Assembly (NCBI GenBank): GCA_964434195.1 | Contig: CAYSUI010000001.1 | Location: 79,833 to 143,832, forward strand | Reading direction: 5' to 3' | Length of the DNA: 64,000 nucleotides | From: an uncultured Candidatus Saccharibacteria bacterium | GTDB lineage: Bacteria; Patescibacteriota; Doudnabacteria; UBA920 | Part shown: positions 1-64,000 of the stretch, piece by piece | Layout: the number at the start of each line of letters is the position of its first letter | How positions within the stretch are numbered: the stretch's first letter is position 1 | Program-made: the position numbers and the translations under genes | The notes under the pieces: model-generated | What the model saw: the letters and a program-made list of their open reading frames with translations, nothing else | What the model was told of the DNA's origin: nothing | Databases searched by the model: none

Positions 1-93
1 TTCTTGAGACTAGCAAAGTTATTCAGGAATTTATCATGGAACTCCCAATTATAAAATAGCTATATTAGCTATTTTTTAATTAGGAATTTTGAG

Positions 94-119
94 AATAAAA
101 AAGACACGGATTCGTGTCT
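94..119 (-). terminator. Rho-independent terminator after the 121..1011 gene
   Basis: Hairpin gacacg-gatt-cgtgtc (103-118) flanked by an A-run on plus strand, i.e. a T-run on the minus strand immediately after the stop at 121-123. Confidence 0.55.
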
Positions 120-120
120 G

Positions 121-1011
121 TTATTTTTCGTAGTTTTCGACGAACTTGGGTCGGCCTTTTTTGGGTAAGGCTGAATTCCCCAGTTTTTCGATAACGATTT
201 GCTCTAAAGCCAGAATGTAAGTGGCCGCGTCTTGCTTCTCTTTTTCTTGAGCGGAGATAGTTGCGTCGCGTTGCTTACACCCACCACACTGAACGTTCAC
301 GGTAACAAAATCTCTCTTGAGATGTGGGGTAATTGTCTGCCCAGAACTTGCTTTACCAATCCTCCTAACCCGCACCACACCAACAGGCTCGATTTTCTTG
401 GCTCGTTTGTGAACGTCGATATCTTCGTGGGGTTTTGCTGTTGGCACGACATAGCGACGATGGACATGGAAGTTTACAATTCTGTAGAAGTTTACTTTGT
501 CGTAAACAGAGTATTGACTACAGTAATCCCTGAAGATTGAGTTGTAGTCTTTCTTCCTCTCGTCTGAGTTATCTTGGTAGATCGAAACCTGCAAAGTCAT
601 ATAACTGAGCGCTTCGTCACCAATGAGTAAGAAAGTCTCTTTCTCGAACAAACTTACCAATAACTCCCACATTCCAAGCGTCTTGCCGTTTGGTAAGTCG
701 TAGTGGCTTAGGAAGTCGTCGAGAGAATTGAACTTGTAGTCAAGCCAAAAACTTCCACAGGTTTTGAGCTTATTAAATACGAATACGCTGTCGTACTTGT
801 ATGACAAACCTTTCTCTCTTTGCTTGAAAAGTTCGGCGAGTAAGTCTTTAACCTCACTCGGGAGCTTCATTCTGTCTAGCTCCAATGTGAATGGTGTTCG
901 CCTGAGTGAGAGCCTTAGCTTGTCTTGAGGTTTTTGGTCGGAATGAACAATTCCGGGGATTCCCGCTGACCTTCTTTTTTCCGCGAATACTGTGAATACT
1001 TGTGCTTCCAA
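121..1011 (-). CDS. hypothetical protein, no recognisable motif; higher GC than surroundings
   Basis: 296-aa ORF, 12 nt downstream of the co-directional 1024..2064 ORF, so likely an operon. Own terminator. No family recognised by eye. Confidence 0.5.
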   Translation of the reverse strand: MEAQVFTVFAEKRRSAGIPGIVHSDQKPQDKLRLSLRRTPFTLELDRMKLPSEVKDLLAELFKQREKGLSYKYDSVFVFNKLKTCGSFWLDYKFNSLDDFLSHYDLPNGKTLGMWELLVSLFEKETFLLIGDEALSYMTLQVSIYQDNSDERKKDYNSIFRDYCSQYSVYDKVNFYRIVNFHVHRRYVVPTAKPHEDIDVHKRAKKIEPVGVVRVRRIGKASSGQTITPHLKRDFVTVNVQCGGCKQRDATISAQEKEKQDAATYILALEQIVIEKLGNSALPKKGRPKFVENYEK

Positions 1012-1023
1012 TTTGATCTCCTT

Positions 1024-2064
1024 TTAGATTGCTTCGAGGTTGTGTTGTTTCAAGACTTTTAACCTGTCTTGGTTTTTTTTAGCGAGATATAACGTTATGG
1101 CTTTTTGGTGCTTACCGCACACATGCCACTGACTGGTTTCTTCTTTGCTTACTTCACACCCAGGCACTGCGCATTTGGTCTCAGTCCAGCCCTTACAGAA
1201 CCGTAAGAATTCTGGAGAGTATTTGGACTTACTGTCTGAATGGTACTGCTGGTAGAAATGTGCGTGTTTTCTTGTGCAGAAATAATTTTGTTGCTTCCCT
1301 ACCCTAACTTTGGGGATGTCGAATTCTTCCCCGCAGAGAGAACACCTTACTTCTACCCTACTTCCGGACTTTACTGCGAGCTCTTGTCGGTTTAAATTGT
1401 GAAGAGCTTTTTTTCTTGATTCAGAACGATTCCATTCCGTTTTTTTATGTAAGTCGCAAGCAATACAGAAAGTGTCCCAACTGTAATTTCTATGGTCTTC
1501 TAGTTCCATAGTTTTACCACAGGAAAGACAGAATTCCAGATCGACGACTTTGCCACCCAAAGTTTCCGCCTTTTCCCTGAGTTGCCTTAACCATAAATAG
1601 ACTGTTTCGAGGGTTGAGTCACAGTAAACTGCAATGTGACCGTTTGAAGAGAAGCAGAATTTACCGCTTCTGTGAATTGTAAAATCGAAAGTTAGAACCA
1701 GGAAATCTTCCAGTCTTTCAGGTGCATGGAAACTCGGTTTACAGACAATATTTCCGGAAGGGAATTTTCCGTAACGTGGTTTCCATAACTGTCCAAACAC
1801 TTCTGGGTTTTGTAGGTCGAGCCTTGAAAGCCGAAGCGTTGGCGCGTCGCTATAGGAGAGGAAATGCTGATTCCCTTGTTCGTCTACAACAATTATGGAA
1901 GGTGTGCTGTTGAAGAACGGGAGAATATTCAGAGCATCTGGATCGTTATCTGCATTAGCCCTGATTTCTTTAATAGTATCTTCCTTACCCTTAAGCAGTT
2001 TCCAGACAGCGACTTGATCACAGCCTGGTTCACCTAAGAGATAAACTTTAGTACTGTCATTCAT
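1024..2064 (-). CDS. hypothetical Cys-rich protein with multiple CxxC pairs (putative multi-zinc-ribbon)
   Basis: 346-aa ORF. Pairs CLSCG..CIAC, CSLCG..C, CAVPGC..CGKH suggest several Zn-ribbon modules. Higher GC by eye. No catalytic motif recognised. Confidence 0.5.
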   Translation of the reverse strand: MNDSTKVYLLGEPGCDQVAVWKLLKGKEDTIKEIRANADNDPDALNILPFFNSTPSIIVVDEQGNQHFLSYSDAPTLRLSRLDLQNPEVFGQLWKPRYGKFPSGNIVCKPSFHAPERLEDFLVLTFDFTIHRSGKFCFSSNGHIAVYCDSTLETVYLWLRQLREKAETLGGKVVDLEFCLSCGKTMELEDHRNYSWDTFCIACDLHKKTEWNRSESRKKALHNLNRQELAVKSGSRVEVRCSLCGEEFDIPKVRVGKQQNYFCTRKHAHFYQQYHSDSKSKYSPEFLRFCKGWTETKCAVPGCEVSKEETSQWHVCGKHQKAITLYLAKKNQDRLKVLKQHNLEAI

Positions 2065-3056
2065 AGATTACCCCCTTTTGAAATGCTTTGTATTTATACC
2101 CGTTTGTCTCGGAATTGTCTATAATAAACAAAAGACTCCGCTGATGGCGGAGCCTTGATTTCTATTTGATACCCCACTCACAAGTGTAAGGTAACAGGCA
2201 TACGCCTATAAACCTTAACTTGGTGCTAATAGCAATCAGTAGGAGGGATCATGACTGCTTTCGCGACTTGCAAGTAGGGTGCCAAATAGAAACTGTGTTA
2301 AAAAATTACCCTTGAATTTATACCTCATTTTACTCTGATTTTGCTTTTTTGTCAATACCCATAAAAAAATAGAGTAAATACTCTATAAAATAGCCAAAAA
2401 TAGCGGTCGAGCGGTTTTTATACCGAGGGGAGCCACCCCACCTAGAACACAGGCTTTTAGCGGCTTATTAGCCTAGCATCGAGCTCGAGCGTGCTGGTGC
2501 CTGCGTCACATCCTTTAGTAACTTCTAGAGCTCCACTCTCTATTGTCTAACAACTCACATGCAGTGAGGAAGTACTAATTTTATCGGTAATCATCCCTAC
2601 TAATTATTAGTTTGGCGCCTCCGTTAAATTTTATACGTCTCCTAAGGGAAATACACCTCACACAATGCGAGGCTTCGGTGCCTTGTTGTTATATACCGAA
2701 TTCAGGCTCCCTAAAAGGGAATAGATAATTAAAACCCGTAGCCGCAGCTTGGGTTTATGGCCTCTGTCTTAACCGACGGGATTCTCGACCACAACCATAT
2801 TATACCTTCAAGCAACGGGATTGTATATTTTACTCCATCTTTCGTATTTTTTTGCTCTTTTTTTCTCCACCGGAGGGAGCACCCTTTATACCAGAACCGG
2901 CAAAGCCGGATTCTCGATATAAAGGGTTCGCTATTTACCCTGCCGCGTACGCCTCCAAAAAAAAGAACAAAAGAAATACGAAATCTGAAGAAAAATCTGC
3001 AATCGAACTTATATGAATATTAGAGAGTTGCGAGTTTTTGGGGGTGAGGGTATTGT
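2065..3056. other. ORF-free, GC-richer ~1-kb region with recurring TTTATACC octamer and AT-rich tracts; candidate structured ncRNA and/or regulatory or iteron-like array
   Basis: No ORF >60 aa except a low-complexity 88-aa frame. Exact TTTATACC at 2093, 2317, 2417 and 2885, with variants at 2629, 2690 and 2799. AT-rich tracts at 2833-2872 and 2954-3003. Divergent genes on both sides. Confidence 0.3.
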
Positions 3057-4136
3057 TTGGGCATGGAAATGGATATTTACAGACATATATTATATAGAGT
3101 AAATGAGTGGCGAGGAGCAGTTTTGGAAAAACTCATCTCTAAATTCGGAAACGAGCTATCGGTTTTGAAGGCTGATAAAAAAGCTTTAGTAGATTTTGGA
3201 TTAAGTGAGTTACTGGCTATTAGAATATCGGATGCTTTATCTAAATTTGAACCTGAGACTGAGCAAAACTTACTTAATAATCAGGGAATAAAAATTTTAT
3301 CTCCAAGCAATCCCAACTTCCCAACCCTACTGAGACAAGTAGATGATTCACCTGGGATACTCTATTACCGTGGAGATATCTCTATTTTGAGCAAGAGGTG
3401 TTTATCCGTAGTTGGCTCAAGAAGAGTGAGTGGTTATGGGCAAAGTGCTATGCAGAAAATATTTCCTCAGGTTGTCAAAAGTGAAATTGTTACTGTATCT
3501 GGCCTAGCTTATGGTGTAGATGGATTAATCGCAAAAATAGCTGTTGAAAACAAATTTCCAACAGTAGCTGTACTCGGAGGAGGTATAGACAAAAATAGCA
3601 TTTATCCTAAAACTCATGTATTACTTTCGGAAAGGATAATAGAAAATTGTGGATGCTTAGTTTCTGAATACCCACCTGGTACTCCCCCGCTCCCCCATCA
3701 TTTCGTAGCCAGAAATAGAATAATAGCCGGACTAAGCGAAGCTACCTTAGTAGTTGAAGCAGCCCAGAAAAGTGGCTCTCTAATTACAACAGATTTTGCT
3801 TTAAGTAACGGGAGAGATGTTCTTGCTATACCGAGCCCAATTACTAATGAAAATTCCGAAGGCAGTAACAAACTCATAAAGGATGGTGCGCGTGTGGTGA
3901 CATGTGCTCAAGATATACTTGAGATATATGGTATAGTAGAATCACAAGAAAATTCGCATGTACTTAACAAAATAGAAAGCGAATTGTTTGAAATAATCTC
4001 TAATCAACCCACAGAAGTGGACACCTTAATAGAACAATCTGGTTATAACTTTTCGGAAGTGCTTACTACAATAACTAATTTGGAGTTAATAAAATTAATT
4101 AAAAAACTACCAACTGGCGAATATATAAAAGTATGA
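3057..4136 (+). CDS. dprA: DNA processing protein DprA (Smf)
   Basis: Rossmann-like DprA core (SVVGSRRVSGYG...GLAYGVDGLIAKIA...LIT). Track start is TTG. An ATG at 3063 is an alternative start. Confidence 0.75.
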   Translation: MGMEMDIYRHILYRVNEWRGAVLEKLISKFGNELSVLKADKKALVDFGLSELLAIRISDALSKFEPETEQNLLNNQGIKILSPSNPNFPTLLRQVDDSPGILYYRGDISILSKRCLSVVGSRRVSGYGQSAMQKIFPQVVKSEIVTVSGLAYGVDGLIAKIAVENKFPTVAVLGGGIDKNSIYPKTHVLLSERIIENCGCLVSEYPPGTPPLPHHFVARNRIIAGLSEATLVVEAAQKSGSLITTDFALSNGRDVLAIPSPITNENSEGSNKLIKDGARVVTCAQDILEIYGIVESQENSHVLNKIESELFEIISNQPTEVDTLIEQSGYNFSEVLTTITNLELIKLIKKLPTGEYIKV

Positions 4137-5305
4137 ACGCTAAAAAAATAATACCGATTATTATCGGGATACTCTTTGCACTTGCAATTGCATTTGGCCT
4201 GATTCAAAGAAATAATAGTCCAGAACTTGAAAGCTTAAAGGCTTCACCGCAGCTTACAAGCCAGACAACCAATGGATCGTTTAACGATATTTTCCATACT
4301 GCGGAGAGTTTAAAAAATCAACAAGAGCAGGGAGTTCTCGCCACTACGTTTATTGCGGGTGGCGATATTAGTTTGTCTAGAAATATTGCTTATGTTATAG
4401 ACCAGAAAAAAGATCCATTAATTCCATTTTCTGGTGTAGCCAACCTATTATCATCAACTGATTTTAATTTCGCCAACCTGGAAACTCCATTTTCTAATTC
4501 TGATTTTTATACCCCTAAAAATACGCTAGTATTTAATGCACCGAAAAAAAATATTGAGGGGTTGGTGAAATACAATTTCAAAATAGTTAATCTTGCGAAT
4601 AATCATGCATTTGATCAGGGATTAATTGGTTTAAAGACAACGAGAGATTGGTTGGATAAAAATAATATTGCCCATATAGGAACCGGGGAAACTCTTACGG
4701 AAGCTAACACACCAAAAGTAGTCACGAGCAATGGAATAAGGATATTATTTATGGGATTTTCTTATTCTTCTATTAATGACGGAGGTAAAGCAAGAAATAA
4801 CTATGTAGCTCGTATGGAAGATTTTGTTGAGGATGTAAAATCTGGCAGTAATCCGGTGAGTTTCTGGAAAAAAGAGTTGGGAGCAGACTATGCGGTAGTA
4901 ACCATGCACGGTGGGATTGAATATACCAGACAACCAGATAAACTACAGACTGAGTTTGCAAGAAGCGCTATTGATGCCGGTGCGGATATGGTTATAGGCG
5001 CTCACCCACACTGGGTTCAAACAATAGAGAAATACAATGGAAGATATATATTTTATTCACTGGGAAATTTTATATTTGATCAAAATTGGAGCAAGGAAAC
5101 CTCTGAGGGGTTACTTTTAAAAATCAGCTTGAATAAAAAGCCTGTCTCAGAATTACAAGGCAACCCGGTTAATGCCCAACTCAAAGAAGTAGAACTGATA
5201 CCAATAATAATAGAGAACAACTCAACACCTAGACCAGCGAATGAGAAAGAGAGAATTGAAATATTAAAAAAAATAAAAATGGATACAAATAAACTGTATC
5301 CTTAA
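4133..5305 (+). CDS. CapA-family (poly-gamma-glutamate synthesis-like) metallophosphoesterase, membrane-anchored
   Basis: N-terminal transmembrane (TM) helix. Calcineurin-like phosphoesterase motifs (GGDISL, NLANNH, MHGGIEY, GAHPHWVQ) typical of the CapA/PgsA family. Confidence 0.7.
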   Translation: MNAKKIIPIIIGILFALAIAFGLIQRNNSPELESLKASPQLTSQTTNGSFNDIFHTAESLKNQQEQGVLATTFIAGGDISLSRNIAYVIDQKKDPLIPFSGVANLLSSTDFNFANLETPFSNSDFYTPKNTLVFNAPKKNIEGLVKYNFKIVNLANNHAFDQGLIGLKTTRDWLDKNNIAHIGTGETLTEANTPKVVTSNGIRILFMGFSYSSINDGGKARNNYVARMEDFVEDVKSGSNPVSFWKKELGADYAVVTMHGGIEYTRQPDKLQTEFARSAIDAGADMVIGAHPHWVQTIEKYNGRYIFYSLGNFIFDQNWSKETSEGLLLKISLNKKPVSELQGNPVNAQLKEVELIPIIIENNSTPRPANEKERIEILKKIKMDTNKLYP

Positions 5306-5593
5306 TTAACTTAACCAGGGATTTCTTGACCTTTGGGATTTTTCTGGAAGAACAAACCAGAAGAGGAAAATTGAAAAGAATATACAAATTGATCCCATAA
5401 GTAATGCACAAAAAAAATGGATTAATACAATTCCAATAGATTGTGCGATAACAATGGTTTTCACTAAAGCATTAGCTCCTGCAAAAATCATTAAAAAAGC
5501 CAATAACCAACACACAATTGAAAAAAGCCTAGATCCTAATTTCATATAGGGCCTCCGTGAAATTACTTTCAGAAATACTGATGAAGTTATCAC
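5306..5593 (-). CDS. small hydrophobic membrane protein (hypothetical)
   Basis: 95-aa ORF with two or three predicted TM helices. No homology recognised. Confidence 0.3.
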   Translation of the reverse strand: MITSSVFLKVISRRPYMKLGSRLFSIVCWLLAFLMIFAGANALVKTIVIAQSIGIVLIHFFCALLMGSICIFFSIFLFWFVLPEKSQRSRNPWLS

Positions 5594-5707
5594 AATAAAT
5601 AAAAAGTTTCAATAGAGCTTATTTGACAACACGTGAACCCGTATGTAGAATCTGTTTTGTTACTTAAATAAGTCGCAGTATACTTACAACATATATAAAA
5701 TATCTTA

Positions 5708-7993
5708 ATGTCTAAACCATTAATAATAGTAGAGTCTCCTACAAAAGCTAAAACAATTTCTAGATTCCTTTCGGGCCATTATGACGTAGAGGCGTCTTTT
5801 GGTCATGTAAGAGACCTACCTAAGAGTAAAATGGGTATAGATATAGAGCATAATTTTACCCCAACTTATACCATACCAACCAAGGCCAAGGAAACAATTA
5901 AGAATCTTAAAGCTAAAGCCAAAAATGCCTCTGAAATCATTCTCGCGACTGATGAAGACCGCGAAGGAGAAGCTATTTCTTGGCATTTAGTACAAGCGCT
6001 TGGATTAGGTGATGAAAAGGAAATAAATTCTGGAAAAGCAGACAAGCGAATAAAAAGAATAGTCTTTCATGAAATAACTAAAACTGCGATAGATCACGCG
6101 TTAAAAAACCCAAGAGAACTTGACTTAAATCTAGTAGACGCTCAGCAAGCCAGAAGAATCCTAGATAGACTTGTAGGCTATGAACTGTCTCCTTTCCTAT
6201 GGAAGAAAATTCGTTATGGTCTTTCTGCTGGCCGCGTACAAAGCGTAGCTGTGCGATTAATAGTAGAAAGAGAAAGAGAAATAGAAAAATTTGTATCGGA
6301 AGAATATTGGAGCATAGAAGCAGATCTTTCTAAAATTGGACAGAAACAAACTTTTACAGCAAAGCTCATAAAAATTGCCGACAGAAGCGTAGGCAAAATG
6401 GATATTAAAAATGAAACTGAATCGAAGGAAATTGTTAAAGATCTAGAAGGTGCTAGTTATACAGTAAAGGAAATTACTAAAAAGGAAGTAAGGAGAAATC
6501 CTTCTCCCCCATTCACAACCAGCACACTCCAACAGGAAGCTGCTAGAAAATTTGGCATGAGCGCAAAGCAAACTATGGTTATCGCTCAGCAATTATATGA
6601 AGGTATCCATTTACCTGGTGAAGGTGGTAGCACTGGTCTTATAACATATATGCGTACGGATAGTGTAAATATTGCTAAGACCGCGCTTGATCAGGCCAGG
6701 GAATTAATACTTTCAGAATTTGGTAATGACTATACTCTGACAGAACCAAGATTGTTTGCGAATAAGAGTAAGGGCGCACAAGAAGCCCATGAAGCAATTA
6801 GACCTACGGATCTTTTCAGAAAACCAGAGAGTGTAAAAGAGCATTTAGATAAAAACCAATATAAGATTTACGACCTTATCTGGAAAAGAACTATCGCATG
6901 CCAAATGACTAATGCTGTTTTGGACCATACGAGCGTAGATATTTCTGCAGATAAAGAGACTCGTAATTTTACTTTTAGAGCGAATGGTCAGGTAGTGAAA
7001 TTCGATGGATTTATTCGTGCATACACTGAAGGAACTGACGAAAAGAGTGAGGATGAGATAGAAGGAGCACTACCTGAACTCAGCGAAAATGAGAAACTCA
7101 ATCTACAAGAGCTAAAACCCTTACAACATTTTACTGAACCCCCACCAAGGTACAGTGATGCCACACTTATTAAAGCATTGGAAGCTCATGGTGTCGGCAG
7201 ACCTTCTACTTATGCACCTACATTAACTACAATTCAAGACCGAGGATACGCAGTCAAAGAAGACAAAAAGTATAGACCTACAGACGAAGGTGTACTTGTG
7301 AATGATATGTTAGTGGAAAACTTTCCAGAAATTGTGGATATTAACTTTACTTCACATATAGAAGAAGGTTTTGACGATATAGCTGAAGGAAAACAAAAGT
7401 GGGAACCAGTTATTGCAGAATTTTATACACCTTTTAAAGCTCATTTAATAGAAAAGGAAGCAACTGTTGAGAAGCAAATCAAGGAATCAACCACTCCTTG
7501 TCCACATTGTGGTAAGATGATGCTCATAAAGTTTGGTCGCATGGGTCAATTTTTAGCCTGCCCGGACCCTGAAAGCAAAATTACCCAACCTATGCCTGAA
7601 GAGGCGGCAAAAATAGCCGAACTAACAGATAAGACTAAAGGTGAGATTTGCCCTATTTGTTCTAAACCTATGGAAGTGAAACGTGGTAGATTTGGATATT
7701 TTCTTGGTTGCACAGATTACCCAAAATGCAAAGGTATTTCCAAAATTTGGAATAAACTTGGTTTTAAATGTCCTAATTGCCCTAACGTTGGCATTAACCC
7801 ACCCGGGGATATTGTAGAAAAAAAAGCGAGAGGCAGAGGTAAACCATTTTATGCATGTACTAAATACCCTGAATGTACGCTTATAATGAATAAGAAACCT
7901 GAAAGTGTAACCGAACTTCAGGAGTTATATGAGAATTGGAAGACAAATCCCCCAAAAACCAAAAAAAACTATAAGAAAAAAACATCCGCGTAA
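5708..7993 (+). CDS. topA: DNA topoisomerase I
   Basis: N-terminal Toprim domain (IVESPTKAKTI...GHVRDLP), topoisomerase IA core, and C-terminal array of four C4 zinc ribbons (CPHCG, CPICS, CPNC, CTKYPEC). Confidence 0.95.
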   Translation: MSKPLIIVESPTKAKTISRFLSGHYDVEASFGHVRDLPKSKMGIDIEHNFTPTYTIPTKAKETIKNLKAKAKNASEIILATDEDREGEAISWHLVQALGLGDEKEINSGKADKRIKRIVFHEITKTAIDHALKNPRELDLNLVDAQQARRILDRLVGYELSPFLWKKIRYGLSAGRVQSVAVRLIVEREREIEKFVSEEYWSIEADLSKIGQKQTFTAKLIKIADRSVGKMDIKNETESKEIVKDLEGASYTVKEITKKEVRRNPSPPFTTSTLQQEAARKFGMSAKQTMVIAQQLYEGIHLPGEGGSTGLITYMRTDSVNIAKTALDQARELILSEFGNDYTLTEPRLFANKSKGAQEAHEAIRPTDLFRKPESVKEHLDKNQYKIYDLIWKRTIACQMTNAVLDHTSVDISADKETRNFTFRANGQVVKFDGFIRAYTEGTDEKSEDEIEGALPELSENEKLNLQELKPLQHFTEPPPRYSDATLIKALEAHGVGRPSTYAPTLTTIQDRGYAVKEDKKYRPTDEGVLVNDMLVENFPEIVDINFTSHIEEGFDDIAEGKQKWEPVIAEFYTPFKAHLIEKEATVEKQIKESTTPCPHCGKMMLIKFGRMGQFLACPDPESKITQPMPEEAAKIAELTDKTKGEICPICSKPMEVKRGRFGYFLGCTDYPKCKGISKIWNKLGFKCPNCPNVGINPPGDIVEKKARGRGKPFYACTKYPECTLIMNKKPESVTELQELYENWKTNPPKTKKNYKKKTSA

Positions 7994-8006
7994 TCGGATG
8001 TTTTTT
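7981..8006. terminator. bidirectional terminator between convergent topA and NDH-2 gene
   Basis: Hairpin catccg-cgtaat-cggatg (7983-8000) followed by TTTTTT. Overlaps the stops of both genes. Confidence 0.5.
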
Positions 8007-9231
8007 AATCGTTTCTGGAAAATATTTCATATTCGAATATTGTGAGCATTGCAGCCCTCCACCAACCAAGGAAGTCTTTAAAAAACCAAAAATGAGCACA
8101 CTGTTTTGCAAAATAAGCCAACCTACCTGTTACATACCAATTACCATGCTTCATGATCGCCCACTGCCCCCCGATCATTATGACGTACCCATGAGGGGGG
8201 CAATTATATGCTGGGGGTTTTTGATTTTTTAACAGTAGTGGAAATATTCTTCCTAGGTATTCTGCATGTCTTATTGCAGACTGCGCAGTGGGAGGACTAA
8301 CGATACCATCTTGAGAGGTGAAGCAACTATTATCACCAAGCACGTAGGCATTTGAATAATCTTTAATCTGAAAATATTCATTAACTTTTATACGCCCCTT
8401 AGGGTCAATCTCTGTTTTTTGCACTATTGGAACTTGAGTAGACTTAACCCCGGCTGCCCAAATGAGAACATCATAGGTCTCTCGTTCACCATTTTTAAGC
8501 TCAAAGATACCAGGATCCACTTTAGAAATCAGACTCATTAAGGAAATCCTAACCCCCAGATCTCTCAATCTTTCACTAGCGTCTCTGCTGAGCCTAGAAT
8601 CTAACCCAGGAATGAGCTCGCTGGCACCCTCGATAACCTGAATTTCAATTTTCTCTCTTGGAAAGCCATTTTTCCATGCAACATGATTAACTAGCTTTAC
8701 CAACTCGCCAGCGACCTCAACACCAGTATACCCACCCCCTGCCACTACAATCCTAACCAGCTTCTTCTTTACATCGCTTCTACCTCTTTGGACTGAAAAT
8801 TCCACTGCGTTTTTTATTCGTAACGCATCTTGGAAGGTTTTAAGAGGTAAAGCATTTTCTTTTGCTCCTGCAATTCCAAAGTATTCACTTTCTGAACCTA
8901 GAGCTAGGAAAATATGCTCATATTCAATACTCTTAGATTGCATACTTACTGTTTTCTTTTGTAAGTCTATGCTCTTAACCTCAGCTTCTATAAAATTTAC
9001 ACCTAAATTCTTAAGTACTTTTGAGAGACTAAACGAGACACTTTTTTTAAGATCTTCCTGTGTAACTAATTCTTCTTCGGCTGTGGCTACTTCGTATATT
9101 TCCGGTGTAAACAAAAAAAATTCGGTTCTGTTAACCAAAGTTATATCACTCCCCTTAAAAAACCTGGCTAGTCTTTTAGCCAGAGTAAGACCCGCAAAGC
9201 CCCCACCTATTATTAAATATTTGGTTTTCAT
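8005..9231 (-). CDS. type II NADH dehydrogenase-like FAD-dependent pyridine nucleotide-disulfide oxidoreductase
   Basis: Two dinucleotide-binding motifs: IIGGGFAGLTLA at the N-terminus and IVVAGGGYTGVEVAGE in the middle. NDH-2-like length of 408 aa. Confidence 0.75.
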   Translation of the reverse strand: MKTKYLIIGGGFAGLTLAKRLARFFKGSDITLVNRTEFFLFTPEIYEVATAEEELVTQEDLKKSVSFSLSKVLKNLGVNFIEAEVKSIDLQKKTVSMQSKSIEYEHIFLALGSESEYFGIAGAKENALPLKTFQDALRIKNAVEFSVQRGRSDVKKKLVRIVVAGGGYTGVEVAGELVKLVNHVAWKNGFPREKIEIQVIEGASELIPGLDSRLSRDASERLRDLGVRISLMSLISKVDPGIFELKNGERETYDVLIWAAGVKSTQVPIVQKTEIDPKGRIKVNEYFQIKDYSNAYVLGDNSCFTSQDGIVSPPTAQSAIRHAEYLGRIFPLLLKNQKPPAYNCPPHGYVIMIGGQWAIMKHGNWYVTGRLAYFAKQCAHFWFFKDFLGWWRAAMLTIFEYEIFSRND

Positions 9232-9259
9232 AGGTATTACTATATCTCCGAGAATAGGC

Positions 9260-9817
9260 TTACTTTAAACCTGATTCTGTTAAAGAGTGCCTACCTCCAG
9301 TGACACTTCCTGTTTTGTCGCTTACACAGAAAGTGATCGTATATTTATCGGTAGCTGAAGAGGTATAGACATAATCGTTCCAAGTAAAACTACCATTTGC
9401 CTCGCTACAACGCGAACCTGCTGGTAGAGAACCGTCATCTGCTGGCTTTGGAGAAGGCTGAAATTGAGCCAAATAGACTGTACCAGAGGCTACAGAGGTT
9501 AGACCTATACCACCGTTTGGAGAAACTCCATTACTTGTCCCGCAAGTTGTTGCCGTACCACTATATAAAGAAAGGCTACCACTTAATACAATGGGACCGG
9601 TTTGTGGAAAACCATTACACGTATTTTGATATAACGACAAAGCACTAGCTAGTTGAGTTACATCGCTTAATCTCTTTGCATTCCTGGCTTTAGTTCTCGA
9701 ATTCGAAAGCGCAACCAATACGACAGATGCGAGCAGGCCAATAATGGCAATAACTACTAAGAGTTCTATAAGTGTAAAACCTTTTGTGGAAAAATTTTGT
9801 TTCTTTAGACCTTGCAT
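9260..9817 (-). CDS. type IV pilin-like protein (prepilin with class III signal peptide)
   Basis: N-terminus KGFTLIELLVVIAIIGLLASVV is the canonical prepilin cleavage/methylation motif (G|FTLIE). Confidence 0.85.
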   Translation of the reverse strand: MQGLKKQNFSTKGFTLIELLVVIAIIGLLASVVLVALSNSRTKARNAKRLSDVTQLASALSLYQNTCNGFPQTGPIVLSGSLSLYSGTATTCGTSNGVSPNGGIGLTSVASGTVYLAQFQPSPKPADDGSLPAGSRCSEANGSFTWNDYVYTSSATDKYTITFCVSDKTGSVTGGRHSLTESGLK

Positions 9818-9940
9818 TCCATGATTTAAGACCGTTTTGTAATTATTTTAATTATAGCATACTTGCAATAATATCTAATTTATAATAATTTATAGACCTT
9901 TGTTGGTCACCTAACCAAATAGCCTGAGGAGGTAAGCAAA

Positions 9941-10573
9941 ATGAGTATGGGTTTTACGTTGCAGCAAGAACTTACACTGAAACATACTACTCGCCTTTCT
10001 GCCAAACTTCGTGCGGAAGTTGAGCAGGTTTTGAGTTTGCGACTTGGAATGCTTGTGGATGTGTGGCGAGAATACCGCTATGAACCAAGAGCAATTTGCC
10101 CGGGCTGTAGCCACCCGCTTACATTGGCTCAGATTGAAGCGGGTTTCTCTGATAGCCCCACAAACCATGCAGTGAAGTGTCCGTTGTGCAGCAGTCCGTT
10201 TTATGCGGAGCTGGTAAGCAAAACGAAGACCGGGCACATTGTAGCTGGGCATTATTATTGCAAACAGCAGACACTGCATGAGATTCGGGAACATTACGCA
10301 AAATCCCCTTCCGACTTTGAAGCAAAGATGAAGGATATATATCTATCTGCGCTTCGGCATTTTGGGAGTTTGAAAACCGCTTTTCGCCAGCTTGGTGTAA
10401 AGTATGGTTTTGCCGAAACCCCCAAATGGAAAGAAGTTGCTAGGGAATTTGTAGGGAAATTACCGGATACGGTTATCGCCAAAGAGCTGGAAGTACCGGC
10501 GAGAATTATTCGGCGGTTCCGTAACAGCCTTGGGGTTTCAAGGTTTGTGAAAAGCGATGCGCTTGAGAGTTAA
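9941..10573 (+). CDS. hypothetical protein with Zn-ribbon (CPGC..CPLC) and C-terminal HTH-like segment; higher GC
   Basis: 210-aa ORF. Two CxxC pairs. C-terminus KLPDTVIAKELEVPARIIRRFRNSLGV resembles an HTH. GC clearly above neighbours by eye. Confidence 0.5.
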   Translation: MSMGFTLQQELTLKHTTRLSAKLRAEVEQVLSLRLGMLVDVWREYRYEPRAICPGCSHPLTLAQIEAGFSDSPTNHAVKCPLCSSPFYAELVSKTKTGHIVAGHYYCKQQTLHEIREHYAKSPSDFEAKMKDIYLSALRHFGSLKTAFRQLGVKYGFAETPKWKEVAREFVGKLPDTVIAKELEVPARIIRRFRNSLGVSRFVKSDALES

Positions 10574-10706
10574 TACTCTCTTTTTTAATATAAACTTAAT
10601 ACTCAGATGTTAAATTAAAATGAGTTTATTGTTGACATTTTTCGATTTTTTATGTATAGTAATTGATAAAATTTTTTCAATTTTTGTACAGTGTAACGGA
10701 GGTGTT

Positions 10707-11261
10707 ATGAAACCGAAAGAAATTTTGCCTTCTGGTAAGTACGGTGTAATTTTACCTGGAAGCGACTTGATCCCCAATGAGAGTGACCCAGATTTTCCCC
10801 ACATCCGAGAAGAGCTCAGGAAGAGAGGCATCATATGGTATGAACGAGCATTTGGAAGGAGTACAGTTTTCTGGTTCTTAGGTGAAGAGGCGTTAAAGTT
10901 ACCTGAGGATCCTGAAGGCGTGAATGAAGGAAATCAGTATCTGCAATATCTTCCAGTCTCTGATGACTGTGGAGGTCATGGAATTGGAAGCTTGGATGAT
11001 TTTCTGGCAGCGAACCCGGGTGAGGATCTTAAGTCTCCGAAATACGGTGAATTATTGGTGCTTGGTAAATGCTATTGTTATATGGAACTAATAGCATATG
11101 CTCCATTCAGAAATGCTGTTACTAAAACAGTTCCACTAAACGGCAACTGTGGTTTCTGTAACGCAAGCATAAGAGCTTCCTTAGTTTACGAAGAAGACAA
11201 GACCAGTCCTTATGGCTGGAAAATAACTGTGGAAAATTTCACTGCAACTCCGCGAAAATAA
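10707..11261 (+). CDS. hypothetical protein
   Basis: ORF with ATG at 10707 preceded by GGAGG. The track's 10620 start adds an unlikely hydrophobic leader. No motif recognised. Confidence 0.45.
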   Translation: MKPKEILPSGKYGVILPGSDLIPNESDPDFPHIREELRKRGIIWYERAFGRSTVFWFLGEEALKLPEDPEGVNEGNQYLQYLPVSDDCGGHGIGSLDDFLAANPGEDLKSPKYGELLVLGKCYCYMELIAYAPFRNAVTKTVPLNGNCGFCNASIRASLVYEEDKTSPYGWKITVENFTATPRK

Positions 11262-11320
11262 TTTTCGCGATTTTTTTATTTTGACCAAAATGAAAACCTC
11301 CGGGCAGGAGACTTTCTTTT

Positions 11321-11640
11321 TGCTGGGCTGAGTGGGTGTGCTATAAATCTCCCTTGGAGCCCTACCCAAGGGAAGTTTTGGCACAGGCAAAGCCAGATGC
11401 CAAAACTAGTTCGATCCCCTTTCCTACATCAACCAAAAAGAAAACCTCCGATGCAGGAGGCTTTCTTTTTGGTGGTCTGCTATATATGGGGCTAGCGTCG
11501 CCCCCTCCACCGGGCTAAGCCCTAAGTGGAGCCACCCCTTCTCGCACCCTGGGTGCTAATATTATTTAAATCCCTAACTTACTTCACCAATAATAAAACC
11601 TCCTGCACCGGAGGTTTTATTATTGGTGGGCTGAATAGGT
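11321..11640. repeat. array of three tRNA-Lys 3'-end-like core repeats (att-like scars), each with a flanking hairpin
   Basis: tgctgggctgagtgggt (11321-11337), tggtggtctgc (11470-11480) and tggtgggctgaataggt (11624-11640) resemble the last 17 nt of tRNA-Lys (tggtgggttcggtgggg). Each is preceded by an aaaacctcc...ggagg hairpin. The same module is seen at 16275-16422. Confidence 0.5.
11588..11630. repeat. 43-nt direct repeat, left copy; identical to 16387-16429
   Basis: caataataaaacctcctgcaccggaggttttattattggtggg occurs identically 4799 bp downstream abutting tRNA-Lys. Contains a perfect hairpin aaaacctcc-tgcacc-ggaggtttt. Confidence 0.8.
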
Positions 11641-11786
11641 CATTACTCGAATACGTACGCAATGCGACGGAAAAACTAACAAAAACTCAAAGGTTTGCTT
11701 GGGAAAATTGCTATACGCAATTAATTACAGCGAGGTTAATAAAAGACACGATTCCGGTTGCTGTATAAGTGTTGAGTTCAAACTTT

Positions 11787-13247
11787 TTATAAAATATTAG
11801 ACGACATGGGTGCTGGTGCTGTAAACGGCTGCTTCCTCGGTAATGCGAGGCAAAATACTGTGGAAATCAAGATTATGAATAATGATGCCCCAACGGTCCA
11901 TAATGTGCTATTAGCTATGTTACCGTAAATGAATAATGGTATACCAATTAAGAAAGATACTAATACACCCCAAAACACGCCCTTTTCACTTAACTTATCC
12001 CAATACAAGCTTAAAACTGTTGGTACAACCACACATGCGGCTATGGTGTTGAATACCCACCATAGCTGTTTCAGTCCAAAATTAGGGATATAAACGGCTG
12101 CGAGAGCAACTAGTAGACCTAAGATAGTTACACCAAACATAGAATAGCGCGCTGCGCGAATAGCTCCTTTATCGTCTTTAGATTTAACCACATCTGTTAC
12201 CCAGAGAGAGCCAATAGCAGATAGTCCTGCGTCTAAAGCAGACGTTAGACCGGCTAATAGCATAACCACGAACAGCGATACCGCCCAAAGTGGCAAAAGC
12301 GTTGCAACAACCTGCACTCCCACCATTGAAGCGTCAATTCCAGTTGGCAGACTTATATGTAGGTTAGGGTTGGCCGCTAAAAATCCTAGGGTCGACAAAC
12401 CTATCGGCACAAGACCAAAAAGAATTGAGCCAAAGATAAATGCTTTTACTACTTTACCCTCTTTAATAGCAAACGCACGTTGCCAGTTAGACTGGTCGGA
12501 AATTGAGCCGGCCAGTAAACCAATGGAAGTAACTATGCCAAAAGAAAATGCCACACCGGGGTCAAATATGTTGCCAATGTTTTGTATACCGTGAAAACCA
12601 GCGCTAATGGCGCTAAAGCCGCCCGCCGCACTCCAAGCCAAGGGTAAAATAATAATACCTATAAGATAAATTAACCCTAACTGCACAAAGTCCGTAATTA
12701 TAGAGGCTTGAAATCCTGAAATTAAAGTATAAATTAATACGATACCGGCTAAAATTGGCATTATGGTCGTAAGGGGTATGCCAGTAAGTAAAGAAAGTAA
12801 ACTACCGCCAGCAAACAGCTGAACGACTACTGCCATTAGTTGATAGAAGAGATAGGGAAACAAAAATACTTTGTGCACTCGGTCGCTTTCGAGTCGATAT
12901 TTAATATATTGGGTAAATGTATACCCTTGTGGCAGTCGCGCGCGTATTCGGGGAGCAAAAATAGCGAAAATCAGCAAAGCTAAAATATTTGGTAATGTAA
13001 ACCAAAAGATGCCGGCCAAGCCCTGCTGGTATGCGACCTGCACAGAAACAAATAACGCCGGTGCCCATATCCAAGAAGAGGCAATGCTAAAACCTCCTAA
13101 GACCCATCCCACTTTTCTATTAGCTAGTAAAAAACCTTCTTTTGTTTGCCAGTTTTGTCTTTTTGAAAAATAGTAAGTGAACCAAGTAATAATTATGGCA
13201 AAGAACGTTAGAAACCAATAGCCGGTTGCTTGTGATACAAAGCCCAT
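11787..13247 (-). CDS. sodium:solute symporter family transporter
   Basis: 486-aa polytopic membrane protein with about 13 TM helices. N-terminal region is typical of the SSS family. Higher GC than the flanking core genes. Confidence 0.6.
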   Translation of the reverse strand: MGFVSQATGYWFLTFFAIIITWFTYYFSKRQNWQTKEGFLLANRKVGWVLGGFSIASSWIWAPALFVSVQVAYQQGLAGIFWFTLPNILALLIFAIFAPRIRARLPQGYTFTQYIKYRLESDRVHKVFLFPYLFYQLMAVVVQLFAGGSLLSLLTGIPLTTIMPILAGIVLIYTLISGFQASIITDFVQLGLIYLIGIIILPLAWSAAGGFSAISAGFHGIQNIGNIFDPGVAFSFGIVTSIGLLAGSISDQSNWQRAFAIKEGKVVKAFIFGSILFGLVPIGLSTLGFLAANPNLHISLPTGIDASMVGVQVVATLLPLWAVSLFVVMLLAGLTSALDAGLSAIGSLWVTDVVKSKDDKGAIRAARYSMFGVTILGLLVALAAVYIPNFGLKQLWWVFNTIAACVVVPTVLSLYWDKLSEKGVFWGVLVSFLIGIPLFIYGNIANSTLWTVGASLFIILISTVFCLALPRKQPFTAPAPMSSNIL

Positions 13248-13336
13248 ATAAATAATTTAAGGTTGATTTATTAAGGCTTATTCTATATACTATTGAGTGA
13301 GTGGCAAATACCACCACTTTTATATAATTTTATGCT

Positions 13337-14086
13337 ATGTACAGAGAAATACTTGAAGAATTAGGACTATCCCCTAACGAAGCCAAAATATACGAGGGTC
13401 TGCTTGATATTGGTATGGCCAGTGTCCCGGAAATCTCATTAAAAATTGGAGTACACAAACGGAATGTGTACGATATTATTCCCAAACTTTTAAAAAAGGG
13501 GTTAATTTACCAAATCGCAGATACGAAAGAAAATAAGTATGCACCATTAGAACCGGCTAAGTTATCGGATTTAATTTGGGAGAAGGAAGCAAAGTTAAAA
13601 AGTATTTTACCCGCACTAAAAAGACAATTTAAAAAAACCGCAACCGGTGAGGCGGTTTATATTTATAAAGGCGTAGAGGGTTTTAAGAACTACTTGAGGG
13701 ACATTTTGGAAGTCGGTGAAGATGTTTATTTCATAGGAGCGAAGGGCGGTTGGTTTGATAAGGATTTACAGACTTTTATAAAAAAGTTCTTAAGGCAAGC
13801 AAAAGAAAAGAAAATTAAGTATTATCATATATTCGATGCGGAAGTTAAGAACCTCGCGCCAGATTTACCAACAGCACTTGGTAAGCCGTATAGGTTTTTG
13901 CCGCCCGGGTATTCAACGACTGGCGCTATAGATATTTTTGGCGACCATATTGTTACTTTTTCTGGACTTACTCTGAAAAATATTACCGATGACATTACAT
14001 TGGTCGTTATTATAAATAAAGAGCTTGCAGATTGTTACCGCACTTGGTTTCGCTTTATGTGGGACCATTGCAAAGTGGAAAAATAA
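13337..14086 (+). CDS. TrmB-family transcriptional regulator
   Basis: N-terminal winged HTH (LGLSPNEAKIYEGLLDIGMASVPEISLKIGVHKRNVYDIIPKLLKKGLI) typical of TrmB sugar-responsive regulators, plus a C-terminal effector-like domain. Confidence 0.65.
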   Translation: MYREILEELGLSPNEAKIYEGLLDIGMASVPEISLKIGVHKRNVYDIIPKLLKKGLIYQIADTKENKYAPLEPAKLSDLIWEKEAKLKSILPALKRQFKKTATGEAVYIYKGVEGFKNYLRDILEVGEDVYFIGAKGGWFDKDLQTFIKKFLRQAKEKKIKYYHIFDAEVKNLAPDLPTALGKPYRFLPPGYSTTGAIDIFGDHIVTFSGLTLKNITDDITLVVIINKELADCYRTWFRFMWDHCKVEK

Positions 14087-14087
14087 G

Positions 14088-14876
14088 CTAGACCCTTGAA
14101 GGTCGAAGTTTTTGTACAGGTTTTTTCTTGGACGACCCGATACTTTTTTTGGGTTTCTTGGGAGTAACTAAGCTTTTTTGGCAATCAAATGACTGCACCC
14201 AAACATTTGGAATCCTTTGAAAAGTTTCTTTTATTAGGGCAATATTTTCTGCTTCGTTGTTATTTATGACAAGCAAAATACCATGTGTTGCGTAGTAACC
14301 TTTCATGTACCTTTCCATGCTGGAGTATGAGGGCGAAGCAGTAAGGACTAGACCTTTCAGGTCGGAATTGGAAGTTAACTTAACTTCAACGATTACCGGA
14401 CCGACGAAACCGTACCTTACAAAAAAATCAGTCTTTTTTCCGTCTAGTAACTCTGGCTCACGCATAACCTCAACCTGGAAACCACGCTTAAGTAAAATAT
14501 TCTCTGCTTGTGCTTTTAGTGTTTTTTGAACTAATTTTTCATACTCTTGCCGTTTCGCTGCATACACTTTTTCTCCCAGAATCAGGTCATAAGCACCTTC
14601 TCCTTCAATCCACCGCCTTAGGTCTGTCTCTAAAGCATCCTGCAAATGACGGAACAAGTCGTCAGAGGTAACAATCTTTTTATCGTCGTACTCCCGTGCA
14701 TTATTGTATCTTTTTACCGCTTCGGATATATTTCGAGGCTTCCCAAGATACGCTAAATAAGAACGACGCAGGTTTACCATACGCCCCGCGAGCCAATTTG
14801 CACCTTGTCGGTCTTTCATCTCGGCTATCTTAGCTTCTAATAAGCCCAAGGGCGTATATGAGCGTTTTTCCTTCAA
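14088..14876 (-). CDS. hypothetical protein occupying the position of the missing recombinase catalytic domain
   Basis: 262-aa ORF with a basic K-rich C-terminal tail. A possible PD-(D/E)xK-like segment (DFFVRYGFVGPVIVEVK) is speculative. Confidence 0.4.
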   Translation of the reverse strand: MKEKRSYTPLGLLEAKIAEMKDRQGANWLAGRMVNLRRSYLAYLGKPRNISEAVKRYNNAREYDDKKIVTSDDLFRHLQDALETDLRRWIEGEGAYDLILGEKVYAAKRQEYEKLVQKTLKAQAENILLKRGFQVEVMREPELLDGKKTDFFVRYGFVGPVIVEVKLTSNSDLKGLVLTASPSYSSMERYMKGYYATHGILLVINNNEAENIALIKETFQRIPNVWVQSFDCQKSLVTPKKPKKSIGSSKKKPVQKLRPSRV

Positions 14877-16285
14877 GTTATCGAAATATGAATAAACAAT
14901 CTCCCAAAGGTAGGAAGCGTATGCTTGAGGGCGTTCTTTCGAGCGTTGCAGAGTTTTTCTCTTTGCAAAGTGGAGAAAAAGTAAAAACAGGCATGAAGCA
15001 AAAACTTAAAGAAGGCCTTTGGCCGACTGGAGCATCGTACGGATACAAGAACGTGCGAGAAAAATTATCTACTGGTAAAGTGCGTTCTTGGGTGGAAATA
15101 AATTGGGAAGAAGCTAAATGGGTAATTCGAGCTTTTGAATTATTCGCTACGGGTAATTATTCCACCATATCTCTCGCCCAAATACTTCGCCAGGAAGGGT
15201 TTCCAGTAAGAAAATATAAGAGAGGGAATGACAAATTACATGCAAGCTTTATCGAAAGGCTTTTACGCAATAAGTTTTTTATAGGCATTATCGAATGGGA
15301 CGGCCTTGTTAATCCCAATGGTAAACATGAGCTCTTTTTAGACCGTCAACTTTTCGACAAAGTACAAAGTATCTTAGATATGCGTCTAGGTGGAGGTAGC
15401 AGAAAGCGTAAGCATTTTTCTATACTTAAAGGCCCTGCTTTCTGCCAAGAGTGCAATAGCAGGATTACAATGGATGTTAAAGAAACTACTACTCAAACTA
15501 TACGATACCTTCGTTGTTTGAAGTCACAAAATAGCGAGCGTGTTCAGTGCTCCCAGGAGTACCCCCATGAACTAGAGATTCTAAAGCAAGTAGACGAATT
15601 ACTTAGGCAAATAAAACTCAAAGATACCTTTGTTATAAAATTACGGAAACGTATTAGAAAAACGTTTGCCGATGAGCAGCAGGTTTATGAAAGAGCGCGA
15701 ATGGATATTTTGAATATAACAGAAGAAATAAAACGCAAGAAAAAGAATCTTGTTCTACAAATGATAAGCAAGGACAACGCTTCAACAGAAGACTTGGACA
15801 TATTTGCGAGCGTCCAAGACGAGCTTAATGTTGAAGAGAAGTACCTTAATGAACAACTGGAGAAAATTGAAAATAAAATTACCAGCGTGGTTAGAACGAT
15901 TCAGATTGCATTAGCTATCGCCACAGACTGCCATTATGCGTACAAAAAGGCTGAACCAGAATTGAAGGCTATGCTTATACAGACATTATTCAAAAAGATT
16001 TATATTCGGGACAAACAAATAACCCAAGTAGTTCTAAATGAACCCTTGGATTATTTGTGTCTAAAGAGGTTACAGAAAAACCCCGTATTCGATTTAACTT
16101 CAAATGGTGGGTCGAGTGGGGATCGAACCCACGACAAACGGCTTAAAAGGCCGCTGGCGCTATATACCTGGGATCCGGTAAACCGGCCCCAGGACGTGAA
16201 CAACGGCAAAGCCGCTGTTCACTCCCTAAAGGGGTATTCGCAGCGGCTTAAAATTTGTATCCAAAATTTTTACTTGGTGGGCTGA
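14858..16285 (+). pseudogene. large serine recombinase lacking the N-terminal catalytic (resolvase) domain
   Basis: Begins inside the alphaE region (VAEFFSLQSGEKVKTGMKQ) followed by the recombinase-domain motif GLWPTGASYGYKN, a Cys zinc ribbon (CQEC...C...C) and a coiled-coil. No catalytic Ser domain upstream. The 3' end reads through a tRNA-Lys fragment, so the true stop is unclear. Confidence 0.55.
16106..16156. repeat. 51-nt partial copy of the tRNA-Lys 3' half (att-like direct repeat)
   Basis: tggtgggtcgagtggggatcgaacccacgacaaacggcttaaaaggccgctg matches the 3' 51 nt of the tRNA-Lys gene at 16423-16473 with about 3 mismatches. Lies 267 bp distal to the intact tRNA. Confidence 0.75.
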
Positions 16286-16386
16286 GTGGGTTTACTATAT
16301 ATCGCCCCGAAGTGGATTCGGGGCAGAACCCAGAACCGGGAAACCCGGATTCTGGGTTCTTGTTCGATCCCTTAACTAATATCAAC
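16275..16386. repeat. att-like module: tRNA-Lys 3'-core copy, ctatatat, nested hairpins and a gttcgatccc motif
   Basis: tggtgggctgagtgggt at 16275-16291. Nested hairpin gaacccagaa-ccggg-aaa-cccgg-a-ttctgggttc. Same module architecture as 11321-11478. Confidence 0.5.
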
Positions 16387-16429
16387 CAATAATAAAACCT
16401 CCTGCACCGGAGGTTTTATTATTGGTGGG
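16387..16429. repeat. 43-nt direct repeat, right copy; overlaps the 3' end of tRNA-Lys
   Basis: Identical to 11588-11630. Its last 7 nt (tggtggg) are the CCA and acceptor end of tRNA-Lys on the minus strand. Confidence 0.8.
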
Positions 16430-16498
16430 TTCGGTGGGGATCGAACCCACGACAAACGGCTTAAAAGGCCGCTGCTCTACCGACTGAGCTACGAACCC
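16423..16498 (-). tRNA. tRNA-Lys (anticodon TTT), CCA encoded
   Basis: The reverse complement of 16423-16498 folds as a cloverleaf. Acceptor GGGTTCG/CGAACCC, anticodon stem GCGGC/GCCGT, anticodon loop CTTTTAA, T-loop TTCGATC, 3' ACCA. Confidence 0.9.
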
Positions 16499-16760
16499 TC
16501 GTCATACTTGTTTCCGGGTTGCGCGAGCCGTCTGCTATCGCAGACAACTCACTCCACCCTACACCAAGTACTCCTCTTCCCCAAATACCTTATTGCTATG
16601 GTTTTAAAAAGACTCTTCGAATCTTTTTAAAACATTAAGGTAATCAAGCTATTTGGGGGACCCCCGTATGGGGAAAGGGATATTTGAAACGATCTTTCAT
16701 AGTTTACTGAAAAGTGGAGAAAAATTCAAGGGAATAAAAAATACGCTATTTTAGCGTAGG

Positions 16761-17159
16761 TTATTTGTTTAGAGTCAGTCCGGTGGGGTTTGGGACATAG
16801 TACAGGGTGTAGACCCACCAGTGTTCTTTGTCGTGGAGGAGGTCTACGTTTATGTATGTACCACCGCCCAACTGATGGACTATCTTGTACCCATAAAGCG
16901 TGAAGTCGCCCTTTACCTTGTCTGTCTGTGGGACGCTTAGGTGGGCCATATACGTCTTAGGCAGGGATACGTAGGCGCTCATTGGGTAAATGCGGCTACT
17001 TTTCACGTCGGGGGTTTCTTTCTCGAATACCCTTACTAACTGCCAGACTTCGGGCGCTTCCGAGAGAATGGCTTTGTATAGAGCCATTTGAAAAGCTCCA
17101 CCGAGAAAACGAAGACCCATAAGTGTTGGAATGTTCAGTTGTTCCCAAGGTTTGATCAT
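16761..17159 (-). CDS. hypothetical protein; higher GC
   Basis: 132-aa ORF whose start overlaps the stop of the upstream lipoprotein gene by 4 nt (ATGA), so likely an operon. No motif recognised. Confidence 0.45.
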   Translation of the reverse strand: MIKPWEQLNIPTLMGLRFLGGAFQMALYKAILSEAPEVWQLVRVFEKETPDVKSSRIYPMSAYVSLPKTYMAHLSVPQTDKVKGDFTLYGYKIVHQLGGGTYINVDLLHDKEHWWVYTLYYVPNPTGLTLNK

Positions 17160-17881
17160 TTTGCCTCACTTACTGCTAATAGTAGTGGTTCGAGTTGGGG
17201 TTTTACTTCGTCCCAACTGTAGATGAGGCTTTTGTGGATGCGGATTTGGCCCTTGTGACCACCGTCTTCGAAGCCGTCGTAGGAATCAATTCCTGGTATG
17301 GCCAATACCTTATCCCAGTCCGGCTTAGCGGTGTTGGGAATATAGACGGTGTCTATTCGGCACTGAAACTGCGAGCCTTTCCAAGCATCGCAGTCGTTTG
17401 AGCTTGTGAGATTGTTGATGCCATGGGTCAGGCTTACCGGTTTGCCTAGCGTGCATTCGACGAATTTCTTGATTTCCGAAATTTCGGAATCAATTTTTTC
17501 TTTGTTAAGCACGTCGTCGTAATAGTCTACGAATAGACGATGTTTATACATATGCACCGAGGACACACCGGGACGCTTTGCGAGTTCGTCTGCCAAGTAC
17601 GAGGGTCCGGGAATGTAGACTTCGCTGTTTTGGAATGCTCCCGACACGCCCATGATATTGTTATGAAACTGTGTAGGCAAGGTGTCTCGGGTTTCTACCC
17701 AAAATCCACAGTACTTACGAGTATGGGCGTCTACAAAAGTACTCCACGCGACACTACCGAACGAAATAGTGCCCGGGCTTTGTTTTTGTTTGGTACATGA
17801 AGGTAGCCCCACAAATACCACACAAAGCACGACCACAAACTGAATTACCAGGTTTCTGGTTTTTTTCATTTCTTCCTCCAA
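17156..17881 (-). CDS. putative lipoprotein (hypothetical); higher GC
   Basis: N-terminal signal peptide with lipobox-like LPSC. 241 aa. GC about 50% by eye versus about 38% for core genes. Confidence 0.5.
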   Translation of the reverse strand: MEEEMKKTRNLVIQFVVVLCVVFVGLPSCTKQKQSPGTISFGSVAWSTFVDAHTRKYCGFWVETRDTLPTQFHNNIMGVSGAFQNSEVYIPGPSYLADELAKRPGVSSVHMYKHRLFVDYYDDVLNKEKIDSEISEIKKFVECTLGKPVSLTHGINNLTSSNDCDAWKGSQFQCRIDTVYIPNTAKPDWDKVLAIPGIDSYDGFEDGGHKGQIRIHKSLIYSWDEVKPQLEPLLLAVSEAK

Positions 17882-18060
17882 AGTAAGTTTGTTGTTTCTG
17901 CGAGGTAATTTATTTTTATATCATAGACCGGCCTAATTAGCAATACTAAAACCCTTATTTTCTTGACGGATTTTACTGGTGCGGTAAACTAAAGAGCTAA
18001 ATATTAATCAGGGAACTTTATGCGAGAGGGACGCAGACAGACACCCAAACAAATTTCTCG

Positions 18061-18897
18061 ATGGAACAAAACAATCCTCAGAAAAACAAAAATGAAAGTT
18101 TTTTCCAAAAAAACCAAAATTACATAATAGCAGGGGTAATTGTACTGCTACTCATTATTTACTTCGCAACACAAAAGCCAGCAAATACTGAGCAAGCACA
18201 GGAAGACCAGAATACCGAGCAAACCAGCTCAGATTCTACAGAAACCCCAAGCACAGAGACTTCTGATAACAAAGAAGGCGAAAAGATATCAGCAGACAGT
18301 GAAGAAAAAAAACCAGAAACTGCCATGAGTTCGGATAAAAAGGCTGAAGAAAAGCCTAAGACTGAAACCAAAACAGAATCTATGGAGAAAACTCAAGAAA
18401 CCTCTGGTAACCTAACTGTTTCTGGAACCTTAATGAAGAGTGATAACCCTTCTAAGGGCAACCTTATGGTTATGAAAGATGCAAGCAAATACTATGTTTC
18501 TACAAAAAGAGATTTTAGTGCTTGGACAGATAAACAGGTTACTCTTCTTGCCGACGGAACAGCTAAGGATTATAAATTCCTAGGCTTCAAAGAAGCGAGC
18601 GCTAGTAAATCTGACACAAACATGAGTGTTGGAGGAAAGACAGATACCACAGCTAAGGGCGGAAACAGTGAAGCCCCTGATGCTATGACGGTAAAGACTG
18701 GTGACCTAAATTTCTCTGGAACTCTAAAGAAATCCAGCGATACAGCTAAAGGAAATTACGTAATAGAGAGCGGAAAGAGCAAAATTTATCTTAAGACCAA
18801 CAAGGATTACTCTGGGTGGGAAAACAAGGAAGTAAATGCAACTGCTACCGGTACCCTAAACAGTTTTACTGGGTTAGTGCTTACGGAAAAGAAATAG
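18061..18897 (+). CDS. membrane-anchored secreted protein with low-complexity E/K/T-rich linker and duplicated C-terminal domain
   Basis: N-terminal TM helix. The segment 'GNLTVSGTLMKSDNPSKGNLMVMK..' recurs as 'GDLNFSGTLKKSSDTAKGNYVIES..' (internal duplication). Confidence 0.55.
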   Translation: MEQNNPQKNKNESFFQKNQNYIIAGVIVLLLIIYFATQKPANTEQAQEDQNTEQTSSDSTETPSTETSDNKEGEKISADSEEKKPETAMSSDKKAEEKPKTETKTESMEKTQETSGNLTVSGTLMKSDNPSKGNLMVMKDASKYYVSTKRDFSAWTDKQVTLLADGTAKDYKFLGFKEASASKSDTNMSVGGKTDTTAKGGNSEAPDAMTVKTGDLNFSGTLKKSSDTAKGNYVIESGKSKIYLKTNKDYSGWENKEVNATATGTLNSFTGLVLTEKK

Positions 18898-18936
18898 TGT
18901 TAGAAAAAAAGACCGTCTCGTATATGCGAGGCGGTT

Positions 18937-19377
18937 TTAATATGTGACATTGAAAATTCGTCGGGTGGAGCTATAAATATTCCGAATGGCAGATTCGGTA
19001 AATTGGCCGGGACGGGAGAGGAAACGAACGTTTTGTTCTATAGTCTCCCAGTCGTAGCTTGGGAACTTACCCTTACCAAAGCTCACTAAAGCCTCTGCGC
19101 GTTCTTTGTACTCGTTTAGGGCGAGGTCTATGGCGCCCCCTGCGAACAAGAAAGCGATTTCGTTTTCACCGGAAGGAATGGCGTCGATTTCTGCGAAAAA
19201 GGTAATCACTCCGCTGAACTCTTCAGGAGTGAACGACAGAAGGAATGAGGCGTTGGAATCTACTGACCAGAATAGCCCAGACCAGCGCTCTGCCCAGCCT
19301 TTGGGTAACTGGTACGCACGGGCCAAGAGCAAGTCCTGAATCTGAAAGGGGTTATCTATAGCGATAACTTCGCTCAT
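18937..19377 (-). CDS. hypothetical protein
   Basis: 146-aa ORF with somewhat higher GC. No motif recognised. Confidence 0.4.
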   Translation of the reverse strand: MSEVIAIDNPFQIQDLLLARAYQLPKGWAERWSGLFWSVDSNASFLLSFTPEEFSGVITFFAEIDAIPSGENEIAFLFAGGAIDLALNEYKERAEALVSFGKGKFPSYDWETIEQNVRFLSRPGQFTESAIRNIYSSTRRIFNVTY

Positions 19378-19466
19378 TTTGTTTCTCCTTTTGCTATGAT
19401 ACAGTTGGGGTTGGAAAGATTTGATACTATAATATAAAATAAGCTTTTTGGCAATACTTTAACCAA

Positions 19467-20348
19467 ATGACATTAGAATTTTTTAAGAAAACATGGGATT
19501 TTGAATTACTCGACTCTGGGGAAGGTTTTAGACTTGAGCGGTTTGGTGGAGTTAAACTAAAAAGACCAGACCCACAGGTGATCTGGAAGAAGTCTTTACC
19601 TGAAATGGATTGGAAAAGTGTAGATGCCGAATTTATTACGAGATGGGATATTAAGAATAAAGAAATTTTTAAGAAGCCTTGGGTGGTTAAGTGGCAAGAT
19701 ACGAAATTCTTACTTAAGTTGTCCCCTTTTAAACATACTGGCTTATTTGCGGAACAGGCTGGAAATTGGGAGTGGCTGGAACACCAAGTTAAAAGTTTAT
19801 CAAGTTATAAAGTTCATAAAGAAAATACAGGAAAGCCGAAGATACTCAACCTCTTTGGCTACACGGGGGCAGTTACGATGGTTTTAACCCGGCTTGGGTG
19901 TTTTGTTACCCATGTAGATGCTAGTAAGCCTACAATTGGCTGGGCAAAGGAGAATCAGGCGTTAAATAAGCTGCCGGGTGATGCAGTTCGCTGGATACTG
20001 GATGACTGCGTAAAGTTTGTTAAAAGAGAGGTAAAGCGCGGTGCGCTGTACGACGGGATAATTATGGATCCACCTGCATTTGGACATTCCCCTACTGGGG
20101 GTACTTGGAAGTTTAACGAAGACCTTCCGGGGTTGCTTCGAGACTGTGTTAAGTTACTTTCTCCGAATGCTAAATTTTTACTTATAAATGGCTATGCCAC
20201 TAACTCTTCTGGGATCGCGCTTGGGAATATACTTGAAGACGAGACTCGCAACTTGGGTGGGAAGGTAGAATTTGGAGAGCTCTGCTTGAAGGAAACGAAT
20301 AGAGATAGAATGCTTTCTACCGGAATTTTTGCTCGGTGGTCAAAATAA
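19467..20348 (+). CDS. class I SAM-dependent methyltransferase, RlmI/RlmK-like (probable rRNA methyltransferase)
   Basis: Motif I-like LFGYTGAVTMV and motif IV IIMDPPAFG (DPP[SF]F of RlmI-type MTases). Size of about 290 aa. Confidence 0.55.
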   Translation: MTLEFFKKTWDFELLDSGEGFRLERFGGVKLKRPDPQVIWKKSLPEMDWKSVDAEFITRWDIKNKEIFKKPWVVKWQDTKFLLKLSPFKHTGLFAEQAGNWEWLEHQVKSLSSYKVHKENTGKPKILNLFGYTGAVTMVLTRLGCFVTHVDASKPTIGWAKENQALNKLPGDAVRWILDDCVKFVKREVKRGALYDGIIMDPPAFGHSPTGGTWKFNEDLPGLLRDCVKLLSPNAKFLLINGYATNSSGIALGNILEDETRNLGGKVEFGELCLKETNRDRMLSTGIFARWSK

Positions 20349-20349
20349 T

Positions 20350-20652
20350 ATGAGTGATTATAGAGAAAAATTTAGACCTACTCCTGGTACATTGCTCAGA
20401 GAAGAAACCTACAAGGAAATCGCAACTCACTTAGATGACCATCCTGAATATGTTGAATATGCAAGGGGTTCACGGTTTATCATTCCGGGCGAGATAATGG
20501 ACACTTGGATAAACGGTAATATCACCAACGAATCTGTGTACTCATGCGTTCCTTTTTTGCAAGGAACACAGAGACCGGTAAGTCGCAAGGAATCCACTAT
20601 AGCCAGGATCTTTGGAGAGAAACTAATACAGACGATTTTGTTGCGAAACTGA
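20350..20652 (+). CDS. hypothetical ORF (frame A of an overlapping pair)
   Basis: ATG at 20350 (MSDYREKF...). Overlaps the out-of-frame ORF 20544..20876, so possibly one gene disrupted by a frameshift. Confidence 0.3.
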   Translation: MSDYREKFRPTPGTLLREETYKEIATHLDDHPEYVEYARGSRFIIPGEIMDTWINGNITNESVYSCVPFLQGTQRPVSRKESTIARIFGEKLIQTILLRN

Positions 20653-20876
20653 AGGAGTGGGAAGCGGGACCGATAAATATGGCCCTAATTCGAAATAAAC
20701 ATTCCAGATTTGGCGAAAGCAAAGTTACTGACTTGAGTCATCGTTTTAAGGAAAGAGTAGTTGTAATAAACCTGGACCGAGATGAAACTTATCATAGTAT
20801 TTATGTCCCAGAAAAAGAGATAATTGTAGTTCAATTCACTAAACCTAAGATTTTTAGAGTCTATCAAGCATTTTAA
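20544..20876 (+). CDS. hypothetical ORF (frame B of an overlapping pair)
   Basis: 110-aa ORF overlapping the preceding ORF by 109 nt in a different frame. Confidence 0.3.
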   Translation: MRSFFARNTETGKSQGIHYSQDLWRETNTDDFVAKLKEWEAGPINMALIRNKHSRFGESKVTDLSHRFKERVVVINLDRDETYHSIYVPEKEIIVVQFTKPKIFRVYQAF

Positions 20877-20962
20877 AAATATCGAAGACCTACCAAATGT
20901 TTTTTTCAAAGTTCTAAAAAGATTATTAAAATGTCAAAAAAAACATGCGTTTTCGCATGATA

Positions 20963-21775
20963 TTATTTTTCCTCTCTAAGTTGCCGTTCGATTTCAGAAG
21001 TTTGGAAAACTACCACTCTGTGGTCACCTCTATTCCCGTACACGTACATGCGCTTGACCATATTCTCGATGATCCAGACGCAAAACGCAATAATGCCGTA
21101 CCGAACACAGCTATACAAAGAGATGTAATGCAGAGTCCCAACGGCTTCCTTAAGTACTCGATGAGTTCTTTGGATGCGTTCTTGGAGGAATTCATACTCT
21201 TTCTGGAGCATTCCTAAAGCAATATCCTTTTCATTAAGAAGTGAAGAAGCTAAGCTCGCCTCCTGCTTTGCCTTAGAAAGCTCACGGCCATAACTCTTCT
21301 CAATCTGCTCTGGAGTAAGATCTTTTTCATCACCCAAGACCTCGACCCCAACATGACCAGCGTAAACCTCCATCAATAGGTTTACTAACTTCTCCTGAGC
21401 GATATGAGCACGCCATAACTTATCTCTTGAGACAAGCACAATGTGCCCGGTATTCTCGACCAGTATTTGCATATCTGAGCCGGGAATAAATTGCTCTTTC
21501 AGCCTGACAGGCTGACTGAGGTTATTACGGATAGGGATCAAGAAAGAACTCTCGTAATGTGGAAGTTTTCTACACGCTGAGTCCTGTGTAGTCACAAGCA
21601 ATAATTCAAGAGGCCGGGCCTCTGAAAGAATCATATGTGTTGATTCACCGCTTGTTATGAATGGGAGAGTTGAACCTAATACAACTAACCTACTCAAGGT
21701 AGCTGGGTAGTAGATAGTCGCGAATTTCCCTGACTCAGCATTTGCATAGACAGAAATCTCACCGTTTCGAATCAT
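20963..21775 (-). CDS. hypothetical protein; higher GC
   Basis: 270-aa ORF. C-terminal half is predicted helical and charged. No family recognised. Confidence 0.45.
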   Translation of the reverse strand: MIRNGEISVYANAESGKFATIYYPATLSRLVVLGSTLPFITSGESTHMILSEARPLELLLVTTQDSACRKLPHYESSFLIPIRNNLSQPVRLKEQFIPGSDMQILVENTGHIVLVSRDKLWRAHIAQEKLVNLLMEVYAGHVGVEVLGDEKDLTPEQIEKSYGRELSKAKQEASLASSLLNEKDIALGMLQKEYEFLQERIQRTHRVLKEAVGTLHYISLYSCVRYGIIAFCVWIIENMVKRMYVYGNRGDHRVVVFQTSEIERQLREEK

Positions 21776-21908
21776 GTTTAACTCCTATTTCAGATTTGGT
21801 AGATAGCCCGAGTCATAAACCCGAACCCACTTGGACATGGTCCAATACCAGTTCACAGAATGAACTAGAGATTATACATAAAAAAGAGATTTTGGTCAAT
21901 AAGAAAAA

Positions 21909-22460
21909 TTATAATTCTCCATGATCCGAAATCTGCCGGCCTAGGATTATCAGATAGACTATTGGCAGGGTTAGCCAGACGAAGTTGGCTATTTGACCTA
22001 TAAACAAATAACTTATGAGCTGCGACAGCCTTCCTTGTGCTTCTATTGGGAGCAAGGTCAGAACAATGTTTATGAGTAAACCTATCTGGAAGAAGGCGAA
22101 AATTAACGTAAATATGAAACCTGAGACGTGTTTTCTATCCACCGTGGTCTTGAAGGCGTAGCGGGAAAGAAACAGGAACAGAAGCATAAAAAGAGCGGCG
22201 AAAGCAAGAAGATTCTCATAACCAACCAATGGACCCTTGAGGTGCTTTGCTAATTCCTGAGTCAGGAAAGGCGCTTCTAGAACCAAGAGTTTACTTATAT
22301 AGATACTAATAAGTATAGAAAGTACTCGACCTCGGCCTGCGGCAAATGCGTATAGCACACTTGCTACCCCCCAAAAAAGAAAAATAAAAAGGTCCCAACT
22401 TGGACTATGCCAGTTGAATTGTTTTATTAATGTTTCAATTTTATCTGCTTGGTCTCTCAT
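21909..22460 (-). CDS. integral membrane protein (hypothetical, CvpA-like topology)
   Basis: 183 aa with four or five TM helices. Weak resemblance to CvpA-type proteins; not confirmed. Confidence 0.4.
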   Translation of the reverse strand: MRDQADKIETLIKQFNWHSPSWDLFIFLFWGVASVLYAFAAGRGRVLSILISIYISKLLVLEAPFLTQELAKHLKGPLVGYENLLAFAALFMLLFLFLSRYAFKTTVDRKHVSGFIFTLIFAFFQIGLLINIVLTLLPIEAQGRLSQLISYLFIGQIANFVWLTLPIVYLIILGRQISDHGEL

Positions 22461-22623
22461 TTATGGTAGTATGACGGTATGATATTTTCTGCTGATTACT
22501 CCGAAACTGCCAAAGAAGCGCGTACTCATCAAAAAATATCATACACTCAAACTCTATAACTTAATTATAGCACCGTAGAATTATTATGGGTTGGATTGGC
22601 TGGTTTGAGGGTAGGTGGGGCGG

Positions 22624-23601
22624 TTACTTGGGGCGGTATTTGTGGATGTAGAGCTGACCAATTAGGTCACCCGAAGTAATATATTCACCCTTTTCACTTA
22701 ATTGTTTTACTGGTGCTGCTGTGAAAGCTGCAGCTGAAAGAGCCGGGACTTTAAATGTAAATTCGGTTAACTTGTTTCTGTCGTTATATTTTTCACTAGT
22801 ACTAACCTCAAAGTATTTGTTCAAAGAATTATTTTGTTTGTTTTTGTATAAGACCCAAGTATGAGAAGCATAATTTTGTTGTATAGAATGAACGTCCGAC
22901 TTATCTATTAGATAAAAATTATTCGATTTATCCCAAAACATTCCGTAAATTGTATCAGAATCCAGCTTATCGTAACCTGGGAAGAATAAGTATTTATCTG
23001 AATCATTGGAATAAGTCTTAACAAGAGCAGCATTTACAATAAAACTAAGATTATCTACTGTGATTTCTGCAGTACCAACACTAACATATTTGGTATACTC
23101 TGGAGTATTTTTTACAATAAAATCACCTTCAAGATTTTTTACTTTTACTTTTACTGAATTATTTCTTATTTTATACTCTATCTCCAATGCTTCCTTTGAA
23201 GAAAAGTCACTTGCTGGAATTACAGTATAACTTTCAACAAATTTATTAGGAATTACCTGTTTTTTGGGATTCAGGGTTTCAGCGTAATCATTCTCAGAAA
23301 TATTTTGATAGTCGTATTTGTTGAAATAATAATGTATAAAATTTTGACCTTCTTGTATCCGATTCAAACTGACACTTGAATAAAACAAGTCCCCTTTTGA
23401 ATCTTGACCCATAAGCAGAAGCTCATCTGAGAAGAAAGCCTTATGATTGTTTTGGATACCGTCACCGATGGGTGGCTGTTGCTTAAAGAATTTTAAACCG
23501 TAAAAAGCGGTTAATATAGAACCTAAAAGAAAACCAATAGCCAAGAAACTCATGGTTTTGCCTGAAATAAGTTTTGAAGCCGCTGATTTTGATTGATCCA
23601 T
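22624..23601 (-). CDS. membrane-anchored extracytoplasmic protein (hypothetical)
   Basis: N-terminal TM/signal anchor (MSFLAIGFLLGSILTAFYGL). Asn/Tyr-rich beta-rich body. Abuts the downstream PEP-utilising enzyme gene (2-nt gap). Confidence 0.45.
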   Translation of the reverse strand: MDQSKSAASKLISGKTMSFLAIGFLLGSILTAFYGLKFFKQQPPIGDGIQNNHKAFFSDELLLMGQDSKGDLFYSSVSLNRIQEGQNFIHYYFNKYDYQNISENDYAETLNPKKQVIPNKFVESYTVIPASDFSSKEALEIEYKIRNNSVKVKVKNLEGDFIVKNTPEYTKYVSVGTAEITVDNLSFIVNAALVKTYSNDSDKYLFFPGYDKLDSDTIYGMFWDKSNNFYLIDKSDVHSIQQNYASHTWVLYKNKQNNSLNKYFEVSTSEKYNDRNKLTEFTFKVPALSAAAFTAAPVKQLSEKGEYITSGDLIGQLYIHKYRPK

Positions 23602-23602
23602 A

Positions 23603-25783
23603 TTAATTTAAAAATTCCACAGTACCCAAAGTACCGTCTATTCTAGCCTCGGAACCCACGGGAACGTTTCCGCCTAAATCTGCTATTACTACCGGAATCC
23701 CGTACTCGCGTGCAAGTATGGCCGCATGAGAAAGTTCTCCACCTACACTGGCTATTAACCCTTTAATTTTACCAAAAACGAAGACTAAGTTTGGGTCTAA
23801 ACTATTATTCCATAGAATATCGATCTGCTTTCCTTGTGCAACGCCTTCAAGTGTTCCTACCTTACCGAAAGCAACCCCACTGCTTATACCTATTCCTTTG
23901 TACACCTTCTCTGACTTTGTTGGTTTTTGAGATTCTAGTAATTGCTCCCAATTTTTTAACTCCAGGTTAGGACCTAAATTTAGTAACTTTAGATGTTGAA
24001 ATCGACTTTTTTCTTGCATAAGAGTCGAAACATTTAATTTCTCACCCTTCACACAATCGTCTATTTTCGAATACCAAATTGAATTATATAGTCTTTGTTC
24101 TGAATCTATAGTTAAGAGTAATGACCGTAATCGACTAAAATCTTTTACCCAAACATCATGAACTAACTCTCTAAGTTTAGTATATGTATCATAAAGACTA
24201 AAAAAAGAACTTAATATTTGCTGGTCCATAACACTCTGATACTTATCTATAAACTCTTCTCTCATTTTTTTGGAATCATCTATTGCCCAAACAGGCGCAT
24301 TTTTTCTACTTAGCATTTCGAAAAGCATTTTTGGGTTTTCACTAAACCTTGGATTAGCAAGCTCCATTTCTTCCAGAGCCCTGTGACCAAATTTCTTCAA
24401 AAGATACTCCTGGTTGGCAGGAGAAGTACCAGGAATAATAGCTATTTCATGAACAACACCTGACTTAAGTACCTTCTCTATATCTTCTGGGCTTAAGTGT
24501 TGCTCTAACTTCTTTTGCAAGAACTCTCTTGAGTATTGTTGGTACATAGAAATTTCCAATACCCAAGGGGTGGTTGTGTAAATTAGCCTTTCCATGACCA
24601 GACTCAATCTTTCAGATGTACTAAGAGATTCATCAAGGATAAATGGCTTAATAGCTTCTTTCTGAATCTTCCTCCAAAAGAAAAGGAATCTATATTGTAA
24701 AACCAATTGTACAAAAAAAGTTCTAGGATTGAGCCATCCTGATTTTCCAAAAAAATATTTAGTCAGTATATCTTCGAATCCCTTATTTAAATATAGCCTT
24801 CCACCTACATAAACCAAGTACTGATTATTTACAAGAACTGACCGTAGTCCAAACTTTTTCAAAACCTTACCCAAAGAACCTTCTCTTGCAAAGATTTTCT
24901 CGAATACCGAGGCGGTCATAGGTGTTGCCGTAACCATACCGTCTGCAAACTGATTTTGCTTTAATATAGGAGGCGTGGGAAAAATTACCTTTAACCTGTT
25001 TATCTCCTCTTGAATCACAGCTTTTGCAGAAGAAAATCTCTCGGTTATCGGCCTTGCTTGCACTAAATATATATTAGTCCCATCCCATACCCACTCAACA
25101 TCTTGTGGTTGACCAAATGTTTTCTCTATTTTAGGAATAATTTCTACAACTTTTTGCACTACAGCTACCGGCATATCTTTGAGACTGGCTGATTTAACTT
25201 CTGTAGTTGTCTTATCTAAGACTAAACGACTTACAGCTTCACCCCCACTTACTACCCCGTAATCTTTTGTACTTGCTTCTAATACAATTACCTTCCCTGA
25301 ATCAGTTGTTTTGCTAGTAAACAACACCCCTGCCCAAATTGGTTTTTTCCATTCCTGAATGATTACACGAAGACTAAAATTACTCGGATCTATGTTATAA
25401 TGCCTTAAATACTCTAAAACTCTTTGACTATCTTTAAGAGCAAATATCTTTTTTACATGAGCCAGTAACTCTTCCTTTGTATTAATTGGACTAAAGGATT
25501 CCAAAACCCCGGCGAAACTTAACACTTCGGAATCTTCCATATTTGCAGAACTTCTAACTATGAGTGGAGGCTTGAGCTGATTAAATACAAACTCTATAGA
25601 TTCAGCACTTACTGACATACAAACAAAACCTTTAGGAACATTAAAATCCCCAGAGATGAGCTGGTACAAATTAAAAGCTTTTCCTCCAACAACCTCTCTC
25701 GGTCTGGCAAAGCTTAGTGGTAAAACTTCCAATTTCATAACTAGCTTAAGTATAGCAAGTGGTTTAATTTTTATTGGAATCAC
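23603..25783 (-). CDS. PEP-utilising enzyme (PEP synthase / rifampin-phosphotransferase-like architecture)
   Basis: N-terminal PEP/pyruvate-binding ATP-grasp segment (ARPREVVGGKAFNLYQL). C-terminal phosphohistidine swivel domain (GGELSHAAILAREYGIPVVIADLGG). Confidence 0.7.
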   Translation of the reverse strand: MIPIKIKPLAILKLVMKLEVLPLSFARPREVVGGKAFNLYQLISGDFNVPKGFVCMSVSAESIEFVFNQLKPPLIVRSSANMEDSEVLSFAGVLESFSPINTKEELLAHVKKIFALKDSQRVLEYLRHYNIDPSNFSLRVIIQEWKKPIWAGVLFTSKTTDSGKVIVLEASTKDYGVVSGGEAVSRLVLDKTTTEVKSASLKDMPVAVVQKVVEIIPKIEKTFGQPQDVEWVWDGTNIYLVQARPITERFSSAKAVIQEEINRLKVIFPTPPILKQNQFADGMVTATPMTASVFEKIFAREGSLGKVLKKFGLRSVLVNNQYLVYVGGRLYLNKGFEDILTKYFFGKSGWLNPRTFFVQLVLQYRFLFFWRKIQKEAIKPFILDESLSTSERLSLVMERLIYTTTPWVLEISMYQQYSREFLQKKLEQHLSPEDIEKVLKSGVVHEIAIIPGTSPANQEYLLKKFGHRALEEMELANPRFSENPKMLFEMLSRKNAPVWAIDDSKKMREEFIDKYQSVMDQQILSSFFSLYDTYTKLRELVHDVWVKDFSRLRSLLLTIDSEQRLYNSIWYSKIDDCVKGEKLNVSTLMQEKSRFQHLKLLNLGPNLELKNWEQLLESQKPTKSEKVYKGIGISSGVAFGKVGTLEGVAQGKQIDILWNNSLDPNLVFVFGKIKGLIASVGGELSHAAILAREYGIPVVIADLGGNVPVGSEARIDGTLGTVEFLN

Positions 25784-26210
25784 TACTCCATTGGCAGCAA
25801 ACGCGATAATAGTACTACCAGTTGCGGTACCTGCTATAACTGGGGGAATTTTTACTTTACTTTTACTTGTAGCTATACCTACTACTTTTTCTGGACTGCT
25901 TTTCCGATTTTTAGGAATAAAAAAAGGCGCAAGTGAAGTTTTTTTAAAAGTGCTTAGTATTTTGTTTTACCACATTATTTTATTTACTATTTTTTTCGTA
26001 TTTGAAAGGTTTACACCAAGAATAATAAGAGTCACGCCCATTTTTACTCTTTGGATAATTTCCGCCATTACTGCTTGGGCATTTTTAGCACCTCAAATAA
26101 TGCATGTGTTTTATAAATTACGTGGAAGAGAAACATTCGAACCAAATTTTTATCAAGGGTTCAGATACTTACTGTGGAATTTATTTTTTTACTTTTTCTT
26201 ACAACTTTAA
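25656..26210 (+). CDS. hydrophobic membrane protein (hypothetical)
   Basis: 184-aa ORF with several TM helices. Its 5' end overlaps the N-terminus of the PEP-utilising enzyme gene on the opposite strand, so the start is uncertain. Confidence 0.3.
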   Translation: MSWYKLKAFPPTTSLGLAKLSGKTSNFITSLSIASGLIFIGITTPLAANAIIVLPVAVPAITGGIFTLLLLVAIPTTFSGLLFRFLGIKKGASEVFLKVLSILFYHIILFTIFFVFERFTPRIIRVTPIFTLWIISAITAWAFLAPQIMHVFYKLRGRETFEPNFYQGFRYLLWNLFFYFFLQL

Positions 26211-26278
26211 TTAACAAACCCCAATACTGGTAAAATAAGAGCATTCATGGCAATATTATTCAATTAGGAGGAACATGA

Positions 26279-26608
26279 ATGAACGAAAGTAAAGAATACG
26301 TTGTCAGTCTCTACTGTGACTGTCGAGAAGACCTACCTATGATCGACAGACAAGCAAGGCTCAAATTTGCCTCTGTTCAGTCCAGGATTGAAACTACTCT
26401 CATTAAAGAAATGTTTCGTAAGGCTTTTGCTGTACATCTCGCATTTGGAGAGTACAATATTTTGGAAGAGATTGCTGGAACAATTGCGGTTCCGGCTTAT
26501 CTACGAATAGAATGCTCAGAAAGAGTGGCAGATATAATGCAACGCTATTACCCGCTAACCTTTTATGCAACCCAAGAAGATCGTGTAGATTTTCTACCTT
26601 TGAAATAG
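26279..26608 (+). CDS. hypothetical protein
   Basis: 109-aa ORF with good RBS (AGGAGG, 7 nt upstream of ATG). Convergent terminator shared with dnaJ. Confidence 0.5.
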   Translation: MNESKEYVVSLYCDCREDLPMIDRQARLKFASVQSRIETTLIKEMFRKAFAVHLAFGEYNILEEIAGTIAVPAYLRIECSERVADIMQRYYPLTFYATQEDRVDFLPLK

Positions 26609-26620
26609 TGGCTTAATTTA

Positions 26621-26652
26621 AAAAGACTCAACTAAATGAGTCTTTTATTTTT
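26621..26652. terminator. bidirectional terminator between the 26279 ORF and dnaJ
   Basis: Hairpin aaaagactca-actaaa-tgagtctttt followed by a T-run. Overlaps the dnaJ stop. Confidence 0.5.
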
Positions 26653-27779
26653 TCCCAAAGTGAGTCACTTACTTCTACGGATTCACCCCTAAGCTTTGCT
26701 AATTGCTCTAAGAGCTCTTGTTCCTGCTTGGTAAGCTTGATTGGAGTTACCACCCTTGCTGTAAGCATAAGATCCCCTTTTCTGTTGGAATTAATATGGG
26801 GTATTCCTTTACCAGAGAGTTTAAAAACTGTACCAGACTGTGTACCTGCAGGGATTTTTAACTCAATATTACCCTCTAATGTTTTTACTTTAATCTTGGC
26901 TCCCAAAGAAGCTTCCGTAAAACTTACAGGAACATCTTTATGAAGATTAAAACCATCTCTTGTGTATTCCTTACTGGACTGAACCCTTACTGAAATATAC
27001 AAATCCCCAGGTTCTGTACCCCTGTACCCCACTTCTCCCTCATGCTCTATTCTAACTCTTTGACCGTTGTCTATGCCGGCTGGAATTTTTACAGAAAGTT
27101 TTTTTACACGTCTTAAAATCCCACTTCCGCTACAGACACTACATGGAGTCTCTGGGATCTTACCCTCACCATCGCACTTCTCACACGTTTGCGCAGAATT
27201 TATGTTTCCGAATATAGTACGTCTTTGTGTAACCACCTGACCCTTACCTCTACAAACTGTACAAGTAATTATTTTACTTCCAGGGGCAGCACCTTTACCA
27301 TCGCAAACATTACATGCATCCTGTTTTTCTATGGTAATTTCTTTTTCTACTCCAAATACTGACTCCTCGAATGAAATACTGATACCTACCTCTAAATCTA
27401 TACCTCTTTTTCTAGCCTGCCTCTGTTCTCGAGTACCGAAGATATCGCCGAAGATATCCCCGAAATCGAACTCGAACCCTTGAGAACCACCAAAACCACT
27501 AAAATCGAAGCCGCCATTACCTCCAAATGGATTTCCACCACCAAAACCACCACCGTTTCTAGCAGCTTGGTCAAAAGTCTGCCCATACTGATCGTATTGT
27601 TGTCTCTTACTAGAGTCACTCAATACCTGGTAGGCTTCGTTTACTTCCTTAAACTTTTCCGCATCTCCACCGCTTTTATCTGGGTGATATTGATGAGCTA
27701 ATTTACGATACGCTTTTTTTATTTCGTCTTGAGAAGCGGATTTATTTATTCCTAGAATGTCATAGAAATTTTTTGCCAT
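26628..27779 (-). CDS. dnaJ: molecular chaperone DnaJ
   Basis: J-domain ([31 protein letters not shown]), G/F-rich region, and four CxxCxGxG zinc-finger repeats. Confidence 0.95.
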
Positions 27780-27781
27780 AC

Positions 27782-28093
27782 TTATTCAGTTTGAAATCCT
27801 ATACGATTCGCAGGTGCGTTAGTGTCCTGAATTTTACCGAACTGTTCTTCGAAACGTTTAATGTTTTCGGCTAGTGCGGAAACTAATCTTTTGGCGTGAC
27901 CGGGGGAAATAATTACTCTTGAGGTAACTATTCCACTACCACCTAGTAAATTCATAAAATCAATTACGAACTCTTCCTGTGTGTGGCCGATTTGCGCCAT
28001 GTTTGAGAAAACACCCTTTAAAACTTCGTCTGTAATTTTTACTTGAATTTGCTGGCCATTTTGCTGACCAGGATTTGATTGCGCGTTATCCAT
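27782..28093 (-). CDS. conserved hypothetical protein (DUF3467-like), co-oriented with dnaJ
   Basis: 103-aa ORF ending 2 nt before the dnaJ start. Family assignment is from memory only. Confidence 0.4.
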
Positions 28094-28180
28094 ATTCGTT
28101 GACTTTATTTAGTATTTATGATAAATTTTGATTTTGTAATTGCCCTTAACTATTGGTGTCGGAAAATTTAACGGAGGGTT

Positions 28181-28444
28181 ATGGACGAGAGAGCTATACT
28201 CTTTCTGGTGGGTTTCGCTTTGCTATGTTTCTCAGAAAAATTAGCTTTTTATCTCGATAAGTTATATTCAAGTTATCGAGACGGGAAATTTACTAATGTG
28301 GTTAAACTTTGGTTGCAATTTACCGGAGACTTAATTTTGGGATTAGTTGCCTGGACAATCCTGGTTTTAATTTTGTTACCAGAGTTTTTTTTCAGATTCT
28401 TTGAAAAGAAAACCAAGAATACATCACAACCGGAAGAGGGTTAA
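28181..28444 (+). CDS. small membrane protein (hypothetical) embedded antisense within the dnaK-dnaJ region
   Basis: 87 aa with two TM helices. Followed by its own terminator hairpin and T-run at 28428-28460. Confidence 0.4.
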   Translation: MDERAILFLVGFALLCFSEKLAFYLDKLYSSYRDGKFTNVVKLWLQFTGDLILGLVAWTILVLILLPEFFFRFFEKKTKNTSQPEEG

Positions 28445-28460
28445 CCTCTTCCGGTCTTTT
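28428..28460 (+). terminator. Rho-independent terminator
   Basis: ccggaagagg-gttaa-cctcttccgg followed by TTTTTTT. Confidence 0.55.
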
Positions 28461-28461
28461 T

Positions 28462-30345
28462 TTACTCTTTTGGAACCTCTTTGTATTCTGCGTCTACAGG
28501 ACCTTGGTCTTTACCGGTTGAGCTATCGTCTTTATTAGCACTAGATGCGTCTGCACCACCCGTTTGAGAATTTGAATCTTGTTGATACATACTTGCCCCA
28601 ACTTTCTGAATCGCTTCGCTGAGTTCATCCATTGCTTTTTTTATAGCATCAATGTCTTCTTTGTCTTTTACTTCTTTCAAAGCTTTAATTTTTTCTTCTA
28701 CGAGAGCCTTGTCTTCTGGCTTTGCTTTATCGCCCGCATCTTTAAGAGTTTTTTCAGAAACACCTAAAAGCGTATCGGCGTGATTTCTAGTATCTACAGT
28801 TTCTTTGCGCTTTCTATCCTCCTCAGCAAACTGCTCTGCTTCTTTGCGCATTCTCTCCACTTCATCTTTATTCAAGTTACTGGAACCTTGAATAGTAATG
28901 TTTTGCTCTTTATTTGTTGCTTTATCTTTAGCACTGACTTTTAGAATACCGTTAGCATCTATATCAAAAGTAACTTCAACTTGAGGAATACCTCTTGGGG
29001 CTGGTGGGATACCATCCAAAATAAATCTACCTAAAGACTTATTGTCTTTTGCGAACTCTCTTTCACCCTGAAGCACATGAATTTCTACAGAAGTCTGGTT
29101 ATCTGCTGCTGTGGAAAATACCTGACTCTTACTGGTTGGAATGGTTGTGTTTCTGTCTATAATTGGAGTCCTTACGCCACCAAGAGTTTCAAGTCCGAGT
29201 GTAAGTGGGGTGACATCGAGAAGCAATATCTCTTTACCTTGCACATCACCACCAAGAACACCTGCTTGTACAGCAGCGCCTTTAGCAACAGCTTCCATAG
29301 GATCTACACCATGCTCTACTTGCTTGCCTACATAGTCTTCTACGAACTTTTGAACAGAAGGCATACGAGTAGGACCACCGATAAGAATAATCTTGTGAAT
29401 CTGTTGTGGGGTAAGCTTTGCGTCTGTAATAGCTTGCTCAACTGGTTTACGCATTCTCTCTATAATTGGCTTAACCAAGTCTTCTAACTTTGCTCGAGTA
29501 ATCTTCATTTGCATATGCTTTGGACCACTAGCATCCGCGGTTATGAAAGGAAGGTTAACCTCTGTTTCTAAAGTTGTAGAAAGTTCTATTTTAGCTTTTT
29601 CTGCCGCTTCTTTAACACGATTCATAGCCATCTTATCCGTAGTGATATCTATACCACCGTTTTCCGCTTTGAAAGTAGATGTAATAAAGTTTATTAAAGC
29701 TTCATCCATATCTCTTCCACCGAGCTTAGTGTCTCCACTTGTAGACATAACTTCGAAGGTCGCCTGACCATCGTGCTCACCGAAGTCCATAATAGTTACA
29801 TCGAGCGTTCCCCCACCAAGGTCAAAAACTAAAATTTTCTGATCCTGTGTACCGGTTTTGTCTATACCATAAGCAAATGCCGCTGCGGTTGGTTCGTTGA
29901 TAACACGAACTACTTCTAAACCGGCTATTTCACCTGCATTTTTCGTTGCTTGCCTTTGAGCATCATCAAAGTAAGCGGGTACGGTGATAACAGCTTTTTC
30001 TACTTTGTCGCCCAAGAAACTCTCGGCATCTTTTTTAATTTTCTGAAGAATAAATGCGCTAATCTGTTCTGGACTATACTCTTTTCCGTTAACATTGTAA
30101 CGAAAATTTGTACCCATTTTACGCTTAGCTTCAAAAATGGTTCCTTCGGGGTTTGTAACTGACTGTCTTCTTGCTGGCTCACCTACTAACAACTGCCCAT
30201 CTTTAGTAAAAGCTACATATGATGGGAAAGCCTTACCACCAAGAGAAGTCCCTTCTGCTGCCGGAATAATTACCGGCTTGCCGTCCTGAATAACAGAAGC
30301 AGCTGAGTTTGATGTTCCTAAATCTATTCCAATAATTTTTGGCAT
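28462..30345 (-). CDS. dnaK: molecular chaperone DnaK (Hsp70)
   Basis: Hsp70 signatures: [19 protein letters not shown], and the C-terminal substrate-binding and lid domains. Confidence 0.97.
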
Positions 30346-30346
30346 G

Positions 30347-30877
30347 TTAATTTCCTTTCTTCTTACTTATAACGACTTGTGTGGGGCGGATTACTTTTCC
30401 GTTTAGGATATAGCCGGTTTGGAGCTCTTCTACCACTGTGCCATCTTCTTCTGTGTCGGACTCTACCTCTTTTACGGCTTCGTGATAGTGAGGGTCAAAC
30501 CTTTCCCCTTTTGCTTCTATTTTTTTAATTCCTAAATCTTCTAAACTGGCTTCTATCATTTTCGCTGTACCTTCTACACCTTTTAGCCATTGGGCATATT
30601 TGTTTCCTAAATCTTCCGAATCTGGATGAGGGGCATAACGCATCATCTGAGCTAGAGTATCTAGGCTTGGCATCATTTTTGCCACCGTAACCTCTCTTGC
30701 GAAAGCAATAAGCTCCTTGCTCTCTTCTTCTTTTCTACGCTTAAAGTTTTCCAAGTCAGCCGCTGCGCGCTTCCAACCATTTAGATTCATTTCCGCCTCT
30801 TCTTTGGCTTCGGCTAATTGTCTTCCAATATCTGACTCTTCTGTATTTGGTTGTGTATTGTTTTGTTGGTCTTCCAT
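30347..30877 (-). CDS. grpE: nucleotide exchange factor GrpE
   Basis: Coiled-coil N-terminus and GrpE core (NFKRR...MPSLDTL...HEAV). Sits directly upstream of dnaK. Confidence 0.9.
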
Positions 30878-30893
30878 AGTTTAATTGACAAGA

Positions 30894-30919
30894 TTGAACA
30901 AGATTTAAATGATTTAAAT
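30894..30919. promoter_or_regulatory. 25-26-nt AT-rich motif shared with 59292-59316 (copy upstream of grpE start)
   Basis: On the minus (coding) strand it reads cATTTAAATCATTTAAATCTTGTTCAA, about 15 nt upstream of the grpE ATG. The same motif in the same orientation lies upstream of rpsR. Confidence 0.4.
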
Positions 30920-30927
30920 GAATGAAA

Positions 30928-31674
30928 CTATTTATTATTTCCCCCTCCGAGGAGTTTACTAATGTATTCCATAAGACTTAAGTTTTTTTCATATTTCATA
31001 CTTTTAGGACCTATAAGACCGAGTACACCTTTTTTACCTGAGGGAAGTTTTAGACCGGAGACTATCATACTGTAGTCACTACCCTTACTTAGAGAAACTT
31101 CTTTCACTTCACTACCTATAACAGCTTTGGGAACTTTTTCACCACTATACTCTTTTAACAACTCAGGAGCTCTTTCGTCTATTTGATCGAAGAATTCAGC
31201 AACAGCCCTTGCATCTTCTTGGGTAAGTTTAGGATCGTCTAATAAATTTGATATACCTACAGCCGAAGACTCTTCTGGAAAGAGGGCAAAACTTGCTCCA
31301 CCACTTATTTCTGCAGTTAACTTTGCCAAACGCCTGGTAATTTCCATGTTTACAGACTGTAGCTTGTGGATCTCCATTTTAAGCCTTTCCTGTTCCTTGG
31401 CAGAAAGCTTTACCCTCTCCATGAGTTCATTTACAAAAAAACGATAACCTTTGTCTGTAGGAACACGACCTGCTGAGGTGTGTGGCTGGTGAATGTAACC
31501 TGATTTTTCCAAGACCTGCATTTCATTTCTAATAGTGGGCCCCGAAACATCGAAATAGCCCTTATCTACCAAATCCTTACTAGCAACTGGTTCGCTATTC
31601 TCACTGTATTCTTTTACTATGGCTGCCAATATTTTTGCTTGTCTTATTGAAAGCTCTGAGCCTATTTTTGTCAT
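30928..31674 (-). CDS. hrcA: heat-inducible transcription repressor HrcA
   Basis: N-terminal winged-helix region (SIRQAKILAAIVKEYSENSEPVASKDL...GPTIRNEMQVLEKSGYI) matches HrcA. Start placed at the internal Met (MTKIGSEL) because the track's longer start overlaps the CIRCE operator. Confidence 0.8.
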   Translation of the reverse strand: MTKIGSELSIRQAKILAAIVKEYSENSEPVASKDLVDKGYFDVSGPTIRNEMQVLEKSGYIHQPHTSAGRVPTDKGYRFFVNELMERVKLSAKEQERLKMEIHKLQSVNMEITRRLAKLTAEISGGASFALFPEESSAVGISNLLDDPKLTQEDARAVAEFFDQIDERAPELLKEYSGEKVPKAVIGSEVKEVSLSKGSDYSMIVSGLKLPSGKKGVLGLIGPKSMKYEKNLSLMEYISKLLGGGNNK

Positions 31675-31694
31675 GAAAGTAATATAAAAAAAAA

Positions 31695-31721
31695 TTATCA
31701 CTCTGTCAAGATGAGTGATAA
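31695..31721. promoter_or_regulatory. CIRCE-like operator (HrcA binding site), variant TTATCACTC-N9-GAGTGATAA
   Basis: Perfect 9-nt inverted repeat with 9-nt spacer immediately upstream of hrcA. Differs from the canonical TTAGCACTC-N9-GAGTGCTAA by one mirrored position (G to T). Confidence 0.7.
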
Positions 31722-31746
31722 TGCACTAACTTACTGCTTTTGGACA

Positions 31747-32013
31747 CTAACTTTGCAGGCTGGAATCGTTATTTATCCCCCTTGTTTCAATTTTGCTTTT
31801 TTTGTAACTCTGTAGCAGGCAGTAGACTGCTAATACCAGAGTTAATCCTCCAAATGCGACAGAGACTACAGTCCATAAAATACTATGTCCTGTTGTTGCT
31901 GCCGTTATTATGAGCGAACCACCGAGGCACGAACTCATGGCTGCAATTAGAAATAACCCATACGCTGTGGATTCATTAATTTTGCACCTGAGTTCTTTTA
32001 CTAACTTATTCAT
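31747..32013 (-). CDS. small membrane protein (hypothetical)
   Basis: 88 aa with two TM helices. Confidence 0.35.
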   Translation of the reverse strand: MNKLVKELRCKINESTAYGLFLIAAMSSCLGGSLIITAATTGHSILWTVVSVAFGGLTLVLAVYCLLQSYKKSKIETRGINNDSSLQS

Positions 32014-32141
32014 TCAAACCTCCAAGTTGTTAGGGGTGTATATTAGCAAAAGTAAACTGAATTCTCAACTATCTGAGCATAATCAGGTTGACAAATTGCA
32101 ATGTAAAGTTTATTTTACATATAGGGTAATTAAATAACTAT

Positions 32142-32699
32142 ATGAATTTAAAGAATACTATTGGAATCTTAATCTGTGTTTTAATATTTGCACTTGGATT
32201 ACTTTTCCTACACCGAGGAGATTTTAACAAAGCAGAAATCAACCCAAAAAATTCATCACTTAATACATTAGACGAGAACAGGAAAATCATCCCTGAAATA
32301 AAAGAAGACCAAACTCAAGCTAAAGGAGCATCTGTAAACAATTCCATAACAAACCAGACTCCAAGCACAGAAAATGCGGATATATCACACGGTGATTATA
32401 AAGACTACACAGAAGATTCTGTGTCCAAGGAATCTCAAAATGGTAAAAAAGTAGTTTTATTCTTTTACGCATCCTGGTGTCCATATTGCAGAGATGCAGA
32501 TGGTGTTTTTAAAAATAGATTAAAGGATATTCCTAGCAATGTAACGATACTAAAAACCGACTTTGATACCGAGAAAGAACTAAAGAAAAAGTATGGGATC
32601 ACCTATCAGCATACTTTTGTCCAGGTAGATTCTAATGGCTTATTAATTACCAAGTGGAACGGTGGTGACTTAGAGAATTTAAATAAATATATAAAATAA
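32142..32699 (+). CDS. membrane-anchored thioredoxin-fold protein (TlpA/thiol:disulfide oxidoreductase-like)
   Basis: N-terminal TM anchor. Thioredoxin active site WCPYC in LFFYASWCPYCRD. Confidence 0.75.
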   Translation: MNLKNTIGILICVLIFALGLLFLHRGDFNKAEINPKNSSLNTLDENRKIIPEIKEDQTQAKGASVNNSITNQTPSTENADISHGDYKDYTEDSVSKESQNGKKVVLFFYASWCPYCRDADGVFKNRLKDIPSNVTILKTDFDTEKELKKKYGITYQHTFVQVDSNGLLITKWNGGDLENLNKYIK

Positions 32700-34400
32700 A
32701 TGGTACAAATTTTATTAGCCTTACTCGCCGGCATACTTACTGTATCTGCCCCTTGCATCCTACTCCCCTTACCTATCCTATTTGGTGCTTCGGTAGGCCA
32801 AACGAGTAAAACTCGTCCAATTTTCATTACTCTGGGTTTTATAACCACTTTTTCAATACTTGCACTTGGTCTGCAGTATGCAGTTTCAAAGTTTGGAATT
32901 AATCCGAATTACATCCGTAATACAGCGGCTTTTGTCTTACTTGTAATGTCAGGGTTTATGATTTGGCCAAAACCATTTGAGATTTTAATGTCTCATATGA
33001 GCGGATTAATCACTAAGGCATCTGGTATTAGCAAGAGTGCAGGTAGTGGAAATGCGGGCGGTTTTATTACTGGTGTTGTTATTGGGGCTGTTTGGGCACC
33101 ATGCGCAGGACCTATCCTTGCTTCTATCATCACGCTGATTATTTTTCAACAAGAAACTTTTCGAGCAGGAGTACTGCTAATTGCGTATGCTATAGGAGCA
33201 GGCATTCCTATGCTACTAATTGCTTATGGGGGACAGACTTTAACCACTAGGATAAAATCGATAGCTAAATACTCCAACAAAATCCAACAAGCTTTCGGGG
33301 TAATACTTATTTTTGTAGCAACTAGTATATTTTTTCAATACGATACTTATATCCAAGCCTGGTTATTGGAAAGAGTACCTTTCTTAGGGGCAGGGTTAGA
33401 AAAAAGTATCTTAGGTGAGAAAAACTTAAGTGAAGTAAAAAACAAGGACAATTCGAATACCACACTGGAAGAAGAGTATAAGGAAAGACAATCACAAACA
33501 GTCATGAAGACCGAATTAGATGTGTATGGGAAAGCACCAGAGATTAGAGGCATCACTAACTGGATAAATTCAAACCCGCTTACTTTAGCCGAACTAAAAG
33601 GAAAAGTTGTACTGGTAGACTTTTGGACCTACTCGTGCATTAACTGTATTCGCACATTACCGTATGTGACAAATTGGTACAATAAATATAAAGATCAAGG
33701 CTTTGTTGTTATCGGAATTCACGCGCCGGAATTTGAGTTTGAGAAAATAAATAGCAACGTAGAGAAGGCTGTGAAGCGATACAATATTCACTATCCTGTA
33801 GCACAAGATAATGGTTTTGCCACATGGAGAGCATATAGTAACCAATTCTGGCCTGCTCACTATTTAATAGACAAGAACGGTGATGTTGTTTATACCCATT
33901 TTGGTGAAGGAAAATATGAGATAACAGAAAATAATATTAGATATTTACTGGGTTTAGAAGTCGGAACAGAGACCACGGACGTATCTAAACTTAACCAGAT
34001 AAAATCTCCAGAGATGTATTTTGGTTTAAACAGACTTGAGAATTTGTCATCGGGACAACGAGCAAGTGCGGATGCGTATGACTATATAATACCGAATAGG
34101 CTTGATGTAAATAATTTTGCTCTTTCAGGAAAGTGGAAGTTTGACCAAGATAAAGCTATTTTCCTCGGAAGTCAGGGTAAAATTAAACTACATTTTAATT
34201 CCGCCAAAGTGCACATGGTAGCAGAAAGTTCGAAAGCACAAACTATTTTAGTTAAAGTAGATGACAAGCCTCCAGTGCTAATTAACATTGCTGGTTCTGA
34301 CCTATATACACTCTTCGACTCAGAAGAGTATAGAGAACACGTAATGGAAATAACCATTCCCGAAGCCGGCTTTGAAGCATTCACATTTACGTTTGGATAG
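32700..34400 (+). CDS. CcdA/DsbD-like transmembrane thiol:disulfide transporter fused to a redoxin (TlpA/ResA-like) domain
   Basis: N-terminal polytopic domain with the two conserved membrane Cys (SAPCILLP and WAPCAGPILA). Then a thioredoxin-like domain with CxxC (FWTYSCINCIRTLP), followed by a C-terminal beta domain. Confidence 0.8.
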   Translation: MVQILLALLAGILTVSAPCILLPLPILFGASVGQTSKTRPIFITLGFITTFSILALGLQYAVSKFGINPNYIRNTAAFVLLVMSGFMIWPKPFEILMSHMSGLITKASGISKSAGSGNAGGFITGVVIGAVWAPCAGPILASIITLIIFQQETFRAGVLLIAYAIGAGIPMLLIAYGGQTLTTRIKSIAKYSNKIQQAFGVILIFVATSIFFQYDTYIQAWLLERVPFLGAGLEKSILGEKNLSEVKNKDNSNTTLEEEYKERQSQTVMKTELDVYGKAPEIRGITNWINSNPLTLAELKGKVVLVDFWTYSCINCIRTLPYVTNWYNKYKDQGFVVIGIHAPEFEFEKINSNVEKAVKRYNIHYPVAQDNGFATWRAYSNQFWPAHYLIDKNGDVVYTHFGEGKYEITENNIRYLLGLEVGTETTDVSKLNQIKSPEMYFGLNRLENLSSGQRASADAYDYIIPNRLDVNNFALSGKWKFDQDKAIFLGSQGKIKLHFNSAKVHMVAESSKAQTILVKVDDKPPVLINIAGSDLYTLFDSEEYREHVMEITIPEAGFEAFTFTFG

Positions 34401-34410
34401 CGCTTCGCTT

Positions 34411-34458
34411 ATGAGGGAAGAAACCCCTCACATCCGTTCGTAGGGTTTCCTCCCTCAT
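34411..34458. other. long imperfect inverted repeat (stem-loop) between the DsbD-like gene and the XRE regulator
   Basis: atgagggaagaaaccc ... gggtttcctccctcat, 15/16 complementary with a 16-nt loop. No flanking T-run, so terminator or operator function is unclear. Confidence 0.3.
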
Positions 34459-34539
34459 GACTCCTACTTTCCTAAGCTTCCTTTCGAACACGGTAAAGCC
34501 TGATTCGAAAGGAGCTATAAATTACTTAATACATTCAAG

Positions 34540-34737
34540 ATGAGCATACACAACAAGGTAAAAGAATATAGGGTTGGGGCGGGGGTTACTCAGGAGGAGC
34601 TGGCTGAAACCGTTTCTGTTTCTAGGCAGACCATTATTGCCATTGAGAAGGGTAACTATACCCCCTCACTTCTTCTGGCAATGCAATTGGCTAAATTTTT
34701 TAAGGTTTCTGTTGAAGAACTATTTATTTTGAAATGA
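34540..34737 (+). CDS. XRE-family (Cro/CI-type) HTH transcriptional regulator
   Basis: 65 aa. GVTQEELAETVSVSRQTIIAIEKGNYTPSLLLAMQLAKFF is a canonical XRE HTH. Confidence 0.85.
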   Translation: MSIHNKVKEYRVGAGVTQEELAETVSVSRQTIIAIEKGNYTPSLLLAMQLAKFFKVSVEELFILK

Positions 34738-34788
34738 TATACTGAGACTAATCTTTCTTCTAAATTCTTCATTCTTTATTCTAAGCAT

Positions 34789-35148
34789 ATGAAAATACTT
34801 CTCTATTATATTGCCTTACTTATCCTAATTGCTCTTGTAACTGGCTTCCTGCTCTCCACAGGGGGCAGTTCTATGAGCATGAATCAAATGATTACTATTT
34901 CTAGTTTTCTTATTCTTTATACTGTTGGAATTTCTTTTGTAGGTGAAATGAAAGCGGAAGACGAAAGAGATTTAAGTCACAAATTTACTGCTAGTCGCGC
35001 TGGAAATATTGCTGGTACGATTATTATCTCTATTGCCATTCTTGTACAACTATTTACAAAAAATTTAGATTACTGGTTACTTGCAGGTTTAATAGGAATT
35101 AATGTAACCAAAATTGTAAGCCTTATCTATTTGAATTACAGGAAATAA
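34789..35148 (+). CDS. membrane protein (hypothetical) paired with the XRE regulator
   Basis: 119 aa with three or four TM helices, 51 nt downstream of the XRE gene. Confidence 0.45.
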   Translation: MKILLYYIALLILIALVTGFLLSTGGSSMSMNQMITISSFLILYTVGISFVGEMKAEDERDLSHKFTASRAGNIAGTIIISIAILVQLFTKNLDYWLLAGLIGINVTKIVSLIYLNYRK

Positions 35149-35185
35149 ACTAAAAAACCTTGGTTAGAAAATAAAAAACCGGAAT

Positions 35186-35884
35186 TTACTCCGGATTATC
35201 TACCAAAATTAACGCCCACCAGTTTTGGTTTCTCATAAAGATCTCCGCAGAAGCAGACAGGCAATCTACAATATCTTTTTCTAAGTCGACTGAAAACCGG
35301 CTTTTTTTATTAACCGCAGTGTGGGTAACCAATATATTCGCAGCGGCCATGGAAACGGACAAGGAATCTATGGCACTGGGAATTTTTCCGCAACAAACAG
35401 GGACAGAGAGTTTTATTTTTTCTGATAGACATGGAGCGAAGGTTTTATCTAACTCACAGACATCATCGAGATGATGCCAGAAAATCCATTGCTCTCTCCT
35501 TATGACCCCAGACTCTTGAACGTAATGCCTTAGAGCGTGCAATAGATCTAACCATACCCAAAGAAGAAATTCAAAACTTGGACCTGTTTTTATATATGTA
35601 GCACTTATAAGCTTCTCATTGAGAGCAATGGCAAAAGGAACTCTCGTAATGTTATCACCGTCTATAACACTTACATTTCTTACAAGGCGACATGTGGTTT
35701 TATAATTTTCATCTGGGTCGACAACAACCCATATATCTGGTTTATTTAGCGATGTAATAAGCCTACCTAACCAATACGCGTTAACCGATAGAAAATGAAT
35801 AGGACAGAAGTGTCCGTTTTCACTTTCAAATCTCCCCCATAGTTCTTGCATAGTATTTCCTCCTGTGTTTTCTATATGCAACAT
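35186..35884 (-). CDS. hypothetical protein; higher GC
   Basis: 232-aa ORF. No motif recognised. Confidence 0.4.
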   Translation of the reverse strand: MLHIENTGGNTMQELWGRFESENGHFCPIHFLSVNAYWLGRLITSLNKPDIWVVVDPDENYKTTCRLVRNVSVIDGDNITRVPFAIALNEKLISATYIKTGPSFEFLLWVWLDLLHALRHYVQESGVIRREQWIFWHHLDDVCELDKTFAPCLSEKIKLSVPVCCGKIPSAIDSLSVSMAAANILVTHTAVNKKSRFSVDLEKDIVDCLSASAEIFMRNQNWWALILVDNPE

Positions 35885-35936
35885 AGATGAAAGTCAGTAT
35901 AAATTTAAAAGCACGCTTTTTCAAGCGCGCTTTTTA

Positions 35937-38777
35937 TTACTTTAAAATCTTTTTTAAATACTGACCTGTGTAACTACCTTTTACTTTCGCAACATCTTCT
36001 GGGGTACCTGCGGCTACTAGCAACCCGCCTTTATCCCCACCTTCCGGACCCATGTCGACTATCCAGTCACAAGTTTTTATGAGGTCTAAGTTATGTTCAA
36101 TAACAACTACAGTATTACCTTTCTCTACTAATTTATTCAGAACTGAATTAAGTCTCTTAACATCCGCAAAATGTAGACCCGTAGTTGGCTCGTCTAAGAT
36201 GTAGAGAGTTTTACCTGTAGAAGCCCTAGCAAGCTCTGAGGCGAGTTTTATTCTTTGCGCCTCTCCTCCACTAAGAGTAGTTGCATTTTGACCTAGGTGC
36301 ATATAACCAAGACCAACTTCTGATAGTGTATCTAGCTTTTTATGAATAGAAGGAATACTGGAAAAGAAAACCCTTGCTTCATCTACTGTCATATTTAAAA
36401 CATCTGAAATTGTTTTCTCTTTATAATGTATCTCTAATGCTTCCCTGTTGTAGCGCTTACCATGACATTCCTCACAAGTAATATATACGTCGGGTAAGAA
36501 ATTCATTTCAACTTTTATAACACCATCACCAGCACATTTTTCACAGCGACCACCTTTTACATTGAAGCTAAAGCGGCCACTCTTATAACCTTTCATCTTA
36601 GCTTCTTTGGTTTCTGCGAATAGATCTCTAATAAATGTAAACACCCCTGTATAGGTTGCTGGGTTACTTCTTGGAGTTCTACCTATCGGACTTTGGTCGA
36701 TATTGATAACTTTGTCTATGTGTTCAATACCGAGAATTTTTTTATGTTTACCTGGCTCGTCCTTACTATTCCAGAAATATTTTGAGAGGGCGCGTGCAAG
36801 TATGTCGTTCAACAAAGTAGACTTTCCACTTCCAGATACACCAGTAATACAAACAAACTTACCTAGAGGAATATCTACGTTTACATTTTTTAAGTTAAAT
36901 TCTTCTGCGCCAAATATTTGAATTTTCTTACCGTTTCCTGCTCTTCTTTTTTTAGGGACCTCTATGGATTCCTTACCCGAGAGAAACATTCCAGTAATAG
37001 ACTTTGGATTAGCTGCGATTTGTTTAGGAGTACCTATGGCAACCAATTCTCCACCGTGCTTACCTGCCCCGGGTCCAATATCTACCACCCAGTCGGATTC
37101 TAATATAGTCTCTTCGTCGTGCTCTACTACAATAACAGTATTACCCAAGTCTCTTAGTTCCTTAAGAGTTTTGAGTAATCGTCCGTTATCGCGTTGGTGC
37201 AACCCAATACTTGGTTCATCTAATATATAGAGAACTCCAGTAAGACCCGACCCAATCTGAGTTGCCAACCTTATACGCTGTGCTTCCCCACCGCTTAAGG
37301 TGTCGGCTGCACGATCGAGAGATAAATAAGACAAACCTACATTTAGTAGGAAAGAAAGTCTTGCCGTTATTTCTTTGAGGATCATTTTGGCAATAGTGTT
37401 CTCTTTCTGGTTGAGCTTTTTGGGTAATGTACTAAAGAAACTTTCTGCTGCCTCGATGGTCATTTTAGAAACCTCAACAATGCTTTTTTCACAAACACTA
37501 ACAGCCAAAACTTCAGGCTTGAGTCTTGCACCCTTACATGTTGGGCAGGTTCTAATACGCATGAAATTTTCTATTTCACCGCGCATATAATCGGACTCAG
37601 TTTCCTTGTATTTCCTTTCAAGATTTGGTATCACACCTTCAAATACTGCACTGTAACCATACTCTTCTGAAAAACCGCCATCTACTCGAATTTTCTTCTC
37701 GCCAGTACCATTCAATATAATATCGATATGTTTCTGCGCTAATTCTTTTACAGGTGTATTAACAGAAAAGCCGTATTCTGCAGCAACCGCTTCTAAAACT
37801 TTACTGTACCAAGACATCCTAGAAGTGGTTTTACTCCAAGGCCTAATTGCACCTTCAGCTAATGTAAGTCGCTTATTAGGTATAACTAAATCTGGTTCAA
37901 CTGTTAGTTTATGACCAAGACCTTTACATTCAGGACATGCTCCATGAGGACTGTTAAATGAAAAGTCTCTTGGATCTAGCTCACCTAACTGTATATGCCC
38001 GTCTGGACATGCAAATTTTTGTGAAAGTATTATTTCTTTTTCTTTTTCTTTCTCAGTAACTAATGCAGTAGCCAATCCCTCTCCTAGATGCAAGGACTTT
38101 TCTAAACTTTCAGAAATACGACCCCTGTTTTCTGGATCGATCGTTATACGGTCTACTACTACTTCTATGGAATGTTTTTTCTGTTTGTCTAGTTGGATGG
38201 CCAGAGCCTCGTTCATATCCATTATGGTGCCGTCCACACGCACACGACTAAAACCTGCGCGTCTAACTTGCTCAAAGACATGCTTATGCTCACCCTTCTG
38301 ATCTCTAATAAGTGGACCCAAAAGGACAACCTTAGTACCAACAGGCAGAGTAACCAAATGGTCCGTCATGGCCTGAATTGTTTGCCCAGATATTTTTTTA
38401 CCACATACAGGACAATGTGGAATTCCGATACGAGCGTATAAAAGACGAAGATAATCGTAAATTTCAGTAACAGTACCCACAGTAGAGCGTGGGTTATGAC
38501 TCGCAGATTTCTGGTCTATAGAAATAGCCGGAGAAAGCCCCTCTATTTTATCTACGTCTGGTTTATCCATTAGACCTATAAATTGCCTAGCGTAAGCGCT
38601 TAGGGATTCTACATAACGTCTCTGACCCTCGGCGTAAACAGTATCAAAAGCTAACGACGATTTACCCGAACCTGAAAGCCCAGTCATAACGATTAGCTTG
38701 TTTCTTGGCAAATCTACGTCGATATTTTTTAAGTTGTGTTGACGAGCACCTCTTATAATGATTTTGTCTGCGGACAT
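35937..38777 (-). CDS. uvrA: excinuclease ABC subunit A
   Basis: Two ABC ATPase modules ([14 protein letters not shown]; [10 protein letters not shown]) and UvrA zinc fingers (CPxCxGxG, CEKCAGDG). Start placed at Met20 ([10 protein letters not shown]). Confidence 0.97.
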
Positions 38778-38899
38778 AATATAGATAGTATTTATTAAGA
38801 CACAAACTGGGATTAAGCCTAGCATGAATGTCAAGAGAATTCAATAGACTAGGGATAAACGAATATAAAAAAAGACTTGGCTTCCCAAGCTTTACTATA

Positions 38900-39205
38900 C
38901 TAATCTCCGGCCGTGGCCAACTGTCTTTGGTCCGGCTCATTTTGAGCCATGGATTTTTTGGTCTTCTTCCTCTGGAGATACCTGTTTATTAGGGGCACAA
39001 TAATAAAGGGGCTTAATATCGAATAGTAGAACAGATACCAAAGAGGTGTTCCCCAAGTGAAATATCCCATTGCCATGAAGGATAACTTTTCTATACTTGC
39101 GTTAGGATGAAAACACAAGGAGACTAAAAACCAAAAAATATAGCCCACTACCAACCAGAATGGTAAATACCTCCAGGACGTGAATAATTTAAATACCCAA
39201 TGCAT
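38900..39205 (-). CDS. small membrane protein (hypothetical)
   Basis: 101 aa with three TM helices. Confidence 0.35.
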   Translation of the reverse strand: MHWVFKLFTSWRYLPFWLVVGYIFWFLVSLCFHPNASIEKLSFMAMGYFTWGTPLWYLFYYSILSPFIIVPLINRYLQRKKTKKSMAQNEPDQRQLATAGD

Positions 39206-39520
39206 CCTTTCCCCCTTTTAGATTTGAATTTTTGCTTTTTTAAGTTTGAGCTTCAGAAACAAACATATAATTATACAGTAAATATCCAATCTTTGCAAGG
39301 TAACATGAAAATGAATTCTTTTCAACGTAAAAAACAAAACTACACTCTTAGAGACGCGAGTGGAAAAATATTATTTGTCGGAAACCTAAGACAGATAAGA
39401 CGTAGATTCTCAAGCATATACCCCGATATACCTTTACGGGTTTTGGGAGTATTTACAAACAATAAAATTATTATAGAGGAAGTTGTTGAGAAGAAAAAAT
39501 CTAGAACCTATACTGAAAGC

Positions 39521-41323
39521 ATGGAGCAACTGAAAAATAAAATTAAAGACTTACCAACTAACCCTGGGGTTTATCTTTTTAAAGATTCTGAGGGGAATGT
39601 TTTGTATGTGGGCAAAGCAAAGAACTTAAAAAACAGAGTGGGTCAATATTTTGGACACGACGATAGGGCGCAAATTCCCTTTCTAGTTTCCGAAGCTGTG
39701 GACGTTGAAGTAACAGTTACAGAGAGTGAACTAGAAAGTCTTTTTTTAGAAAATACACTTATTAAACAGTATTTACCCAAATACAACATAAAACTCCGAG
39801 ATGACAAAAATTATGCATTCATACAGATAGATTACAATTTCCAGATACCTCAGATAACCTATACCAGGAAAATAACCAAGGAGAAAAACTCCAAATTTTT
39901 TGGGCCTTTTTCTTCGACTCTTAAAATTAGAAGAACACTAGATTTCATACGTAAAATATTTCCTTATTGTGCAAACAAGGAAATCGGAAAGAGACCCTGT
40001 TTTTACTATTTCTTGCATAGATGTCCTGGTGTGTGTGTAGGAAAAGTAAGCCTCGAGGAATATCGGGGTAATTTAGATAAAATTCAATTATTCCTCTCTG
40101 GAAAGACTGAGAAAGTTTCAAGCGAATTGAAAGGAGAGATGAAAAAAGCCTCTGACGAGCAAAAATATGAATTAGCGGGTAAGCTACGAGATCAATACCA
40201 GGCACTTTTACTTCTTCAGGAAAGACAAATTGTTCAATTTCCCAAGAGGGTGGATTGGGATTTTATTTCCGTATTCAAAGAAGGGTCTAATTCCTGTATT
40301 AATCTGTTCAAAATTCGCGAAGGAAAGATGATCGATAAAGAAAACTTCATTTATTCTGATCTTTCGCAGGGGAAAATAGGTGCTATAAATGTATTCTTGA
40401 GTAATTACTATGCGGATACAACCGATTTACCTAGGGAAATATATTTAGAGGAGAAATTACAAGATCAGTCTGTACTTGAAATGATCAACAGCAGGGCTGG
40501 TAAAAAAATTCCGGTATCTGTGCCGACTCGTGGGAAAAAACTTAGTTTGATTAAACTGGGCGTAGTAAATGCTGAACAATTTTTACATAAATGGGAAGGC
40601 GGAAACGCGCAGAATATGGATAAACTCAAGGTTGCCTTGGGAACACTCCAGCAAATTTTGAAATTACCTACCCTTCCACGAAGGATTGAAGGTTACGATA
40701 TTAGCAACATACAAGGAACAAACCCGGTGGGAAGCATGGTAGTCTCAAAAGATGGCCTACCTGCAAAAAGCGAATATAGGAAATTTAAAATTAATATAAA
40801 AGATACCCCAGATGATTTTGCAATGATGGGCGAAATGCTAAGCAGACGCCTAGGGCATCTGCAGAATGAAGAATATAGAATAAAGAACAAAGAAAAAATA
40901 CCTTGGGAGGACCCGGATTTAATTGTAATAGATGGTGGTAAGGGACAACTCTCGGCGGTGTTAAAAGTATTTAAGGAACACAAGGTCAATATCCCTGTTA
41001 TAGGATTGGCGAAGAGAATCGAAGAGATTTTTTTACCAAATAATAGTGAACCGATTGTCTTATCTCATGATGAACCTGCTCTTCAAATTCTTCAGCGGTT
41101 GAGAGACGAAGCGCATAGATTTGCTATAACCTTTCATAGGAGCAGGAGAAGTAAGGAAGCGGTAAAGTCTGAATTGGACAAAATTTCTGGCGTAGGCCCT
41201 AAAACCAAAAAACTACTAAAAAATAAGTTTGGTACTATAAAAAATATCAGATCTGCGAGCCTAGAAGAAATAGCAAGTATAGTAGGAAAAGATAAAGCTT
41301 TGAAAATAAAAAAGAGCCTTTAG
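39521..41323 (+). CDS. uvrC: excinuclease ABC subunit C
   Basis: GIY-YIG domain (GVYLFKDSEGNVLYVGKAKNLKNRVGQYF), UvrBC-interaction region, RNase H-like endonuclease domain, and C-terminal (HhH)2 (ISGVGPKTKKLL). Start is at the Met preceding the GIY-YIG. The in-frame ORF extends upstream to 39200. Confidence 0.9.
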   Translation: MEQLKNKIKDLPTNPGVYLFKDSEGNVLYVGKAKNLKNRVGQYFGHDDRAQIPFLVSEAVDVEVTVTESELESLFLENTLIKQYLPKYNIKLRDDKNYAFIQIDYNFQIPQITYTRKITKEKNSKFFGPFSSTLKIRRTLDFIRKIFPYCANKEIGKRPCFYYFLHRCPGVCVGKVSLEEYRGNLDKIQLFLSGKTEKVSSELKGEMKKASDEQKYELAGKLRDQYQALLLLQERQIVQFPKRVDWDFISVFKEGSNSCINLFKIREGKMIDKENFIYSDLSQGKIGAINVFLSNYYADTTDLPREIYLEEKLQDQSVLEMINSRAGKKIPVSVPTRGKKLSLIKLGVVNAEQFLHKWEGGNAQNMDKLKVALGTLQQILKLPTLPRRIEGYDISNIQGTNPVGSMVVSKDGLPAKSEYRKFKINIKDTPDDFAMMGEMLSRRLGHLQNEEYRIKNKEKIPWEDPDLIVIDGGKGQLSAVLKVFKEHKVNIPVIGLAKRIEEIFLPNNSEPIVLSHDEPALQILQRLRDEAHRFAITFHRSRRSKEAVKSELDKISGVGPKTKKLLKNKFGTIKNIRSASLEEIASIVGKDKALKIKKSL

Positions 41324-41334
41324 TAAAGGCATCA

Positions 41335-41577
41335 TTACAGAATAATAACTCTTGCGAGATCCTGATCTTCTTGTCTTATGTATACTTCAACCCCTTCGGC
41401 TAAGAGGGGTTGAATTTTTTTAACCAATTCACACATTCTTACTATCCCATCTGCTTTTGAGCGAGCTTTTAATAGACTAACCACCTCATCCAAAAGATCC
41501 GACTCTTCCTTTGTGAGCTCGGCTTGAAATCTGGTTAGACTTTTTTTACCTCTAGAATTTTTCCGTTTTACCAACAT
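41335..41577 (-). CDS. hypothetical small protein
   Basis: 80-aa ORF. Confidence 0.35.
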   Translation of the reverse strand: MLVKRKNSRGKKSLTRFQAELTKEESDLLDEVVSLLKARSKADGIVRMCELVKKIQPLLAEGVEVYIRQEDQDLARVIIL

Positions 41578-41740
41578 AAACCCTCCTATGACACTATATA
41601 GAGATTGAGTATAAATGTAGCAGGAAAACAGCTTTTGTACAGCCCTGAAAAACAGCTTGACTTAGATAGGATAAAATCACTATAATAAGTGAGTCATTTT
41701 TAGTTTTGAGGGAAATAAACTTTAATTCATTTATTACTTT

Positions 41741-41968
41741 ATGAAGCAATTACCGCAAATACTTTCGCTAGTAAATATGGGGGTTATGGTAGTACTTATT
41801 ATTTTTATCGCGCTTCAGAATAAATCTAGTGGTCTTTCAAACATATTTGGCGGACAAGGTGTTGTCCAAACCAGGAGAGGTTTTGAAAAATGGTTATTTT
41901 TTGGAACCATAGCTTTAGCCGTAGTATTTGCAGGTCTTTCTCTGACTTCTGTATTCCTATCCAAGTAA
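41741..41968 (+). CDS. secG: preprotein translocase subunit SecG
   Basis: 75 aa with two TM helices. The LQNKSSGLSNIFGGQG...RRGFE pattern matches the SecG signature (LQxxKGxGL..FGG....RG.E). Confidence 0.7.
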   Translation: MKQLPQILSLVNMGVMVVLIIFIALQNKSSGLSNIFGGQGVVQTRRGFEKWLFFGTIALAVVFAGLSLTSVFLSK

Positions 41969-41975
41969 ACAACTC

Positions 41976-43727
41976 GTGAATTTACAAATTCATAATTCAA
42001 TAGATTATTTTCGAAAAGTTCCTAAAGGGATTCGAGAGATAAAAAGACTGAACCTTTCCACCCTGCGGAAAGTTTTTTCATTAATGGGTAAATATGAGCG
42101 AATCATATTTAGCGTACTTGTAATTACCGCAATATTATCTGCCTGGCTTGCTGCTAAGGGTTTTTATAATGAGCATACTGTACTCGCACCAAATTACGGT
42201 GGTACTTATAGAGAAGGTATGGTTGGTCAACCAAGACTTATAAACCCCGTCCTTGCTACTAGCAACGTAGATAACTCACTTGTTAGACTCATATATTCTG
42301 GACTTTACACTTACAACGAAAAAGGTGAATTAGTCCCTGACCTAGCTGTTGACCAACCCAAAATTTCAGAGGACCAGAAAGAATATACTGTAACAATAAG
42401 GCCAAATGCAAAATTTCATAACGATAGAGCGGTAACGGCTGATGATGTCATTTATACAATCAAAACCATCCAGGACCCGTCGTTTAAAAGCCCACTTAGG
42501 AGTGACTGGTTAAATACTACAGTAGAAAAAGTGAGCGAAAACGAGATTAGGTTCAAAAACAAGAATGTATCTGCTCCATTCTTAAATAATTTAACTTTGT
42601 CCATTTTACCTTCCAGAATTTGGAACCAGACATCGGCTGATAACTTTCCTTTGTCTGACGCAAACCTTAAACCCATTGGTAGCGGACCTTATTTAATTAG
42701 AGAAATAAATAAATTACCAAGCGGCGACGTTCAAAAAATTACCCTTGAAAGCTACAAAGACTATACCGGCGGTAAAGCTTTTATAGATAGAATTGTGGTA
42801 GTTTTTTATGAAAATCTAGATTCTGTTTATAAAGCATATAAGAGCGGTGAGGTCTCGGGCTTTGCTTATATACCATATACACAGAATGCAGAGGTTGAAG
42901 AAAAAATTAACACCAATAACTCTAGTGAATATATTCCCCTACCACAGTATCAAGCACTCTTCTTTAATGTGGAGAACAAAGTACTTTCTGATAAACAAAT
43001 AAGAAAAGCATTAAGGCAAGTTGTACCCAAGAAAGAAATTATTTCTAAGGCTTTTGACGGCCAGGCCAAGGAAATCAACATCCCTATCTTACCTGAACAA
43101 ATAGGCTACAAGGCTATTCCAGAACCTGTATCTGATATTACATCCGTAAACCTACTGCTCGATAATTTAGGTTATACAGTTAACGAGAATGGTATTCGTG
43201 CAAAAAAAGGACAACTCTTAGAATTTACTATTGTAACAAACGATACTCCTATAAATGTCAAAACGGCTGAACTGGTCGCCAATGAATGGAAAAAGCTAAA
43301 TATTAAAGTTAACGTCTCTACTATGCCTACTAGAGAACTAACCGAGAATTTCATTAGACCTAGAAGTTTTGATGTTCTTATTTTTGGACAAAAAAGCCTT
43401 GCAGATCCTGACCCCTTCGCTTACTGGCATAGTAGTCAAATTAAAGATCCGGGTCTCAATGTAAGCGGTTTTGCAAATAGCGAAGTAGACAGCTTAATCA
43501 CCGAGGCTAGAAGTACAATACTGCCAGAGATAAGACAAGATAGATATGAAAGATTTTTGGAAATATTAGATGAAGAATCCCCTGCCGTGTTTCTTAACCA
43601 AGGAGTATTGGTTTATTTAACGAACCCAGAAATCCACAGAGTAAATTTATCCGGTCTTTATGATATATCTTACAGATTTGACCAGATAAGCAAGTGGTAT
43701 ATAAAGGAAAAAAGAGTACTCAGGTAA
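41976..43727 (+). CDS. ABC transporter substrate-binding protein, family 5 (peptide/nickel-type), membrane-anchored
   Basis: N-terminal TM anchor. Bipartite family-5 solute-binding protein fold signature regions. 583 aa. Confidence 0.6.
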   Translation: MNLQIHNSIDYFRKVPKGIREIKRLNLSTLRKVFSLMGKYERIIFSVLVITAILSAWLAAKGFYNEHTVLAPNYGGTYREGMVGQPRLINPVLATSNVDNSLVRLIYSGLYTYNEKGELVPDLAVDQPKISEDQKEYTVTIRPNAKFHNDRAVTADDVIYTIKTIQDPSFKSPLRSDWLNTTVEKVSENEIRFKNKNVSAPFLNNLTLSILPSRIWNQTSADNFPLSDANLKPIGSGPYLIREINKLPSGDVQKITLESYKDYTGGKAFIDRIVVVFYENLDSVYKAYKSGEVSGFAYIPYTQNAEVEEKINTNNSSEYIPLPQYQALFFNVENKVLSDKQIRKALRQVVPKKEIISKAFDGQAKEINIPILPEQIGYKAIPEPVSDITSVNLLLDNLGYTVNENGIRAKKGQLLEFTIVTNDTPINVKTAELVANEWKKLNIKVNVSTMPTRELTENFIRPRSFDVLIFGQKSLADPDPFAYWHSSQIKDPGLNVSGFANSEVDSLITEARSTILPEIRQDRYERFLEILDEESPAVFLNQGVLVYLTNPEIHRVNLSGLYDISYRFDQISKWYIKEKRVLR

Positions 43728-43741
43728 TCTTTATAATACCT

Positions 43742-43828
43742 GGGCCAGTGGTGAAATTGGCATACACGTACGCTTCAGGTGCGTATGAGCGCAAGCTCGT
43801 GAGGGTTCAAGTCCCTCTTGGCCCACCA
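43742..43828 (+). tRNA. tRNA-Leu (anticodon CAG), long variable arm, CCA encoded
   Basis: Acceptor GGGCCAG/TTGGCCC, anticodon stem TACGC/GCGTA with loop TTCAGGT, long variable arm, T-loop TTCAAGT, 3' ACCA. Confidence 0.85.
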
Positions 43829-43920
43829 ACAAAAATAACGAGAAGTATTCTCGTTGTTTTTGTTTTCAGAAAAAAAAATACCCCAGTTAATTTACCAGGG
43901 CTGTCTTTCGACAAAAATAA

Positions 43921-44003
43921 TCTCGGTGAGGGGATTTGAACCCCTATGGATTTCTCCACACGCTCCTAAGGCGTGCGCGTCTACCTAGTTTCGCCACACC
44001 GAG
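43921..44003 (-). tRNA. tRNA-Leu (anticodon TAG), long variable arm
   Basis: Reverse complement: acceptor CTCGGTG/CACCGAG, anticodon stem CACGC/GCGTG with loop CTTAGGA, long variable arm, T-loop TTCAAAT. No encoded CCA. Confidence 0.85.
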
Positions 44004-44006
44004 AAA

Positions 44007-44080
44007 CGCTTCAGGAGGGACTCGAACCCACGACCCTCGGTTTAGGAAACCGATGCTCTATCCTTCTGAGCTACTGAAGC
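44007..44080 (-). tRNA. tRNA-Arg (anticodon CCT)
   Basis: Reverse complement: acceptor GCTTCAG/CTGAAGC, anticodon stem TCGGT/ACCGA with loop TTCCTAA, T-loop TTCGAGT. 3 nt from the previous tRNA. Confidence 0.8.
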
Positions 44081-44082
44081 AA

Positions 44083-44155
44083 TGCTCCCCACGGGACTTG
44101 AACCCGCAACCAGCCGATTATGAGTCGGATGCTCTAACCATTGAGCTAAGGGAGC
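44083..44155 (-). tRNA. tRNA-Met (anticodon CAT, elongator or Ile2-type)
   Basis: Reverse complement: acceptor GCTCCCT/GGGGAGC, anticodon loop CTCATAA, T-loop TTCAAGT. Lacks the three consecutive G-C pairs of an initiator anticodon stem. Confidence 0.8.
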
Positions 44156-44178
44156 TGAAATGAATTCCTCCTAATAAA

Positions 44179-44250
44179 TATCCCGGGAGGGACTTGAACC
44201 CCCGACCACCTGCTTGTAACGCAGACGCTCTACCACTGAGCTACCGGGAC
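44179..44250 (-). tRNA. tRNA-Val (anticodon TAC)
   Basis: Reverse complement: acceptor GTCCCGG/CCGGGAT, D-arm GCTC..GAGC, anticodon stem TCTGC/GCAGG with loop GTTACAA, T-loop TTCAAGT. Confidence 0.75.
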
Positions 44251-44560
44251 TGAATTAAAGCAAAGAATAATATACTTTTTTATCTTTGTCAATACTGTTT
44301 GACCGGTACTCATTCTTGTGCTATAGTGTTTGTGTAATTTGTAAGCGAAAGCTTGGACCCCCTTATTCTAGGGGAAAAAAACTATGTTTTCGCTTGTTAA
44401 TTACTTTAATAAATAGTAAGTGTGAGCCGGCTGCGGAGGCTGCTCCCTTACGAAAAACAAGGAACGCGGGAAGCGTCTTGAATAATAGATTCTGAGCTTT
44501 TTGCGTTTAAAAATAGGGCTCTAAGATTTACTTAGACCCAAGAAAGGAACGAATTAATTA

Positions 44561-46405
44561 ATGATCAGTGATTCTGATACAAAAAATATGACTGACCGCC
44601 CCGGGAGTGGTTCTCGTATTAGCCGTATGATAGGGAGCAGGCCTAGACCTACAACCCCTCAGCGTACAACAAACAATCCCGAAACCTCAGCAGTAGCAAC
44701 TGCTGTCCAGCCAACTAGCAGATATACACAATCTCGCACCAATTTAAAAATTACACCTTTTGGTGGCCTAGAAGAAGTAGGTGCGAATATGATGGTATAT
44801 GAGTTTGGGGAAGATATTATTATTGTCGATATGGGACTAGCATTTCCAGATGAAACCACTCCAGGTATCGACTATATAATTCCTGACACCAAATGGCTTG
44901 AAGAAAGAAAGCGCAATATCCGTGGAATTCTTATAACTCACGGACACATGGACCACATAGGAGCTATTCCTTATATCTTACCTAAAATAGGTGATCCACC
45001 TATTTACACACTCGCCCTCTCCGCTGGGCTTATTCGTAAGCGTTTGGAAGAGTTTAATATGGCAAGTCGTGCCAAAATAAATGTTATTACTAAAGATGAT
45101 ATTTTACCTTTAGGTGCATTTAAAATTAGACCATTTATAGTTAACCACAATATTCCTGATTCTGTTGGATTCTGTATTTCCACTCCAGTTGGACAAGTTG
45201 TTCACACTGGTGACTGGAAATTAGATCATACTCCGGTTAACGAAAAGCCTACTGAGTTTCATAAAATTGCTCGTTTTGGTAGCGAAGGGGTCATGCTTCT
45301 TTGTTCAGACTCAACTAACGCCGCTAAACCCGGTTATTGTCAGTCTGAGAAAGAACTAGGTATTACCATAGACAGAACTTTTTCTGAAGCAAAGGGTAGA
45401 GTGATTTTTGCTTCATTCTCATCTTTAGTTTCTCGTATGCAACAGGTTATAGATATATCTGCCAAGTACAACAGAAAAGTATTGGTTACCGGAAGAAGCA
45501 TGGTAAATAACCTAGAAGTAGCTATGGCTGTTGGTGCGATAAAAATTCCACCAAAACTTATAATTAAGTCTGAACAAGCAAAAAAGTATCCAGATAACCA
45601 AATCACCATACTTACAACTGGTGCCCAGGGTGAAGAAGCAGCTGGCCTTGCAAGAATGGCAAGAGGCGAACATAAAACTGTTCGTATTAAGCAGGGTGAT
45701 ACTGTAGTAATATCCGCCTCCCCTATTCCAGGTAATGAAAGAAGTATAGTTGCTGTACTAGATAACCTAATCCGCGAAGGCGCAAACGTTATCTATAATA
45801 AAGTATTAGATATTCACACATCCGGACACGCACAACAGGAAGAACTTAAACTTATGATGAGTTTAGTTAAACCAAAGTTCTTTATGCCCATACACGGCGA
45901 ACACCATATGCTTGCTACCCATGGTAAGTTGGCACAATCTATTGGTTTTACTGATGACCGCATAAAAATAATGGAAAATGGTGACACCTTAGAAATAAAT
46001 TCTGCTGGTGAAGCCAAGAGAATTGAAAACGCAGTACCTACAGGATATGTATTCGTAGATGGCCTTGGTGTGGGAGATGTAGGAGAAGTTGTTATTCGTG
46101 ATAGACAAGTAATGGCCACAGACGGTATGTTTGTAATAATACTTACCCTAGATCGAAGAAGCGGTAAAATGGTTAACCAACCAGACATACTCTCCAGAGG
46201 CTTCATTTACATGAAGAACAACGAAGATATTATTCGCGAAGTAAAACATGAGGTTAGAAAAATGGTAGACACTCATGGGAATAAGAAAAACCTTGAACCT
46301 AACTGGGCATACCTTAGACAAGTAGTTAGAGACGAAATTGGTGAATATCTATTTCAAAAAACTAACCGCAGACCAATGATTCTACCAGTAGTTATAGAGG
46401 TCTAA
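44561..46405 (+). CDS. rnj: ribonuclease J (metallo-beta-lactamase / beta-CASP family)
   Basis: HGHMDHIGAIPYIL (HxHxDH), beta-CASP motifs, and C-terminal domain. About 60-aa S/T/P/R-rich N-terminal extension before the conserved ITPFGGLEEVGANMMVYE start. Confidence 0.9.
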   Translation: MISDSDTKNMTDRPGSGSRISRMIGSRPRPTTPQRTTNNPETSAVATAVQPTSRYTQSRTNLKITPFGGLEEVGANMMVYEFGEDIIIVDMGLAFPDETTPGIDYIIPDTKWLEERKRNIRGILITHGHMDHIGAIPYILPKIGDPPIYTLALSAGLIRKRLEEFNMASRAKINVITKDDILPLGAFKIRPFIVNHNIPDSVGFCISTPVGQVVHTGDWKLDHTPVNEKPTEFHKIARFGSEGVMLLCSDSTNAAKPGYCQSEKELGITIDRTFSEAKGRVIFASFSSLVSRMQQVIDISAKYNRKVLVTGRSMVNNLEVAMAVGAIKIPPKLIIKSEQAKKYPDNQITILTTGAQGEEAAGLARMARGEHKTVRIKQGDTVVISASPIPGNERSIVAVLDNLIREGANVIYNKVLDIHTSGHAQQEELKLMMSLVKPKFFMPIHGEHHMLATHGKLAQSIGFTDDRIKIMENGDTLEINSAGEAKRIENAVPTGYVFVDGLGVGDVGEVVIRDRQVMATDGMFVIILTLDRRSGKMVNQPDILSRGFIYMKNNEDIIREVKHEVRKMVDTHGNKKNLEPNWAYLRQVVRDEIGEYLFQKTNRRPMILPVVIEV

Positions 46406-46448
46406 GGAAACGATAAATAAAACCCCCTCAGTCAGAGGGGGTTTTATT

Positions 46449-48944
46449 TTACTTGATTGGGTCAGCGAGTGTGTAAGACCCTACTGATCCTTGGAGAACT
46501 TTTAGCTTTCGCTTATTGGTTCTTAAATATTCGGTGTAGCTACGTAGGGTTGTGAAAGGGTGTAAACCGTCTGGCTGAACCAAATATATTGCGGGAGCAT
46601 CCTTAAACTTAACTATATCCCCACCCTTAACACCTTCGGGCAATGAAACTTGAACCCCGAGAATACTCCCCTCTTCTTCTAAAACGGACTGTGCGGAATC
46701 GGAAAAGATAGTAAACTTTTCTGGATTATCTTTTATTACCCTTAGCCGTTTATTTGTTTTGTTTAAATAATTTTTGTAAGAAGTGTAAGTATCGAATGGG
46801 TACAAACCTTCTGGTTTTACTAAGTAAACAGTCGGTTTGTTATTGAATTTTATAAGATCACCTTCTGCTACCGCATAAGGAAGCACGACTCCGTTCGTTA
46901 CCACCTGACCAAGAGTACTAAATGACTCATCATGGTAAATTGCTAAATTTCCCGAAGCGTCTTTACTAGTAACCCTAAAGTGGTAAGTTGTGTTCCTCTT
47001 GAGATTCTTTAGAGTGAACCTATGGTTAAGAGTTAGGGCACTTTGAATTCCGGTTTTTTTGCCATAATTTGTACTTGTACCATATTCAACTTGACCATCC
47101 GCTGGCTCGTTTGTGTCCCAGGATATAACAGCACTACTCCTGGTTACTTCGGTTATCTGCAGGTTTGTTATTTGCGGTGGTGTAGTATCTACAGGTGATG
47201 GCGGAGGAGGAGTAGGTGTTGGAGTTGGTGTTGGAGTAGGTGTTGGAGTTGGTGTTGGAGTTGGGGTTGGGGTTGGAGTTGGGGTTGGGGTTGGAGTTGG
47301 GGTTGGGGTTGGAGTTGGAGTGGGTGTTGAACCTTGGGCAGTAAGTATTGCGTCTACATTAGCTCCTAAATCTTTTGCGTCAGTACCTGCATTTTTATAA
47401 GTGGAAGTACTGAGCAAGCGGTAATCGCCACCAATTCCATTATTATAATTCACAAATCCAATTGCACTGAAACTAGCTGGAGAGAAATTTCCTGAAGGAT
47501 ACACAGCGGAATTGCTTCCAACAATTGCATTCTTCTGAAAAACATAACCCGGCATATAATTGTTCAAAGTATCAGTACCAGATCCACGATTATCTCCTTT
47601 GAATCCATATGGACCTTCTGCAAGGATATTATTAGTGAATGTAAAATTTGTGGTCTGATCTCCATAAACTGAGCCTGCATTCCCGCTATTAAAAACGGTG
47701 TTGTGGTCCAAAGTTAACCCATTGACCCCACTAATCTGAACAAATACTCCATTTCCACCATACTTTCCACCGTCGATATCCTCAAAAACATTGTTTACAA
47801 TCGCAACATTATTTAATCTTACAGCTGTTTTTCCACCATAAGCTTCTATGCCTGCGAGATTAATACCTGCACCACTCCGTTTAACAATATTATTCGAAAA
47901 AGTAATATCACCGCTATGACAAAGATCACACCCACCATCTTGATTGGTCGATTTTAAAATCATAGCATAACCACTCTGTGCATCTGCCCAATTATTCTCG
48001 AAAATATTTCCATCTATCAGCATCCTTTGGGCGTTTTTAGTTTCGAACAAATTTTTTACGGTCCAATGATAACCTTTATACGAAGGGTCTCCTACTCTCC
48101 AATCAAAAGGTTTTTTGAAATGATTTCTCCTAATCTCAAAATCTGAAGGGACCAATCCGGCTATCGTAGGATCTGCGCCTCCAAAAATTATATTTTCCCC
48201 TGCTCCTTCTAGGTAGTTATTTACGATCTTGAAAGGACCACTACCGTTCCAACCCGCTATTGCCTGTGAATCTGCTCCTATTTCATGACAATCAGAAACA
48301 TATGAATCTATTACAGCTGTACTAGCACTGTTTAAAGCGAAGCATCTTCTAACATTTTGTGTTGGTGATCCATGAACGTAAACTCGATCAAAAATAAGAT
48401 TATGAGGAAGATTACTCACAGAAGTTTCGTCGTTCCCTAATCTAACCAAACCATATTGAGTAAAACCGCCTGCGTTTGCGTCCGCAACTGCACTAGAAGT
48501 TAGACTAATTTCAACGCCGATAAATCGATAGTGGTGAGCGCCAGGACTAGTCGTAATAGCCCCTGCTACGTTTGGAGTAAGGATTTTAGCCATTTGGCTT
48601 GAGCTAGAAGGAGTCACACGAACCCCCTCTGCCCCACTAAAACCCTGAGTGGTAATTACAATCCAGGAATTTCCTGATTTATTAGGTAAATTAAAGTTTC
48701 CAGTGTACGTAGCACCAGGAGCTAGTGAAATAATCGTACCCGGTGCCGCATTATCTATTGCTGCTTGCAGGTCCCCACCGGATGCAAGGTTTATAGTAGG
48801 CCCCGAAGGTGCTGTATATGATGTATTCAGATAAGCCTGGGGTAATGCTGGAGTCACCGCAGCGTAAACAGGTGACTTATTAGGTAGTATTGCAGCAGCT
48901 ACGAGGATTACAAGACCTAAAAGCATAGAAGGGGTTCTTCTCAT
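46449..48944 (-). CDS. secreted surface protein: signal peptide, right-handed beta-helix, (TP)n linker, FN3-like domain, duplicated C-terminal domain
   Basis: Signal peptide MRRTPSMLLGLVILVAAAIL. Parallel beta-helix repeats (NNVFEDIDGG.., NNILAEG..). About 25 TP repeats. FN3-like segment (VEYGTSTNYG...TTYHFRVTSKDASGN). Two repeats of GDhhKFxxxPxhYLVxPxGLxPF. Confidence 0.65.
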   Translation of the reverse strand: MRRTPSMLLGLVILVAAAILPNKSPVYAAVTPALPQAYLNTSYTAPSGPTINLASGGDLQAAIDNAAPGTIISLAPGATYTGNFNLPNKSGNSWIVITTQGFSGAEGVRVTPSSSSQMAKILTPNVAGAITTSPGAHHYRFIGVEISLTSSAVADANAGGFTQYGLVRLGNDETSVSNLPHNLIFDRVYVHGSPTQNVRRCFALNSASTAVIDSYVSDCHEIGADSQAIAGWNGSGPFKIVNNYLEGAGENIIFGGADPTIAGLVPSDFEIRRNHFKKPFDWRVGDPSYKGYHWTVKNLFETKNAQRMLIDGNIFENNWADAQSGYAMILKSTNQDGGCDLCHSGDITFSNNIVKRSGAGINLAGIEAYGGKTAVRLNNVAIVNNVFEDIDGGKYGGNGVFVQISGVNGLTLDHNTVFNSGNAGSVYGDQTTNFTFTNNILAEGPYGFKGDNRGSGTDTLNNYMPGYVFQKNAIVGSNSAVYPSGNFSPASFSAIGFVNYNNGIGGDYRLLSTSTYKNAGTDAKDLGANVDAILTAQGSTPTPTPTPTPTPTPTPTPTPTPTPTPTPTPTPTPTPTPTPPPPSPVDTTPPQITNLQITEVTRSSAVISWDTNEPADGQVEYGTSTNYGKKTGIQSALTLNHRFTLKNLKRNTTYHFRVTSKDASGNLAIYHDESFSTLGQVVTNGVVLPYAVAEGDLIKFNNKPTVYLVKPEGLYPFDTYTSYKNYLNKTNKRLRVIKDNPEKFTIFSDSAQSVLEEEGSILGVQVSLPEGVKGGDIVKFKDAPAIYLVQPDGLHPFTTLRSYTEYLRTNKRKLKVLQGSVGSYTLADPIK
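47211..47335. repeat. 12-nt tandem repeat (ggtgttggagtt)n encoding the Thr-Pro linker
   Basis: About ten near-perfect tandem 12-mers on the plus strand, complementary to ACNCCN codons on the coding strand. Confidence 0.8.
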
Positions 48945-48974
48945 AATGTATTCTATTATTTATCTATATTTTTT

Positions 48975-49604
48975 TTAATCTAAAAGTTTTGCTCTGACTA
49001 CCAATCGATCTTTTGAGCTCCATAGAGGGGTGCAAGTGTAAAGTGTTAAAATTGGTTCCAAAGTAGCAGCTTCTATCTCTAGGGCTTGTGGCGGTACAAC
49101 TTTAGTTTCGTAAACTTCATATTCATAAGTTGTACCTTGCCATTTTAATCTAATTTTATCCCCTGAAACTATTTTATCTAAAAAATAAAAAGTTTCCGGT
49201 CCGCTTGTCTTAAGAAACCTATGAGCAACAATAACCGTATTACCACCTTTTTCAGGTGAGCTGGTCCAAGGTAGGTGCCAAATGCCAAGTTTTAACAAAT
49301 TCTGATTATCCCCTTCGTGAATTTCTCCATCTACACCAATCTTTTCTATAGTAAGCTTGTTTTTCTCGTTTGATATTGAAGGAGTAAATGACATTACCGA
49401 AATATCTCTTCGCTCCTCGCCTCTAAGTAAATTTGGTTTGGCATTTTGATTAACCTGTTTCTTTTCAAAAGATTCTGAATCGGGTCTTACGAATGCATAG
49501 GAGAAGCTGGGGATAAAAGGGCTTAATATAAAATAGGTAGCCAAAATTATAACTATAATAGAAAGATAGTTAATTATCCGCTCAAAAAATTTTTTAGGAA
49601 ACAT
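48975..49604 (-). CDS. sortase-family transpeptidase
   Basis: N-terminal TM anchor. Catalytic His (NTVIVAHRF), TLxTC Cys motif (LTLYTCTP), and conserved Arg (RLVVRAKL). Confidence 0.85.
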   Translation of the reverse strand: MFPKKFFERIINYLSIIVIILATYFILSPFIPSFSYAFVRPDSESFEKKQVNQNAKPNLLRGEERRDISVMSFTPSISNEKNKLTIEKIGVDGEIHEGDNQNLLKLGIWHLPWTSSPEKGGNTVIVAHRFLKTSGPETFYFLDKIVSGDKIRLKWQGTTYEYEVYETKVVPPQALEIEAATLEPILTLYTCTPLWSSKDRLVVRAKLLD

Positions 49605-49606
49605 AA

Positions 49607-52075
49607 TTACACCTCTTTAAGCTTTAGCTTGAGAAATTGCAAGAATAGAACACCTGAGAGTAGTAACACACCCAAAAAGAAACTACCAGAACTCCTACTT
49701 GAAGTAGGTTGCAACTCACCACCTGACCCACCTGTAACTGTTTTATTAAGCCCTATGTCCTTAAAACTGACCACTTCACCGCCGGAGATTGTTAAATTCT
49801 GAGATGCACTACCCCCTGAAGACTCGGTTGATACAGCATAACCAGAGGTTTTTTCCTGTGTTAAATCTAAGGATAAAGAAATGTTTCCAGATACTACTGC
49901 TGTTGAAAAACTACCGGAATTATCTGTTAATACTGGAATAGATACCCCACTTCCGTCCGTTATTCTTAGACTTACCCCGTCTGCACCCAACTCACCATTA
50001 TCTTGTATTCCGTTATTGTCGGTATCATAAAATACCTTTCCTGATACCTGTCCGACAAGCAGTGGAGTAGTACTACCTGATTGAACAGTTATTGTAACAA
50101 CGGCTGTACTAACGGCGTTTTTAGTATCTGCAATCGTGTAATTAAAAGTATCTACTCCTGTATACCCATTTGAAGGTGTATAAACACATGAACCATCTGC
50201 ACTACATATTACAGCACCGTGCGCTGTGGTGGTTGCAGAAAGAGGCGAGGTTACCAGGAAAGTATCCCCTTCTGGATCTGAATCATTGGTTTTTACTTGT
50301 ATAGAAACAGGGGTATTTATAGGTGTGGTAGCTGAATCGTTTACAGCTATTACAGAATTTGTAGGATTTACTGCGGTTCCAGCTACACTTAGATTACCGC
50401 TAAATTCTGAAGTATTACCATTGCCGTCCGTTGCTGTAGCGGTTAGGATAGTCCCATTTGAGATTGTGGCTGCCAATGATGACAGCGCTATAGAATATGA
50501 AAATTTATTCGTTGTGTCTGTACCTTGAGAAAGTGAATTGATTTGCGTCGGTCCATAGCTACCAGTAGTAGCATCTGTATCCGCACTTGATCCTTCTGTC
50601 AGTGTGGTTAAGTATGTCTTGCCTTCTCCAAATCCACTTGGATCAGGATCTGAAATAAATAGCTCTATAATGCTCCCTGGTCTTGCAAAACCAGCCAAAA
50701 TAAGATTACTACCGCTTATTTGTGCAGTACTAAGCACTGGGAAATTAAATTTATCGTTTCCTCCAGAGTCTGCGTCATTAGAGTCATTAATCGTAACCCC
50801 TGTTAAATCAGGATCTATATCTATTGCTAAACTTGTTTGATTATTTGGTGAGTTATCGTTCTGGTAGAAGGAATTTTTAGAAATTGTATTTTTCTTACCG
50901 GTAACCATCACTCCTTTTCCATTGTTATTAAAAACTAAATTCTTTGTGAATAAGGAATTAGAACCACCAGCCAGTACAGCACCCGTACCATTTGCCGAAA
51001 GAGTATTGTTCTCTATGGTCATAGCTCCTGTACCTGGAGTAGTTATTTCAATACCAAAATCAGCATACTCATTATTAGCATCGTTACCACTCGTAACATT
51101 TTGACCAGTAATTATATTTTGTCTGATTATTGAACCCGCTACGTTTGTACTATCTGTAAAAGCAACGCCTGGACCGGCAAGGTTTTGCGCTCGATTATTA
51201 TTTCTTATCTCATTCTTCTCTATAATAGTTCCACTGGTATCACCTACTCTAACAAATACACCGGTCATATCATGAAAGCCAATGAGGTTGTTTCTAATAA
51301 CTGCGTTCTTAGCATTTTCAATATATACACCGTTTGCCTGACCCCGCGAACCCACACCCGGGTCTACAAAACCCTCAGCACTTGAGCCGAGAAAATTTTG
51401 CTCTACCAGAAGACCCGAACAACATAGAGTACCTATCTCCCCGCTTTCATTGGGTTTTCCGAAACCGTATATAGCGAGCCCTTTTATAGATATATTATTT
51501 GCGGCGGCCTCAATGCCATAAGTTTGTGAATTTGGTTGTGCAAAAGATGCTTTTATTTCTATTTCAGGTTTATTAACTTTGGAAAAAGAAACAGAATCAA
51601 CACCGACAGTTCCCCCACTTCCGTCTTGCCCAGTATTAGTATCTCCACCAAATGATGTTTGAGAAGTACCGTCTACTATAGTGCCTGTGCAAGTTATAGC
51701 GGGTAAAGCACTTTTTGGGGTAATTCGGTAATATACCCCTCCAGAATATGTAACTTTTCCGTTTGTGCCAGATGACGCTGCGGTTTCTGAATTTGGAATA
51801 TTAAATATGATGGAATTGGTTCCGGCTGGACATGCGGAATTTAAATCTAAAATAGCCTGCCTTAAGCTTCCTGCTCCTGTGTCATTTGTATTCGTTACAA
51901 CAAAATTCTGTGCATCTACCTTACTAAAGGGGAGGGAGTAAAAACTAAATAAAGCGGTTAGCAAAAAAACTACTTGTAGTGATGAAATAAGTCTCTTACC
52001 AGAAAGAAACTTTTTGTTTTTTTGTTCTTCAGGTAAGTAATATGTAATGGATTCAATTTTTGGAGTTTTGTGCAT
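49607..52075 (-). CDS. large surface protein with beta-helix repeats, Ig/cadherin-like region and C-terminal sorting-signal-like tail (probable sortase substrate)
   Basis: N-terminal signal/TM. NosD/pectate-lyase-like repeats. C-terminus ...GGSGGELQPTSSRSSGSFFLGVLLLSGVLFLQFLKLKLKEV (motif, then hydrophobic segment, then basic tail). Stop lies 2 nt upstream of the sortase gene. Confidence 0.6.
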   Translation of the reverse strand: MHKTPKIESITYYLPEEQKNKKFLSGKRLISSLQVVFLLTALFSFYSLPFSKVDAQNFVVTNTNDTGAGSLRQAILDLNSACPAGTNSIIFNIPNSETAASSGTNGKVTYSGGVYYRITPKSALPAITCTGTIVDGTSQTSFGGDTNTGQDGSGGTVGVDSVSFSKVNKPEIEIKASFAQPNSQTYGIEAAANNISIKGLAIYGFGKPNESGEIGTLCCSGLLVEQNFLGSSAEGFVDPGVGSRGQANGVYIENAKNAVIRNNLIGFHDMTGVFVRVGDTSGTIIEKNEIRNNNRAQNLAGPGVAFTDSTNVAGSIIRQNIITGQNVTSGNDANNEYADFGIEITTPGTGAMTIENNTLSANGTGAVLAGGSNSLFTKNLVFNNNGKGVMVTGKKNTISKNSFYQNDNSPNNQTSLAIDIDPDLTGVTINDSNDADSGGNDKFNFPVLSTAQISGSNLILAGFARPGSIIELFISDPDPSGFGEGKTYLTTLTEGSSADTDATTGSYGPTQINSLSQGTDTTNKFSYSIALSSLAATISNGTILTATATDGNGNTSEFSGNLSVAGTAVNPTNSVIAVNDSATTPINTPVSIQVKTNDSDPEGDTFLVTSPLSATTTAHGAVICSADGSCVYTPSNGYTGVDTFNYTIADTKNAVSTAVVTITVQSGSTTPLLVGQVSGKVFYDTDNNGIQDNGELGADGVSLRITDGSGVSIPVLTDNSGSFSTAVVSGNISLSLDLTQEKTSGYAVSTESSGGSASQNLTISGGEVVSFKDIGLNKTVTGGSGGELQPTSSRSSGSFFLGVLLLSGVLFLQFLKLKLKEV

Positions 52076-52146
52076 TTGTTTCTTTCTGTAATTGTAGCAT
52101 GCTACTTGGAAGTTTAGAAAATAAAAAAACCAACATGTGTTGGAAT

Positions 52147-52854
52147 TTATTTTAATTCGGCCAGAAGTGAAATTCTGGAATGGAAAATAGCTCGCTCGCT
52201 TTGTGTGTATCGACTACCTAGCGCAGCAAGACTCTTCTTTGCCTGCCTTGATGCACCATAGCTTTTTTCCAGTTCAGTTCTCAGAATCTCTGAGGAGAGA
52301 AGTGTCATTAAGCTTACATCGTTTGCACGCCTGCTTTGCTTTTCGCCTCTGACTTTTTTCGCCCACGAAGACTTAACGAGACTATCCAGGTGGTTTTTTG
52401 CTTCGATAACAACACTCAACTGTTTATAGACGAAGGCCTGGAGAAGTAGAACGGAGGCGTAGGAGCTGGTGTTTATCTTACTAAAACCTAATGCTTCCAT
52501 ACCTCGCTGTCTTGCTAAACCAGGCATTCTTTCGGTTACAAGTGAGACCATTGTTAGGTACGAACGCGTGACCCTGCGCCATCTGTCGTCTCCCTTGCCT
52601 TCTAGACGGGGTACTAGATTTGCAAGCTCAACTAAATCCGCGTGTTTTCCGTCGCTTAGTTTGTTATTGAGGAAAAACTCAATGAAGTAGATAGTGCCTA
52701 GGTCTATGAAGATACCTTCGGCAGCAAGAGGATTGTCGCGTAAAACTCGGTCTAGCGCTTCTCTTAAAACCACCCGTGCTTTTTCGAACTTACCTTTTTT
52801 AACCAGTGACAAGGCGCTAGTGCGCGCTTTTTTGCCGGTAAACTTTCTTGCCAT
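52147..52854 (-). CDS. hypothetical protein; higher GC
   Basis: 235-aa ORF. No motif recognised. Confidence 0.4.
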   Translation of the reverse strand: MARKFTGKKARTSALSLVKKGKFEKARVVLREALDRVLRDNPLAAEGIFIDLGTIYFIEFFLNNKLSDGKHADLVELANLVPRLEGKGDDRWRRVTRSYLTMVSLVTERMPGLARQRGMEALGFSKINTSSYASVLLLQAFVYKQLSVVIEAKNHLDSLVKSSWAKKVRGEKQSRRANDVSLMTLLSSEILRTELEKSYGASRQAKKSLAALGSRYTQSERAIFHSRISLLAELK

Positions 52855-52904
52855 CGTAAAATCCTCCTTTTTTCGAACGGTAAGTTACTTTTTAACATAT
52901 TGGG

Positions 52905-52930
52905 TTGAATTTGGTCAAAAATGCTATAAT
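52905..52930 (+). promoter_or_regulatory. putative extended -10 promoter (TGcTATAAT) placing the trpS ATG at the transcript 5' end (leaderless)
   Basis: TTGAAT (52905-52910), 14-nt spacer, TGCTATAAT ending at 52930. ATG at 52937, with no SD sequence. Confidence 0.35.
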
Positions 52931-52936
52931 CTTTTC

Positions 52937-53917
52937 ATGAATAATAAAGAGATTATAGTTTCGGGAATGAGGGCTACGGGTAAGTTACATATTGGTAACT
53001 ACTTAGGTGCACTTAGGCAATTCCTCGAAATTCAGGAAGACAAGAATAAAAATTGCTACTTTTTTATAGCAGACCTACATGCTCTCACTACCCCTTTTAA
53101 ACCTGAGGAACTTAGAAAAAACGAACTTGAAATAGTTTCCGAATATTTAGCAGCAGGAATAGACCCAAAAAAATCTACATTTTTCCTTCAGAGCCATGTA
53201 CAGGAACACACGGAACTCGCTTGGATATTTAACTGCATTACCCCACTCCCTGAACTCGAAAGGATGACTCAATTTAAAGACAAGTCAGCTACCCATAAAA
53301 CAAACATAAATGCTGGCTTACTTACCTACCCCACACTTATGGCAGCGGATATTTTACTTTATAAAGCAAACGGAGTACCTGTGGGAGAAGACCAGGTGCA
53401 ACATGTTGAATTATCGAGAATAGTAGCCAGAAAGTTTAATAATGCTTTTGGGAGTACATTCCCTGAACCCAAAACCTACGAGAGGAAACCACTAAGAATT
53501 CAGAGCTTAAAGAATCCTGAGAAAAAGATGAGCAAGACAGCCGATGATCCTCTGTATATTTCAGATGATGAAGAAGAAGTGAAAAGAAAAATTAAAAAAG
53601 CGGTAACTGGAAGCGATGGTCATGGTTCAAATGCTGGGGTAGACAATTTAATGTCCCTACTCGCCCACTTTGGTACAATTCAGGAAGTTGCTTATTTTAC
53701 TGATGGAATACGTGATAACACTATAAAATTTAGCGAACTAAAAGAAACAGTTTCAAAAAATATATCTGACTATTTTAATGATTTTAGAGAAAAGAAGAAT
53801 GACTTTTTATCTAAACCAGATGTCCTAGCAGAAATACTTGCGGAAGGAGCCAAGAAAGCTAGAAAAACAGCAAATGAAACCATGTTGGAAGTTAAAGAAA
53901 AAATAGGCTTACTGTAA
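52937..53917 (+). CDS. trpS: tryptophanyl-tRNA synthetase
   Basis: Class I aaRS with HIGH variant (GKLHIGNYLG) and KMSKS (KKMSKT). 326 aa is typical for TrpRS. The track ORF begins 81 codons upstream, in what is more likely non-coding sequence. Confidence 0.85.
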   Translation: MNNKEIIVSGMRATGKLHIGNYLGALRQFLEIQEDKNKNCYFFIADLHALTTPFKPEELRKNELEIVSEYLAAGIDPKKSTFFLQSHVQEHTELAWIFNCITPLPELERMTQFKDKSATHKTNINAGLLTYPTLMAADILLYKANGVPVGEDQVQHVELSRIVARKFNNAFGSTFPEPKTYERKPLRIQSLKNPEKKMSKTADDPLYISDDEEEVKRKIKKAVTGSDGHGSNAGVDNLMSLLAHFGTIQEVAYFTDGIRDNTIKFSELKETVSKNISDYFNDFREKKNDFLSKPDVLAEILAEGAKKARKTANETMLEVKEKIGLL

Positions 53918-53928
53918 GCCTATTTTTT

Positions 53929-55302
53929 TTATTTCACTAAGCCTAAAATCTTATTTTTGTATTCTTCCAAAGATTTCTCGCTTCCTGATTCCACTATTAT
54001 TCGCATAAGCGGTTCTGTGTTGCTGGCACGAACTATAAACCAAGCATCAGGATATTCTATATATACTCCGTCTACAGTATTTACTTTCCCATCTTTAAAT
54101 GTTTCTTTAATTTTTTCTATACGTTCTAAAATCTCTTCTCTGTTATTCATGTGAATATTTATCTCTCCGGTCTGGAAATATCGATTTCTAAAAGGCGCAA
54201 GAATTTCTGAGAATGGTTTGTTTTGCTTCGAGATATATTCGAGTATTTTAGCGGCAACTAACATAGAAGCCTCAAAAGTACCATAAGGGAATTTGTAGAA
54301 AAAATGCCCACTGGACTCGCCTCCAAAGATAGCCCCTTCCCGTAACATTTGAGCTTTAATTAGTGAATGACCAACAGGAGTAATTGAAGGATTTCCACCT
54401 GCTTCTAGTATCATATCTTCAGTAATTTTACCGGGACGAATGTCGTAACATATCGTTGCGCCTGGGTTGGATTCGAGTTCAATTTGCGCCAATAATCCTC
54501 TAATAATAGGTTGCTCTACTGACTGCCCTTTCTCATCAATAAAAAATATACGATCGCCATCACCGTCGAGAGAAATACCAAGATCGGCATTCTCAGCTAT
54601 AACCACCTTTTTTAGTTCTATTTTATTTTCTTCTTTCAACGGATCTGCTTCATGGGCTGGGAATGTTCCATCTAACTCGAAGTTCATTTTAGTAACTATG
54701 CAATTGAGTTTACTGAAGAGAGCCTCTGCATCAAGTGCACCCATTGCATTTGCTGCGTCTACAACAACTTTAAGACGCTTTATGTTGGATGTTTCTACAT
54801 GAGTAAGATGATCTTCTATACTTTCTTCTGTAACACCCATTCTGTTGTGAACGATACCTTCAACTTCAGCAAGTGGTGTATAACTATCTGACAAAATAAT
54901 ATCTCTTATTTCAAATAGTCCTGTGTCTCCACCAACCGGCACCCCTCCACTTCTTACGACCTTGACTCCGTTGTACTCCTTGGGATTATGAGATGCAGAT
55001 ACCTGCAGTCCTCCATGATAACCACCCGAGGCTGTAGCGTAATAAAATACTGGGGTTGAGACGAGCCCTAAGTTGTCTACATCTAATCCACTTTCAGTAA
55101 GTGCTTTTATTAAACTTTCTTGAAGCTCGGGACTAGAAAGTCTCATGTCGCGACCAACACATATTTTTTTAGCTTCAGGGTCTACTTTTGTTAACCAGGT
55201 AGCGTAAGCCCTCCCAATCTTATAGATAACTTCGGAATTAATTGCTGAAGGATATATTCCTCTTATATCGTATGCCTTAAACAGAGTAGGTTCTAAATTC
55301 AT
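53929..55302 (-). CDS. phosphoglucomutase/phosphomannomutase family protein
   Basis: Active-site phosphoserine loop (VSASHNP). Mg-binding (DGDGDR). Four-domain PGM/PMM length. Confidence 0.88.
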   Translation of the reverse strand: MNLEPTLFKAYDIRGIYPSAINSEVIYKIGRAYATWLTKVDPEAKKICVGRDMRLSSPELQESLIKALTESGLDVDNLGLVSTPVFYYATASGGYHGGLQVSASHNPKEYNGVKVVRSGGVPVGGDTGLFEIRDIILSDSYTPLAEVEGIVHNRMGVTEESIEDHLTHVETSNIKRLKVVVDAANAMGALDAEALFSKLNCIVTKMNFELDGTFPAHEADPLKEENKIELKKVVIAENADLGISLDGDGDRIFFIDEKGQSVEQPIIRGLLAQIELESNPGATICYDIRPGKITEDMILEAGGNPSITPVGHSLIKAQMLREGAIFGGESSGHFFYKFPYGTFEASMLVAAKILEYISKQNKPFSEILAPFRNRYFQTGEINIHMNNREEILERIEKIKETFKDGKVNTVDGVYIEYPDAWFIVRASNTEPLMRIIVESGSEKSLEEYKNKILGLVK

Positions 55303-55381
55303 TCTAATTTCAGTTAATTGCTCCTTATGTTAGCATCTTATCAATAAATGGGTATAAAAAAAAATGGCGTATTGCCATGGA

Positions 55382-55744
55382 TTAGTTACCTTCAGCAAAT
55401 AGCCGACCGAGCTTGTCTTGAGTTGTGTAAAGAACCGAGCTTTCGCCTCCATTTTTGGCCCGCCGATGGAAGGCCCAAACTTCTGATGCGCCAACTGCGA
55501 TTATTTCACCGCCGATGACCCATTCGCATTTCTTTTGCAAAGCTTGAAGTACGTTGCCGAATTCGAATTGCCCAGTAACACCAAGGAGTGCCGTCTTCAT
55601 CTCTTCCGGGAGTTTAGGGTCTTTGTTGACCACAACGTAATCGCCCCCGTGTTTGGGGGCGCTGCGGAAAAAAATCGCTTCGAACTCAGGAATCTGTGCA
55701 ATTGGCAACGTCAACTTAGTAGACATTTGTCTTTTTTCCTCCAA
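55382..55744 (-). CDS. hypothetical protein; higher GC
   Basis: 120-aa ORF. GC about 48% by eye. Confidence 0.4.
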   Translation of the reverse strand: MEEKRQMSTKLTLPIAQIPEFEAIFFRSAPKHGGDYVVVNKDPKLPEEMKTALLGVTGQFEFGNVLQALQKKCEWVIGGEIIAVGASEVWAFHRRAKNGGESSVLYTTQDKLGRLFAEGN

Positions 55745-55911
55745 AAGCTTTTAACACCTAGGGCCAAACTTCGACCCCAAAACTCTAACGTTCTCGCAAT
55801 ATACCATAAACTTTAATTACTAGGCAAGTAAAATATTATTGACACATCTTATAAAAATATTTATAATGCGAACTTAACATTCGCGTATAAACAATTTTGG
55901 AGGAGATGAAA

Positions 55912-56373
55912 ATGAAACAGTTTATTGTGAAAACGATCATGAAATCGATAATGGTGCTTGTTCAAATATTACCGTATTGTGGTTGGGTGTTCCTCATCTG
56001 CATGGCAATCTTTGGATATCTGGGGTTCATTTCGGACACACCGCATCGGTGGGCAGAACTTACTTTTTACAGCGGTGTGTGTGTTTACATTGCCAGCGCA
56101 TTGTTTACTTCTGCTGTCATGCTAACCATGACATACAAACATTGTTGTTTTGGGTTGAACACTTTTAAAAACCATTTTACCCATATGAAGAACACCGGAG
56201 AGGTTATCTCGGCTTCTATTTTCTGGCCTTTTTCCTGGCCACGAATTAGCAAAAATCTTAGCGGCTGGGGAATTTACTGGATTGATGAAGTTATATCCTG
56301 TGTTCTCTACTGGGTGGGTGACAGAAGAGTAGTAATACAAACCGAAACATTCAGCATAGACAATGAAAATTAG
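55912..56373 (+). CDS. membrane protein (hypothetical)
   Basis: ATG at 55912, 9 nt after GGAGG. Three or four TM helices. Confidence 0.45.
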   Translation: MKQFIVKTIMKSIMVLVQILPYCGWVFLICMAIFGYLGFISDTPHRWAELTFYSGVCVYIASALFTSAVMLTMTYKHCCFGLNTFKNHFTHMKNTGEVISASIFWPFSWPRISKNLSGWGIYWIDEVISCVLYWVGDRRVVIQTETFSIDNEN

Positions 56374-56442
56374 CGACACTTTAAAATAGTGTCTTTTTAT
56401 TTTATCTATGCTAATATTGACGAGATTTTATAAAAGAAACTT

Positions 56443-57513
56443 ATGTCATTTCAAATAGGAATTGTAGGCTTACCGAATGTTGGGAAGTCTACGTTGTTTA
56501 ATGCAATAACTAAATCTAAGGTAGAAGCGGCCAACTACCCTTTTGCTACTATTGACCCTAATGTAGGTGTAGTAGCAGTTCCAGACGAGCGCCTGGCTAA
56601 ACTAGCAGAACTTGAGAAAAGCGAAAAAATAGTACCGACGAGTATTGAGTTTGTAGATATTGCAGGGCTGGTTAGTGGTGCACACAAAGGTGAAGGGCTG
56701 GGTAACCAATTCTTATCACATATACGTGAAGTAGATGCGATTATGGAAGTGGTTAGGGTTTTTGAGAATAAAGATATTATTCATGTAAACGGCTCTGTAG
56801 ACCCAAGCAGAGATATGGAAACTATAGGGATAGAACTACAATTGGCAGATCTACAAAATGTAGAAAAAAGATTGGAAACAGTCAGCAGAAACGCTCGGAG
56901 TGGCGACAGAGAAATGGTGGTAAAGAAAGATGTTTTGGAAAAATATAAAGCAGCTCTGGAAGCTGGCAAAATGGCTAACACCGTAGAGCTTACAGAAGAA
57001 GAAAAAAAGTTTTCCAAAGATGTCCAGCTTTTAACAACAAAACCTTTTTTGTTTGTTGCGAATAGCGAGTACGATTTGGACTCACATAAATTTTTGGGTA
57101 CCTCCCCTACTCCGGATGCTATTCTGATAGACGCTAAAATAGAGTCCGAGCTTGCGGAGCTTGAAGATAGCGAGCGAGATGAATATCTAAAAGAATTAGG
57201 AATCACCGAAAGTGGTTTGGATAAGATCATTCGTACAGCTTACAAAACTCTTGGGCTTATTACTTTTATTACTGCGGGTCCAAAAGAAAGCAAGGCCTGG
57301 ACATGCAAGAGTGGGTCTAAAGCACCGCAAGCTGCTGGGGTGATTCATACGGATTTTGAAAAAGGATTCATACGCGCAGAAGTTATACAGTGGGATAAAC
57401 TTTTGGAAGCGAATGGGTATAGCGGTGCGAGAGATAAGGGCTGGCTTAGAGTGGAAGGTAAGGAATATGTTGTACAAGACGGCGACGTGGTTCACTTTAG
57501 GTTCAGCAATTAA
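56443..57513 (+). CDS. ychF: ribosome-binding ATPase YchF (Obg-family)
   Basis: G1 motif IGIVGLPNVGKSTLFNAIT. YchF-specific coiled-coil insert and C-terminal TGS domain. Confidence 0.93.
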   Translation: MSFQIGIVGLPNVGKSTLFNAITKSKVEAANYPFATIDPNVGVVAVPDERLAKLAELEKSEKIVPTSIEFVDIAGLVSGAHKGEGLGNQFLSHIREVDAIMEVVRVFENKDIIHVNGSVDPSRDMETIGIELQLADLQNVEKRLETVSRNARSGDREMVVKKDVLEKYKAALEAGKMANTVELTEEEKKFSKDVQLLTTKPFLFVANSEYDLDSHKFLGTSPTPDAILIDAKIESELAELEDSERDEYLKELGITESGLDKIIRTAYKTLGLITFITAGPKESKAWTCKSGSKAPQAAGVIHTDFEKGFIRAEVIQWDKLLEANGYSGARDKGWLRVEGKEYVVQDGDVVHFRFSN

Positions 57514-57543
57514 AAATAGCGAAGCTCGTCCATGAGCTTCGCT

Positions 57544-57963
57544 TTATAATTTAGTATGACCTGGGAAAGCCTTTGCAAGCAACGGGGTAATATCCGCTAT
57601 CATTTGACTAAGGCCCAACTCCGGATACTCAAACTCTTTGTCCCTATCCGTACCGTAACCAGGTAAAACCACGAGCAACTTAACTGGCTGACTGAGATAG
57701 TTGCTTGTTTTCCATACCTTTACGGTAAGAATTAGAGAAGCATTTGGTTGGTGTCCTCTGCGGAAGCAGAGGTCGACACCGTTGCTATGCCTTTCAATGT
57801 TTAAATCGGTACCCATGAAAAGCATTCTGAAATGCGATTCGATCATGAGCTTTATTTCTTCTGTGTCCATGATGCGGCGATTTACTGCCGAAAAGATATC
57901 ACCCCGCTTCACCGAGTTGAACATCAAGATGACCACGATTACCCACACAGCAAATGTTAACAT
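57544..57963 (-). CDS. hypothetical membrane-anchored protein
   Basis: 139 aa with an N-terminal TM helix. Confidence 0.35.
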   Translation of the reverse strand: MLTFAVWVIVVILMFNSVKRGDIFSAVNRRIMDTEEIKLMIESHFRMLFMGTDLNIERHSNGVDLCFRRGHQPNASLILTVKVWKTSNYLSQPVKLLVVLPGYGTDRDKEFEYPELGLSQMIADITPLLAKAFPGHTKL

Positions 57964-58129
57964 ACTAGCCTCCGGATTGAATGTTTAGGAAAGTTTAAAA
58001 TTTATTATGCATAAAATTTAGCTATAGGTCAAGGGAGTGACAAAACTCATTGCAAATGCTAGAATTAAGCACAAATTAATCATATTCGCCCATTTTTATG
58101 ATGGGTGATGTAGAAAGGGAAACTTTCTC

Positions 58130-58651
58130 ATGCCACGGTATGAACTGTGCTATATCCTGTCATCACAGGTTAGTGATGATTTAGTGCCGGAAACTACTGC
58201 TCAAATTAAGAAGTTCATAGAGGACTTCGGCGGAAGTGAAATAGAAGAACAACAATTAGGTAAGAAAAAACTTGCCTACCCTATTAAGAAAACCAGGAAT
58301 GGTTTTTATGTAGTAGAAAGGTTTAATATAGAGAGCTCAAAGATAAACGAATTGGATGCCAAAATTCGCTCTCAAACCGCAACAGTAATTCGTTACTTAA
58401 TAATAAACTTAGATGAACACCTAGAAAGACTTGAGAAGGACAAAATTGCTCAAGCTAAACTACCTAAACGTGAAATTCCTGAAGATGCGGAAGAAAAGGT
58501 AGAGGCAGTTGTAGAAGAAAAAGTTGAAGAAATAAAGCCTGCACTAGAAGAAGAGATGGGTGAAGTAAAAGAATCTCCTAAGGCTAAAATAGAAATATCT
58601 TCTTCTGACTTAGATAAAAAAATAGAAGAAGCGTTAAATCAACAGATTTAA
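58130..58651 (+). CDS. rpsF: 30S ribosomal protein S6 with acidic C-terminal extension
   Basis: The S6 fold signature (YELCYIL...KLAYPI...GFYVVERF) plus an E/K-rich tail. Confidence 0.8.
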   Translation: MPRYELCYILSSQVSDDLVPETTAQIKKFIEDFGGSEIEEQQLGKKKLAYPIKKTRNGFYVVERFNIESSKINELDAKIRSQTATVIRYLIINLDEHLERLEKDKIAQAKLPKREIPEDAEEKVEAVVEEKVEEIKPALEEEMGEVKESPKAKIEISSSDLDKKIEEALNQQI

Positions 58652-58752
58652 CTAGTAAAAAGTTCATCGAGTTCTTAAAGTTAAAAAGTTATTGAAGGGT
58701 AAGACTTTACGAACTTTATTAACTTTACAAACTTTATTAACAAAAAAAGCAT

Positions 58753-59241
58753 ATGGACTTAAATAAGGTTATGATTATTGGGAGACTTACCCGGGATCCC
58801 GAACTTAAGACTACTCCTAATGGAGCGAGTGTATGTACCTTGAGTCTTGCAACCAATTACGTTTATACAAACCCACAAACTAATCAAAAAGTTGAACAGG
58901 TTGAGTACCACAACGTAGTTCTCTGGAGAAAGATAGCAGAGATAGCTAACCAATACCTAAAAAAAGGCCGAAGAGTTTACATAGAAGGTAGACTCCAAAC
59001 TAGAACTTGGGATGGACCAGACGGCAAAAAAAATTATCGCACAGAAATTGTTGGCGATAACATGATAATGCTAGATGGTGGTGCTGGCGGCACTTCTATG
59101 GAAGGTGGTAGTCCAGGTGGACAGTCCTCCCCTACTCCTATGAGGAGTTCTCCTAGTTCACCTAAAAAGGAAATGGTAGAAGAAGAACTTCCAACCATTA
59201 ACCAAGACGAAGACATAAATGTCGATGATATTCCCTTTTAG
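58753..59241 (+). CDS. ssb: single-stranded DNA-binding protein
   Basis: OB-fold (NKVMIIGRLTRDPELKTTPNGASVCTLSLA), a Gly-rich linker and the C-terminal acidic tail ...DDIPF. Confidence 0.93.
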   Translation: MDLNKVMIIGRLTRDPELKTTPNGASVCTLSLATNYVYTNPQTNQKVEQVEYHNVVLWRKIAEIANQYLKKGRRVYIEGRLQTRTWDGPDGKKNYRTEIVGDNMIMLDGGAGGTSMEGGSPGGQSSPTPMRSSPSSPKKEMVEEELPTINQDEDINVDDIPF

Positions 59242-59291
59242 AATGACATGATTGAGCATGATTAATTAAGATTGACATGAATAATTAATCT

Positions 59292-59316
59292 TTTAAATCT
59301 TATTTAATCATTTAAA
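59292..59316. promoter_or_regulatory. 25-nt AT-rich motif shared with 30894-30919 (copy upstream of rpsR start)
   Basis: Plus strand tATTTAATCATTTAAATCTTGTTCAA, about 28 nt upstream of the rpsR ATG. Same orientation relative to the downstream gene as the grpE copy. Confidence 0.4.
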
Positions 59317-59343
59317 TCTTGTTCAATTAATTTAAACTAATTT

Positions 59344-59577
59344 ATGAAACCTAATAATAACAATCAGCCGGTGGTTAAGAAGAATTGTTACTTTTGCAGT
59401 AACAAGATTACTACCGTCGACTATAAAGACACTCAATTACTAAGAAGATTTATGTCTCCTCATGCTAAAATTTTAGCTAATGGCAGAACTGGAAGTTGCC
59501 CTAAGCACCAACGCATGATAACTCTTGCCCTTAAGAGGGCACGTCATATGGCATTTTTGCCATTTGTAGCCGCCTAG
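59344..59577 (+). CDS. rpsR: 30S ribosomal protein S18
   Basis: Conserved S18 core (CYFC...IDYKD..LLRRFMSP..KIL..R.TG.C.KHQR.ITLALKRAR). Confidence 0.9.
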   Translation: MKPNNNNQPVVKKNCYFCSNKITTVDYKDTQLLRRFMSPHAKILANGRTGSCPKHQRMITLALKRARHMAFLPFVAA

Positions 59578-59693
59578 CGGCAATGAGAAGGAAAACATGG
59601 TTTTCCTTCTCATGACTCATCCTTTCCGCTGATATTTCCGAGACACAGCAAAGCTGGATCTCGGAAATTCTATAAATAGATAAAAAATAGAAC

Positions 59694-60254
59694 ATGGATA
59701 TTTCAGATATAAAATTGGGTTCGATTTTGCTTTTTCAGAATGAACCTATGCAAGTTATATGGCACAACCGAATGCGCACTGCGCAGAGAAAACCGGTTAT
59801 GCAAACCAAGCTGCGAAATGTAATAAGCGGTAAGGTTATAGAATACTCTTTTAAGTTCGGTGAAAAGGTTACGGAAGCAGATGTTTCAAGAGAACGTGCC
59901 AACTTCTTGTATGCTGATGCTGAAGGAACCCACTTCATGAATAATGAGACTTTCGAGACTGTAGATTTCCCTAAGGAAGCCACAGAGGAGCAGGAACTAT
60001 TCCTTAAAGAAGGCACAGAGGTACAGATACTCCGCTTCAACGGCAAACCTGTATCTATAGAACTTCCTATAAAAGTTGAACTTAAGGTAATAGAATCCCC
60101 TCCTAATGTTACTGGTAACTCAGGTGGCAATGTTACTAAGCCAGTGAAGCTAGAAACTGGACTAATGGTAAACGCCCCAATGTTCATAAAAGAAGGCGAA
60201 ACAATTCGAGTGGACACCAGAGATGGTGAATACGTAGAAAGAGTTAATAACTAA
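59694..60254 (+). CDS. efp: elongation factor P
   Basis: Three-domain EF-P of 186 aa. Conserved THFMNNETFE and C-terminal GETIRVDTRDGEYVERV. Confidence 0.9.
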   Translation: MDISDIKLGSILLFQNEPMQVIWHNRMRTAQRKPVMQTKLRNVISGKVIEYSFKFGEKVTEADVSRERANFLYADAEGTHFMNNETFETVDFPKEATEEQELFLKEGTEVQILRFNGKPVSIELPIKVELKVIESPPNVTGNSGGNVTKPVKLETGLMVNAPMFIKEGETIRVDTRDGEYVERVNN

Positions 60255-60282
60255 AAAAGAGCCCTTGCAAGGGCTCTTTTTT
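60255..60282 (+). terminator. Rho-independent terminator of efp
   Basis: agagccc-ttgcaa-gggctct followed by TTTTTT. Confidence 0.7.
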
Positions 60283-60445
60283 AATGTTTAAATTAGAAAC
60301 CTGCTGCGAGAAGACCTTAGACCTGAACCTGTAAAACTGATGGAGAACCATAAGGTGTTTGCAATCAGCTTTTACAGATTTATACTCGAAACCCTATTAG
60401 TCAGCAGGTCTTAGATCCGGAATTTCCCGGCAAAGGAGGATTTGT

Positions 60446-61270
60446 ATGGGACCAGGAAAAATGGAGTATTATTGGAAGATCGATAAACTCCGGATAACAA
60501 AGCATTTCTTAACATTGCTTATAGCACCTATACTGGTATATGGATTTCTTGTTTTCAAGCAAGGGACGCTAACACCGTTCATGCTACTCTACAACCTATT
60601 TTTTGCTCTTGTGATAGGTTTTGTGGTTTATGCCATCTACTCGAGAGTAATGATAGCTCTCAAAGAAAGTGTGTATACCAAGAGGCAGAATACCCTGCTT
60701 AAAAACCAAGGCACCTACAATGCTTTTGAAGCTAATGCCGCACTCCACAAACTCGTGGAAGACGGCGATCGGTCTGCAGAAAATCTAGAGAAGATTGAAC
60801 AATTACTTCCGAGAGCGGAATACGGCAGTACGCTATTTATACTTCGATCCAAGAAAAAGAGCCATAACTCTGGACAGGTAGAAGGACTAACTAATACCGG
60901 GGAGACCGTTAGTACCGAAACGACTGATTCTTCTGAAACGGAGACTGTTCAACCCACTAAGGGGAAAATAGGCAACTATCACCTACTTGGTTGTCGGGAT
61001 TGGGTAATCATCCGAAATACCATGGATGTTTATGAACCTAAATATCTCGGAACCGAAGATGAGGAAGATAGATTCCCTTTCCTCGTTGGTATTCACTGGG
61101 ATATGTCTACCGGTAAAATACTGGAAGTATGCTCTGTGGTCTGGGATCCTGGATCCGAAGTTTATGTAATACCCTTGGGTACGGCGATAGGTAGACTTGT
61201 GGTAGTAAAAGAAGATGAAAGCGAAATAAGATTACCTATTTTGTTTGCTGTTAAATCTGACACAATTTAA
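60446..61270 (+). CDS. membrane-anchored hypothetical protein
   Basis: Two N-terminal TM helices. Remainder of the protein is soluble. 274 aa. Confidence 0.45.
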   Translation: MGPGKMEYYWKIDKLRITKHFLTLLIAPILVYGFLVFKQGTLTPFMLLYNLFFALVIGFVVYAIYSRVMIALKESVYTKRQNTLLKNQGTYNAFEANAALHKLVEDGDRSAENLEKIEQLLPRAEYGSTLFILRSKKKSHNSGQVEGLTNTGETVSTETTDSSETETVQPTKGKIGNYHLLGCRDWVIIRNTMDVYEPKYLGTEDEEDRFPFLVGIHWDMSTGKILEVCSVVWDPGSEVYVIPLGTAIGRLVVVKEDESEIRLPILFAVKSDTI

Positions 61271-61306
61271 AACCCCGACTTATTTAAGTCGGGGATTTTT
61301 ATTATT

Positions 61307-62935
61307 TTATTTTAGTCTACTATCGCCGTACTCTAGAGGGTTAAGAACCCCTACTTGGAAGTCGTAACTGTTGGCGGGGACTACTAGCCTGTCTTCTCCT
61401 CCGTTATTTATGAATACCTCATAAGAAGGGACTGGTATAAGACCTAATTCATGAACGAAATATACTGTATTACCACTTTTTACCCAACTACCCCAAGGGT
61501 GCCTGCTGTAGCTTGAACTTACGTTGTAGTTGGACGAAATTAACCCGGTATATCCAACGTCCTTAACATTTTCCCACTTGAAGCCTAGACCTAGAAAAGC
61601 TGATGCACTAGTGAAGCCAGATTTGAGGTTTTTATAAACTATATAGACAGTACCATTTTCTTTAATAAGGGTACCGTTTTTATATATGCTGGAACCATAT
61701 ACCGTACCATAGCCACTACCATAACCACAGTTAGAAATTGGGAGAGTGAATTGGTTTACCCCACGCCTTCCTAATGAATCTGTAACCTGAATTCCGAAAC
61801 TCTGATTGCTACCACAATACGGAGTACCGGTTATTAGCCCGTTATAATTCAGAGTTAATCCACTAGGTAAACTACCAGAGGAAAGTGCGTAGGTGTATGG
61901 ATAACTACCCCCTGCGGCGTTTAATTGAAAAGAATAATATTGGCCCGAATTGGCACTTGGAAGAGTTGTCTGAGTAAAATATGGACTACCCGAGCCATAG
62001 TAATAGCCTGAACCATAGCCAACTACATTAACGTATAGGTACCCACAATTTTGGTTCGTTGCGCAAACTGTAATGGTAGTACTTCCGTTGTTTATTCCGT
62101 TAATTGTAAGACTACTACCTGATACGTAAGCGGAGGCAACATTAGAATTTGAGTTATTTGAAATATAGTACCCTGTACCGTAATTGGTTTGGTTGTTATA
62201 AATAGTTAAATTCCTACTCTGCCCTACTGCAACAGTGGGGCTACTTTCACTAAATGTAATCTGACTTCCATAATAATTACCAGAACCCACTGTTACATAC
62301 AAGATACCGCAAGACGATGAATTACTTGAACAAACGGTAATCTGACTATTACCAGTGCTCTGTCCAAAAACATACAAGTTGCTTCCTGTAATAGAAGCGG
62401 TTACTACACTTGAATTAGAATTGTTGGAAATGTAGTAACTGTTATTGTAACCACCATATATGGAGATGGTTTGAGACTGAGAATAGTTAAGTGTGATATT
62501 ACTCTGACTGAAAGTTATCTGTCCGCCGTAGCAATTGTTGTTGTAATAATTACAACCGCCACAATTGTTGTTATAGCAACTATTATTTGGGTACACAGAC
62601 TGAATACTGGACTGTTGTCCGTTTACGACAACATAGTATTCTACTTGACCACCACCTGTACCAAGCCCGATCATTGTGGAAAAATAACCACCCTGGTCAG
62701 TCATACCAAAATTGGTTATGGTGGTCCAAAGAATAGTACCACTCTGCCTTTGGTTTAGTGTTATTTGGGCGTAGGGGTCTGCACCCGATATAGACAACCG
62801 GATAGTACCACCGTCTTGCTGAGTAATATTTAATTGAGGTTGACCCGCAAAGGCTACGGGTGTAAATGATAGTAGAACTAAACTAATCAATACCCCACTT
62901 ACGATCCGCCCCCATTTTTGAAGTGTATTTGGCAT
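61307..62935 (-). CDS. secreted protein with three tandem ~90-aa repeats (Ig-like, Cys-pair-containing)
   Basis: Signal peptide MPNTLQKWGRIVSGVLISLVLLSFTPVAFA. A repeat of the form ...YYISNNSNS.V.SA..SGS.L...G...G...ITVC..N..CG.LYV.V occurs three times. G/S/Y/N-rich. Confidence 0.55.
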   Translation of the reverse strand: MPNTLQKWGRIVSGVLISLVLLSFTPVAFAGQPQLNITQQDGGTIRLSISGADPYAQITLNQRQSGTILWTTITNFGMTDQGGYFSTMIGLGTGGGQVEYYVVVNGQQSSIQSVYPNNSCYNNNCGGCNYYNNNCYGGQITFSQSNITLNYSQSQTISIYGGYNNSYYISNNSNSSVVTASITGSNLYVFGQSTGNSQITVCSSNSSSCGILYVTVGSGNYYGSQITFSESSPTVAVGQSRNLTIYNNQTNYGTGYYISNNSNSNVASAYVSGSSLTINGINNGSTTITVCATNQNCGYLYVNVVGYGSGYYYGSGSPYFTQTTLPSANSGQYYSFQLNAAGGSYPYTYALSSGSLPSGLTLNYNGLITGTPYCGSNQSFGIQVTDSLGRRGVNQFTLPISNCGYGSGYGTVYGSSIYKNGTLIKENGTVYIVYKNLKSGFTSASAFLGLGFKWENVKDVGYTGLISSNYNVSSSYSRHPWGSWVKSGNTVYFVHELGLIPVPSYEVFINNGGEDRLVVPANSYDFQVGVLNPLEYGDSRLK

Positions 62936-62985
62936 AAAATTTTGTTAGTTGTTTAGCCTTTAATTATACTCTTCGGGGCAAAAGC

Positions 62986-63600
62986 TTACCAGTTCTTAGC
63001 CCCTTCGGTCCAAAAACCTACACCTGTGTATCCCCCAGCACAACCACTTGGATCTCCAGGGTCAGCTACGCACCAAGCCGTGTCCACCAAAAGACCGTTA
63101 TAAAAAGACATATTCTCCGGATTAATATAAGATCCCACCTTAAAATCTCGACCATCAGAAATATACCAATATCCCCTCTCTGTCTCTAACGACTCTTGGC
63201 CGGGCTGGACTTGTCTAGCGTATACATCTCTTAGCTCACTTGCCATAAAAGGGAGTAGCGCCGAGCGAATATCAGCTGCCACAACCTGACCATTGTAGGG
63301 ATTTAAAATATCTCTATCTTTTACTGTGGTAGTAACGCAATCCCAGCAACCCCATTCACCATTGGTGTCATATGGACCAATAAATGTTGCTGGGTAGTAA
63401 TTGTTATGTGCATAAAATAATTCTATAGCAGAATTCAACTGCCTAAGATTACTTGCACGCAACGCATCACGGGAAGTGGACCTTGCTTTTTGTAGAGCTA
63501 CTAATACCAAGGAAGCCAGTAGCGCAATAATAGCTATAACTACCAGTAACTCAATGAGCGTAAAACCAGATTTACTTTTTTTTATATATCCACTACTCAT
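62986..63600 (-). CDS. type IV pilin-like protein (prepilin)
   Basis: KSGFTLIELLVVIAIIALLASLVLVAL prepilin N-terminus. 204 aa. Confidence 0.85.
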   Translation of the reverse strand: MSSGYIKKSKSGFTLIELLVVIAIIALLASLVLVALQKARSTSRDALRASNLRQLNSAIELFYAHNNYYPATFIGPYDTNGEWGCWDCVTTTVKDRDILNPYNGQVVAADIRSALLPFMASELRDVYARQVQPGQESLETERGYWYISDGRDFKVGSYINPENMSFYNGLLVDTAWCVADPGDPSGCAGGYTGVGFWTEGAKNW

Positions 63601-64000
63601 TAAACAAGCTTAAGAATATAAGATAAAACGGATAGAGCTGCTCTTAGTCCTTGACCTTCTGAGACCCCAGTGTTCCCCCCTGTTGAACCCGTGCAATCCC
63701 CAGCAGCGTATACGCCTGGTACGCCTGTTTCCATAAGTGCATTCGTTTTAATAAATCCCTTAGTATCTTTTGAAGTAAGTAAGTCGAAATGGGTATTTGC
63801 GAAGAATTCCTGTTCTATGAAGAGATTGTCCGCTTCTACATTTTCTAGTTGTGTTTTTCCGTTATCGATTTCGATGAATAATTTACCAGACTTTGTATGA
63901 ATTTTTTTTATAATGGAACTATTCTTGAAAGTAATGTTACTCTTTCCTTCTATTTTTTGTTTTTCTGAATCATTTACAGAGAACGAATGTTTAGGATTTA
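63601..64000 (-). CDS. FAD-dependent pyridine nucleotide-disulfide oxidoreductase, thioredoxin-reductase-like (3' part; 5' end beyond window)
   Basis: Hand translation of the minus strand gives ...KGFIKTNALMETGVPGVYAAGDCTGSTGG...ILKLV*. This matches the C-terminal FAD-binding motif of TrxB-like enzymes (hh.T.vPGvfAAGD). Its stop abuts the pilin gene's ATG. Confidence 0.55.

Follow-up and report, generated by a model that had tools for sequence, protein, structure and literature searches.

A conserved, unannotated gene pair encoding a zinc-finger protein and a helical partner in Candidatus Saccharibacteria

Genes A and B, which adjoin each other in a 64-kb stretch of Candidatus Saccharibacteria DNA (the window, analysed at its full length), are a conserved, unannotated gene pair. 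The pair recurs as a unit in unrelated neighbourhoods, and its behaviour as an accessory cassette is supported by the comparisons described below. We tentatively favor, with rather less than even confidence, the interpretation that A and B make up an accessory, mobile-element-derived, two-protein nucleic-acid-binding complex, probably with a regulatory role.

Organization of the A-B operon

Gene A (positions 1024..2064, minus strand, ATG start) encodes 346 amino acids, and gene B (121..1011, minus strand, TTG start) encodes 296. Both sets of coordinates, as well as the 12-nt gap between the two reading frames, agree with those given in a preliminary description of this DNA. The gap (1012..1023, minus strand) reads AAGGAGATCAAA on the coding strand and carries B's Shine-Dalgarno sequence, an AAGGAG ribosome-binding site 6 nt ahead of the TTG. 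Since this spacer is too short to accommodate a promoter or a terminator, A and B should be co-transcribed, and they are probably translationally coupled. At other loci, the spacing is 9-47 nt, or the genes overlap by 4 nt (L005 and L019). A terminator common to both genes had also been proposed, and one terminator-like hairpin was indeed located directly 3' of B's stop codon (102..119, both strands; AGACACG-AATC-CGTGTCT followed by a T-run). The hairpin, which follows B at 119->102, is also palindromic for the convergent pth and reads as a terminator in either direction, so that the two genes share it; pth is placed from the context of locus L001.

The proximal region upstream of A (2065..2121, minus strand) contains a possible promoter of A's own at 2121-2093, composed of TAGACA (2121-2116), a 17-nt spacer and TATAAA (2098-2093, within a GGTATAAA motif), and followed by GGGGG at 2075-2071 as the Shine-Dalgarno sequence. 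The promoter's -10 element does not end in the canonical T, and a consensus promoter scan did not call this promoter.

Selection, base composition and divergence

Comparison with a 95%-identical strain (L007) gave dN/dS values of 0.11 for A and 0.18 for B. These values, together with homologues that extend down to about 25% identity, establish that both are real genes under purifying selection. Divergence along the operon, in strain comparison, is mosaic, a pattern that would indicate a history of recombination.

The pair had been described as richer in G+C than its neighbors dprA and topA. This is true with respect to those two genes (42.5% for A and 44.2% for B, versus 36.8% for dprA and 38.1% for topA), but the overall GC of A-B lies inside the range of 1-kb windows over the 64 kb (33.5 to 46.6%), and z-scores among 44 long ORFs are about +0.9 for A and about +1.5 for B. 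The genuine signal comes from third positions. B has a GC3 of 0.508, where the 44 long ORFs average 0.343 +/- 0.065 (z +2.5, rank 2), and only one of these ORFs deviates more in codon usage; A has a GC3 of 0.418 (z +1.15) and ranks 10 of 44 in codon usage.

Family searches

A and B had been said to resemble no recognizable family, and database searches bear this out, since neither protein has a significant match in Pfam, PHROGs, PADLOC, NCBIfam or PDB sequences, and scans of their relatives against the first four of these yielded no above-threshold families for the pair. PADLOC was also blank for the protein P0005 and for the partner proteins at loci L013 and L018. No nuclease, NTPase or similar motif was found in A or B, and an HNH family match is absent from both; the sole HNH_3 match is in the protein encoded next to B at locus L005. 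Nothing related to A, to B or to the non-coding stretch upstream of A emerged from searches of 50,697 phage genomes, IMG/VR and JGI metagenomes.

Domains and zinc sites of protein A

Residues 1-170 of A form an N-terminal alpha/beta domain of a type that was not recognised. Reading this domain as a PD-(D/E)xK, RuvC or HNH nuclease was rejected, because the candidate acidic and His residues are not conserved in the L015 homologue and an HNH motif is absent. The remainder of the protein is organized around Cys residues, which had been taken as at least four CxxC pairs forming multiple zinc ribbons. We count three strict pairs (C179/C182, C200/C203 and C241/C244), plus C298-x4-C303 and C316-x2-H319; there are indeed multiple predicted zinc sites, three in number, but only one is a classical ribbon, and the others are finger types. 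The ribbon (C179-x2-C182...C200-x2-C203) is followed by a long helix predicted at about residues 201-232, a TRASH/FCS-type finger (C241-x2-C244-x18-C263-x3-H267, with C-x3-C at the final pair in relatives), a conserved YSPxxLR motif, a C298-x4-C303-x12-C316-x2-H319 finger and a C-terminal helix. All Cys residues of the three sites are invariant in alignments of alpha/beta-type homologues with 27-30% identity.

Residues 241-267 fit the zf-FCS/TRASH Cys pattern C-x2-C-x(17-22)-C-x3-C with its F-C-S signature, and relatives have FCS..C at the same position. Consistent with this, members of the A family scored best against zf-FCS (E=0.0038) and zf-FLZ (E=0.0055) among Pfam models, in both cases under the gathering threshold, and a PDB profile search with A weakly matched eL24 fingers and nothing else (best E=0.002, range 0.002-0.02). 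The AF2 model of A is poor (pLDDT 54.8). In its Cys pattern, C-x2-C-x18-C-x3-(C/H), in F-C-S/T and in the aromatic residue that follows, A resembles TRASH, zf-FCS (MYM-type) and eL24 fingers, families for which neither the architecture around the finger nor an obligate B partner has been described.

A second likeness concerns A's last finger. Phage HNH nickases carry or adjoin zinc-ribbon modules built of [CxxxxC] and [CxxH] or [CxxC] knuckles, fused to or beside a nuclease and a DNA-recognition protein (Xu and Gupta, 2013; PMC3592412). The C-x4-C...C-x2-H finger of A resembles these modules by pattern rather than by significant alignment, and a finger of this kind also occurs in the L005 partner of B, which is an HNH_3 endonuclease. 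Unlike the phage proteins, A has no HNH motif, no sequence match to a phage protein and no terminase genes nearby.

Features of protein B

The N-terminus of B is disordered and bears a conserved K-L-x-L-x-L-R motif. It is followed by a helical core (residues 41-186) that includes an HTH-like segment at residues 96-121 (SLDDFLSHYDLPNGKTLGMWELLVSLF) and the conserved motifs LFDKETF-L-GD and RK-DYQ-IFD-YC, and then by a short beta region, a CxxC (C242/C245), a long C-terminal helix and LP-x-RP. The preliminary description had B ending in a basic, helix-rich segment, and the model accordingly places a helix at residues 243-277, ahead of a terminal ...PKKGRPKF.

The AlphaFold model of B is poor, and its best structural neighbors, all weak matches, were ECF sigma factors, with Spo0J also weakly matched. 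Identification of B as a sigma factor is not supported by profile comparisons, since none of 46 B-family members matched Sigma70_r2 or Sigma70_r4 at E<0.01, and alignment of B with two ECF sigma factors by hhalign gave probabilities of 0.2-1.1%. A small terminase ranked sixth in a BFVD structure search (E=1.9), but B resembles solved small terminases neither in sequence nor in fold, its PDB sequence-profile search was empty, and no large terminase, portal or capsid gene was present near copies of the pair in all loci examined, so that neighbors, sequence and fold all fail to support this assignment. B does resemble the ParB/Spo0J HTH proteins and small terminases in the layout of its helical core, where additional helices come after an HTH, and putatively in oligomerisation by C-terminal helices, but it lacks the ParB N-terminal CTPase box and any sequence similarity to ParB, and its chromosomal loci have no parA/parS partner.

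Homologues and genomic contexts

The B family comprises 69 clusters among 1.84 billion representative proteins, mostly of 250-310 amino acids and with strongly conserved motifs. At every locus with upstream sequence, B is immediately preceded by a gene for a Cys-rich zinc-finger protein, and in 8 of 10 distinct arrangements this partner carries A's C-terminal module, defined as the TRASH/FCS-type finger, YSPxxLR, the C-x4-C...C-x2-H finger and the helix. An HMM of A recognized this preceding gene in L004, L006, L007, L008-10, L013, L015, L016/17 and L018, always through HMM positions ~235-345, and hhalign aligned A with the L013 partner at 98% probability. At L019 the partner is a 183-aa, multi-CxxC protein, and at L020 the ORF upstream of B ends like A. 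The N-terminus of the partner is swappable. It consists of the alpha/beta domain and zinc ribbon in the window, of tandem FCS-type fingers elsewhere (4-6 TRASH/FCS-type copies in L013, L016 and L018) and of an HNH_3 nuclease domain in L005, a phage/plasmid-like contig in which B follows the HNH_3 gene with a 4-nt overlap. By eye, an FCS-like finger can be made out near the N-terminus of the encoded HNH_3 protein and a C-x4-C...C-x2-H finger near its C-terminus; the protein's phage relatives are annotated only as HNH endonucleases.

Copies of the pair were found in Candidatus Saccharibacteria MAGs, in unclassified metagenome contigs and in the one phage/plasmid-like contig; two GTDB species representatives had a match in a search of limited sensitivity. 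At least six different genomic contexts were observed. In the window strain, the pair lies between pth and dprA among housekeeping neighbors, and in L006 the gene after B differs from that in the window strain. Elsewhere the pair is located between tRNA-Ile and tRNA-Ala beside type IV pilus genes (L004), beside ProRS and a divergently oriented ECF sigma gene (L015), or beside PEPCK and DeoC (L018).

We infer from these contexts that A-B was acquired horizontally, as the preliminary description had suggested. The unrelated neighborhoods, B's atypical codon usage and the mosaic divergence favor that suggestion, but no integrase or recombinase gene was found near the pair in the window, and no convincing att duplication or terminal repeats border it in the window or in L004, where the only candidates were terminator look-alikes. 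A phage derivation, also raised previously, finds a counterpart in the B homologue on the phage/plasmid-like contig but not in the 50,697 phage genomes; since searches of phage genomes, IMG/VR and JGI metagenomes yielded no homologue, the case for mobile or phage ancestry is drawn from that contig and from the variability of context. The further suggestion of a defence-like module was not upheld, there being no PADLOC match and no nuclease or NTPase motif.

The adjacent non-coding block

A 765-nt non-coding block (2065..2830, minus strand) accompanies A-B in the window, L007 and L006. It differs by 1.4-1.7% between strains, versus a dS of 0.37-0.51 in the flanking part of A, and evolves 20-30 times slower than neighboring synonymous sites. 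Co-occurrence of the pair with the element at 2065-3056 holds for these close relatives, but distant A-B loci have no similar upstream sequence, and we treat the link between the block and A-B as an association only.

Directly upstream of A, the block contains a promoter-to-terminator unit (2122..2355, minus strand). Its promoter, TTGACA-17-TAAAAT at 2355-2327, matches 11 of 12 consensus positions, and would yield an RNA of ~200 nt (2320-2122) that ends in a 10-bp terminator stem (2156-2132) and a U-run. This RNA folds strongly (MFE -74.5 kcal/mol, z = -7.9 versus shuffles), and only two substitutions occur in its folded part, each either located in a loop or turning A-U pairing into G-U. The unit may encode a small RNA in its own right, or it may act as an attenuating leader for the A-B operon. 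In an Rfam search, only tRNAs elsewhere in the window reached the gathering score, and region 1950-3150 had no credible match at E<=10.

Seven GGTATAAA-like copies lie in this adjacent region, all on the operon's strand, and a stretch of ~800 nt accounts for 5 of the 11 exact GGTATAWA matches found over the 64 kb. No common -35 element was found upstream of the GGTATAAA copies. One GGTATATA copy is located ~38 nt upstream of a tRNA-Leu gene, and for this reason the motif may be an ordinary strong -10 element of the organism. A replication origin or iteron reading of the cluster was rejected because the spacing is irregular (60-224 nt), there is no dnaA context, and no skew turning point occurs at 2-3 kb. 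It is conceivable, though we consider it improbable, that the promoter-dense RNA locus and A-B are one mobile unit, which could then be a new ribonucleoprotein, or a sigma-like transcription module whose zinc-finger/HTH complex would drive or bind several small structured RNAs peculiar to Saccharibacteria.

Discussion

We propose that A-B is the local copy of a small, unannotated family of two-gene cassettes, and that, as the gene order suggests, the two proteins would join in one nucleic-acid-binding complex. In that complex, B would recognize specific DNA sequences by means of its HTH-like helical core and would self-associate through its CxxC and long C-terminal helix, and A would dock by its conserved C-terminal fingers and bear a variable 'output' domain. 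The cassette would be of mobile-element descent and most likely a transcriptional or DNA-targeting regulator, with the neighboring promoter-dense, ultra-conserved RNA locus that moves along with it as a plausible target in this lineage. Against this proposal, neither A nor B significantly matches any DNA-binding family among Pfam and PDB profiles, and binding to RNA, proteins or metals is likewise known for fingers of the TRASH and zinc-ribbon types.

In one alternative, A and B would be protein components of the neighboring small RNAs or would help to process or chaperone them, with the zinc ribbons and eL24-like finger of A binding RNA and the beta region of B serving as a TRAM/OB-like RNA-binding element. 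The eL24-type finger is an rRNA-binding fold, residues 185-265 of B show a weak similarity to the TRAM/Fe-S region of RlmD (E=1.8e-4, well short of the family cut-off), the extremely constrained block with its RNA unit travels jointly with A-B in L006 and L007, and the L004 copy is flanked by tRNA genes. We nevertheless regard this alternative as unlikely, given that distant loci lack a related upstream RNA, that these matches are beneath every curated threshold, and that B's conserved core resembles an HTH rather than a known RNA-binding fold. Somewhat less likely still is a remnant of phage DNA recognition and packaging, with A as the zinc-ribbon protein of an HNH nickase, B as a small terminase-like subunit and the chromosomal copies domesticated or satellite-like. 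The order of a zinc-ribbon protein/HNH gene and then a small terminase gene is documented (PMC3592412). In L005 B comes after an HNH_3 gene, B's N-proximal HTH-like part and long C-terminal helix are arranged as in small terminases, and a small terminase did appear in BFVD, though with a poor E value. Set against these are the empty PDB profile search, the lack of large terminase, portal or capsid genes beside any copy, and the bare HNH endonuclease annotation of the phage relatives of the L005 protein. HNH_3 endonucleases are usually free-standing, homing-type enzymes that are not linked to terminases.

Metal handling offers a different view of the Cys clusters. TRASH domains were first proposed as metal-sensing or metal-trafficking modules, and the pair could be a lineage-specific housekeeping system for Zn/Cu trafficking that is not mobile, its contexts arising by ordinary genome shuffling. 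Strong purifying selection and the absence of mobility genes nearby accord with this, but we find it improbable in view of the family's small size (just 69 clusters), its presence in only two GTDB species representatives by a search of limited sensitivity, the phage/plasmid-like copy and B's outlying codon usage. We give even less credence to the idea that B might be a very divergent ECF-type sigma factor or sigma mimic, redirecting RNA polymerase, with A as a zinc-dependent modulator analogous to an anti-sigma factor. The two-gene layout, pairing a helical HTH-containing protein with a Cys-rich zinc protein, the motif copies clustered on the operon strand and the ECF sigma gene divergently adjoining the L015 pair would suit such a system. 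However, B is ~100 aa longer than ECF sigma factors and has a CxxC and long C-terminal helix; A greatly exceeds a zinc-binding anti-sigma (ZAS) domain in size and does not have its HxxxCxxC motif; the A-B order puts the zinc protein first; and the negative profile comparisons, the lack of a consistent -35 element and the tRNA-Leu copy of the motif all weigh against it. Similarly far down the scale of probability is a module of the defence or toxin-antitoxin-like kind, in which the N-terminal domain of A would be the effector. The pair's accessory distribution, variable context, swappable N-terminus (an HNH nuclease in L005) and atypical composition speak for one, but PADLOC is blank and no defence genes adjoin the pair, no catalytic residues are conserved across the aligned alpha/beta domains (H67, H113 and D149 are not shared by L015), and both proteins are large for a toxin-antitoxin pair.

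Saccharibacteria and other CPR genomes are tiny, and a large share of their genes is unannotated. Here, two 'hypothetical proteins' become a testable, recurring cassette, in which a zinc-finger partner with a swappable N-terminus accompanies a conserved helical protein. Should the pair prove to be no more than a DNA-binding regulator confined to its lineage, the finding is ordinary. As a mobile-derived module for DNA targeting or transcription, it would rank among the few regulatory or mobile-element systems described for the phylum. Its physical linkage to a slow-evolving non-coding block points to an unrecognised RNA locus.

Operon Organization and Composition

Two ORFs lie on the minus strand, both at exactly the coordinates given in the preliminary description. 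Gene A (1024-2064) starts with ATG and encodes a 346-aa zinc-finger protein, and gene B (121-1011) starts with TTG and encodes a 296-aa helical partner. The 12-nt spacer between them reads AAGGAGATCAAA on the coding strand, and therefore supplies a strong Shine-Dalgarno sequence for B and leaves no room for a separate B promoter. Directly 3' of the B stop codon, a terminator-like hairpin (119 to 102, then a T-run) reads as a terminator for the convergent pth gene as well. Compared with a 95% identical strain (L007), dN/dS was 0.11 for A and 0.18 for B. A and B are real genes forming a conserved pair.

The operon had also been described as higher in G+C than the neighboring dprA and topA. Its composition is less unusual than thought, with both 1-kb windows over A and B at 42.4% GC (64-kb range, 33.5 to 46.6%), but B is a true third-position outlier (GC3 0.508, compared with 0.343 ± 0.065; rank 2 among 44 long ORFs) and has the second most deviant codon usage of the 44, while A is only mildly high (GC3 0.418; codon-usage rank 10). 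EF-P excepted, the remaining high-GC3 genes of the window are orphans without Pfam domains; atypical composition and orphan status coincide in this genome. High GC3 or deviant codon usage was also seen in ORFs at 9941-10573, 20963-21775, 21909-22460 and 55897-56373, none with a Pfam domain. The most codon-atypical gene of the window is an orphan at 17156-17881 (minus strand, GC3 0.52), likewise without a Pfam domain. Near it, and ∼250 nt from tRNA-Lys, lies a 62-nt tRNA-like fragment (16108-16169, minus strand), detected by Rfam only (33 bits) and not called by ARAGORN; fragment and orphan may be another small acquired segment.

Proteins A and B and Their Family

Protein A begins with an alpha/beta domain of ∼170 aa that had no match anywhere, and that retains no obvious catalytic residues once the alignment takes in the homologous locus L015. 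This domain is followed by a classical zinc ribbon (C179/C182...C200/C203) and a helix. A second finger, C-x2-C-x18-C-x3-C/H with an F-C-S/T signature, has the TRASH/zf-FCS/eL24 pattern, for which profile support was weak (eL24, E = 0.002; zf-FCS, E = 0.004). The C-terminal part comprises a conserved YSPxxLR, the finger C298-x4-C303-x12-C316-x2-H319 and a last helix. Where at least four CxxC pairs had been counted in A, three are strict, and C-x4-C and C-x2-H pairs are additional.

The N-terminus of B is disordered and bears a KLxLxLR motif. The AlphaFold models of A and B are both poor. The helical core of B (aa 41-186) has a pLDDT of ∼70-80, and the models allow no more than the reading that this core resembles small helical DNA-binding domains. 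The strongest family motifs lie in this core (F/Y-W..FG; s.dE.La..dLP.G.TLa.We..V.LFdkeTF.L.Gd..L..M; RK.DYQ.IFD.YC....FDK). The segment SLDDFLSHYDLPNGKTL has a classical helix-turn-helix pattern, and is the sole piece of B that hhalign paired, without significance, with the sigma-4 HTH of two ECF sigmas. After the core come a short beta region, a CxxC (kept in 37 of 46 family members), a long helix and LP.RP.

In 5.8 billion proteins searched by word index, A retrieved only itself, and B retrieved four relatives (96-35% identity). Against 1.84 billion cluster representatives, the B profile matched 69 clusters, mostly of 250-310 aa, none of which is named in its source, and no Pfam family recurred among the scanned members. 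The pair occurs in two GTDB genomes, both "uncultured Candidatus Saccharibacteria" MAGs; contigs of other family members have 35-63% GC. Gene neighborhoods were obtained for 12 B homologues. An HMM of A matched the gene directly upstream of B in L004, L006, L007, L008-10, L013, L015, L016/17 and L018, always via the C-terminal part of A (HMM positions ∼235-345), and hhalign of A with the L013 partner gave 98% probability. In L019 the 183-aa partner consists of CxxC pairs, and its gene overlaps B by 4 nt; in L020 a truncated ORF upstream of B has an end resembling that of A. In L005 (ERR2709736_69, 8161-9497), a 51% GC phage/plasmid-like contig with ParA, IstB-like, phage metallopeptidase, DUF5131, EVE and SNF2 genes, the upstream gene encodes an HNH_3 endonuclease, also with a 4-nt overlap. 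By eye, this endonuclease has an FCS-like finger N-terminally and a C-x4-C...C-x2-H finger C-terminally; hhalign gave no statistical support for the resemblance. HNH_3 relatives occur frequently among actinobacterial and Pseudomonas phages. The partner survey indicates that the invariant unit is B plus a zinc-finger partner, which is, by sequence comparison, conserved in its C-terminal part and exchangeable in its N-terminal part.

Genomic Contexts and Mosaic Divergence

The A-B pair was found in at least six unrelated contexts. In the window, L001, L002 and L007, the order is pth, B, A, the non-coding block, then dprA, PGA_cap and topA. In L004 (MAG CAYRJC010000031.1), the pair sits between tRNA-Ile(GAT) (1447-1523) and tRNA-Ala(TGC) (4010-4085), and type IV pilus genes adjoin; a similar terminator follows each tRNA gene, and a 58-aa ORF (3931-4107) overlapping the tRNA-Ala gene is probably spurious. 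Elsewhere the pair adjoins ECF sigma and ProRS genes (L015), PEPCK and DeoC genes (L018), or C39 peptidase and cold-shock genes (L013), and in L006 the gene after B encodes an unrelated membrane protein and is absent from the window.

Aligned with L006, the stretch 2065-2830 is 98.3% identical at the nucleotide level and A codons 1-210 are 88.6% identical, whereas the remainder of A, like the whole of B, is only ∼65% identical. The step is sharp and falls at ∼1435 (A codon ∼210), where the N-terminal domain and ribbon give way to the conserved C-terminal finger module. Such mosaic divergence implies a recombination breakpoint within gene A. Searches of 50,697 phage genomes, IMG/VR and JGI metagenomes returned no relative. 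The proposal of a horizontally acquired module fits the atypical codon usage of B, the varied contexts and the mosaic. Nothing that would delimit an island was found, neither an integrase gene nor an att duplication nor terminal repeats. A-B is an accessory cassette, probably with a mobile element in its ancestry, and we infer that it reached the window site horizontally.

The Adjoining Non-Coding Region

The block at 2065-2830, upstream of A, differs from L007 by 11 substitutions and from L006 by 13 (98.3-98.6% identity), whereas the adjoining part of A shows dS values of 0.37 and 0.51, respectively; the block thus evolves ∼20-30 times slower than neighboring neutral sites. Rfam gave no match for the block, and the rest of the window contains no counterpart; it probably represents one or more unrecognized structured RNAs. 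On the minus (operon's) strand, TATACA-17-TATAAT lies at 2827-2799, and a TTGACA-17-TAAAAT promoter (2355-2327) precedes a ∼200-nt RNA directly upstream of A, ended by a strong 10-bp terminator (2156-2132). This RNA folds as a long extended hairpin (MFE -74.5 kcal/mol, z = -7.9), and just two substitutions fall in the folded part, either in a loop or changing an A-U pair to G-U. The 2122-2355 unit either encodes a small RNA of its own or serves the operon as an attenuating leader.

Seven GGTATAAA-like copies, all on the operon's (minus) strand, are clustered within ∼800 nt (2093-2892), which holds 5 of the 11 exact GGTATAWA occurrences in the 64-kb window. Several have short GC-rich hairpins just before them. 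A further copy (43696-43703, plus strand) lies ∼38 nt upstream of tRNA-Leu(CAG), and the motif may therefore be a strong stable-RNA promoter element.

Co-occurrence with the 2065-3056 element, raised in the preliminary description, held in part: block 2065-2830 accompanies A-B in three related strains, among them L006 with its different far flank, but distant A-B loci lack a counterpart. The association is thus genuine, though confined to this lineage. In L007, the dprA-proximal part (2831-3056) has either been replaced or diverged (78.7% identity, with indels), and the window's strain carries a 46-nt imperfect inverted repeat (2819-2864/2959-3004).

Discussion

Gene order is conserved, the two genes are coupled, the finger patterns recur and the contexts vary. 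Our best reading, held tentatively, is that A and B form a single nucleic-acid-binding complex with a transcriptional or DNA-targeting regulatory role. B would supply sequence-specific DNA binding and self-association, and A would dock via its conserved C-terminal fingers, adding a variable N-terminal domain; complex formation, DNA binding and regulation, the likely role, are all putative.

That A-B is instead an RNA-binding pair tied to the neighboring RNAs seems rather unlikely; the block travels with the pair in related strains but not in distant loci. Less likely than this is descent from the ZR-protein/HNH-small-terminase arrangement that Xu & Gupta (PMC3592412) described in phages, of which A-B would be a remnant, and less likely again are lineage-specific housekeeping or metal-handling proteins. 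Least probable, and equally so, are a defense or toxin-antitoxin module and a sigma-like B with A as its zinc partner, the latter opposed by the non-significance of the hhalign pairing.

In sum, A and B make up a genuine two-gene cassette that is conserved but unannotated. Known kinds of parts (zinc ribbons, a TRASH/FCS finger and a helical protein of HTH-like type) are combined in it in a way not described before, and the adjoining ultra-conserved RNA locus is arguably more striking than the A-B pair itself.

Follow-up and report, generated by a model that had tools for sequence, protein, structure and literature searches.

The question raised by this locus is what occupies almost 1 kb of DNA without genes in a Saccharibacteria genome, and why a single octamer, TTTATACC, recurs in it. 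The analysis covered a stretch of 64,000 nt, referred to here as the window. The initial annotation had proposed that the region is either a large structured RNA of an unrecognised class or an array of protein-binding sites. We observed that the gap itself is real. It comprises 992 nt (positions 2065-3056) between a gene pair on the minus strand and dprA, and nowhere else in the window are two ORFs of 90 aa or more so far apart. It holds no credible ORF, the longest being a low-complexity frame of 88 aa (2757-3023). The description of all other spacers as tens of nucleotides long was accurate only roughly, as the same ORF criterion returned several more gaps of 400-830 nt, some of which contain tRNAs. 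The GC content had been described as visibly higher than that of the flanking genes. This did not hold up: the value was 0.414 for the region, 0.432 for the minus-strand genes, 0.368 for dprA and 0.393 for the window. We also looked for remnants of a protein in 2341-3060. Each of the six frames contained 7-12 stops, and no Pfam match was obtained at E up to 1. A pseudogene or an ORF that a frameshift correction would restore, which the initial annotation had allowed for, was rejected, since there was no residual protein similarity and stops were spread throughout all six frames.

We conclude that the spacer is a patchwork. It consists of a conserved small RNA (sRNA) gene, the promoters of this sRNA and of the neighbouring operon, and ~700 nt of lineage-specific non-coding DNA (Table 1). 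The composite account as a whole, in which the sRNA gene, a slot for cargo genes and the lineage-specific insert are all read on the minus strand, is in our opinion probable. The original observation stands, and its interpretation was supported in part.

Table 1. Coordinates of the features in the spacer and next to it (window positions; promoters and terminators are predicted).
Feature	Start	End	Strand	Remarks
Two-gene cargo: 346-aa Cys-rich protein and 296-aa protein	121	2064	-	Inserted between pth and the sRNA; given as context, not a non-coding element
Promoter of the cargo operon, TAGACA-17-TATAAA	2093	2121	-	Octamer 2093-2100 is the -10 box, with GG at -14/-13; followed by 5'UTR AUUUCAAAAGGGGGUAAUCUAUG
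Stand-alone sRNA gene (RNA2)	2125	2320	-	Predicted transcript of ~195 nt: A/U-rich 5' leader, three-way-junction core, terminator
Intrinsic terminator of the sRNA	2132	2156	-	10-bp stem with 6 GC pairs, then UUUUGUUU
Conserved sRNA core	2156	2298	-	P1 27-bp closing stem (2292-2266 with 2185-2159), P2 hairpin, P3 bipartite hairpin
P2 apical loop, UGAUCCCUCCUAC	2240	2252	-	13 nt; core CCCUCCU invariant in all homologues (model alignments)
Promoter of the sRNA, TTGACA-17-TAAAAT	2327	2355	-	Matches 11 of 12 consensus positions
Non-coding insert, ~700 nt	2358	3056		Separates the sRNA promoter from dprA; copies resembling the octamer at 2417, 2630, 2690, 2799, 2885
A/U-rich terminator-like hairpin, AUAGAGUA-UUU-ACUCUAU then U7	2362	2385	-	Read from the sequence; present in the folds; missed by a GC-biased terminator scan
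Promoter-like site, TATACA-17-TATAAT	2799	2827	-	-10 box is the one-mismatch octamer at 2799; predicted from sequence
Imperfect palindrome (hairpin B), MITE/ERIC-like	2819	3004	-	186 nt; 46-nt arms, 76% complementary
Inner cassette, 104 nt	2832	2935		Sister strain L004 has another sequence of the same length in its place
Apex hairpin, AGAAUCCGGCUUUGCCGGUUCU	2893	2914	-	22 nt; 9 bp, one bulged U

Our predictions show that positions ~2320-2125 hold an independent gene for a structured sRNA of ~190 nt. The folding energy of the sRNA was -74.5 kcal/mol (z -8.4) on the minus strand and -56.7 kcal/mol on the plus strand. Similarly, with a new covariance model, R1, the minus strand of the window scored 173 bits and the plus strand 31. 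A structured non-coding RNA of an unrecognised class, as had been proposed, is present at this locus, with the correction that it is ~190 nt long (~2320-2125, minus strand) and not ~1 kb. The small ORFs within it (MIPPTDCY on the minus strand and MTAFATCK on the plus strand) were not conserved in the homologous loci L011, L022 and L023, described below.

Further, we compared the region with Rfam 15, where membership was taken as a score equal to or above the gathering threshold of the family. The families considered were RNase P, tmRNA, SRP, 6S, group I/II introns, GOLLD, ROOL, OLE, HEARO, raiA and others. Over 1900-3200 we obtained only chance-level matches at E up to 10, none of them above 21 bits. 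No family passed the threshold at the spacer, and the matches in the window were tRNAs only. Three divergent members of the sRNA family, among them those of L024 and L026, did not match any Rfam 15 family at E up to 10. A scan with ARAGORN detected no tmRNA or tRNA in the region, and a passing likeness of CGACGGGAUU to the 5' end of tmRNA was dismissed. The earlier statement that signatures of RNase P, tmRNA, SRP, 6S and introns are missing was thus borne out by the Rfam 15 models and by ARAGORN. The sRNA family is previously undescribed and matches no Rfam 15 family; the R1 model could join RNA family databases.

Homologues of the sRNA were detected in five other Saccharibacteria lineages (L011, L022, L023, L024 and L026-29), where they adjoin pth or dprA. 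The R1 scores were 159 bits for L011, 137 for L022, 63 for L023, 48 for L024 and 29 for L026-29. The predicted sRNA gene is thereby shown to be conserved within a Saccharibacteria clade, in six lineages or more, always beside pth and/or dprA. In the pth-dprA spacer of L011 the match extended over 137 nt and was 84% identical, while DprA of L011 was just 53% identical. We assessed covariation on 7 sequences from 5 well-aligned lineages. Compensatory double changes were present in 27 of the 49 base pairs, as counted on an alignment fitted to the model, and 96.8% of cells were paired. None of the 500 shuffles reached the observed values, and the slid controls were 33-44% paired. Independent alignment with MAFFT followed by RNAalifold returned the same fold with 25 compensated pairs, and the L011 RNA folded alone had the same architecture (-73.2 kcal/mol). 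The covariation check suggested by the initial annotation therefore gave a divided answer. Helices kept by compensatory substitutions in diverged genomes, which define a conserved structured RNA, were found on the minus strand of 2156-2298 only, and 2358-3056 had neither homologues nor covariation.

Predicted promoter and terminator sites flank the sRNA in the window and in L011, L022, L023 and L024. The equivalent promoters of the homologues read TTGACA-17-TATAAT (L011), TTGACA-16-TATAAT (L023) and TTGACA-16-TACGGT (L024). A GC hairpin with a U-tract was also present at the position of the terminator in L011, L022 and L023. Judged from these sequence predictions, the sRNA is an independent transcription unit, as is characteristic of trans-encoded sRNAs, and its downstream context varies among lineages. 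In L011 and L022 the ATG of dprA lies ~20-25 nt from the -35 box of the sRNA. The form present in L026 is without one arm.

The P2 loop reads UGAUCCCUCCUAC in the window, UCAUCCCUCCUAC in L022, ACCCCUCCUUG in L023, AACCCUCCUUG in L024 and AAACCCCUCCUAU in L026. Its invariant core, CCCUCCU, is anti-Shine-Dalgarno-like, and the perfect complement of this core is AGGAGGG. From this one conserved loop we infer that CCCUCCU may act as an anti-Shine-Dalgarno mimic. The sRNA would be a trans-acting regulator which pairs with G-rich ribosome-binding sites and blocks the initiation of translation, in the mode of C-rich-loop sRNAs of Gram-positive bacteria. One plausible target would be the adjacent cargo operon, at its ribosome-binding site AAAGGGGG. 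Complementarity of the loop to the ribosome-binding sites of two neighbouring genes was good, not special (ranks 5 and 6 of 53 genes), and the predicted duplexes of the sRNA with ribosome-binding sites were generic.

We compared the sRNA with RsaE/RoxS and with the hairpins of RNAIII that carry UCCC. In common with these, it has a stand-alone gene with a predicted sigma-70-type promoter and intrinsic terminator, and its stable hairpins display a conserved, C-rich complement of Shine-Dalgarno sequences. In contrast to them, it is built around a three-way junction with a closing stem of 27 bp and is larger, and it has no sequence or model similarity to them. It also carries a single 7-nt CCCUCCU, which is nearer to the 16S tail GAUCACCUCCU than the short UCCC motifs are. 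The sequence GAUCACCUCCU is the 3' tail of E. coli 16S rRNA. According to a more far-reaching proposal, which we regard as unlikely, the sRNA would mimic the 16S rRNA 3' tail (loop GAUC-CCUCCU) and would globally tune translation initiation in these ultra-small, regulator-poor Saccharibacteria, either by competition with ribosomes for Shine-Dalgarno sequences or as a decoy that draws off a factor or toxin specific to the anti-Shine-Dalgarno tail. Its gene would then mark a hotspot of toxin, defence-like or orphan cassettes controlled via the shared AAAGGGGG.

Bacteria of the Candidate Phyla Radiation live as epibionts and carry very small genomes with few transcription factors. Hfq is not known from the host lineage, and our search of the literature for regulatory RNAs in the Candidate Phyla Radiation returned none. 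A strongly covarying, chromosomally conserved sRNA with an invariant anti-Shine-Dalgarno-like loop offers a testable entry to post-transcriptional control in Saccharibacteria.

The comparison of gene order shows that the interval from the 3' end of pth to the 3' end of the predicted sRNA gene is a slot for variable cargo. In L022 the slot contains a 760-aa protein, an EndoU toxin and a small protein. At the position that corresponds to the cargo promoter of the window, L022 carries TGATATACT and a near-identical 5'UTR, placed before the unrelated 760-aa gene. The arrangement of pth, sRNA and dprA may serve as a marker of a small variable-cargo slot, with toxin-like cassettes coming and going. 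Such a slot is similar to tRNA/tmRNA-linked island sites in that variable cargo (an orphan pair here, a polymorphic EndoU cassette in L022) lies directly 3' of a stable-RNA gene in syntenic genomes. It differs from them in the tiny size of the cargo (2-4.5 kb), and neither an integrase nor an att-type duplication of the sRNA 3' end is present.

One might also read the sRNA as a cis-acting leader (a riboswitch or an attenuator) of the downstream cargo operon and not as a trans-acting RNA. Both the window and L022 have, ~60-90 nt past the terminator, the start of an operon of the same orientation whose ribosome-binding site is G-rich and conserved, but L011 and L024 are without a co-oriented downstream gene, and there pth converges on the RNA. 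The AAAGGGGGGGG motif is found downstream in L023 too, and the RNA of L026 lies upstream of pth on the same strand. However, the cargo is wholly different between lineages, and the cargo gene is separated from the terminator by a predicted promoter of its own. We consider a cis-acting leader improbable, and keep the stand-alone, putatively trans-acting sRNA as the preferred reading.

We then turn to the octamer. The exact copies reported at 2093, 2317, 2417 and 2885 were all confirmed, as were the one-mismatch copies at 2690 and 2799. The third such copy begins at 2630 and not at 2629, and a further one, at 2166, had been overlooked. The region 2065-3056 holds 4 exact and 4 one-mismatch copies, all of them on the plus strand. 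In Markov simulations of the region, at least 4 copies of any 8-mer in 1 kb were obtained in 11 of 5000 cases. With at most one mismatch allowed, the 8 copies observed compare with a simulated mean of 0.95 and a maximum of 6, so that no simulation reached 8. In the real window, just two other places had at least 4 copies of any 8-mer in 1 kb. The enrichment is therefore real and weaker than claimed: there are 7 copies in the window against 3.85 expected, where the claim had assumed about one per 65 kb.

The minus-strand form of the octamer is GGTATAAA, in which G at -14/-13 stands before a -10 hexamer, TATAAA. The orientation is the same for all copies and is the direction of all transcription units on that side. 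A reading that fits well is that three copies (2093, 2317 and 2799) coincide with the -10 or start-site positions of predicted promoters. A usable -35 box was found for two of the eight octamer-like copies only, those at 2093 (TAGACA-17) and 2799 (TATACA-17). The copy at 2317-2324 lies at or just after the predicted start site of the sRNA, 4 nt past the TAAAAT box. The copies at 2417, 2630, 2690 and 2885 had no -35 box, and all except 2630 retained G at -14. The copies outside the predicted promoters may represent weak or cryptic promoters, or may have arisen by chance from the A/T-rich stems of the element. For the tRNA-Leu gene at ~43.7 kb we found TTGACC-16-TATAAA with GG before it. Elsewhere between the genes of the window GGTATAAW was rare (1 of 8 copies), so it is not the general promoter form of this genome. 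A striking motif count in a long spacer can stem from several unrelated elements that share promoter-like boxes.

Alternatively, a protein encoded by the adjacent operon, such as the Cys-rich one of 346 aa, might bind the octamers as DNA sites, be they iterons, operators or a centromere-like array. We find this distinctly improbable. Eight copies of the same orientation in 1 kb exceed what was seen in simulation, but successive copies follow each other at irregular distances of 73 to 224 nt, and only 8-9 nt of each are conserved. The neighbouring proteins do contain Zn-ribbon-like CxxC motifs, yet we found no Rep, primase, ParB or HTH domain and no structural match in them. Several copies directly follow short hairpins or palindromes; on the other hand, three copies fall in the sRNA gene and its promoter, which L011 has without the gene pair, and the copy at 2885 is missing from the L004 allele. 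In L007, L009 and L010 the regions upstream of the homologous gene pairs are short, with neither the octamer array nor this non-coding region. A replication origin was rejected as well, as the GC skew tracks gene orientation and has no origin-like global switch; no DnaA box (TTATCCACA) was noticed on reading the sequence by eye. The array resembles plasmid and phage iterons in having several same-orientation copies of a short motif near A/T-rich tracts. In contrast, iteron origins have regular repeats of ~17-22 bp next to a rep gene, and some of the copies here lie within the sRNA gene and its promoter. The iteron or operator array suggested by the initial annotation thus fails on its defining features, namely unit length, spacing, a Rep-like protein and a skew switch. 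For three of the octamers we retain the reading as promoter-like boxes.

According to another explanation, the sRNA is the divergent housekeeping RNA of this clade, 6S RNA being the obvious candidate, and hence not a new family. The size of ~190 nt, the long closing stem formed from the 5' and 3' ends, the chromosomally conserved gene and the strong predicted promoter would all fit 6S RNA (RF00013), and a literature search for 6S RNA of Patescibacteria returned nothing relevant. However, three divergent members gave no RF00013 or other Rfam match even at E up to 10. The consensus fold is not the rod of 6S RNA with its large central, open-promoter-like bubble between coaxial stems: its core branches at a three-way junction into two hairpins, one of them with the invariant loop, and the L026 form has lost one arm. 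We consider it very unlikely that the sRNA is 6S RNA.

The remaining part of the spacer, 2358-3056, was shown to be a lineage-specific non-coding insert with a long imperfect palindrome and a swappable inner cassette. The insert is missing in L011 and L022. Among the fetched loci, no homologues of it were found outside near-identical strains, except for the 22-nt hairpin apex. Searches of phage and plasmid collections with blastn gave no match, and neither did viral contigs scanned with 20-29-mers from different parts of the region.

The hairpin ccggcaaagccgg reported at 2897-2909 is real, and we identified it as the apex of the 186-nt palindrome, whose arms lie at 2819-2864 and 2959-3004. The near-mirror copy of the octamer is real as well: 2881-2890 and 2918-2927 form a perfect 10-nt inverted repeat, and the octamer at 2885 and its mirror at 2918-2927 make up the two sides of the inner stem of hairpin B. 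The folding energy of hairpin B was -81.2 kcal/mol on the minus strand and -66.2 kcal/mol on the plus strand, with z of about -7.5 on both. The odd U in the apex is bulged and not paired as U-G, so the apex itself gives no strand.

The 104-nt cassette replaced in L004 is likewise replaced in L006, as far as its contig reaches. We observed that the L004 cassette folds into the same inner hairpin, with AUAUC/GGUAU changed to CGGUU/AACCG and CCGGC/GCCGG changed to CAGGC/GCCUG. The outer A/U stem of hairpin B was lost in L004. An inversion of the cassette between the window and L004 was rejected. Since both direct and inverted alignments were poor, the cassette was replaced, not flipped.

That the whole ~1 kb (or 2125-2830) is one large minus-strand RNA of a new class, with the sRNA as its 3' domain, is scarcely credible to us: the 957-nt minus strand does fold far better than its shuffles (-316 kcal/mol, z -8.8), the promoter-like site at 2827-2799 has a suitable direction and the insert body is 98-100% identical among the window, L004 and L006, but two modules (hairpin B and the sRNA) account for the surplus stability, the 438-nt middle part has no excess folding (z -1.5 on the minus strand, -3.7 on the plus strand), its nine substitutions between strains have no compensatory pattern, a near-consensus promoter and an A/U-rich terminator part it from the sRNA, and relatives carry the sRNA alone, with its own promoter directly beside dprA. 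The high identity of the insert among the three strains can be explained by recent recombination (tract from ~1450 to beyond 2850). Conservation of the insert as a sign of selection was rejected, being undermined by this recombination tract, which L004 and L006 share.

We suggest that the insert may be a remnant or copy of a small non-autonomous element of the repeat type (MITE/ERIC-like). Its -10 boxes would be promoter-like, and its terminator would insulate the promoter of the sRNA. The arms of 2819-3004 provide the terminal inverted repeats by which such elements are recognised. The likeness to ERIC/IRU, Correia/NEMIS and MITEs lies in an imperfect intergenic palindrome of 100-200 nt near promoters, in the promoter-like boxes and in the strain-variable interior. 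In contrast to these elements, no target-site duplication was seen at the flanks of the insert on reading the sequence, and the 64 kb contain one full copy of the palindrome and one copy of the apex only. Therefore the term mobile repeat element is used here as an analogy, not a demonstration. The occurrence of the apex before tRNA and 23S genes is also not a known property of these elements.

The apex-only copy lies at 16332-16353 of the window, and the same 22 nt were present in 10 metagenome contigs. In unrelated metagenome contigs the apex recurs upstream of tRNA and 23S rRNA genes.

We analyzed the region between the minus-strand genes of a 346-aa and a 296-aa protein and the plus-strand dprA. 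The initial annotation described it as a GC-richer, ORF-free kilobase holding either a large structured RNA or an iteron-like array. The lack of ORFs was confirmed: positions 2065-3056 were the longest stretch of the whole 64-kb window in which no ORF reached 90 aa, and the longest frame was a low-complexity 88-aa ORF at 2757-3023. The search for a hidden or frameshifted ORF in 2341-3060 found no open frame, as all six were stop-rich and gave no Pfam matches. The GC content (0.414) lay between that of dprA (0.368) and that of the left-hand, minus-strand genes (0.432). Rfam 15 gave no family matches in the region at gathering or permissive thresholds, ARAGORN found no tmRNA, and similar DNA was absent from phage and plasmid collections.

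The minus strand of 2100-3056 folded at -316 kcal/mol (z -8.8) and the plus strand at -275.6 kcal/mol (z -5.1). Splitting the region showed that this signal came from two modules, namely 2122-2322 (minus -74.5 kcal/mol, z -8.4; plus -56.7 kcal/mol) and a palindrome at 2815-3008 (minus -81.2, plus -66.2 kcal/mol). The middle 438 nt between them had no clear structure (z -1.5 minus, -3.7 plus). We conclude that three elements are juxtaposed here, namely an sRNA gene, a promoter of variable cargo genes and a lineage-specific palindromic insert, and that both the octamer array and the 1-kb unit arose as by-products of this juxtaposition. As the initial annotation suggested, there is a structured RNA of an unrecognised class here, but at ~190 nt it takes up one fifth of the region.

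Sequence comparison gives good support to a conserved, stand-alone sRNA gene on the minus strand of window ~2320-2125, representing a new family, because it has homologues, covariation, a strand-specific score and its own predicted promoter and terminator, with no Rfam match and no conserved ORF. In the syntenic locus L011 (Der ... pth - dprA - PGA_cap - topA) the pth-dprA spacer is just 250 nt long; within it, window 2155-2291 has a counterpart of 84% identity, equipped with a terminator and, on the same (minus) strand, a TTGACA-17-TATAAT promoter of its own. We built a covariance model, R1, from these sequences and then used it to find the sRNA in further lineages. On the window R1 scored 173 bits on the minus strand and 31 on the reverse; therefore we assign the sRNA to the minus strand. 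The divergent members had no match in Rfam, tiny ORFs readable in or opposite the sRNA were not conserved, and we found no description of such an RNA in the literature on Saccharibacteria or Patescibacteria.

The sRNA part covaried across the homologous loci. In a model-based alignment of seven sequences, compensatory changes (both sides changed, pairing kept) were observed in 27 of the 49 pairs. Paired cells amounted to 96.8%, versus 33-44% with the partner column slid, and none of 500 column shuffles reached the observed values. MAFFT with RNAalifold, in which R1 was not used, reproduced the closing stem and the arms (25 compensated pairs), and the L011 sRNA folded alone had the same shape.

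Features of the region and related loci (window coordinates; strand in the third column)
Feature	Position	Strand	Remarks
sRNA promoter, TTGACA-17-TAAAAT	2355-2327	-	near-perfect; consensus scan
sRNA terminator	2156-2132	-	strong, then UUUUGUUU; consensus scan
Cargo promoter, TAGACA, 17-nt spacer, TATAAA	2121-2116, 2098-2093	-	octamer 2093-2100 as putative -10 box
Octamer	2166		within sRNA closing stem
Octamer	2317		4 nt past TAAAAT box of sRNA promoter; aligned opposite TATAAT of L011
Octamer	2799		putative -10 box of minus-strand promoter-like site TATACA-17-TATAAT (2827-2799); consensus scan
Octamers	2417, 2630, 2690, 2885		no -35 box; mostly after short hairpins
A/U-rich terminator-like hairpin	2385-2362		sRNA-side start of insert
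Imperfect palindrome, 186 nt	2819-3004
Apex hairpin AGAATCCGGCTTTGCCGGTTCT	2914-2893	-
sRNA homologue L022			between inserted three-gene cassette and dprA; R1 137 bits
sRNA homologue L023			directly beside pth; R1 63 bits
sRNA homologue L024			directly beside pth; R1 48 bits
sRNA homologues L026-L029			shortened form, upstream of pth; R1 29 bits
Gene-pair homologue L007			adjoins tRNA gene; no long upstream spacer
Gene-pair homologue L009			beside ECF sigma factor; no long upstream spacer
L008, 296-aa homologue only			phage-like region; no long upstream spacer

Two of the homologue loci had further features. In L023 (6098-6178, minus strand) the motif AAAGGGGGGGG lies 3' of the sRNA terminator and precedes a possible ORF of 26 codons that starts with GTG and includes a hydrophobic stretch (MMCISFLCAAV); this was not seen in L011 and could encode a small toxin-like peptide. 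In L026, from another Saccharibacteria lineage, an 870-nt ORF-free spacer adjoining pth (4504-5375) contains the shortened sRNA homologue (4699-4802) and ~570 nt of additional, unassigned non-coding DNA, an arrangement reminiscent of the window.

Compared with L011, the window has the 346-aa and 296-aa operon inserted between the pth end and the sRNA gene 3' end. The same slot in L022 (5492-9708) encodes three proteins: an unrelated one of 760 aa, one of 496 aa whose C-terminal domain is an EndoU nuclease, and one of 80 aa that may be the immunity partner of the EndoU protein. We regard the pth-sRNA gap, as judged from these loci, as a slot for variable cargo. The two cargo operons resemble each other in promoter and 5'UTR (window ATTTCAAAAGGGGGTAATCTATG, L022 ATTTCAAAGGGGGAAATTATG), with AAAGGGGG common to the two 5'UTRs. 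The 346-aa protein is nearly an orphan, with one 90%-identity cluster among 5.8 billion clusters and approximately four full-length relatives in an exhaustive profile search; the 296-aa protein had four relatives. Close relatives of the host, a Candidatus Saccharibacteria lineage, are themselves very scarce, as the next-closest DprA shares 53% identity.

When the locus was compared with the near-identical sister strains L004 and L006, variability was greatest in the 5' half of the 346-aa gene, which encodes the N-terminal part (window 1024-2064), with 84-95% nucleotide identity and many amino-acid changes. There was a sharp recombination breakpoint near 1450, beyond which L006 fell to 55-70% identity. 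The window DprA (3057-4136) has 357-359 aa including an N-terminal domain of ~70 aa; DprA of the sRNA-sharing lineages L011, L022, L023, L024 and L026 has 285-299 aa and lacks this domain. Since TTGCGA-17-TATTGT stops just before the dprA ATG at 3063, dprA mRNA could be leaderless.

The octamer TTTATACC was found exactly at 2093, 2317, 2417 and 2885, in agreement with the initial annotation, and with one mismatch at 2166, 2630, 2690 and 2799; all eight copies were on the plus strand. The chance rate of once per 65 kb was too optimistic, as the whole window had 7 exact copies versus 3.85 expected from shuffles. The local clustering was nevertheless unusual: any 8-mer reached at least four copies in 11 of 5000 Markov-simulated regions, and eight copies with at most one mismatch were reached in none. 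Comparable 8-mer clustering occurred at only two other sites in the window: GTTGGAGT (8 times within 1 kb, ~46400-47300, inside an 831-aa ORF at 46449-48944, minus strand), presumably reflecting tandemly repeated amino acids of a large protein, and TAGAAGAA (4-5 times within 1 kb, ~57700-58700).

Read on the minus strand, the octamer is GGTATAAA, in which TATAAA is combined with G at both -14 and -13. TTGACC-16-TATAAA, with GG just before TATAAA, also occurs at a tRNA-Leu gene in another part of the window. GGTATAAW is otherwise rare in the intergenic DNA of the window. From its sequence context, a -10 box would explain three copies well; for the rest it is only a guess. Octamer 2885 and its 'mirror' at 2918-2927 are the two strands of the inner stem of the palindrome, and the L004 allele has neither. 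Alternatively, the octamers could be a protein-binding array, but they did not qualify as iterons and do not accompany the gene pair elsewhere, as its homologues in other genomes have no long upstream spacer.

Every sRNA member kept CCCUCCU in the 13-nt loop of arm P2. It is a perfect complement of AGGAGGG and is similar to the 16S rRNA anti-Shine-Dalgarno tail (E. coli, GAUCACCUCCU). As the simplest model we infer a trans-acting sRNA whose loop would mask ribosome-binding sites, the mode of action of C-rich-loop sRNAs of Firmicutes. Predicted loop-RBS duplexes were strong for both adjacent genes, the 346-aa gene (-10.4 kcal/mol) and dprA (-10.5 kcal/mol), but these ranked only 6 and 5 of 53 genes. 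That the sRNA is a cis-leader is unlikely, because no co-oriented gene lies downstream of it in L011 and L024 and the cargo gene in the window has a separate promoter.

In L011 and L022 a mere ~20-25 nt separate the sRNA -35 box from the dprA start codon; therefore the insert at 2358-3056 is lineage-specific. Except for a 22-nt hairpin, insert-like sequence was absent from all 25 other loci compared. The insert was 96-100% identical among the window, L004 and L006, which is weak evidence for selection because of a recombination tract common to L004 and L006, starting inside the 346-aa gene near 1450 and continuing through the spacer. Nine substitutions in the middle part of the insert had no compensatory pattern. 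The inner 104 nt of the palindrome (2832-2935) are swapped in L004 for a different sequence of exactly equal length, which forms the same inner hairpin by exchange of entire stem segments (AUAUC/GGUAU to CGGUU/AACCG, CCGGC/GCCGG to CAGGC/GCCUG), and the outer A/U-rich stem is lost. We rejected an inversion of this cassette between the window and L004 in favor of replacement. Any reading of the nature of the 700-nt insert is tentative.

The exact apex hairpin was identified by pattern scan in 10 metagenome contigs (L012-L021; e.g. L014 9071-9092, L019 3264-3285). Seven of these loci (five distinct sequences) have it 40-75 nt upstream of a tRNA or 23S rRNA gene on the same strand, and an eighth contig, L021, has a second, one-off copy ~12 nt upstream of its tRNA. 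The hairpin had no Rfam family matches and was not assignable to a known element; with one bulged U and no G-U pairs, it alone sets no strand. We infer that this widespread 22-nt hairpin may belong to stable-RNA genes, as a leader or promoter-proximal element of an undescribed kind. The metagenome copies are often flanked by GA...GA, and L014 and L017 share ~50 nt downstream of the hairpin, ahead of different tRNAs.

A second window copy, with the loop-closing pair flipped, lies at 16353-16332, in the spacer (within 16100-16500) downstream of tRNA-Lys (16423-16498, minus strand). This spacer holds two partial copies of the tRNA-Lys 3' end, at 16108-16169 (a 33-bit tRNA by Rfam) and at 16268-16290 (~20 nt), separated by structured hairpins that include the second apex hairpin and a TATATACC box. 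Such an arrangement resembles the scars that serial integration at tRNA-Lys would leave, or decayed hairpin-plus-tRNA duplications.

Follow-up and report, generated by a model that had tools for sequence, protein, structure and literature searches.

A probable recombination landing pad behind tRNA-Lys: a decayed serine-recombinase element and stacked short hairpin units

We suggest, with a probability of about 0.6, that the 3' side of the tRNA-Lys gene in the window (the whole 64-kb stretch of DNA analysed) has acted several times as a landing pad for recombination, namely for a decayed element of a large serine recombinase (LSR) and for short units that arrived earlier. The repeats at this locus are genuine and non-random. 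The hotspot is of an already known kind; the recombinase is unusual.

The preliminary description had regarded this tRNA gene as an insertion hotspot, a view with which the comparison of relatives agrees. In this genome 6.6 kb separate tRNA-Lys from the pilin gene. The distance is at most ~330 nt in 12 syntenic relatives, where pilin, tRNA-Lys and o278/o293 are tightly linked and o210, o213, SSF, DUF8371 and LSR are all missing at the locus. Relatives sharing the acceptor stem of the window differ at this site, as L023 carries units of another type and L010 is empty; the contig of L028, which has the same stem, stops 31 nt beyond the tRNA. Against the landing-pad reading stands that no empty or variant site was found within the same species; all same-strain contigs break at the repeats. 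The ORF at 10620-11261 adjoins, with its 3' end, the outer end of the unit array.

The tRNA-Lys(UUU) gene, previously placed on the minus strand at 16423-16498, was confirmed there by ARAGORN and Rfam (tRNA, 75.8 bits). It is functional, with an encoded CCA and, in the alignment, a fully paired acceptor stem (GGGUUCG/CGAACCC), and its 3' end points left. Directly past the CCA lies the terminator-like hairpin T_d (16385-16426, inverted repeat I6; 18-bp stem, 6-nt loop), which together with the gene makes up an intact attB-like site (hairpin - TGGTGGG - tRNA). Three further copies were recognised: T_c, which with the core TGGTGGG spans 11585-11630; T_b, between units M1 and M2 (11432-11474, inverted repeat I9); and T_a, the most degenerate one, at the outer end of the array (11284-11322, repeat D2). 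The hairpin pattern AAAACCTCC..GGAG, also noted earlier, occurs at four sites, all of them in this region, versus 0 expected, and the stem AAAACCTCC/GGAGGTTTT is likewise found behind tRNA-Lys in L010 and L031, relatives with an empty site.

The decayed LSR element covers ~4.47 kb on the plus strand. Its extent could be set at ~11631-16104 because both ends are homologous to those of intact elements: on the left, 11623-11720 aligns with the far end of L152, an intact element (1409-1506; 72.5%, E 1e-7), and on the right, 14921-16110 aligns with the LSR genes of L152, L156, L157 and L158 as far as the tRNA. The far ends of L152, L153 and L156 carry GGTCATTACTCGAATACGTACG and TGGGAAAATTGCTAT, as the window does at 11638-11714. 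The 7-nt core TGGTGGG borders the element on both sides (11624-11630 and 16105-16111). A P' half-site, CTGAATAGGTCATTACTCGAATACGTACG, was read from the sequence at 11631-11660 (plus strand), its part GGTCATTACTCGAATACGTACG being identical in L152. In both the window and L152, the distance of TCGAA from the core is 17-21 nt in P' versus 12-16 nt in the tRNA arm, and this 5-nt attP/attB offset between the element half-sites is typical of LSRs. In structural work on the LI integrase bound to attP, the outer motif reportedly lies 5 nt farther from the centre in attP-type than in attB-type arms, a hallmark of LSR sites. The P half-site consists of the last recombinase codons, TTCGATTTAAC (FDLT, 16088-16098); at its opposite end the element has a half-site that mimics a tRNA (..TCATTACTCGAATAC), and the predicted attP is TTCGAT..TGGTGG..TCGAATAC.

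Strand exchange presumably takes place within the few bases encoding the CCA end of the tRNA (TGGTGGG = CCCACCA), where the junction core lies, and would thus leave the tRNA intact and repeat only the short core. The element sits not in the tRNA gene but in a pre-existing, foreign-allele copy of the tRNA-Lys 3' half, which is preceded by the usual terminator hairpin and resembles an attB site. T_c and its core are the B arm and core of the left junction, and the unit Mpsi forms the B' arm of the right one.

The truncated serine recombinase is, by comparison with its homologues, the relic of a true tRNA-end-specific integrative element. In BLASTP the relic (14900-16104, plus strand) aligns at 65% identity with an intact homologue of 522 aa, from residue 116 to residue 515 of the latter; Pfam recognises Recombinase and Zn-ribbon domains in the relic and no Resolvase domain. 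As residues 1-115, the catalytic serine among them, are missing, this copy of the element is dead. The called ORF (14858-16285) reads on artificially through Mpsi and the arm of M4. Among 94 recombinase homologues, the full-length ones (512-610 aa) bear Resolvase, Recombinase and Zn_ribbon domains. At seven loci (L152, L153, L156, L157, L158, L162 and L163) an intact tRNA (Ala-UGC, Val-GAC or Lys-UUU) is convergent with the recombinase gene, which terminates on the 3' end of the tRNA; in intact members (520-590 aa) the stop-codon region overlies the CCA end, and C-terminal read-through peptides show the same position for further members. Elements of this family end with the recombinase gene, the final codons of which are one attP half-site (TTCGAT..).

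The remaining genes between the repeats are those named before. A sodium:solute symporter gene (11787-13247, minus strand; Pfam SSF 1.2e-34, NCBIfam sss) is cargo or a captured gene of the element. It is followed by a TrmB-family regulator gene (13337-14086, plus strand; Pfam TrmB 3.6e-13) and by an orphan DUF8371-type ORF (14088-14876, minus strand), which had no match in our Pfam scan, is listed with PF28130 in a precomputed table, shows a weak HyoA C-terminal match and fills the place expected for the 5' part of the recombinase gene.

Four short units of 112-170 nt (M1, M2, Mpsi and M4) are composed of a terminator, a tRNA-3'-like arm, two hairpins and a TTCGATCCC tail. M4 (16275-16386, fold z-score -9.7) consists of a 17-nt arm (16275-16291), a CTATATAT box (16295-16302), two hairpins (16303-16324 and 16325-16360) and the tail GTTCGATCCC..ATCAACC (16362-16387), and its first 24 nt resemble the left (P') end of the LSR element with a score reached by 0/300 shuffles. 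M1 (11321-11435, z -7.6) has the arm TGCTGGGCTGAGTGGGT, a CTATAAAT box, two hairpins and the tail GTTCGATCCCC..ATCAACC. The degenerate M2 (11470-11587, z -6.5) has a 10-nt arm, TGGTGGTCTG, a CTATATAT box, three GC hairpins and the tail TTTAAATCCC..TTCACC. In Mpsi (16105-16274) the 17-nt core is replaced by a 52-56-nt copy of the tRNA-Lys 3' half that runs from anticodon stem through CCA (16105-16160; weak Rfam tRNA match of 33.3 bits at 16108-16169), followed by CTATATAC (16160-16167), hairpins at ~16167-16193 and 16196-16222 and a tail without a hairpin terminator. The long tRNA copy had been given ~3 mismatches, and 49/52 positions of 16105-16156 are indeed identical to the resident tRNA-Lys; over its terminal 20 nt, however, the copy agrees better with the tRNA-Lys allele of L011/L020/L030 (19/20) than with the resident tRNA (17/20).

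The preliminary description had listed 17-nt core copies, each followed by a similar ~150-nt module. The copies at 16275, 11624 and 11321 were recovered, while at 11470 only ~10 nt (TGGTGGTCTG) are present. The 17-mer TGGTGGGCTGAGTGGGT occurs at 16275 (0 mismatches), 11321 (1), 11624 (2) and 16105 (3), i.e. four matches versus 0.04 expected, and nowhere else in the 64 kb. The full module layout is common to M1 and M4 only, with the GTTCGATCCC..ATCAACC tail restricted to 11409 and 16362; M2 is degenerate, and at 11624 there is the core alone, the sequence beyond it being the end of the recombinase element.

Within the window the repeats are not scattered, and the wider set of units, found at nine other Patescibacteria loci, occurs only behind tRNA-Lys. 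Neither this distribution nor the absence of the present genes from the locus in relatives, the two points on which the preliminary description could have failed, counts against it. In related units, compensatory changes preserve the hairpins (12 of the 33 predicted pairs changed on both sides among four sequences), no recombinase was found near the units of other genomes and no Rfam family matched them. The preserved hairpins and the lack of a nearby recombinase speak against the earlier picture of tandem modules as simply decaying scars. In L022 two stacked distal copies match alleles of other lineages and one unit carries a protein gene (single ORF); L107 and L023 carry truncated or tandem copies. 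The units of L017, L021, L071, L107, L129 and L041 are delimited by an exact 17-20-nt repeat from T-loop position 57/58 to CCA. Flanking repeats of 16-20 bp from the T-loop to the CCA end are the typical geometry of P4-type tyrosine-integrase islands, which these six loci resemble; unlike such islands, they showed no tyrosine integrase and have only ~160 bp between the repeats, and the units of the window have imperfect arms of 10-17 nt. Integron cassette arrays, with their structure-recognised attC sites, likewise comprise short units at one fixed site, with conserved unit ends and a hairpin structure kept while the sequence varies, and the L022 unit has its single ORF. However, there are no IntI, R/L boxes (GTTRRRY) or attI here and most units lack an ORF, so that this is an analogy only.

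Most likely, the units are accreted non-autonomous elements. M1, M2, Mpsi and M4 would be earlier arrivals of the same general kind, short and gene-less, stacked by site-specific recombination into att-like junctions as in CIMEs, and their tRNA-like arms would be element-borne mimics or foreign alleles, not pieces of the resident tRNA. An argument for imported DNA is that the stacked tRNA-3'-like copies carry alleles other than that of the resident tRNA, and tandem accretion of decayed elements at att sites is documented, tRNA-Lys included (PMC5704250). The hairpin interior probably has a function, be it as a structured recombination site or as small RNA cargo. On the other hand, units and LSR element ends share no significant similarity past the first 17-24 nt (tail comparison, p = 0.07-0.7), and the terminator hairpin between tail and core at every unit junction is not predicted by simple LSR integration. 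Several units elsewhere, with no recombinase close by, repeat exactly the last 17-20 nt of their own host's tRNA, though acceptor stems vary between hosts, which a recombinase crossing over at the CCA end does not explain without an exact mimic, gene conversion or another mechanism. Conserved unpaired segments and co-varying stems are also the pattern expected of a functional RNA.

It is possible, although we consider it unlikely, that only the recombinase element is mobile and the modules are tandemly duplicated genes of small structured RNAs linked to tRNA-Lys, with their own terminators, the tRNA-like end serving processing, stability or pairing with tRNA-Lys. The fold z-scores (-6.5 to -9.7), the paired changes in the four related units with their conserved unpaired purine-rich segments GGGGAUCGAAG, GGAGGAGA and GGGGGAGAAAGGA, the terminator hairpin after each unit, the 5' motif GUGGGGAUCGAA complementary to the T-loop and T-stem, the absence of a recombinase near the units and a weakly RsaE-like layout of M1 (26.5 bits, below threshold) would all fit. 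Nevertheless, 14 units show no strand bias (G-U pairs 41 vs 49; folding energy -700 vs -685 kcal/mol), nearly all stem pairs are Watson-Crick, as in DNA palindromes, no promoter passed the consensus scan and no Rfam family was matched. Units occur patchily, some copies being truncated or in tandem and several unrelated unit types sharing one site, and a covariance model of the best-defined type gives M4 16.5 bits versus 14-18 for plain tRNA-Lys genes. Quite improbable, in our view, is an origin in place without further mobile elements, in which the tRNA-Lys 3' end and terminator were tandemly duplicated, palindromes were extended by template switching at the terminator hairpin and internal deletions left decaying pseudo-tRNA copies. 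All four hairpins do have the stem AAAACCTCC/GGAGG found after tRNA-Lys in the empty-site L010 and L031, across the hairpin each unit tail mirrors the tRNA T-loop/3' end (GTTCGATCCC .. hairpin .. GGGGATCGAAC), tRNA-like pieces of 10, 17, 17 and ~55 nt all adjoin the same CTATATA box, and L107 contains an exact tandem duplication of >100 nt. Yet M1, M2, M4 and Mpsi combine conserved ends and terminators with hairpin interiors of unrelated sequence, which neutral decay of duplicates does not give; the acceptor sequences of the arms (UCAGCCC, UCGACCC) never fit the resident tRNA and match other lineages, and similar architectures with compensatory stem changes recur in distant genomes.

The preliminary description took the 4.8-kb segment bracketed by the identical repeat for one element and the repeat for the signature of its integration. 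The identity is real, over 45 rather than 43 nt (11586-11630 = 16385-16429, the left copy belonging to T_c with its core and the right one including T_d), and a recombinase gene does lie inside. A single island (11588-16429) whose integrase duplicated a 43-nt att site spanning the tRNA end is nevertheless highly improbable: the sole recombinase is an LSR, serine recombinases make no long direct repeats and their elements are flanked by very short ones (PMC5704250). Homology to seven intact elements fixes the right end 318 bp inside the right repeat (16104/16105), and the left junction lies in the final 7 nt of the left one. The segment thus resolves into the 4.47-kb LSR element and 318 bp of two older units. 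Diverged copies of the host-type terminator plus CCCACCA recur at two further unit junctions, and the 45-nt repeat seems, by its sequence, to be this tRNA terminator and CCA part common to neighbouring units, possibly homogenised by gene conversion, and no element boundary.

Returning to accretion, the closest known systems are tRNA-gene islands such as CIMEs, the ICESt1/ICESt3 model and the streptococcal tRNA-Lys composite islands. As in the window, insertion occurs 3' of the tRNA without inactivating it, tRNA-3'-like repeats are stacked, a recombinase gene has decayed and relics without genes retain att-like ends. However, those islands employ a tyrosine integrase and the window a serine recombinase, the relics here are of only 112-170 nt, hairpin-rich and each with a terminal terminator hairpin, and, unlike decaying CIME relics, similar units in other genomes seem, from their co-varying stems, to be maintained.

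With large serine recombinases (phiC31, Bxb1, A118/LI; TnpX/TndX; CcrA; XisF) the intact homologues share the order Resolvase, Recombinase, Zn ribbon, junctions with a short core only and imperfectly inverted attP half-sites; weak NCBIfam matches were to XisF and CcrA. Reviewed site-specific serine-recombinase elements usually disrupt dispensable protein genes (PMC5704250). Unlike typical members, the family described here targets the extreme 3' (CCA) end of tRNA genes, preserving the target, uses the recombinase's own last codons (FDL) as one attP half-site, and has been retargeted to Ala, Val, Lys and other tRNAs via a changed tRNA-mimic arm.

The tRNA-Lys(UUU) gene, located by both ARAGORN and Rfam on the minus strand at 16423-16498, is accompanied in the window by copies of its own 3' end. 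A 3'-half copy at 16105-16156 is identical to the resident tRNA at 49 of 52 positions, with Rfam giving a weak tRNA score to 16108-16169, and the 17-mer TGGTGGGCTGAGTGGGT, at 3 mismatches or fewer, occurs four times (11321, 11624, 16105 and 16275) against 0.04 expected in the 64-kb window, no fifth site being present anywhere in it. A AAAACCTCC..GGAG hairpin occupies four sites, all within the tRNA-Lys region, and the tail GTTCGATCCC..ATCAACC occurs twice. These copies belong to short hairpin-rich units, designated M1 (11321-11435), M2 (11470-11587), M4 (16275-16386) and Mpsi (16105-16274, which includes the 3'-half copy). The positions given in the preliminary description for the tRNA, repeats, hairpins and bracketed genes were all borne out. 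A further 17-nt core copy claimed at 11470 shrinks to about 10 nt, and the proposed common module layout holds in full for M1 and M4 and fails for the remaining copies. The long direct repeat is indeed identical in its two copies, though it measures 45 nt (11586-11630 and 16385-16429) rather than 43 nt. It encloses genes for an SSF transporter and a TrmB regulator, an orphan ORF (14088-14876, minus strand) and a recombinase that has the Recombinase and Zn-ribbon domains but lacks the Resolvase domain. This 4.8-kb segment had been taken as one unit; it actually combines a large serine recombinase (LSR) element with 318 bp belonging to Mpsi and M4. The first reading was only partly right, and needed correction as to the boundaries and as to what the long repeat means. 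The alternative of a dispersed MITE was not borne out, as all copies in the window are confined to 11.28-11.64 and 16.1-16.43 kb, and in the nine other unit-bearing loci that were compared the units always stand directly behind tRNA-Lys. The locus is real and of a fairly ordinary kind, i.e. a tRNA-linked integration hotspot with relics; such hotspots at tRNA genes are textbook knowledge, and the overall picture is an ordinary one. What stands out is the recombinase family to which the element belongs and the small structured units linked to tRNA-Lys.

A scan of the genome collection with a 39-nt stretch of the resident tRNA-Lys as the query recovered 23 tRNA-Lys loci, mostly from Doudnabacteria and other Patescibacteria; these relatives and the type IV pilin gene of the window point to Patescibacteria/CPR. 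In 12 of the 23 loci the tRNA has a pilin homologue and/or homologues of the ORFs o278, o293 and o183 beside it, and the pilin-to-tRNA distance there is at most ~330 nt, versus 6.6 kb in the window between the pilin gene (9817) and the tRNA 3' end (16423). The empty orthologous site that the preliminary description had suggested looking for was found: in loci L010, L031, L013, L014, L015 and L016 the pilin gene, tRNA-Lys and o278/o293 lie within a few hundred nucleotides, without the extra genes of the window, these relatives being distant (~60% protein identity for o293). No counterpart of o210, o213, the SSF transporter, the orphan ORF, the recombinase, o132 or o241 was detected in the 12 syntenic loci, and the one related match was in L014, where a partial TrmB-like match (41% over 94 aa) lies ~3 kb away from tRNA-Lys. 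Since the syntenic relatives are devoid of the genes inserted in the window, the tRNA-Lys locus is in all likelihood an insertion hotspot. The insert shows no atypical base composition (GC 0.35-0.46 across 11.6-16.1 kb, like the flanks), and the same-strain public-run contigs, all of which break at the repeats, revealed no empty site.

The orientation of tRNA-Lys between the same neighbours (pilin, o278/o293) differs among relatives, one being seen in L010, L012, L013, L014, L022 and L031 and the opposite one in the window, L015, L016, L021 and L028, which indicates that the tRNA gene was inverted locally; the copies of the tRNA end mirrored about the terminator hairpin may be connected with this. 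The ORFs to the left (o210 and o213, 9941-11261) and right (o132 and o241, 16761-17881) have no family match, and GC is raised to 0.44-0.49 right of tRNA-Lys; as these flanking ORFs lack counterparts and GC is raised on the right, the tRNA may have received insertions to its left as well as to its right. Elsewhere in the window, five tRNA genes (Leu-CAG, Leu-TAG, Arg-CCT, Met-CAT and Val-TAC) are clustered at 43742-44250.

The limits of the LSR element were placed by comparison with intact elements. Window positions 11623-11720 match positions 1409-1506 of comparison locus L152 (blastn, E 1e-7), and 14921-16110 match the 3' ends of LSR genes running up to a tRNA. At the far ends of the elements in L152, L153 and L156, a tRNA-like stretch is followed by GGTCATTACTCGAATACGTACG and, ~60 nt on, by TGGGAAAATTGCTAT, both of which are found at 11638-11714. 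Because both ends are homologous to those of intact elements, the element can be placed at approximately 11631-16104, with the 7-nt core TGGTGGG at both junctions (11624 and 16105). This core equals CCCACCA, the CCA end of the tRNA, and similarly short common cores are present in L153 (TAATGGGCG) and L152 (GTGGACC). The half-sites in the window are P = GTATTCGAT.. and P' = ..ACTCGAATAC; the reconstructed attP, ..GTATTCGATTTAACTTCAAA-TGGTGGG-CTGAATAGGTCATTACTCGAATAC.., is an imperfect inverted repeat, whose left arm consists of the last codons of the recombinase (FDLT). The distance from TCGAA to the core is 17-21 nt in the element arm (P') versus 12-16 nt in the tRNA arm, in the window and L152 alike, and a 5-nt difference between attP and attB half-sites is as described by structural work on serine integrases. 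We assign this LSR element a probability of about 0.9.

The recombinase of the window retains only PF07508 (1e-8) and PF13408 (1.3e-4). It aligns with residues 116-515 of the intact 522-aa homologue P0003 (65% identity over 402 aa), and the N-terminal Resolvase catalytic domain with the YLRVSTDKQ serine motif is absent. Judged from its sequence, the enzyme is dead, because the catalytic serine region is missing, and the element is a relic rather than an active member. In place of the recombinase 5' end stands the orphan ORF, which is listed as DUF8371 in precomputed tables, weakly matches (E 3e-6) the C-terminal region of HyoA, a NACHT antiphage protein, and may encode a nuclease-like domain. 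Comparison of the orphan ORFs with PHROGs gave no match, and a scan of viral contigs matched nothing relevant.

Among the 94 recombinase homologues, the full-length ones have 512-610 aa and carry PF00239, PF07508 and PF13408. In seven fetched loci the intact recombinase gene abuts the 3' end of a convergent tRNA that is itself intact, the targets being Ala-UGC (L152, L156, L157, L158), Val-GAC (L153) and Lys-UUU (L162, L163); the far ends of the tRNA-Lys-linked elements L162 and L163 were not located. The SSF, TrmB and orphan genes of the window are not common to the intact elements, in which restriction-modification, HTH and other small genes are present instead. In L157, repeated tRNA-Ala 5'-half fragments (..TTTGCCAACTGAGCTAACGRCCCATC..) at 3950-4190, beside the tRNA-Ala(UGC) bearing the LSR element, are a second sort of tRNA debris, from the 5' side.

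These data define an LSR family, here mainly from Patescibacteria, that is specialised for tRNA CCA ends. Its members insert at the CCA end leaving the tRNA undamaged, one predicted attP arm lies inside their own stop-codon region, and they have switched tRNA targets via a changed tRNA-mimic arm. The family offers ready predicted attP/attB pairs for natural, retargeted serine integrases, useful for the annotation of CPR mobile DNA and as candidates for genome engineering. A routine annotation error is also to be flagged: called recombinase ORFs often overrun antisense into the adjoining tRNA (window 14858-16285, P0020, P0024, P0026, P0029 and others), the read-through C-terminus for tRNA-Lys targets being ..GGSGGDRTHDKWLKRPLLYRLSY. 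Annotated proteins are therefore too long, and such C-termini reveal the tRNA target of further family members.

The right junction of the element adjoins Mpsi and not the tRNA gene, whereas the left one adjoins a copy of the tRNA terminator hairpin; the 45-nt repeat is this hairpin plus the core, common to the left junction (T_c, 11585-11630) and the real tRNA. The pre-insertion site was hairpin-TGGTGGG-tRNA-like and resembles an attB. The last 20 nt of Mpsi agree at 19/20 positions with the tRNA-Lys allele of L011/L020/L030 and at 17/20 with the resident tRNA, and its acceptor strand would fail to pair with the resident 5' strand. On account of both the better match elsewhere and the unpairable acceptor strand, Mpsi is probably foreign or element-borne. 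The restored site, T_c joined to Mpsi, is predicted to read ..GGAGGTTTTATTATTGGTGGGTCGAGTGGGGATCG, and the circle junction of the LSR element ..TTCGATTTAACTTCAAATGGTGGGCTGAATAGGTCATTAC.

In tRNA orientation, the array runs: tRNA, hairpin, M4, Mpsi, LSR element, hairpin, M2, hairpin, M1, hairpin. The tRNA-3'-like arms of the units measure 10, 17, 17 and ~55 nt, the interior contains a TATATAG box and two or three GC-rich hairpins whose sequences are unrelated, and the tail mirrors the tRNA T-loop (GGGATCGAAC). Comparable units were found directly behind tRNA-Lys in four genomes (L017, L021, L023, L030) and in five metagenomic loci (L041, L054, L071, L107, L129), the latter being the five real units among 120 matches listed, with the others representing high-GC coding DNA. 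The order in the other genomes is tRNA, hairpin, (G)UGGGGAUCGAA.., hairpins, tRNA-end copy and hairpin, where the copy reproduces, exactly or nearly so, the last 17-20 nt of the genome's own tRNA, from T-loop position 57/58. No recombinase was found near these units. Gene-less hairpin-rich units of 110-170 nt, occurring in many CPR genomes behind tRNA-Lys only, would be either site-specific mobile units, the smallest of their kind, or a new RNA.

Accretion of non-autonomous elements is a tentative reading of the units, to which we give somewhat less than even odds. The units are patchy among relatives, different types occupy the same site, truncated and tandem copies are seen in L107 and L023, and in L022, where one unit holds a single ORF, copies match the alleles of other lineages. 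M4 resembles the LSR P' end over its first 24 nt (a score reached by 0 of 300 shuffles) and M1 does so over 17 nt (p ~0.05), and the LSR element itself sits in the att-like junction of a unit. Accretion at att sites has been documented for decayed elements known as CIMEs (PMC5704250), whose accretion pattern is matched by LSR integration into the unit's att-like junction. On the other hand, unit interiors are unrelated to LSR ends, the tails share with the P end collinear TTCGAT/TTAACT/TCAA blocks that are not significant (p = 0.07), and the hairpin at every junction is not predicted by simple LSR integration. To account for the exact host-specific 17-20-nt repeats of the other genomes, either a perfect mimic, gene conversion or some other mechanism is needed. 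Simple duplication in place followed by decay, set beside the foreign alleles of L022, appears improbable as the origin of the units.

The structures themselves would fit an RNA gene. In the four units that could be well aligned, both partners have changed in 12 of 33 predicted pairs, and the unpaired purine-rich segments are constant; covariation of the stems alongside conserved single-stranded stretches is characteristic of a functional RNA or a structured ssDNA site. However, no strand is favoured by the G-U counts or folding energies of the units, and promoter scans at the units were negative. Non-coding RNA genes are an unlikely explanation, though less so than duplication in place. Equally improbable as the latter is the reading that tRNA-Lys in Patescibacteria anchors an integron-like cassette platform. 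Here tRNA-end-specific recombinases, the LSR family among them, would act in trans to insert, stack and shuffle short structured units, and occasionally single genes (L022), each bounded by a terminator hairpin and a mimic of the tRNA 3' end, and the conserved hairpins would be structure-recognised recombination sites or small-RNA cargo.

Several other identities were considered and rejected. The CCA ends prompted a comparison with tmRNA and two-piece tmRNA, but ARAGORN found none and the Rfam permuted-tmRNA score was far below threshold. Rfam 15, whose families include tmRNA, permuted tmRNA and group I introns, recognised only tRNA in the window and the nine unit-bearing loci, the best sub-threshold scores being 26.5 bits for RsaE (gathering 79) and 20.9 for tmRNA_permuted (gathering 47). 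Group I introns are known in Patescibacteria tRNAs (PMC13011429); intron relics were dismissed, as Rfam gave no intron match and the units are too short. Archaeal split-tRNA halves or TATA promoters do not apply, since the organism is bacterial, as indicated by the type IV pilin and the Patescibacteria relatives. The start of the repeat at T-loop position 57 gave rise to two further ideas: a TnpB/omega-RNA-like scaffold with tRNA-Lys as the 3' guide beside a TTC motif, for which no nuclease lies anywhere near, and a retroviral-type primer-binding site, for which no reverse transcriptase lies near the locus. A plus-strand small RNA transcribed from TTGNTG-16-TATATA was discarded, the consensus scan giving no promoter and no strand signal being seen. 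Pairing between unit ends that resembles a tRNA acceptor (GGUUGA/UCAGCC) forms in M1 and M4 and is not kept in other genomes, and the units are not internally deleted LSR elements, the similarity being confined to the first 17-24 nt. Homology of the window units to the best-defined unit type was also rejected: because its covariance model scores M4 no higher than plain tRNA-Lys genes, the window units are a separate type of the same architecture.

Some terminator-like hairpins share a conserved 13-nt loop, TCAGCTTGTCTGG (TCAGCTGGTCTGG in L021), on differing, co-varying stems; they were found in L021 (after its unit), L030 (two) and L129 (after the tRNA), the terminators at empty sites being plain and without this loop. 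In L022, foreign-allele copies are stacked ~900-1250 nt downstream of tRNA-Lys with no recombinase, in the order tRNA, hairpin, TPR-protein ORF, GATCCCCTCCCGTCCCACCA, hairpin, ~200 nt and ATCTCCACCGGACCTACCA; the former copy matches the L107 allele at 19/20 positions and the latter the L021 allele at 17/19. Finally, the tRNA-Lys(CUU) of L041 (~2131-2203) does not encode its CCA (..CCCGACCCA|TAAAAA), and the terminal tRNA copy of the unit at 1982-2085 of that locus reads ..CCCGACCCACCA.

Follow-up and report, generated by a model that had tools for sequence, protein, structure and literature searches.

The window, by which we mean the whole 64,000-nt (64-kb) stretch of DNA analysed here, holds two opposing ORFs that overlap by 19 nt: a plus-strand ORF of 475 aa (14858..16285) and a minus-strand ORF of 262 aa (14088..14876). 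The two are flanked by a gene for a TrmB-family regulator on one side and by a tRNA-Lys(UUU) gene on the other; the features of the region are collected in Table 1. The plus-strand ORF matches a large serine recombinase (LSR) that lacks its N-terminal part, and the minus-strand ORF matches the C-terminal end of a STAND/NACHT-type NTPase.

Table 1. Features at the locus, with window coordinates, strand and the basis for each assignment.
Feature	Position	Strand	Basis
Copies u1, u2 and partial u3 of a ~150-nt repeat, in tandem	11284..11640	.	Sequence repeats
TrmB-family regulator, host-side flank	13337..14086	+	Synteny with related genome
3' remnant of STAND/NACHT-type NTPase gene, ~280 codons	14088..14927	-	Homology and open frame past the called start
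Fortuitous 5' extension of the 475-aa ORF, MSVFPSSYRNMNKQSPKGRKR	14858..14920	+	Antisense of the STAND-gene remnant
Head-to-head junction of two 5'-truncated genes, probable deletion breakpoint	14919..14927	.	Homology limits
3' remnant of large serine recombinase (LSR)	14921..16104	+	Pfam, 102 homologues, alignments, A118 4KIS match
3' copy of tRNA-Lys(UUU), 52 nt	16105..16156	-	Match to intact tRNA; cmscan
Spacer between tRNA fragment and intact tRNA, 266 nt	16157..16422	.	Repeat and hairpin content
Intact tRNA-Lys(UUU), presumed integration target	16423..16498	-	ARAGORN; Rfam tRNA, 75.8 bits

Pfam searches of the 475-aa ORF found Recombinase PF07508 (aa 84-174, E 1e-8, 35.8 bits vs a cut-off of 21.1) and Zn_ribbon_recom PF13408 (aa 190-249, E 1.3e-4, 22.7 bits vs a cut-off of 25.3); from Resolvase PF00239 there was a match to profile positions 108-144 of 145 only (aa 18-54, E 0.03), representing the tail of alphaE. 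This is in agreement with a preliminary description of the sequence, which had predicted an LSR with PF07508 and a zinc ribbon and without PF00239. The zinc-ribbon cysteines C196, C199, C220 and C231 are invariant in the LSR family alignment. The protein aligned over aa 79-390 (E 6e-9) with 4KIS, an integrase fragment of Listeria phage A118 without the catalytic domain, and its coiled coil was inferred from this alignment only. The database search returned 102 relatives, of which the closest are 50-65% identical and 520-590 aa long; most of these close relatives were recovered from Patescibacteria/CPR metagenomes, and PF00239, PF07508 and PF13408 are found in them. Alignment of the window LSR begins at homologue residue ~117-121, and the remnant corresponds to residues ~121-525 of the intact homologues, i.e., the end of alphaE, the recombinase domain, the zinc ribbon, the coiled-coil region and the C-terminal region. 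The ~117 N-terminal residues that are missing include the catalytic Ser domain, the absence of which had been noted beforehand. Within this CPR/Patescibacteria clade the LSR genes regularly end inside tRNA-Ala or tRNA-Lys genes.

When the N-terminal 140 aa of nine intact homologues were used as tblastn queries, no frame of the 64-kb window matched outside the alphaE stretch; the LSR catalytic domain is thus truly gone rather than concealed by a frameshift or a sequencing mistake, and the upstream search for resolvase remnants that had been proposed at the outset came back empty. An insertion that split the integrase gene was likewise rejected, the 5' half being found neither beyond the neighbouring genes nor elsewhere in the window. 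An alternative genetic code as the source of truncated gene calls was discarded too: the lesion in one truncated relative (L001) is a single Trp-to-stop change, and that in the window is a true absence. Judged from its sequence, this LSR copy cannot be an active recombinase, nor integrate or excise, without the Ser domain; with the Pfam content as predicted and a resolvase remnant nowhere in the window, the earlier view of a fossil integrase of an island was supported.

Codons 1-21 of the 475-aa ORF (14858-14920) are not integrase sequence. The minus strand of this same interval encodes YASYLWEIVYSYFDN, a motif strongly conserved in the STAND family, and the frame is closed by a stop 9 codons ahead of ATG 14858. 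At the other end, the last ~60 codons of the ORF are a read-through of the tRNA copy and the sequence beyond it, and again are not integrase.

The preliminary description had taken the minus-strand ORF for an orphan gene that replaced the catalytic domain of the integrase. This did not hold up: the ORF has 39 direct homologues, and PF28130 (DUF8371) appears in the precomputed annotation of the window protein (P0103) and of nearly all of them; the ORF encodes the end of a STAND protein of ~1,350 aa. The homologues extend N-terminally with a conserved ...IWAKGxEFxxYAxYVWxIVYxYFDNLKE... motif in the alignment, and the TTG called as the start (14876) codes for the Leu of NLKE within it; the minus-strand frame is open upstream of this TTG and encodes QAYASYLWEIVYSYFDN up to nt 14927. 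The ORF described as 14088..14876 is therefore present and was rightly reported, but is not complete, since both frame and homology continue to ~14927. No STAND sequence N-terminal of nt 14927 was found anywhere in the 64-kb window, and the NACHT/STAND P-loop NTPase module is absent from it.

What remains of the STAND gene is the C-terminal DUF8371 region alone, or ~20% of the ~1,350-aa protein. The full-length relatives have 1,340-1,450 aa, with the window sequence matching residues ~1072-1322 only, and the DUF8371 reading frame has 1,350-1,450 codons at 18 of 20 reference-genome loci. A search with the N-terminal 1,070 STAND residues returned more than 300 proteins across phyla; the best 120 of these 310 matches are nearly all 1,320-1,450 aa long, and many of the same 120 carry NACHT, AAA_22 or NPHP3_N together with PF28130. 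The P-loop/NACHT-like N-terminus of the full-length relatives gave sub-threshold matches only (NACHT, nSTAND3, AAA), and PADLOC reported nothing meaningful for either remnant and weak P-loop matches only for the full-length STAND proteins. The retained region has a PD-(D/E)xK nuclease fold with D150, E164 and K166 conserved; none of its 69 positions with at least 90% conservation is altered, D...ExK is kept, and the frame is free of frameshifts and stops. This intactness fits a very recent deletion, and it fits continued selection equally, with continued use the less parsimonious of the two readings. At 6 of the 20 STAND loci a co-oriented tRNA gene lies 0.3-3 kb upstream of the STAND gene.

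Comparison with intact homologues, which the preliminary description had recommended for finding the breakpoint, mapped it to 14919-14927. On the minus strand the STAND family can be followed with confidence as far as 14921-14927; on the plus strand, secure similarity to the integrases begins at 14921 with MLEGVLSS (MLEGVLSSVAEFF), so that at most ~7 nt (ATGCTTG) can be assigned to either gene. A real 45-nt overlap of the LSR and STAND homologies was considered and rejected; the extensions that suggested it, SPKG on the plus strand and RSKE on the minus strand, are each antisense to the conserved motif of the other gene, and we take them as chance antisense similarity. Both genes lost their 5' ends at the same junction and nothing was inserted there, contrary to the earlier picture of an orphan gene in place of the catalytic domain. 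In both ORFs, that of 475 aa and that of 262 aa, the called 5' end is an artefact of gene prediction.

The sequence evidently comes from a metagenome-assembled genome and the region is flanked by repeats (the 52-nt tRNA copy and a 45-nt hairpin repeat), a setting in which an assembly chimera or a sequencing error at the junction might be suspected. Logan contigs assembled separately from the runs SRR10132684, SRR13287427 and SRR10132685 are 100% identical to the window straight across 14921; they cover 16145-11601 or 16145/15840-12391 of the window and break at the repeats, not at the junction. With three independent runs in agreement here, the junction is no artefact of assembly, and a chimera or sequencing error is scarcely credible.

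The 3' end of the integrase sequence abuts the tRNA copy and the 475-aa ORF reads through it. The tRNA-Lys fragment reported earlier at this place does exist; its length is 52 nt (16105-16156) rather than 51 nt. It matches the tRNA-Lys(UUU) at 16423-16498 with 39 nt exact and 94% overall, a match that none of 100 shuffles gave, and cmscan scored 16108-16169 as a tRNA without a D-arm (33.3 bits). The copy extends from the CCA terminus as far as the anticodon stem, and its acceptor-stem sequence differs from that of the host tRNA; it may be an att-site remnant or a decayed tRNA copy. A terminator-like hairpin lies at 16385-16427 and a further copy (u4) of the ~150-nt structured repeat at 16275-16430. 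An exact 45-nt repeat connects the two repeat regions, in that 11586-11630 is the same as the hairpin plus tRNA 3' end at 16386-16430. These ~150-nt repeats, for which Rfam holds no family, may be layered or older integration scars of the same hotspot, or may represent a small RNA family. That the fragment stands 266 nt away from the intact tRNA calls for one or more events in addition to a deletion.

On the other side, the SSF transporter and TrmB genes of the window are also present in a relative whose nucleotide identity is 75%, and the similarity ends at ~14083, one codon before the TrmB stop. Because synteny with the relative stops at the end of TrmB, the foreign DNA is placed at ~14084-16422, with its start at ~14084-14088; the composition profile of the region held no foreign-DNA signal. 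Exact-protein look-ups returned clonal copies only, plus one relative sharing SSF-TrmB alone. We found no undeleted ancestor or sister genome, and a metagenome scan with the right-flank protein was blank.

Two 3' remnants placed head-to-head are exactly what an inversion with breakpoints in two co-oriented genes would give, with the other halves of both genes lying elsewhere in the genome, and a multi-step rearrangement could have a similar product. The segment of ~8.5 kb at 7994-16498 already seems to have the reverse orientation of its counterpart in a related genome, where topA is directly followed by tRNA-Lys, and the search covered 64 kb of a 152-kb contig. Against this, neither 5' half was present in the window, which extends 15 kb leftwards and 48 kb rightwards of the locus, a STAND N-terminal fragment from a 152,025-nt contig was not among the best 120 of 310 matches, and the accessory genes of the element are also gone, for which an inversion offers no explanation. 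We consider the junction unlikely to be an inversion end or the product of several rearrangements.

The accessory genes in question were seen at intact related elements. These are small, with 5-7 co-oriented short genes upstream of the integrase gene, and in one (L002) a restriction-modification pair in the opposite orientation is found at the far end; none of the accessory genes of the elements L001-L003 was found in the 64-kb window. The integrase ORF of the intact relatives runs antisense into a complete tRNA, the geometry being as in the window; the tRNA at the integrase end is tRNA-Ala(UGC) in L001, L002 and L003 and tRNA-Lys(UUU) in L028, and the C-terminal tails of most close LSR homologues are translated tRNA antisense. 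The clade thus appears, from the position of its genes, to target tRNA genes. Long tRNA direct repeats were not found at the intact related elements. In 20 other genomes there were no STAND genes of the DUF8371 family within 10 kb of a member of the LSR family.

Decay of the integrase after an element has become fixed is the usual picture. The L001 integrase carries its Trp-to-stop lesion and that of L003 has lost residues 1-81; such differing lesions are the pattern expected of neutral decay. Truncated members of the LSR family are scattered, each being nearest to full-length enzymes and each having a different lesion, and no conserved clade of catalytic-domain-less LSR derivatives was seen among the 102 homologues. 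The form in the window is a singleton cluster from one clonal population. Of 63 positions with at least 95% conservation in the clade, it departs from its relatives at 5 (median 1.7%; rank 3 of 34), a slight excess that hints at relaxed constraint.

We weighed these data against the reading that an integrase without a catalytic domain (RD-ZD-CC) is expressed, e.g., from ATG 14921, and binds tRNA-Lys att sites; by occupying an att site such a protein would block integration of related elements or hold the island in place. The remnant is equivalent to the portion of A118 integrase that on its own suffices for binding to att half-sites (the 4KIS match), its ORF remains open for ~400 codons with no frameshifts or stops and with the zinc-ribbon cysteines kept, and in the L003 relative, too, the ORF is intact while the Ser region is missing. 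ATG 14921 is preceded at 5 nt by an SD-like AGGA, another such motif stands before ATG 14858, and translation of the LSR remnant would be possible if the region is transcribed. On the other hand, the singleton occurrence, the dissimilar lesions of the scattered truncated forms with their full-length nearest kin, and the mild excess of changes at highly conserved positions all weigh against retention, as does a 5' end made by a deletion that also wrecked an unrelated gene. A promoter and terminator scan gave sites no more frequent than in shuffled sequence, and a promoter-like site was upstream of neither remnant. Expression as an att-binding protein is on balance very unlikely, and the suggestion in the preliminary description that a DNA-binding remnant was retained for another role drew no support from a singleton that is missing both its native start and a promoter-like site. 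Less likely still is that RD-ZD-CC made from ATG 14921 guards the tRNA-Lys hotspot, with the nuclease domain perhaps also kept as a stand-alone effector.

The locus is very probably a deletion scar within a decayed integrative element at tRNA-Lys, in which two 3' gene remnants became fused. In the history that we propose, a small element of CPR/Patescibacteria type, with an LSR gene ending inside a tRNA-derived att sequence, would have been seated at tRNA-Lys, and a STAND/NACHT-type NTPase gene of ~4.1 kb would have lain to the left of the element in the opposite orientation; the STAND gene was probably cargo of the island at one time, or belonged to another island next to it. A single illegitimate deletion, with its end points inside the STAND gene and the integrase gene, would then have taken ~1,070 STAND codons, everything between the two genes including the accessory genes, and the first ~117 integrase codons with the Ser nucleophile. 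This would leave the two 3' remnants head-to-head at ~14919-14927, each without its native promoter, start codon and essential N-terminal domain. With these missing in both genes, excision of the element and the original functions of the proteins would be lost. A single deletion, as opposed to several steps, is the most parsimonious reading of the junction. Counting against this history are the open frames of both remnants, the lack of STAND genes near the LSR family in the 20 other genomes, and the 266-nt gap between the tRNA copy and the tRNA. Both remnants are very probably non-functional stumps, and presumably neither is expressed.

In known serine integrases (A118, PDB 4KIS/5UDO; phiC31 Int; Bxb1 Int) there is a recombinase domain, a four-Cys ribbon, a coiled coil and an alphaE that can be aligned with the window LSR, and the full-length relatives of the latter have the complete three-domain architecture of these enzymes; unlike them, the window LSR has its catalytic Ser domain deleted, and its clade occurs in CPR/Patescibacteria genomes and abuts tRNA genes. 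According to Mageeney et al. 2020 (PMC7192596), the use of tRNA targets is rare among serine integrases (only 4.9%), had not been reported before and still awaits experimental proof. The CPR/Patescibacteria serine integrases found at tRNA genes are a lead worth following for a target class called rare and unproven. The truncated integrase, the partial tRNA repeat, the lost accessory genes and the relatives with independent lesions are all as in degenerate tRNA-side islands; the locus differs from these in that its integrase is of the serine and not the tyrosine type, and in that the same deletion probably also cut a defence-type neighbour gene. It is ordinary genome decay, the fossil of an immobilised island, and not a new system.

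A search of the literature on HyoA, and on serine recombinases in Saccharibacteria, found nothing relevant. The full-length relatives of the STAND remnant resemble bNACHT/STAND antiphage proteins in being single proteins of ~1,350 aa with an N-terminal P-loop/NACHT-like region and a REase fold, and they have weak matches to HyoA (at its C-terminus) and EruA (at its N-terminus), both NCBIfam antiphage NACHT proteins, with scores of 25-35 bits that are far below the family cut-offs of 1,000-1,200. Among the bNACHT effectors listed by Kibby et al. (bioRxiv 10.1101/2022.07.19.500537), those with a REase fold sit mostly at the N-terminus and occasionally at the C-terminus; compared with such proteins, the window keeps only the nuclease end, an effector-type PD-(D/E)xK/REase fold. 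The STAND NTPase-nuclease is of a defence type, with a putative antiphage role.

For annotation, the deposited proteins of 475 aa and 253 aa should be read as 3' stumps of a 530-aa integrase and of a 1,350-aa NTPase-nuclease, respectively; the fortuitous start of each sits in the antisense of the other, giving a misleading pair of overlapping divergent ORFs. The DUF8371 proteins offer a second lead, a widespread and uncatalogued STAND NTPase-REase family of ~1,350 aa that moves between phyla and often lies just downstream of tRNA genes.

Throughout the clade of CPR/Patescibacteria large serine recombinases (LSRs) related to the window remnant, the integrase gene was found to end inside a tRNA gene, in antisense; the genes entered were those of tRNA-Ala(UGC) or tRNA-Lys(UUU), and the translated tRNA antisense forms the C-terminal tail of many database homologues. 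Targeting of tRNA genes by serine integrases has been called rare and unproven (PMC7192596). The related integrases of two loci in other genomes, L001 and L003, were inactivated independently of each other. The intact related element at L002 has a BsuBI/PstI-type restriction-modification pair, in opposite orientation, at its far end, which suggests that small CPR serine-integrase elements carry defence cargo.

In the genome holding L028, which is related to that of the window (topA 70% amino acid identity), the gene order is DprA, PGA_cap, topA, tRNA-Lys, and the integrase element is convergent on the tRNA-Lys. Window topA is followed by other genes, with tRNA-Lys 8.4 kb off on the opposite strand; compared to L028, about 8.5 kb of the window is arranged as if a segment had been inverted.

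A repeat of ~150 nt occurs within the window as three tandem copies and one copy adjoining tRNA-Lys. Each copy opens with the tRNA-3'-end-like TGGTGGGCTGAGTGGG, followed by two hairpins whose sequence varies between copies while the pairing is kept (13 pairs altered on both sides, among three copies); further on, each copy has the conserved GTTCGATCCC..ATCAACCA together with a long terminator-like hairpin. The repeat had no match in Rfam.

Coordinates of the features in the window and the compared loci
Feature	Locus	Coordinates	Remark
Integrase ending in tRNA	L001	8001-9350	
Integrase ending in tRNA	L002	8001-9623	
Integrase ending in tRNA	L003	8001-9200	
Integrase ending in tRNA	L028	10001-11716	
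Counterpart of these ends	window	16105-16156	
Inactivated integrase	L001	7638-9254	one in-frame stop in place of conserved Trp
Inactivated integrase	L003	7809-9191	5' truncation, residues 1-81 removed
Restriction-modification pair	L002	2713-4720	
topA	window	5708-7993 (+)	
Inversion-like segment	window	7994-16498	compared with L028:11584-16805
Repeat, tandem copies	window	11284-11640	
Repeat, single copy	window	16275-16430	
Exact 45-nt repeat	window	11586-11630	identical to 16386-16430
STAND-nuclease	L008	6737-10807	
STAND-nuclease	L009	6716-11077	
STAND-nuclease	L020	6710-10804	
STAND-nuclease	15 further loci (among L010-L027)		
Truncated Acidoferrales copy	L007	8001-8750	same locus as L023:9866-10774

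A family (>300 members) of STAND/NACHT-like NTPases of ~1,350 aa carries DUF8371 as its C-terminal PD-(D/E)xK nuclease domain; these proteins are hosted by Saccharibacteria, other Patescibacteria, Acidobacteriota, Dormibacterota, Planctomycetota, Nitrospirae and Gammaproteobacteria, with 40-70% identity across these phyla. A co-oriented tRNA lies at most ~3 kb upstream of the gene in 6 of 20 loci. The family is absent from the PADLOC 2.0 catalogue; its gene is a candidate for an uncharacterised defence gene. A second 5'-truncated copy of the STAND-nuclease gene, its truncation independent, lies in an Acidoferrales genome; it begins close to the same point (residue ~1060), and its neighbours are tyrosine-integrase, NikA-like and transposase genes.
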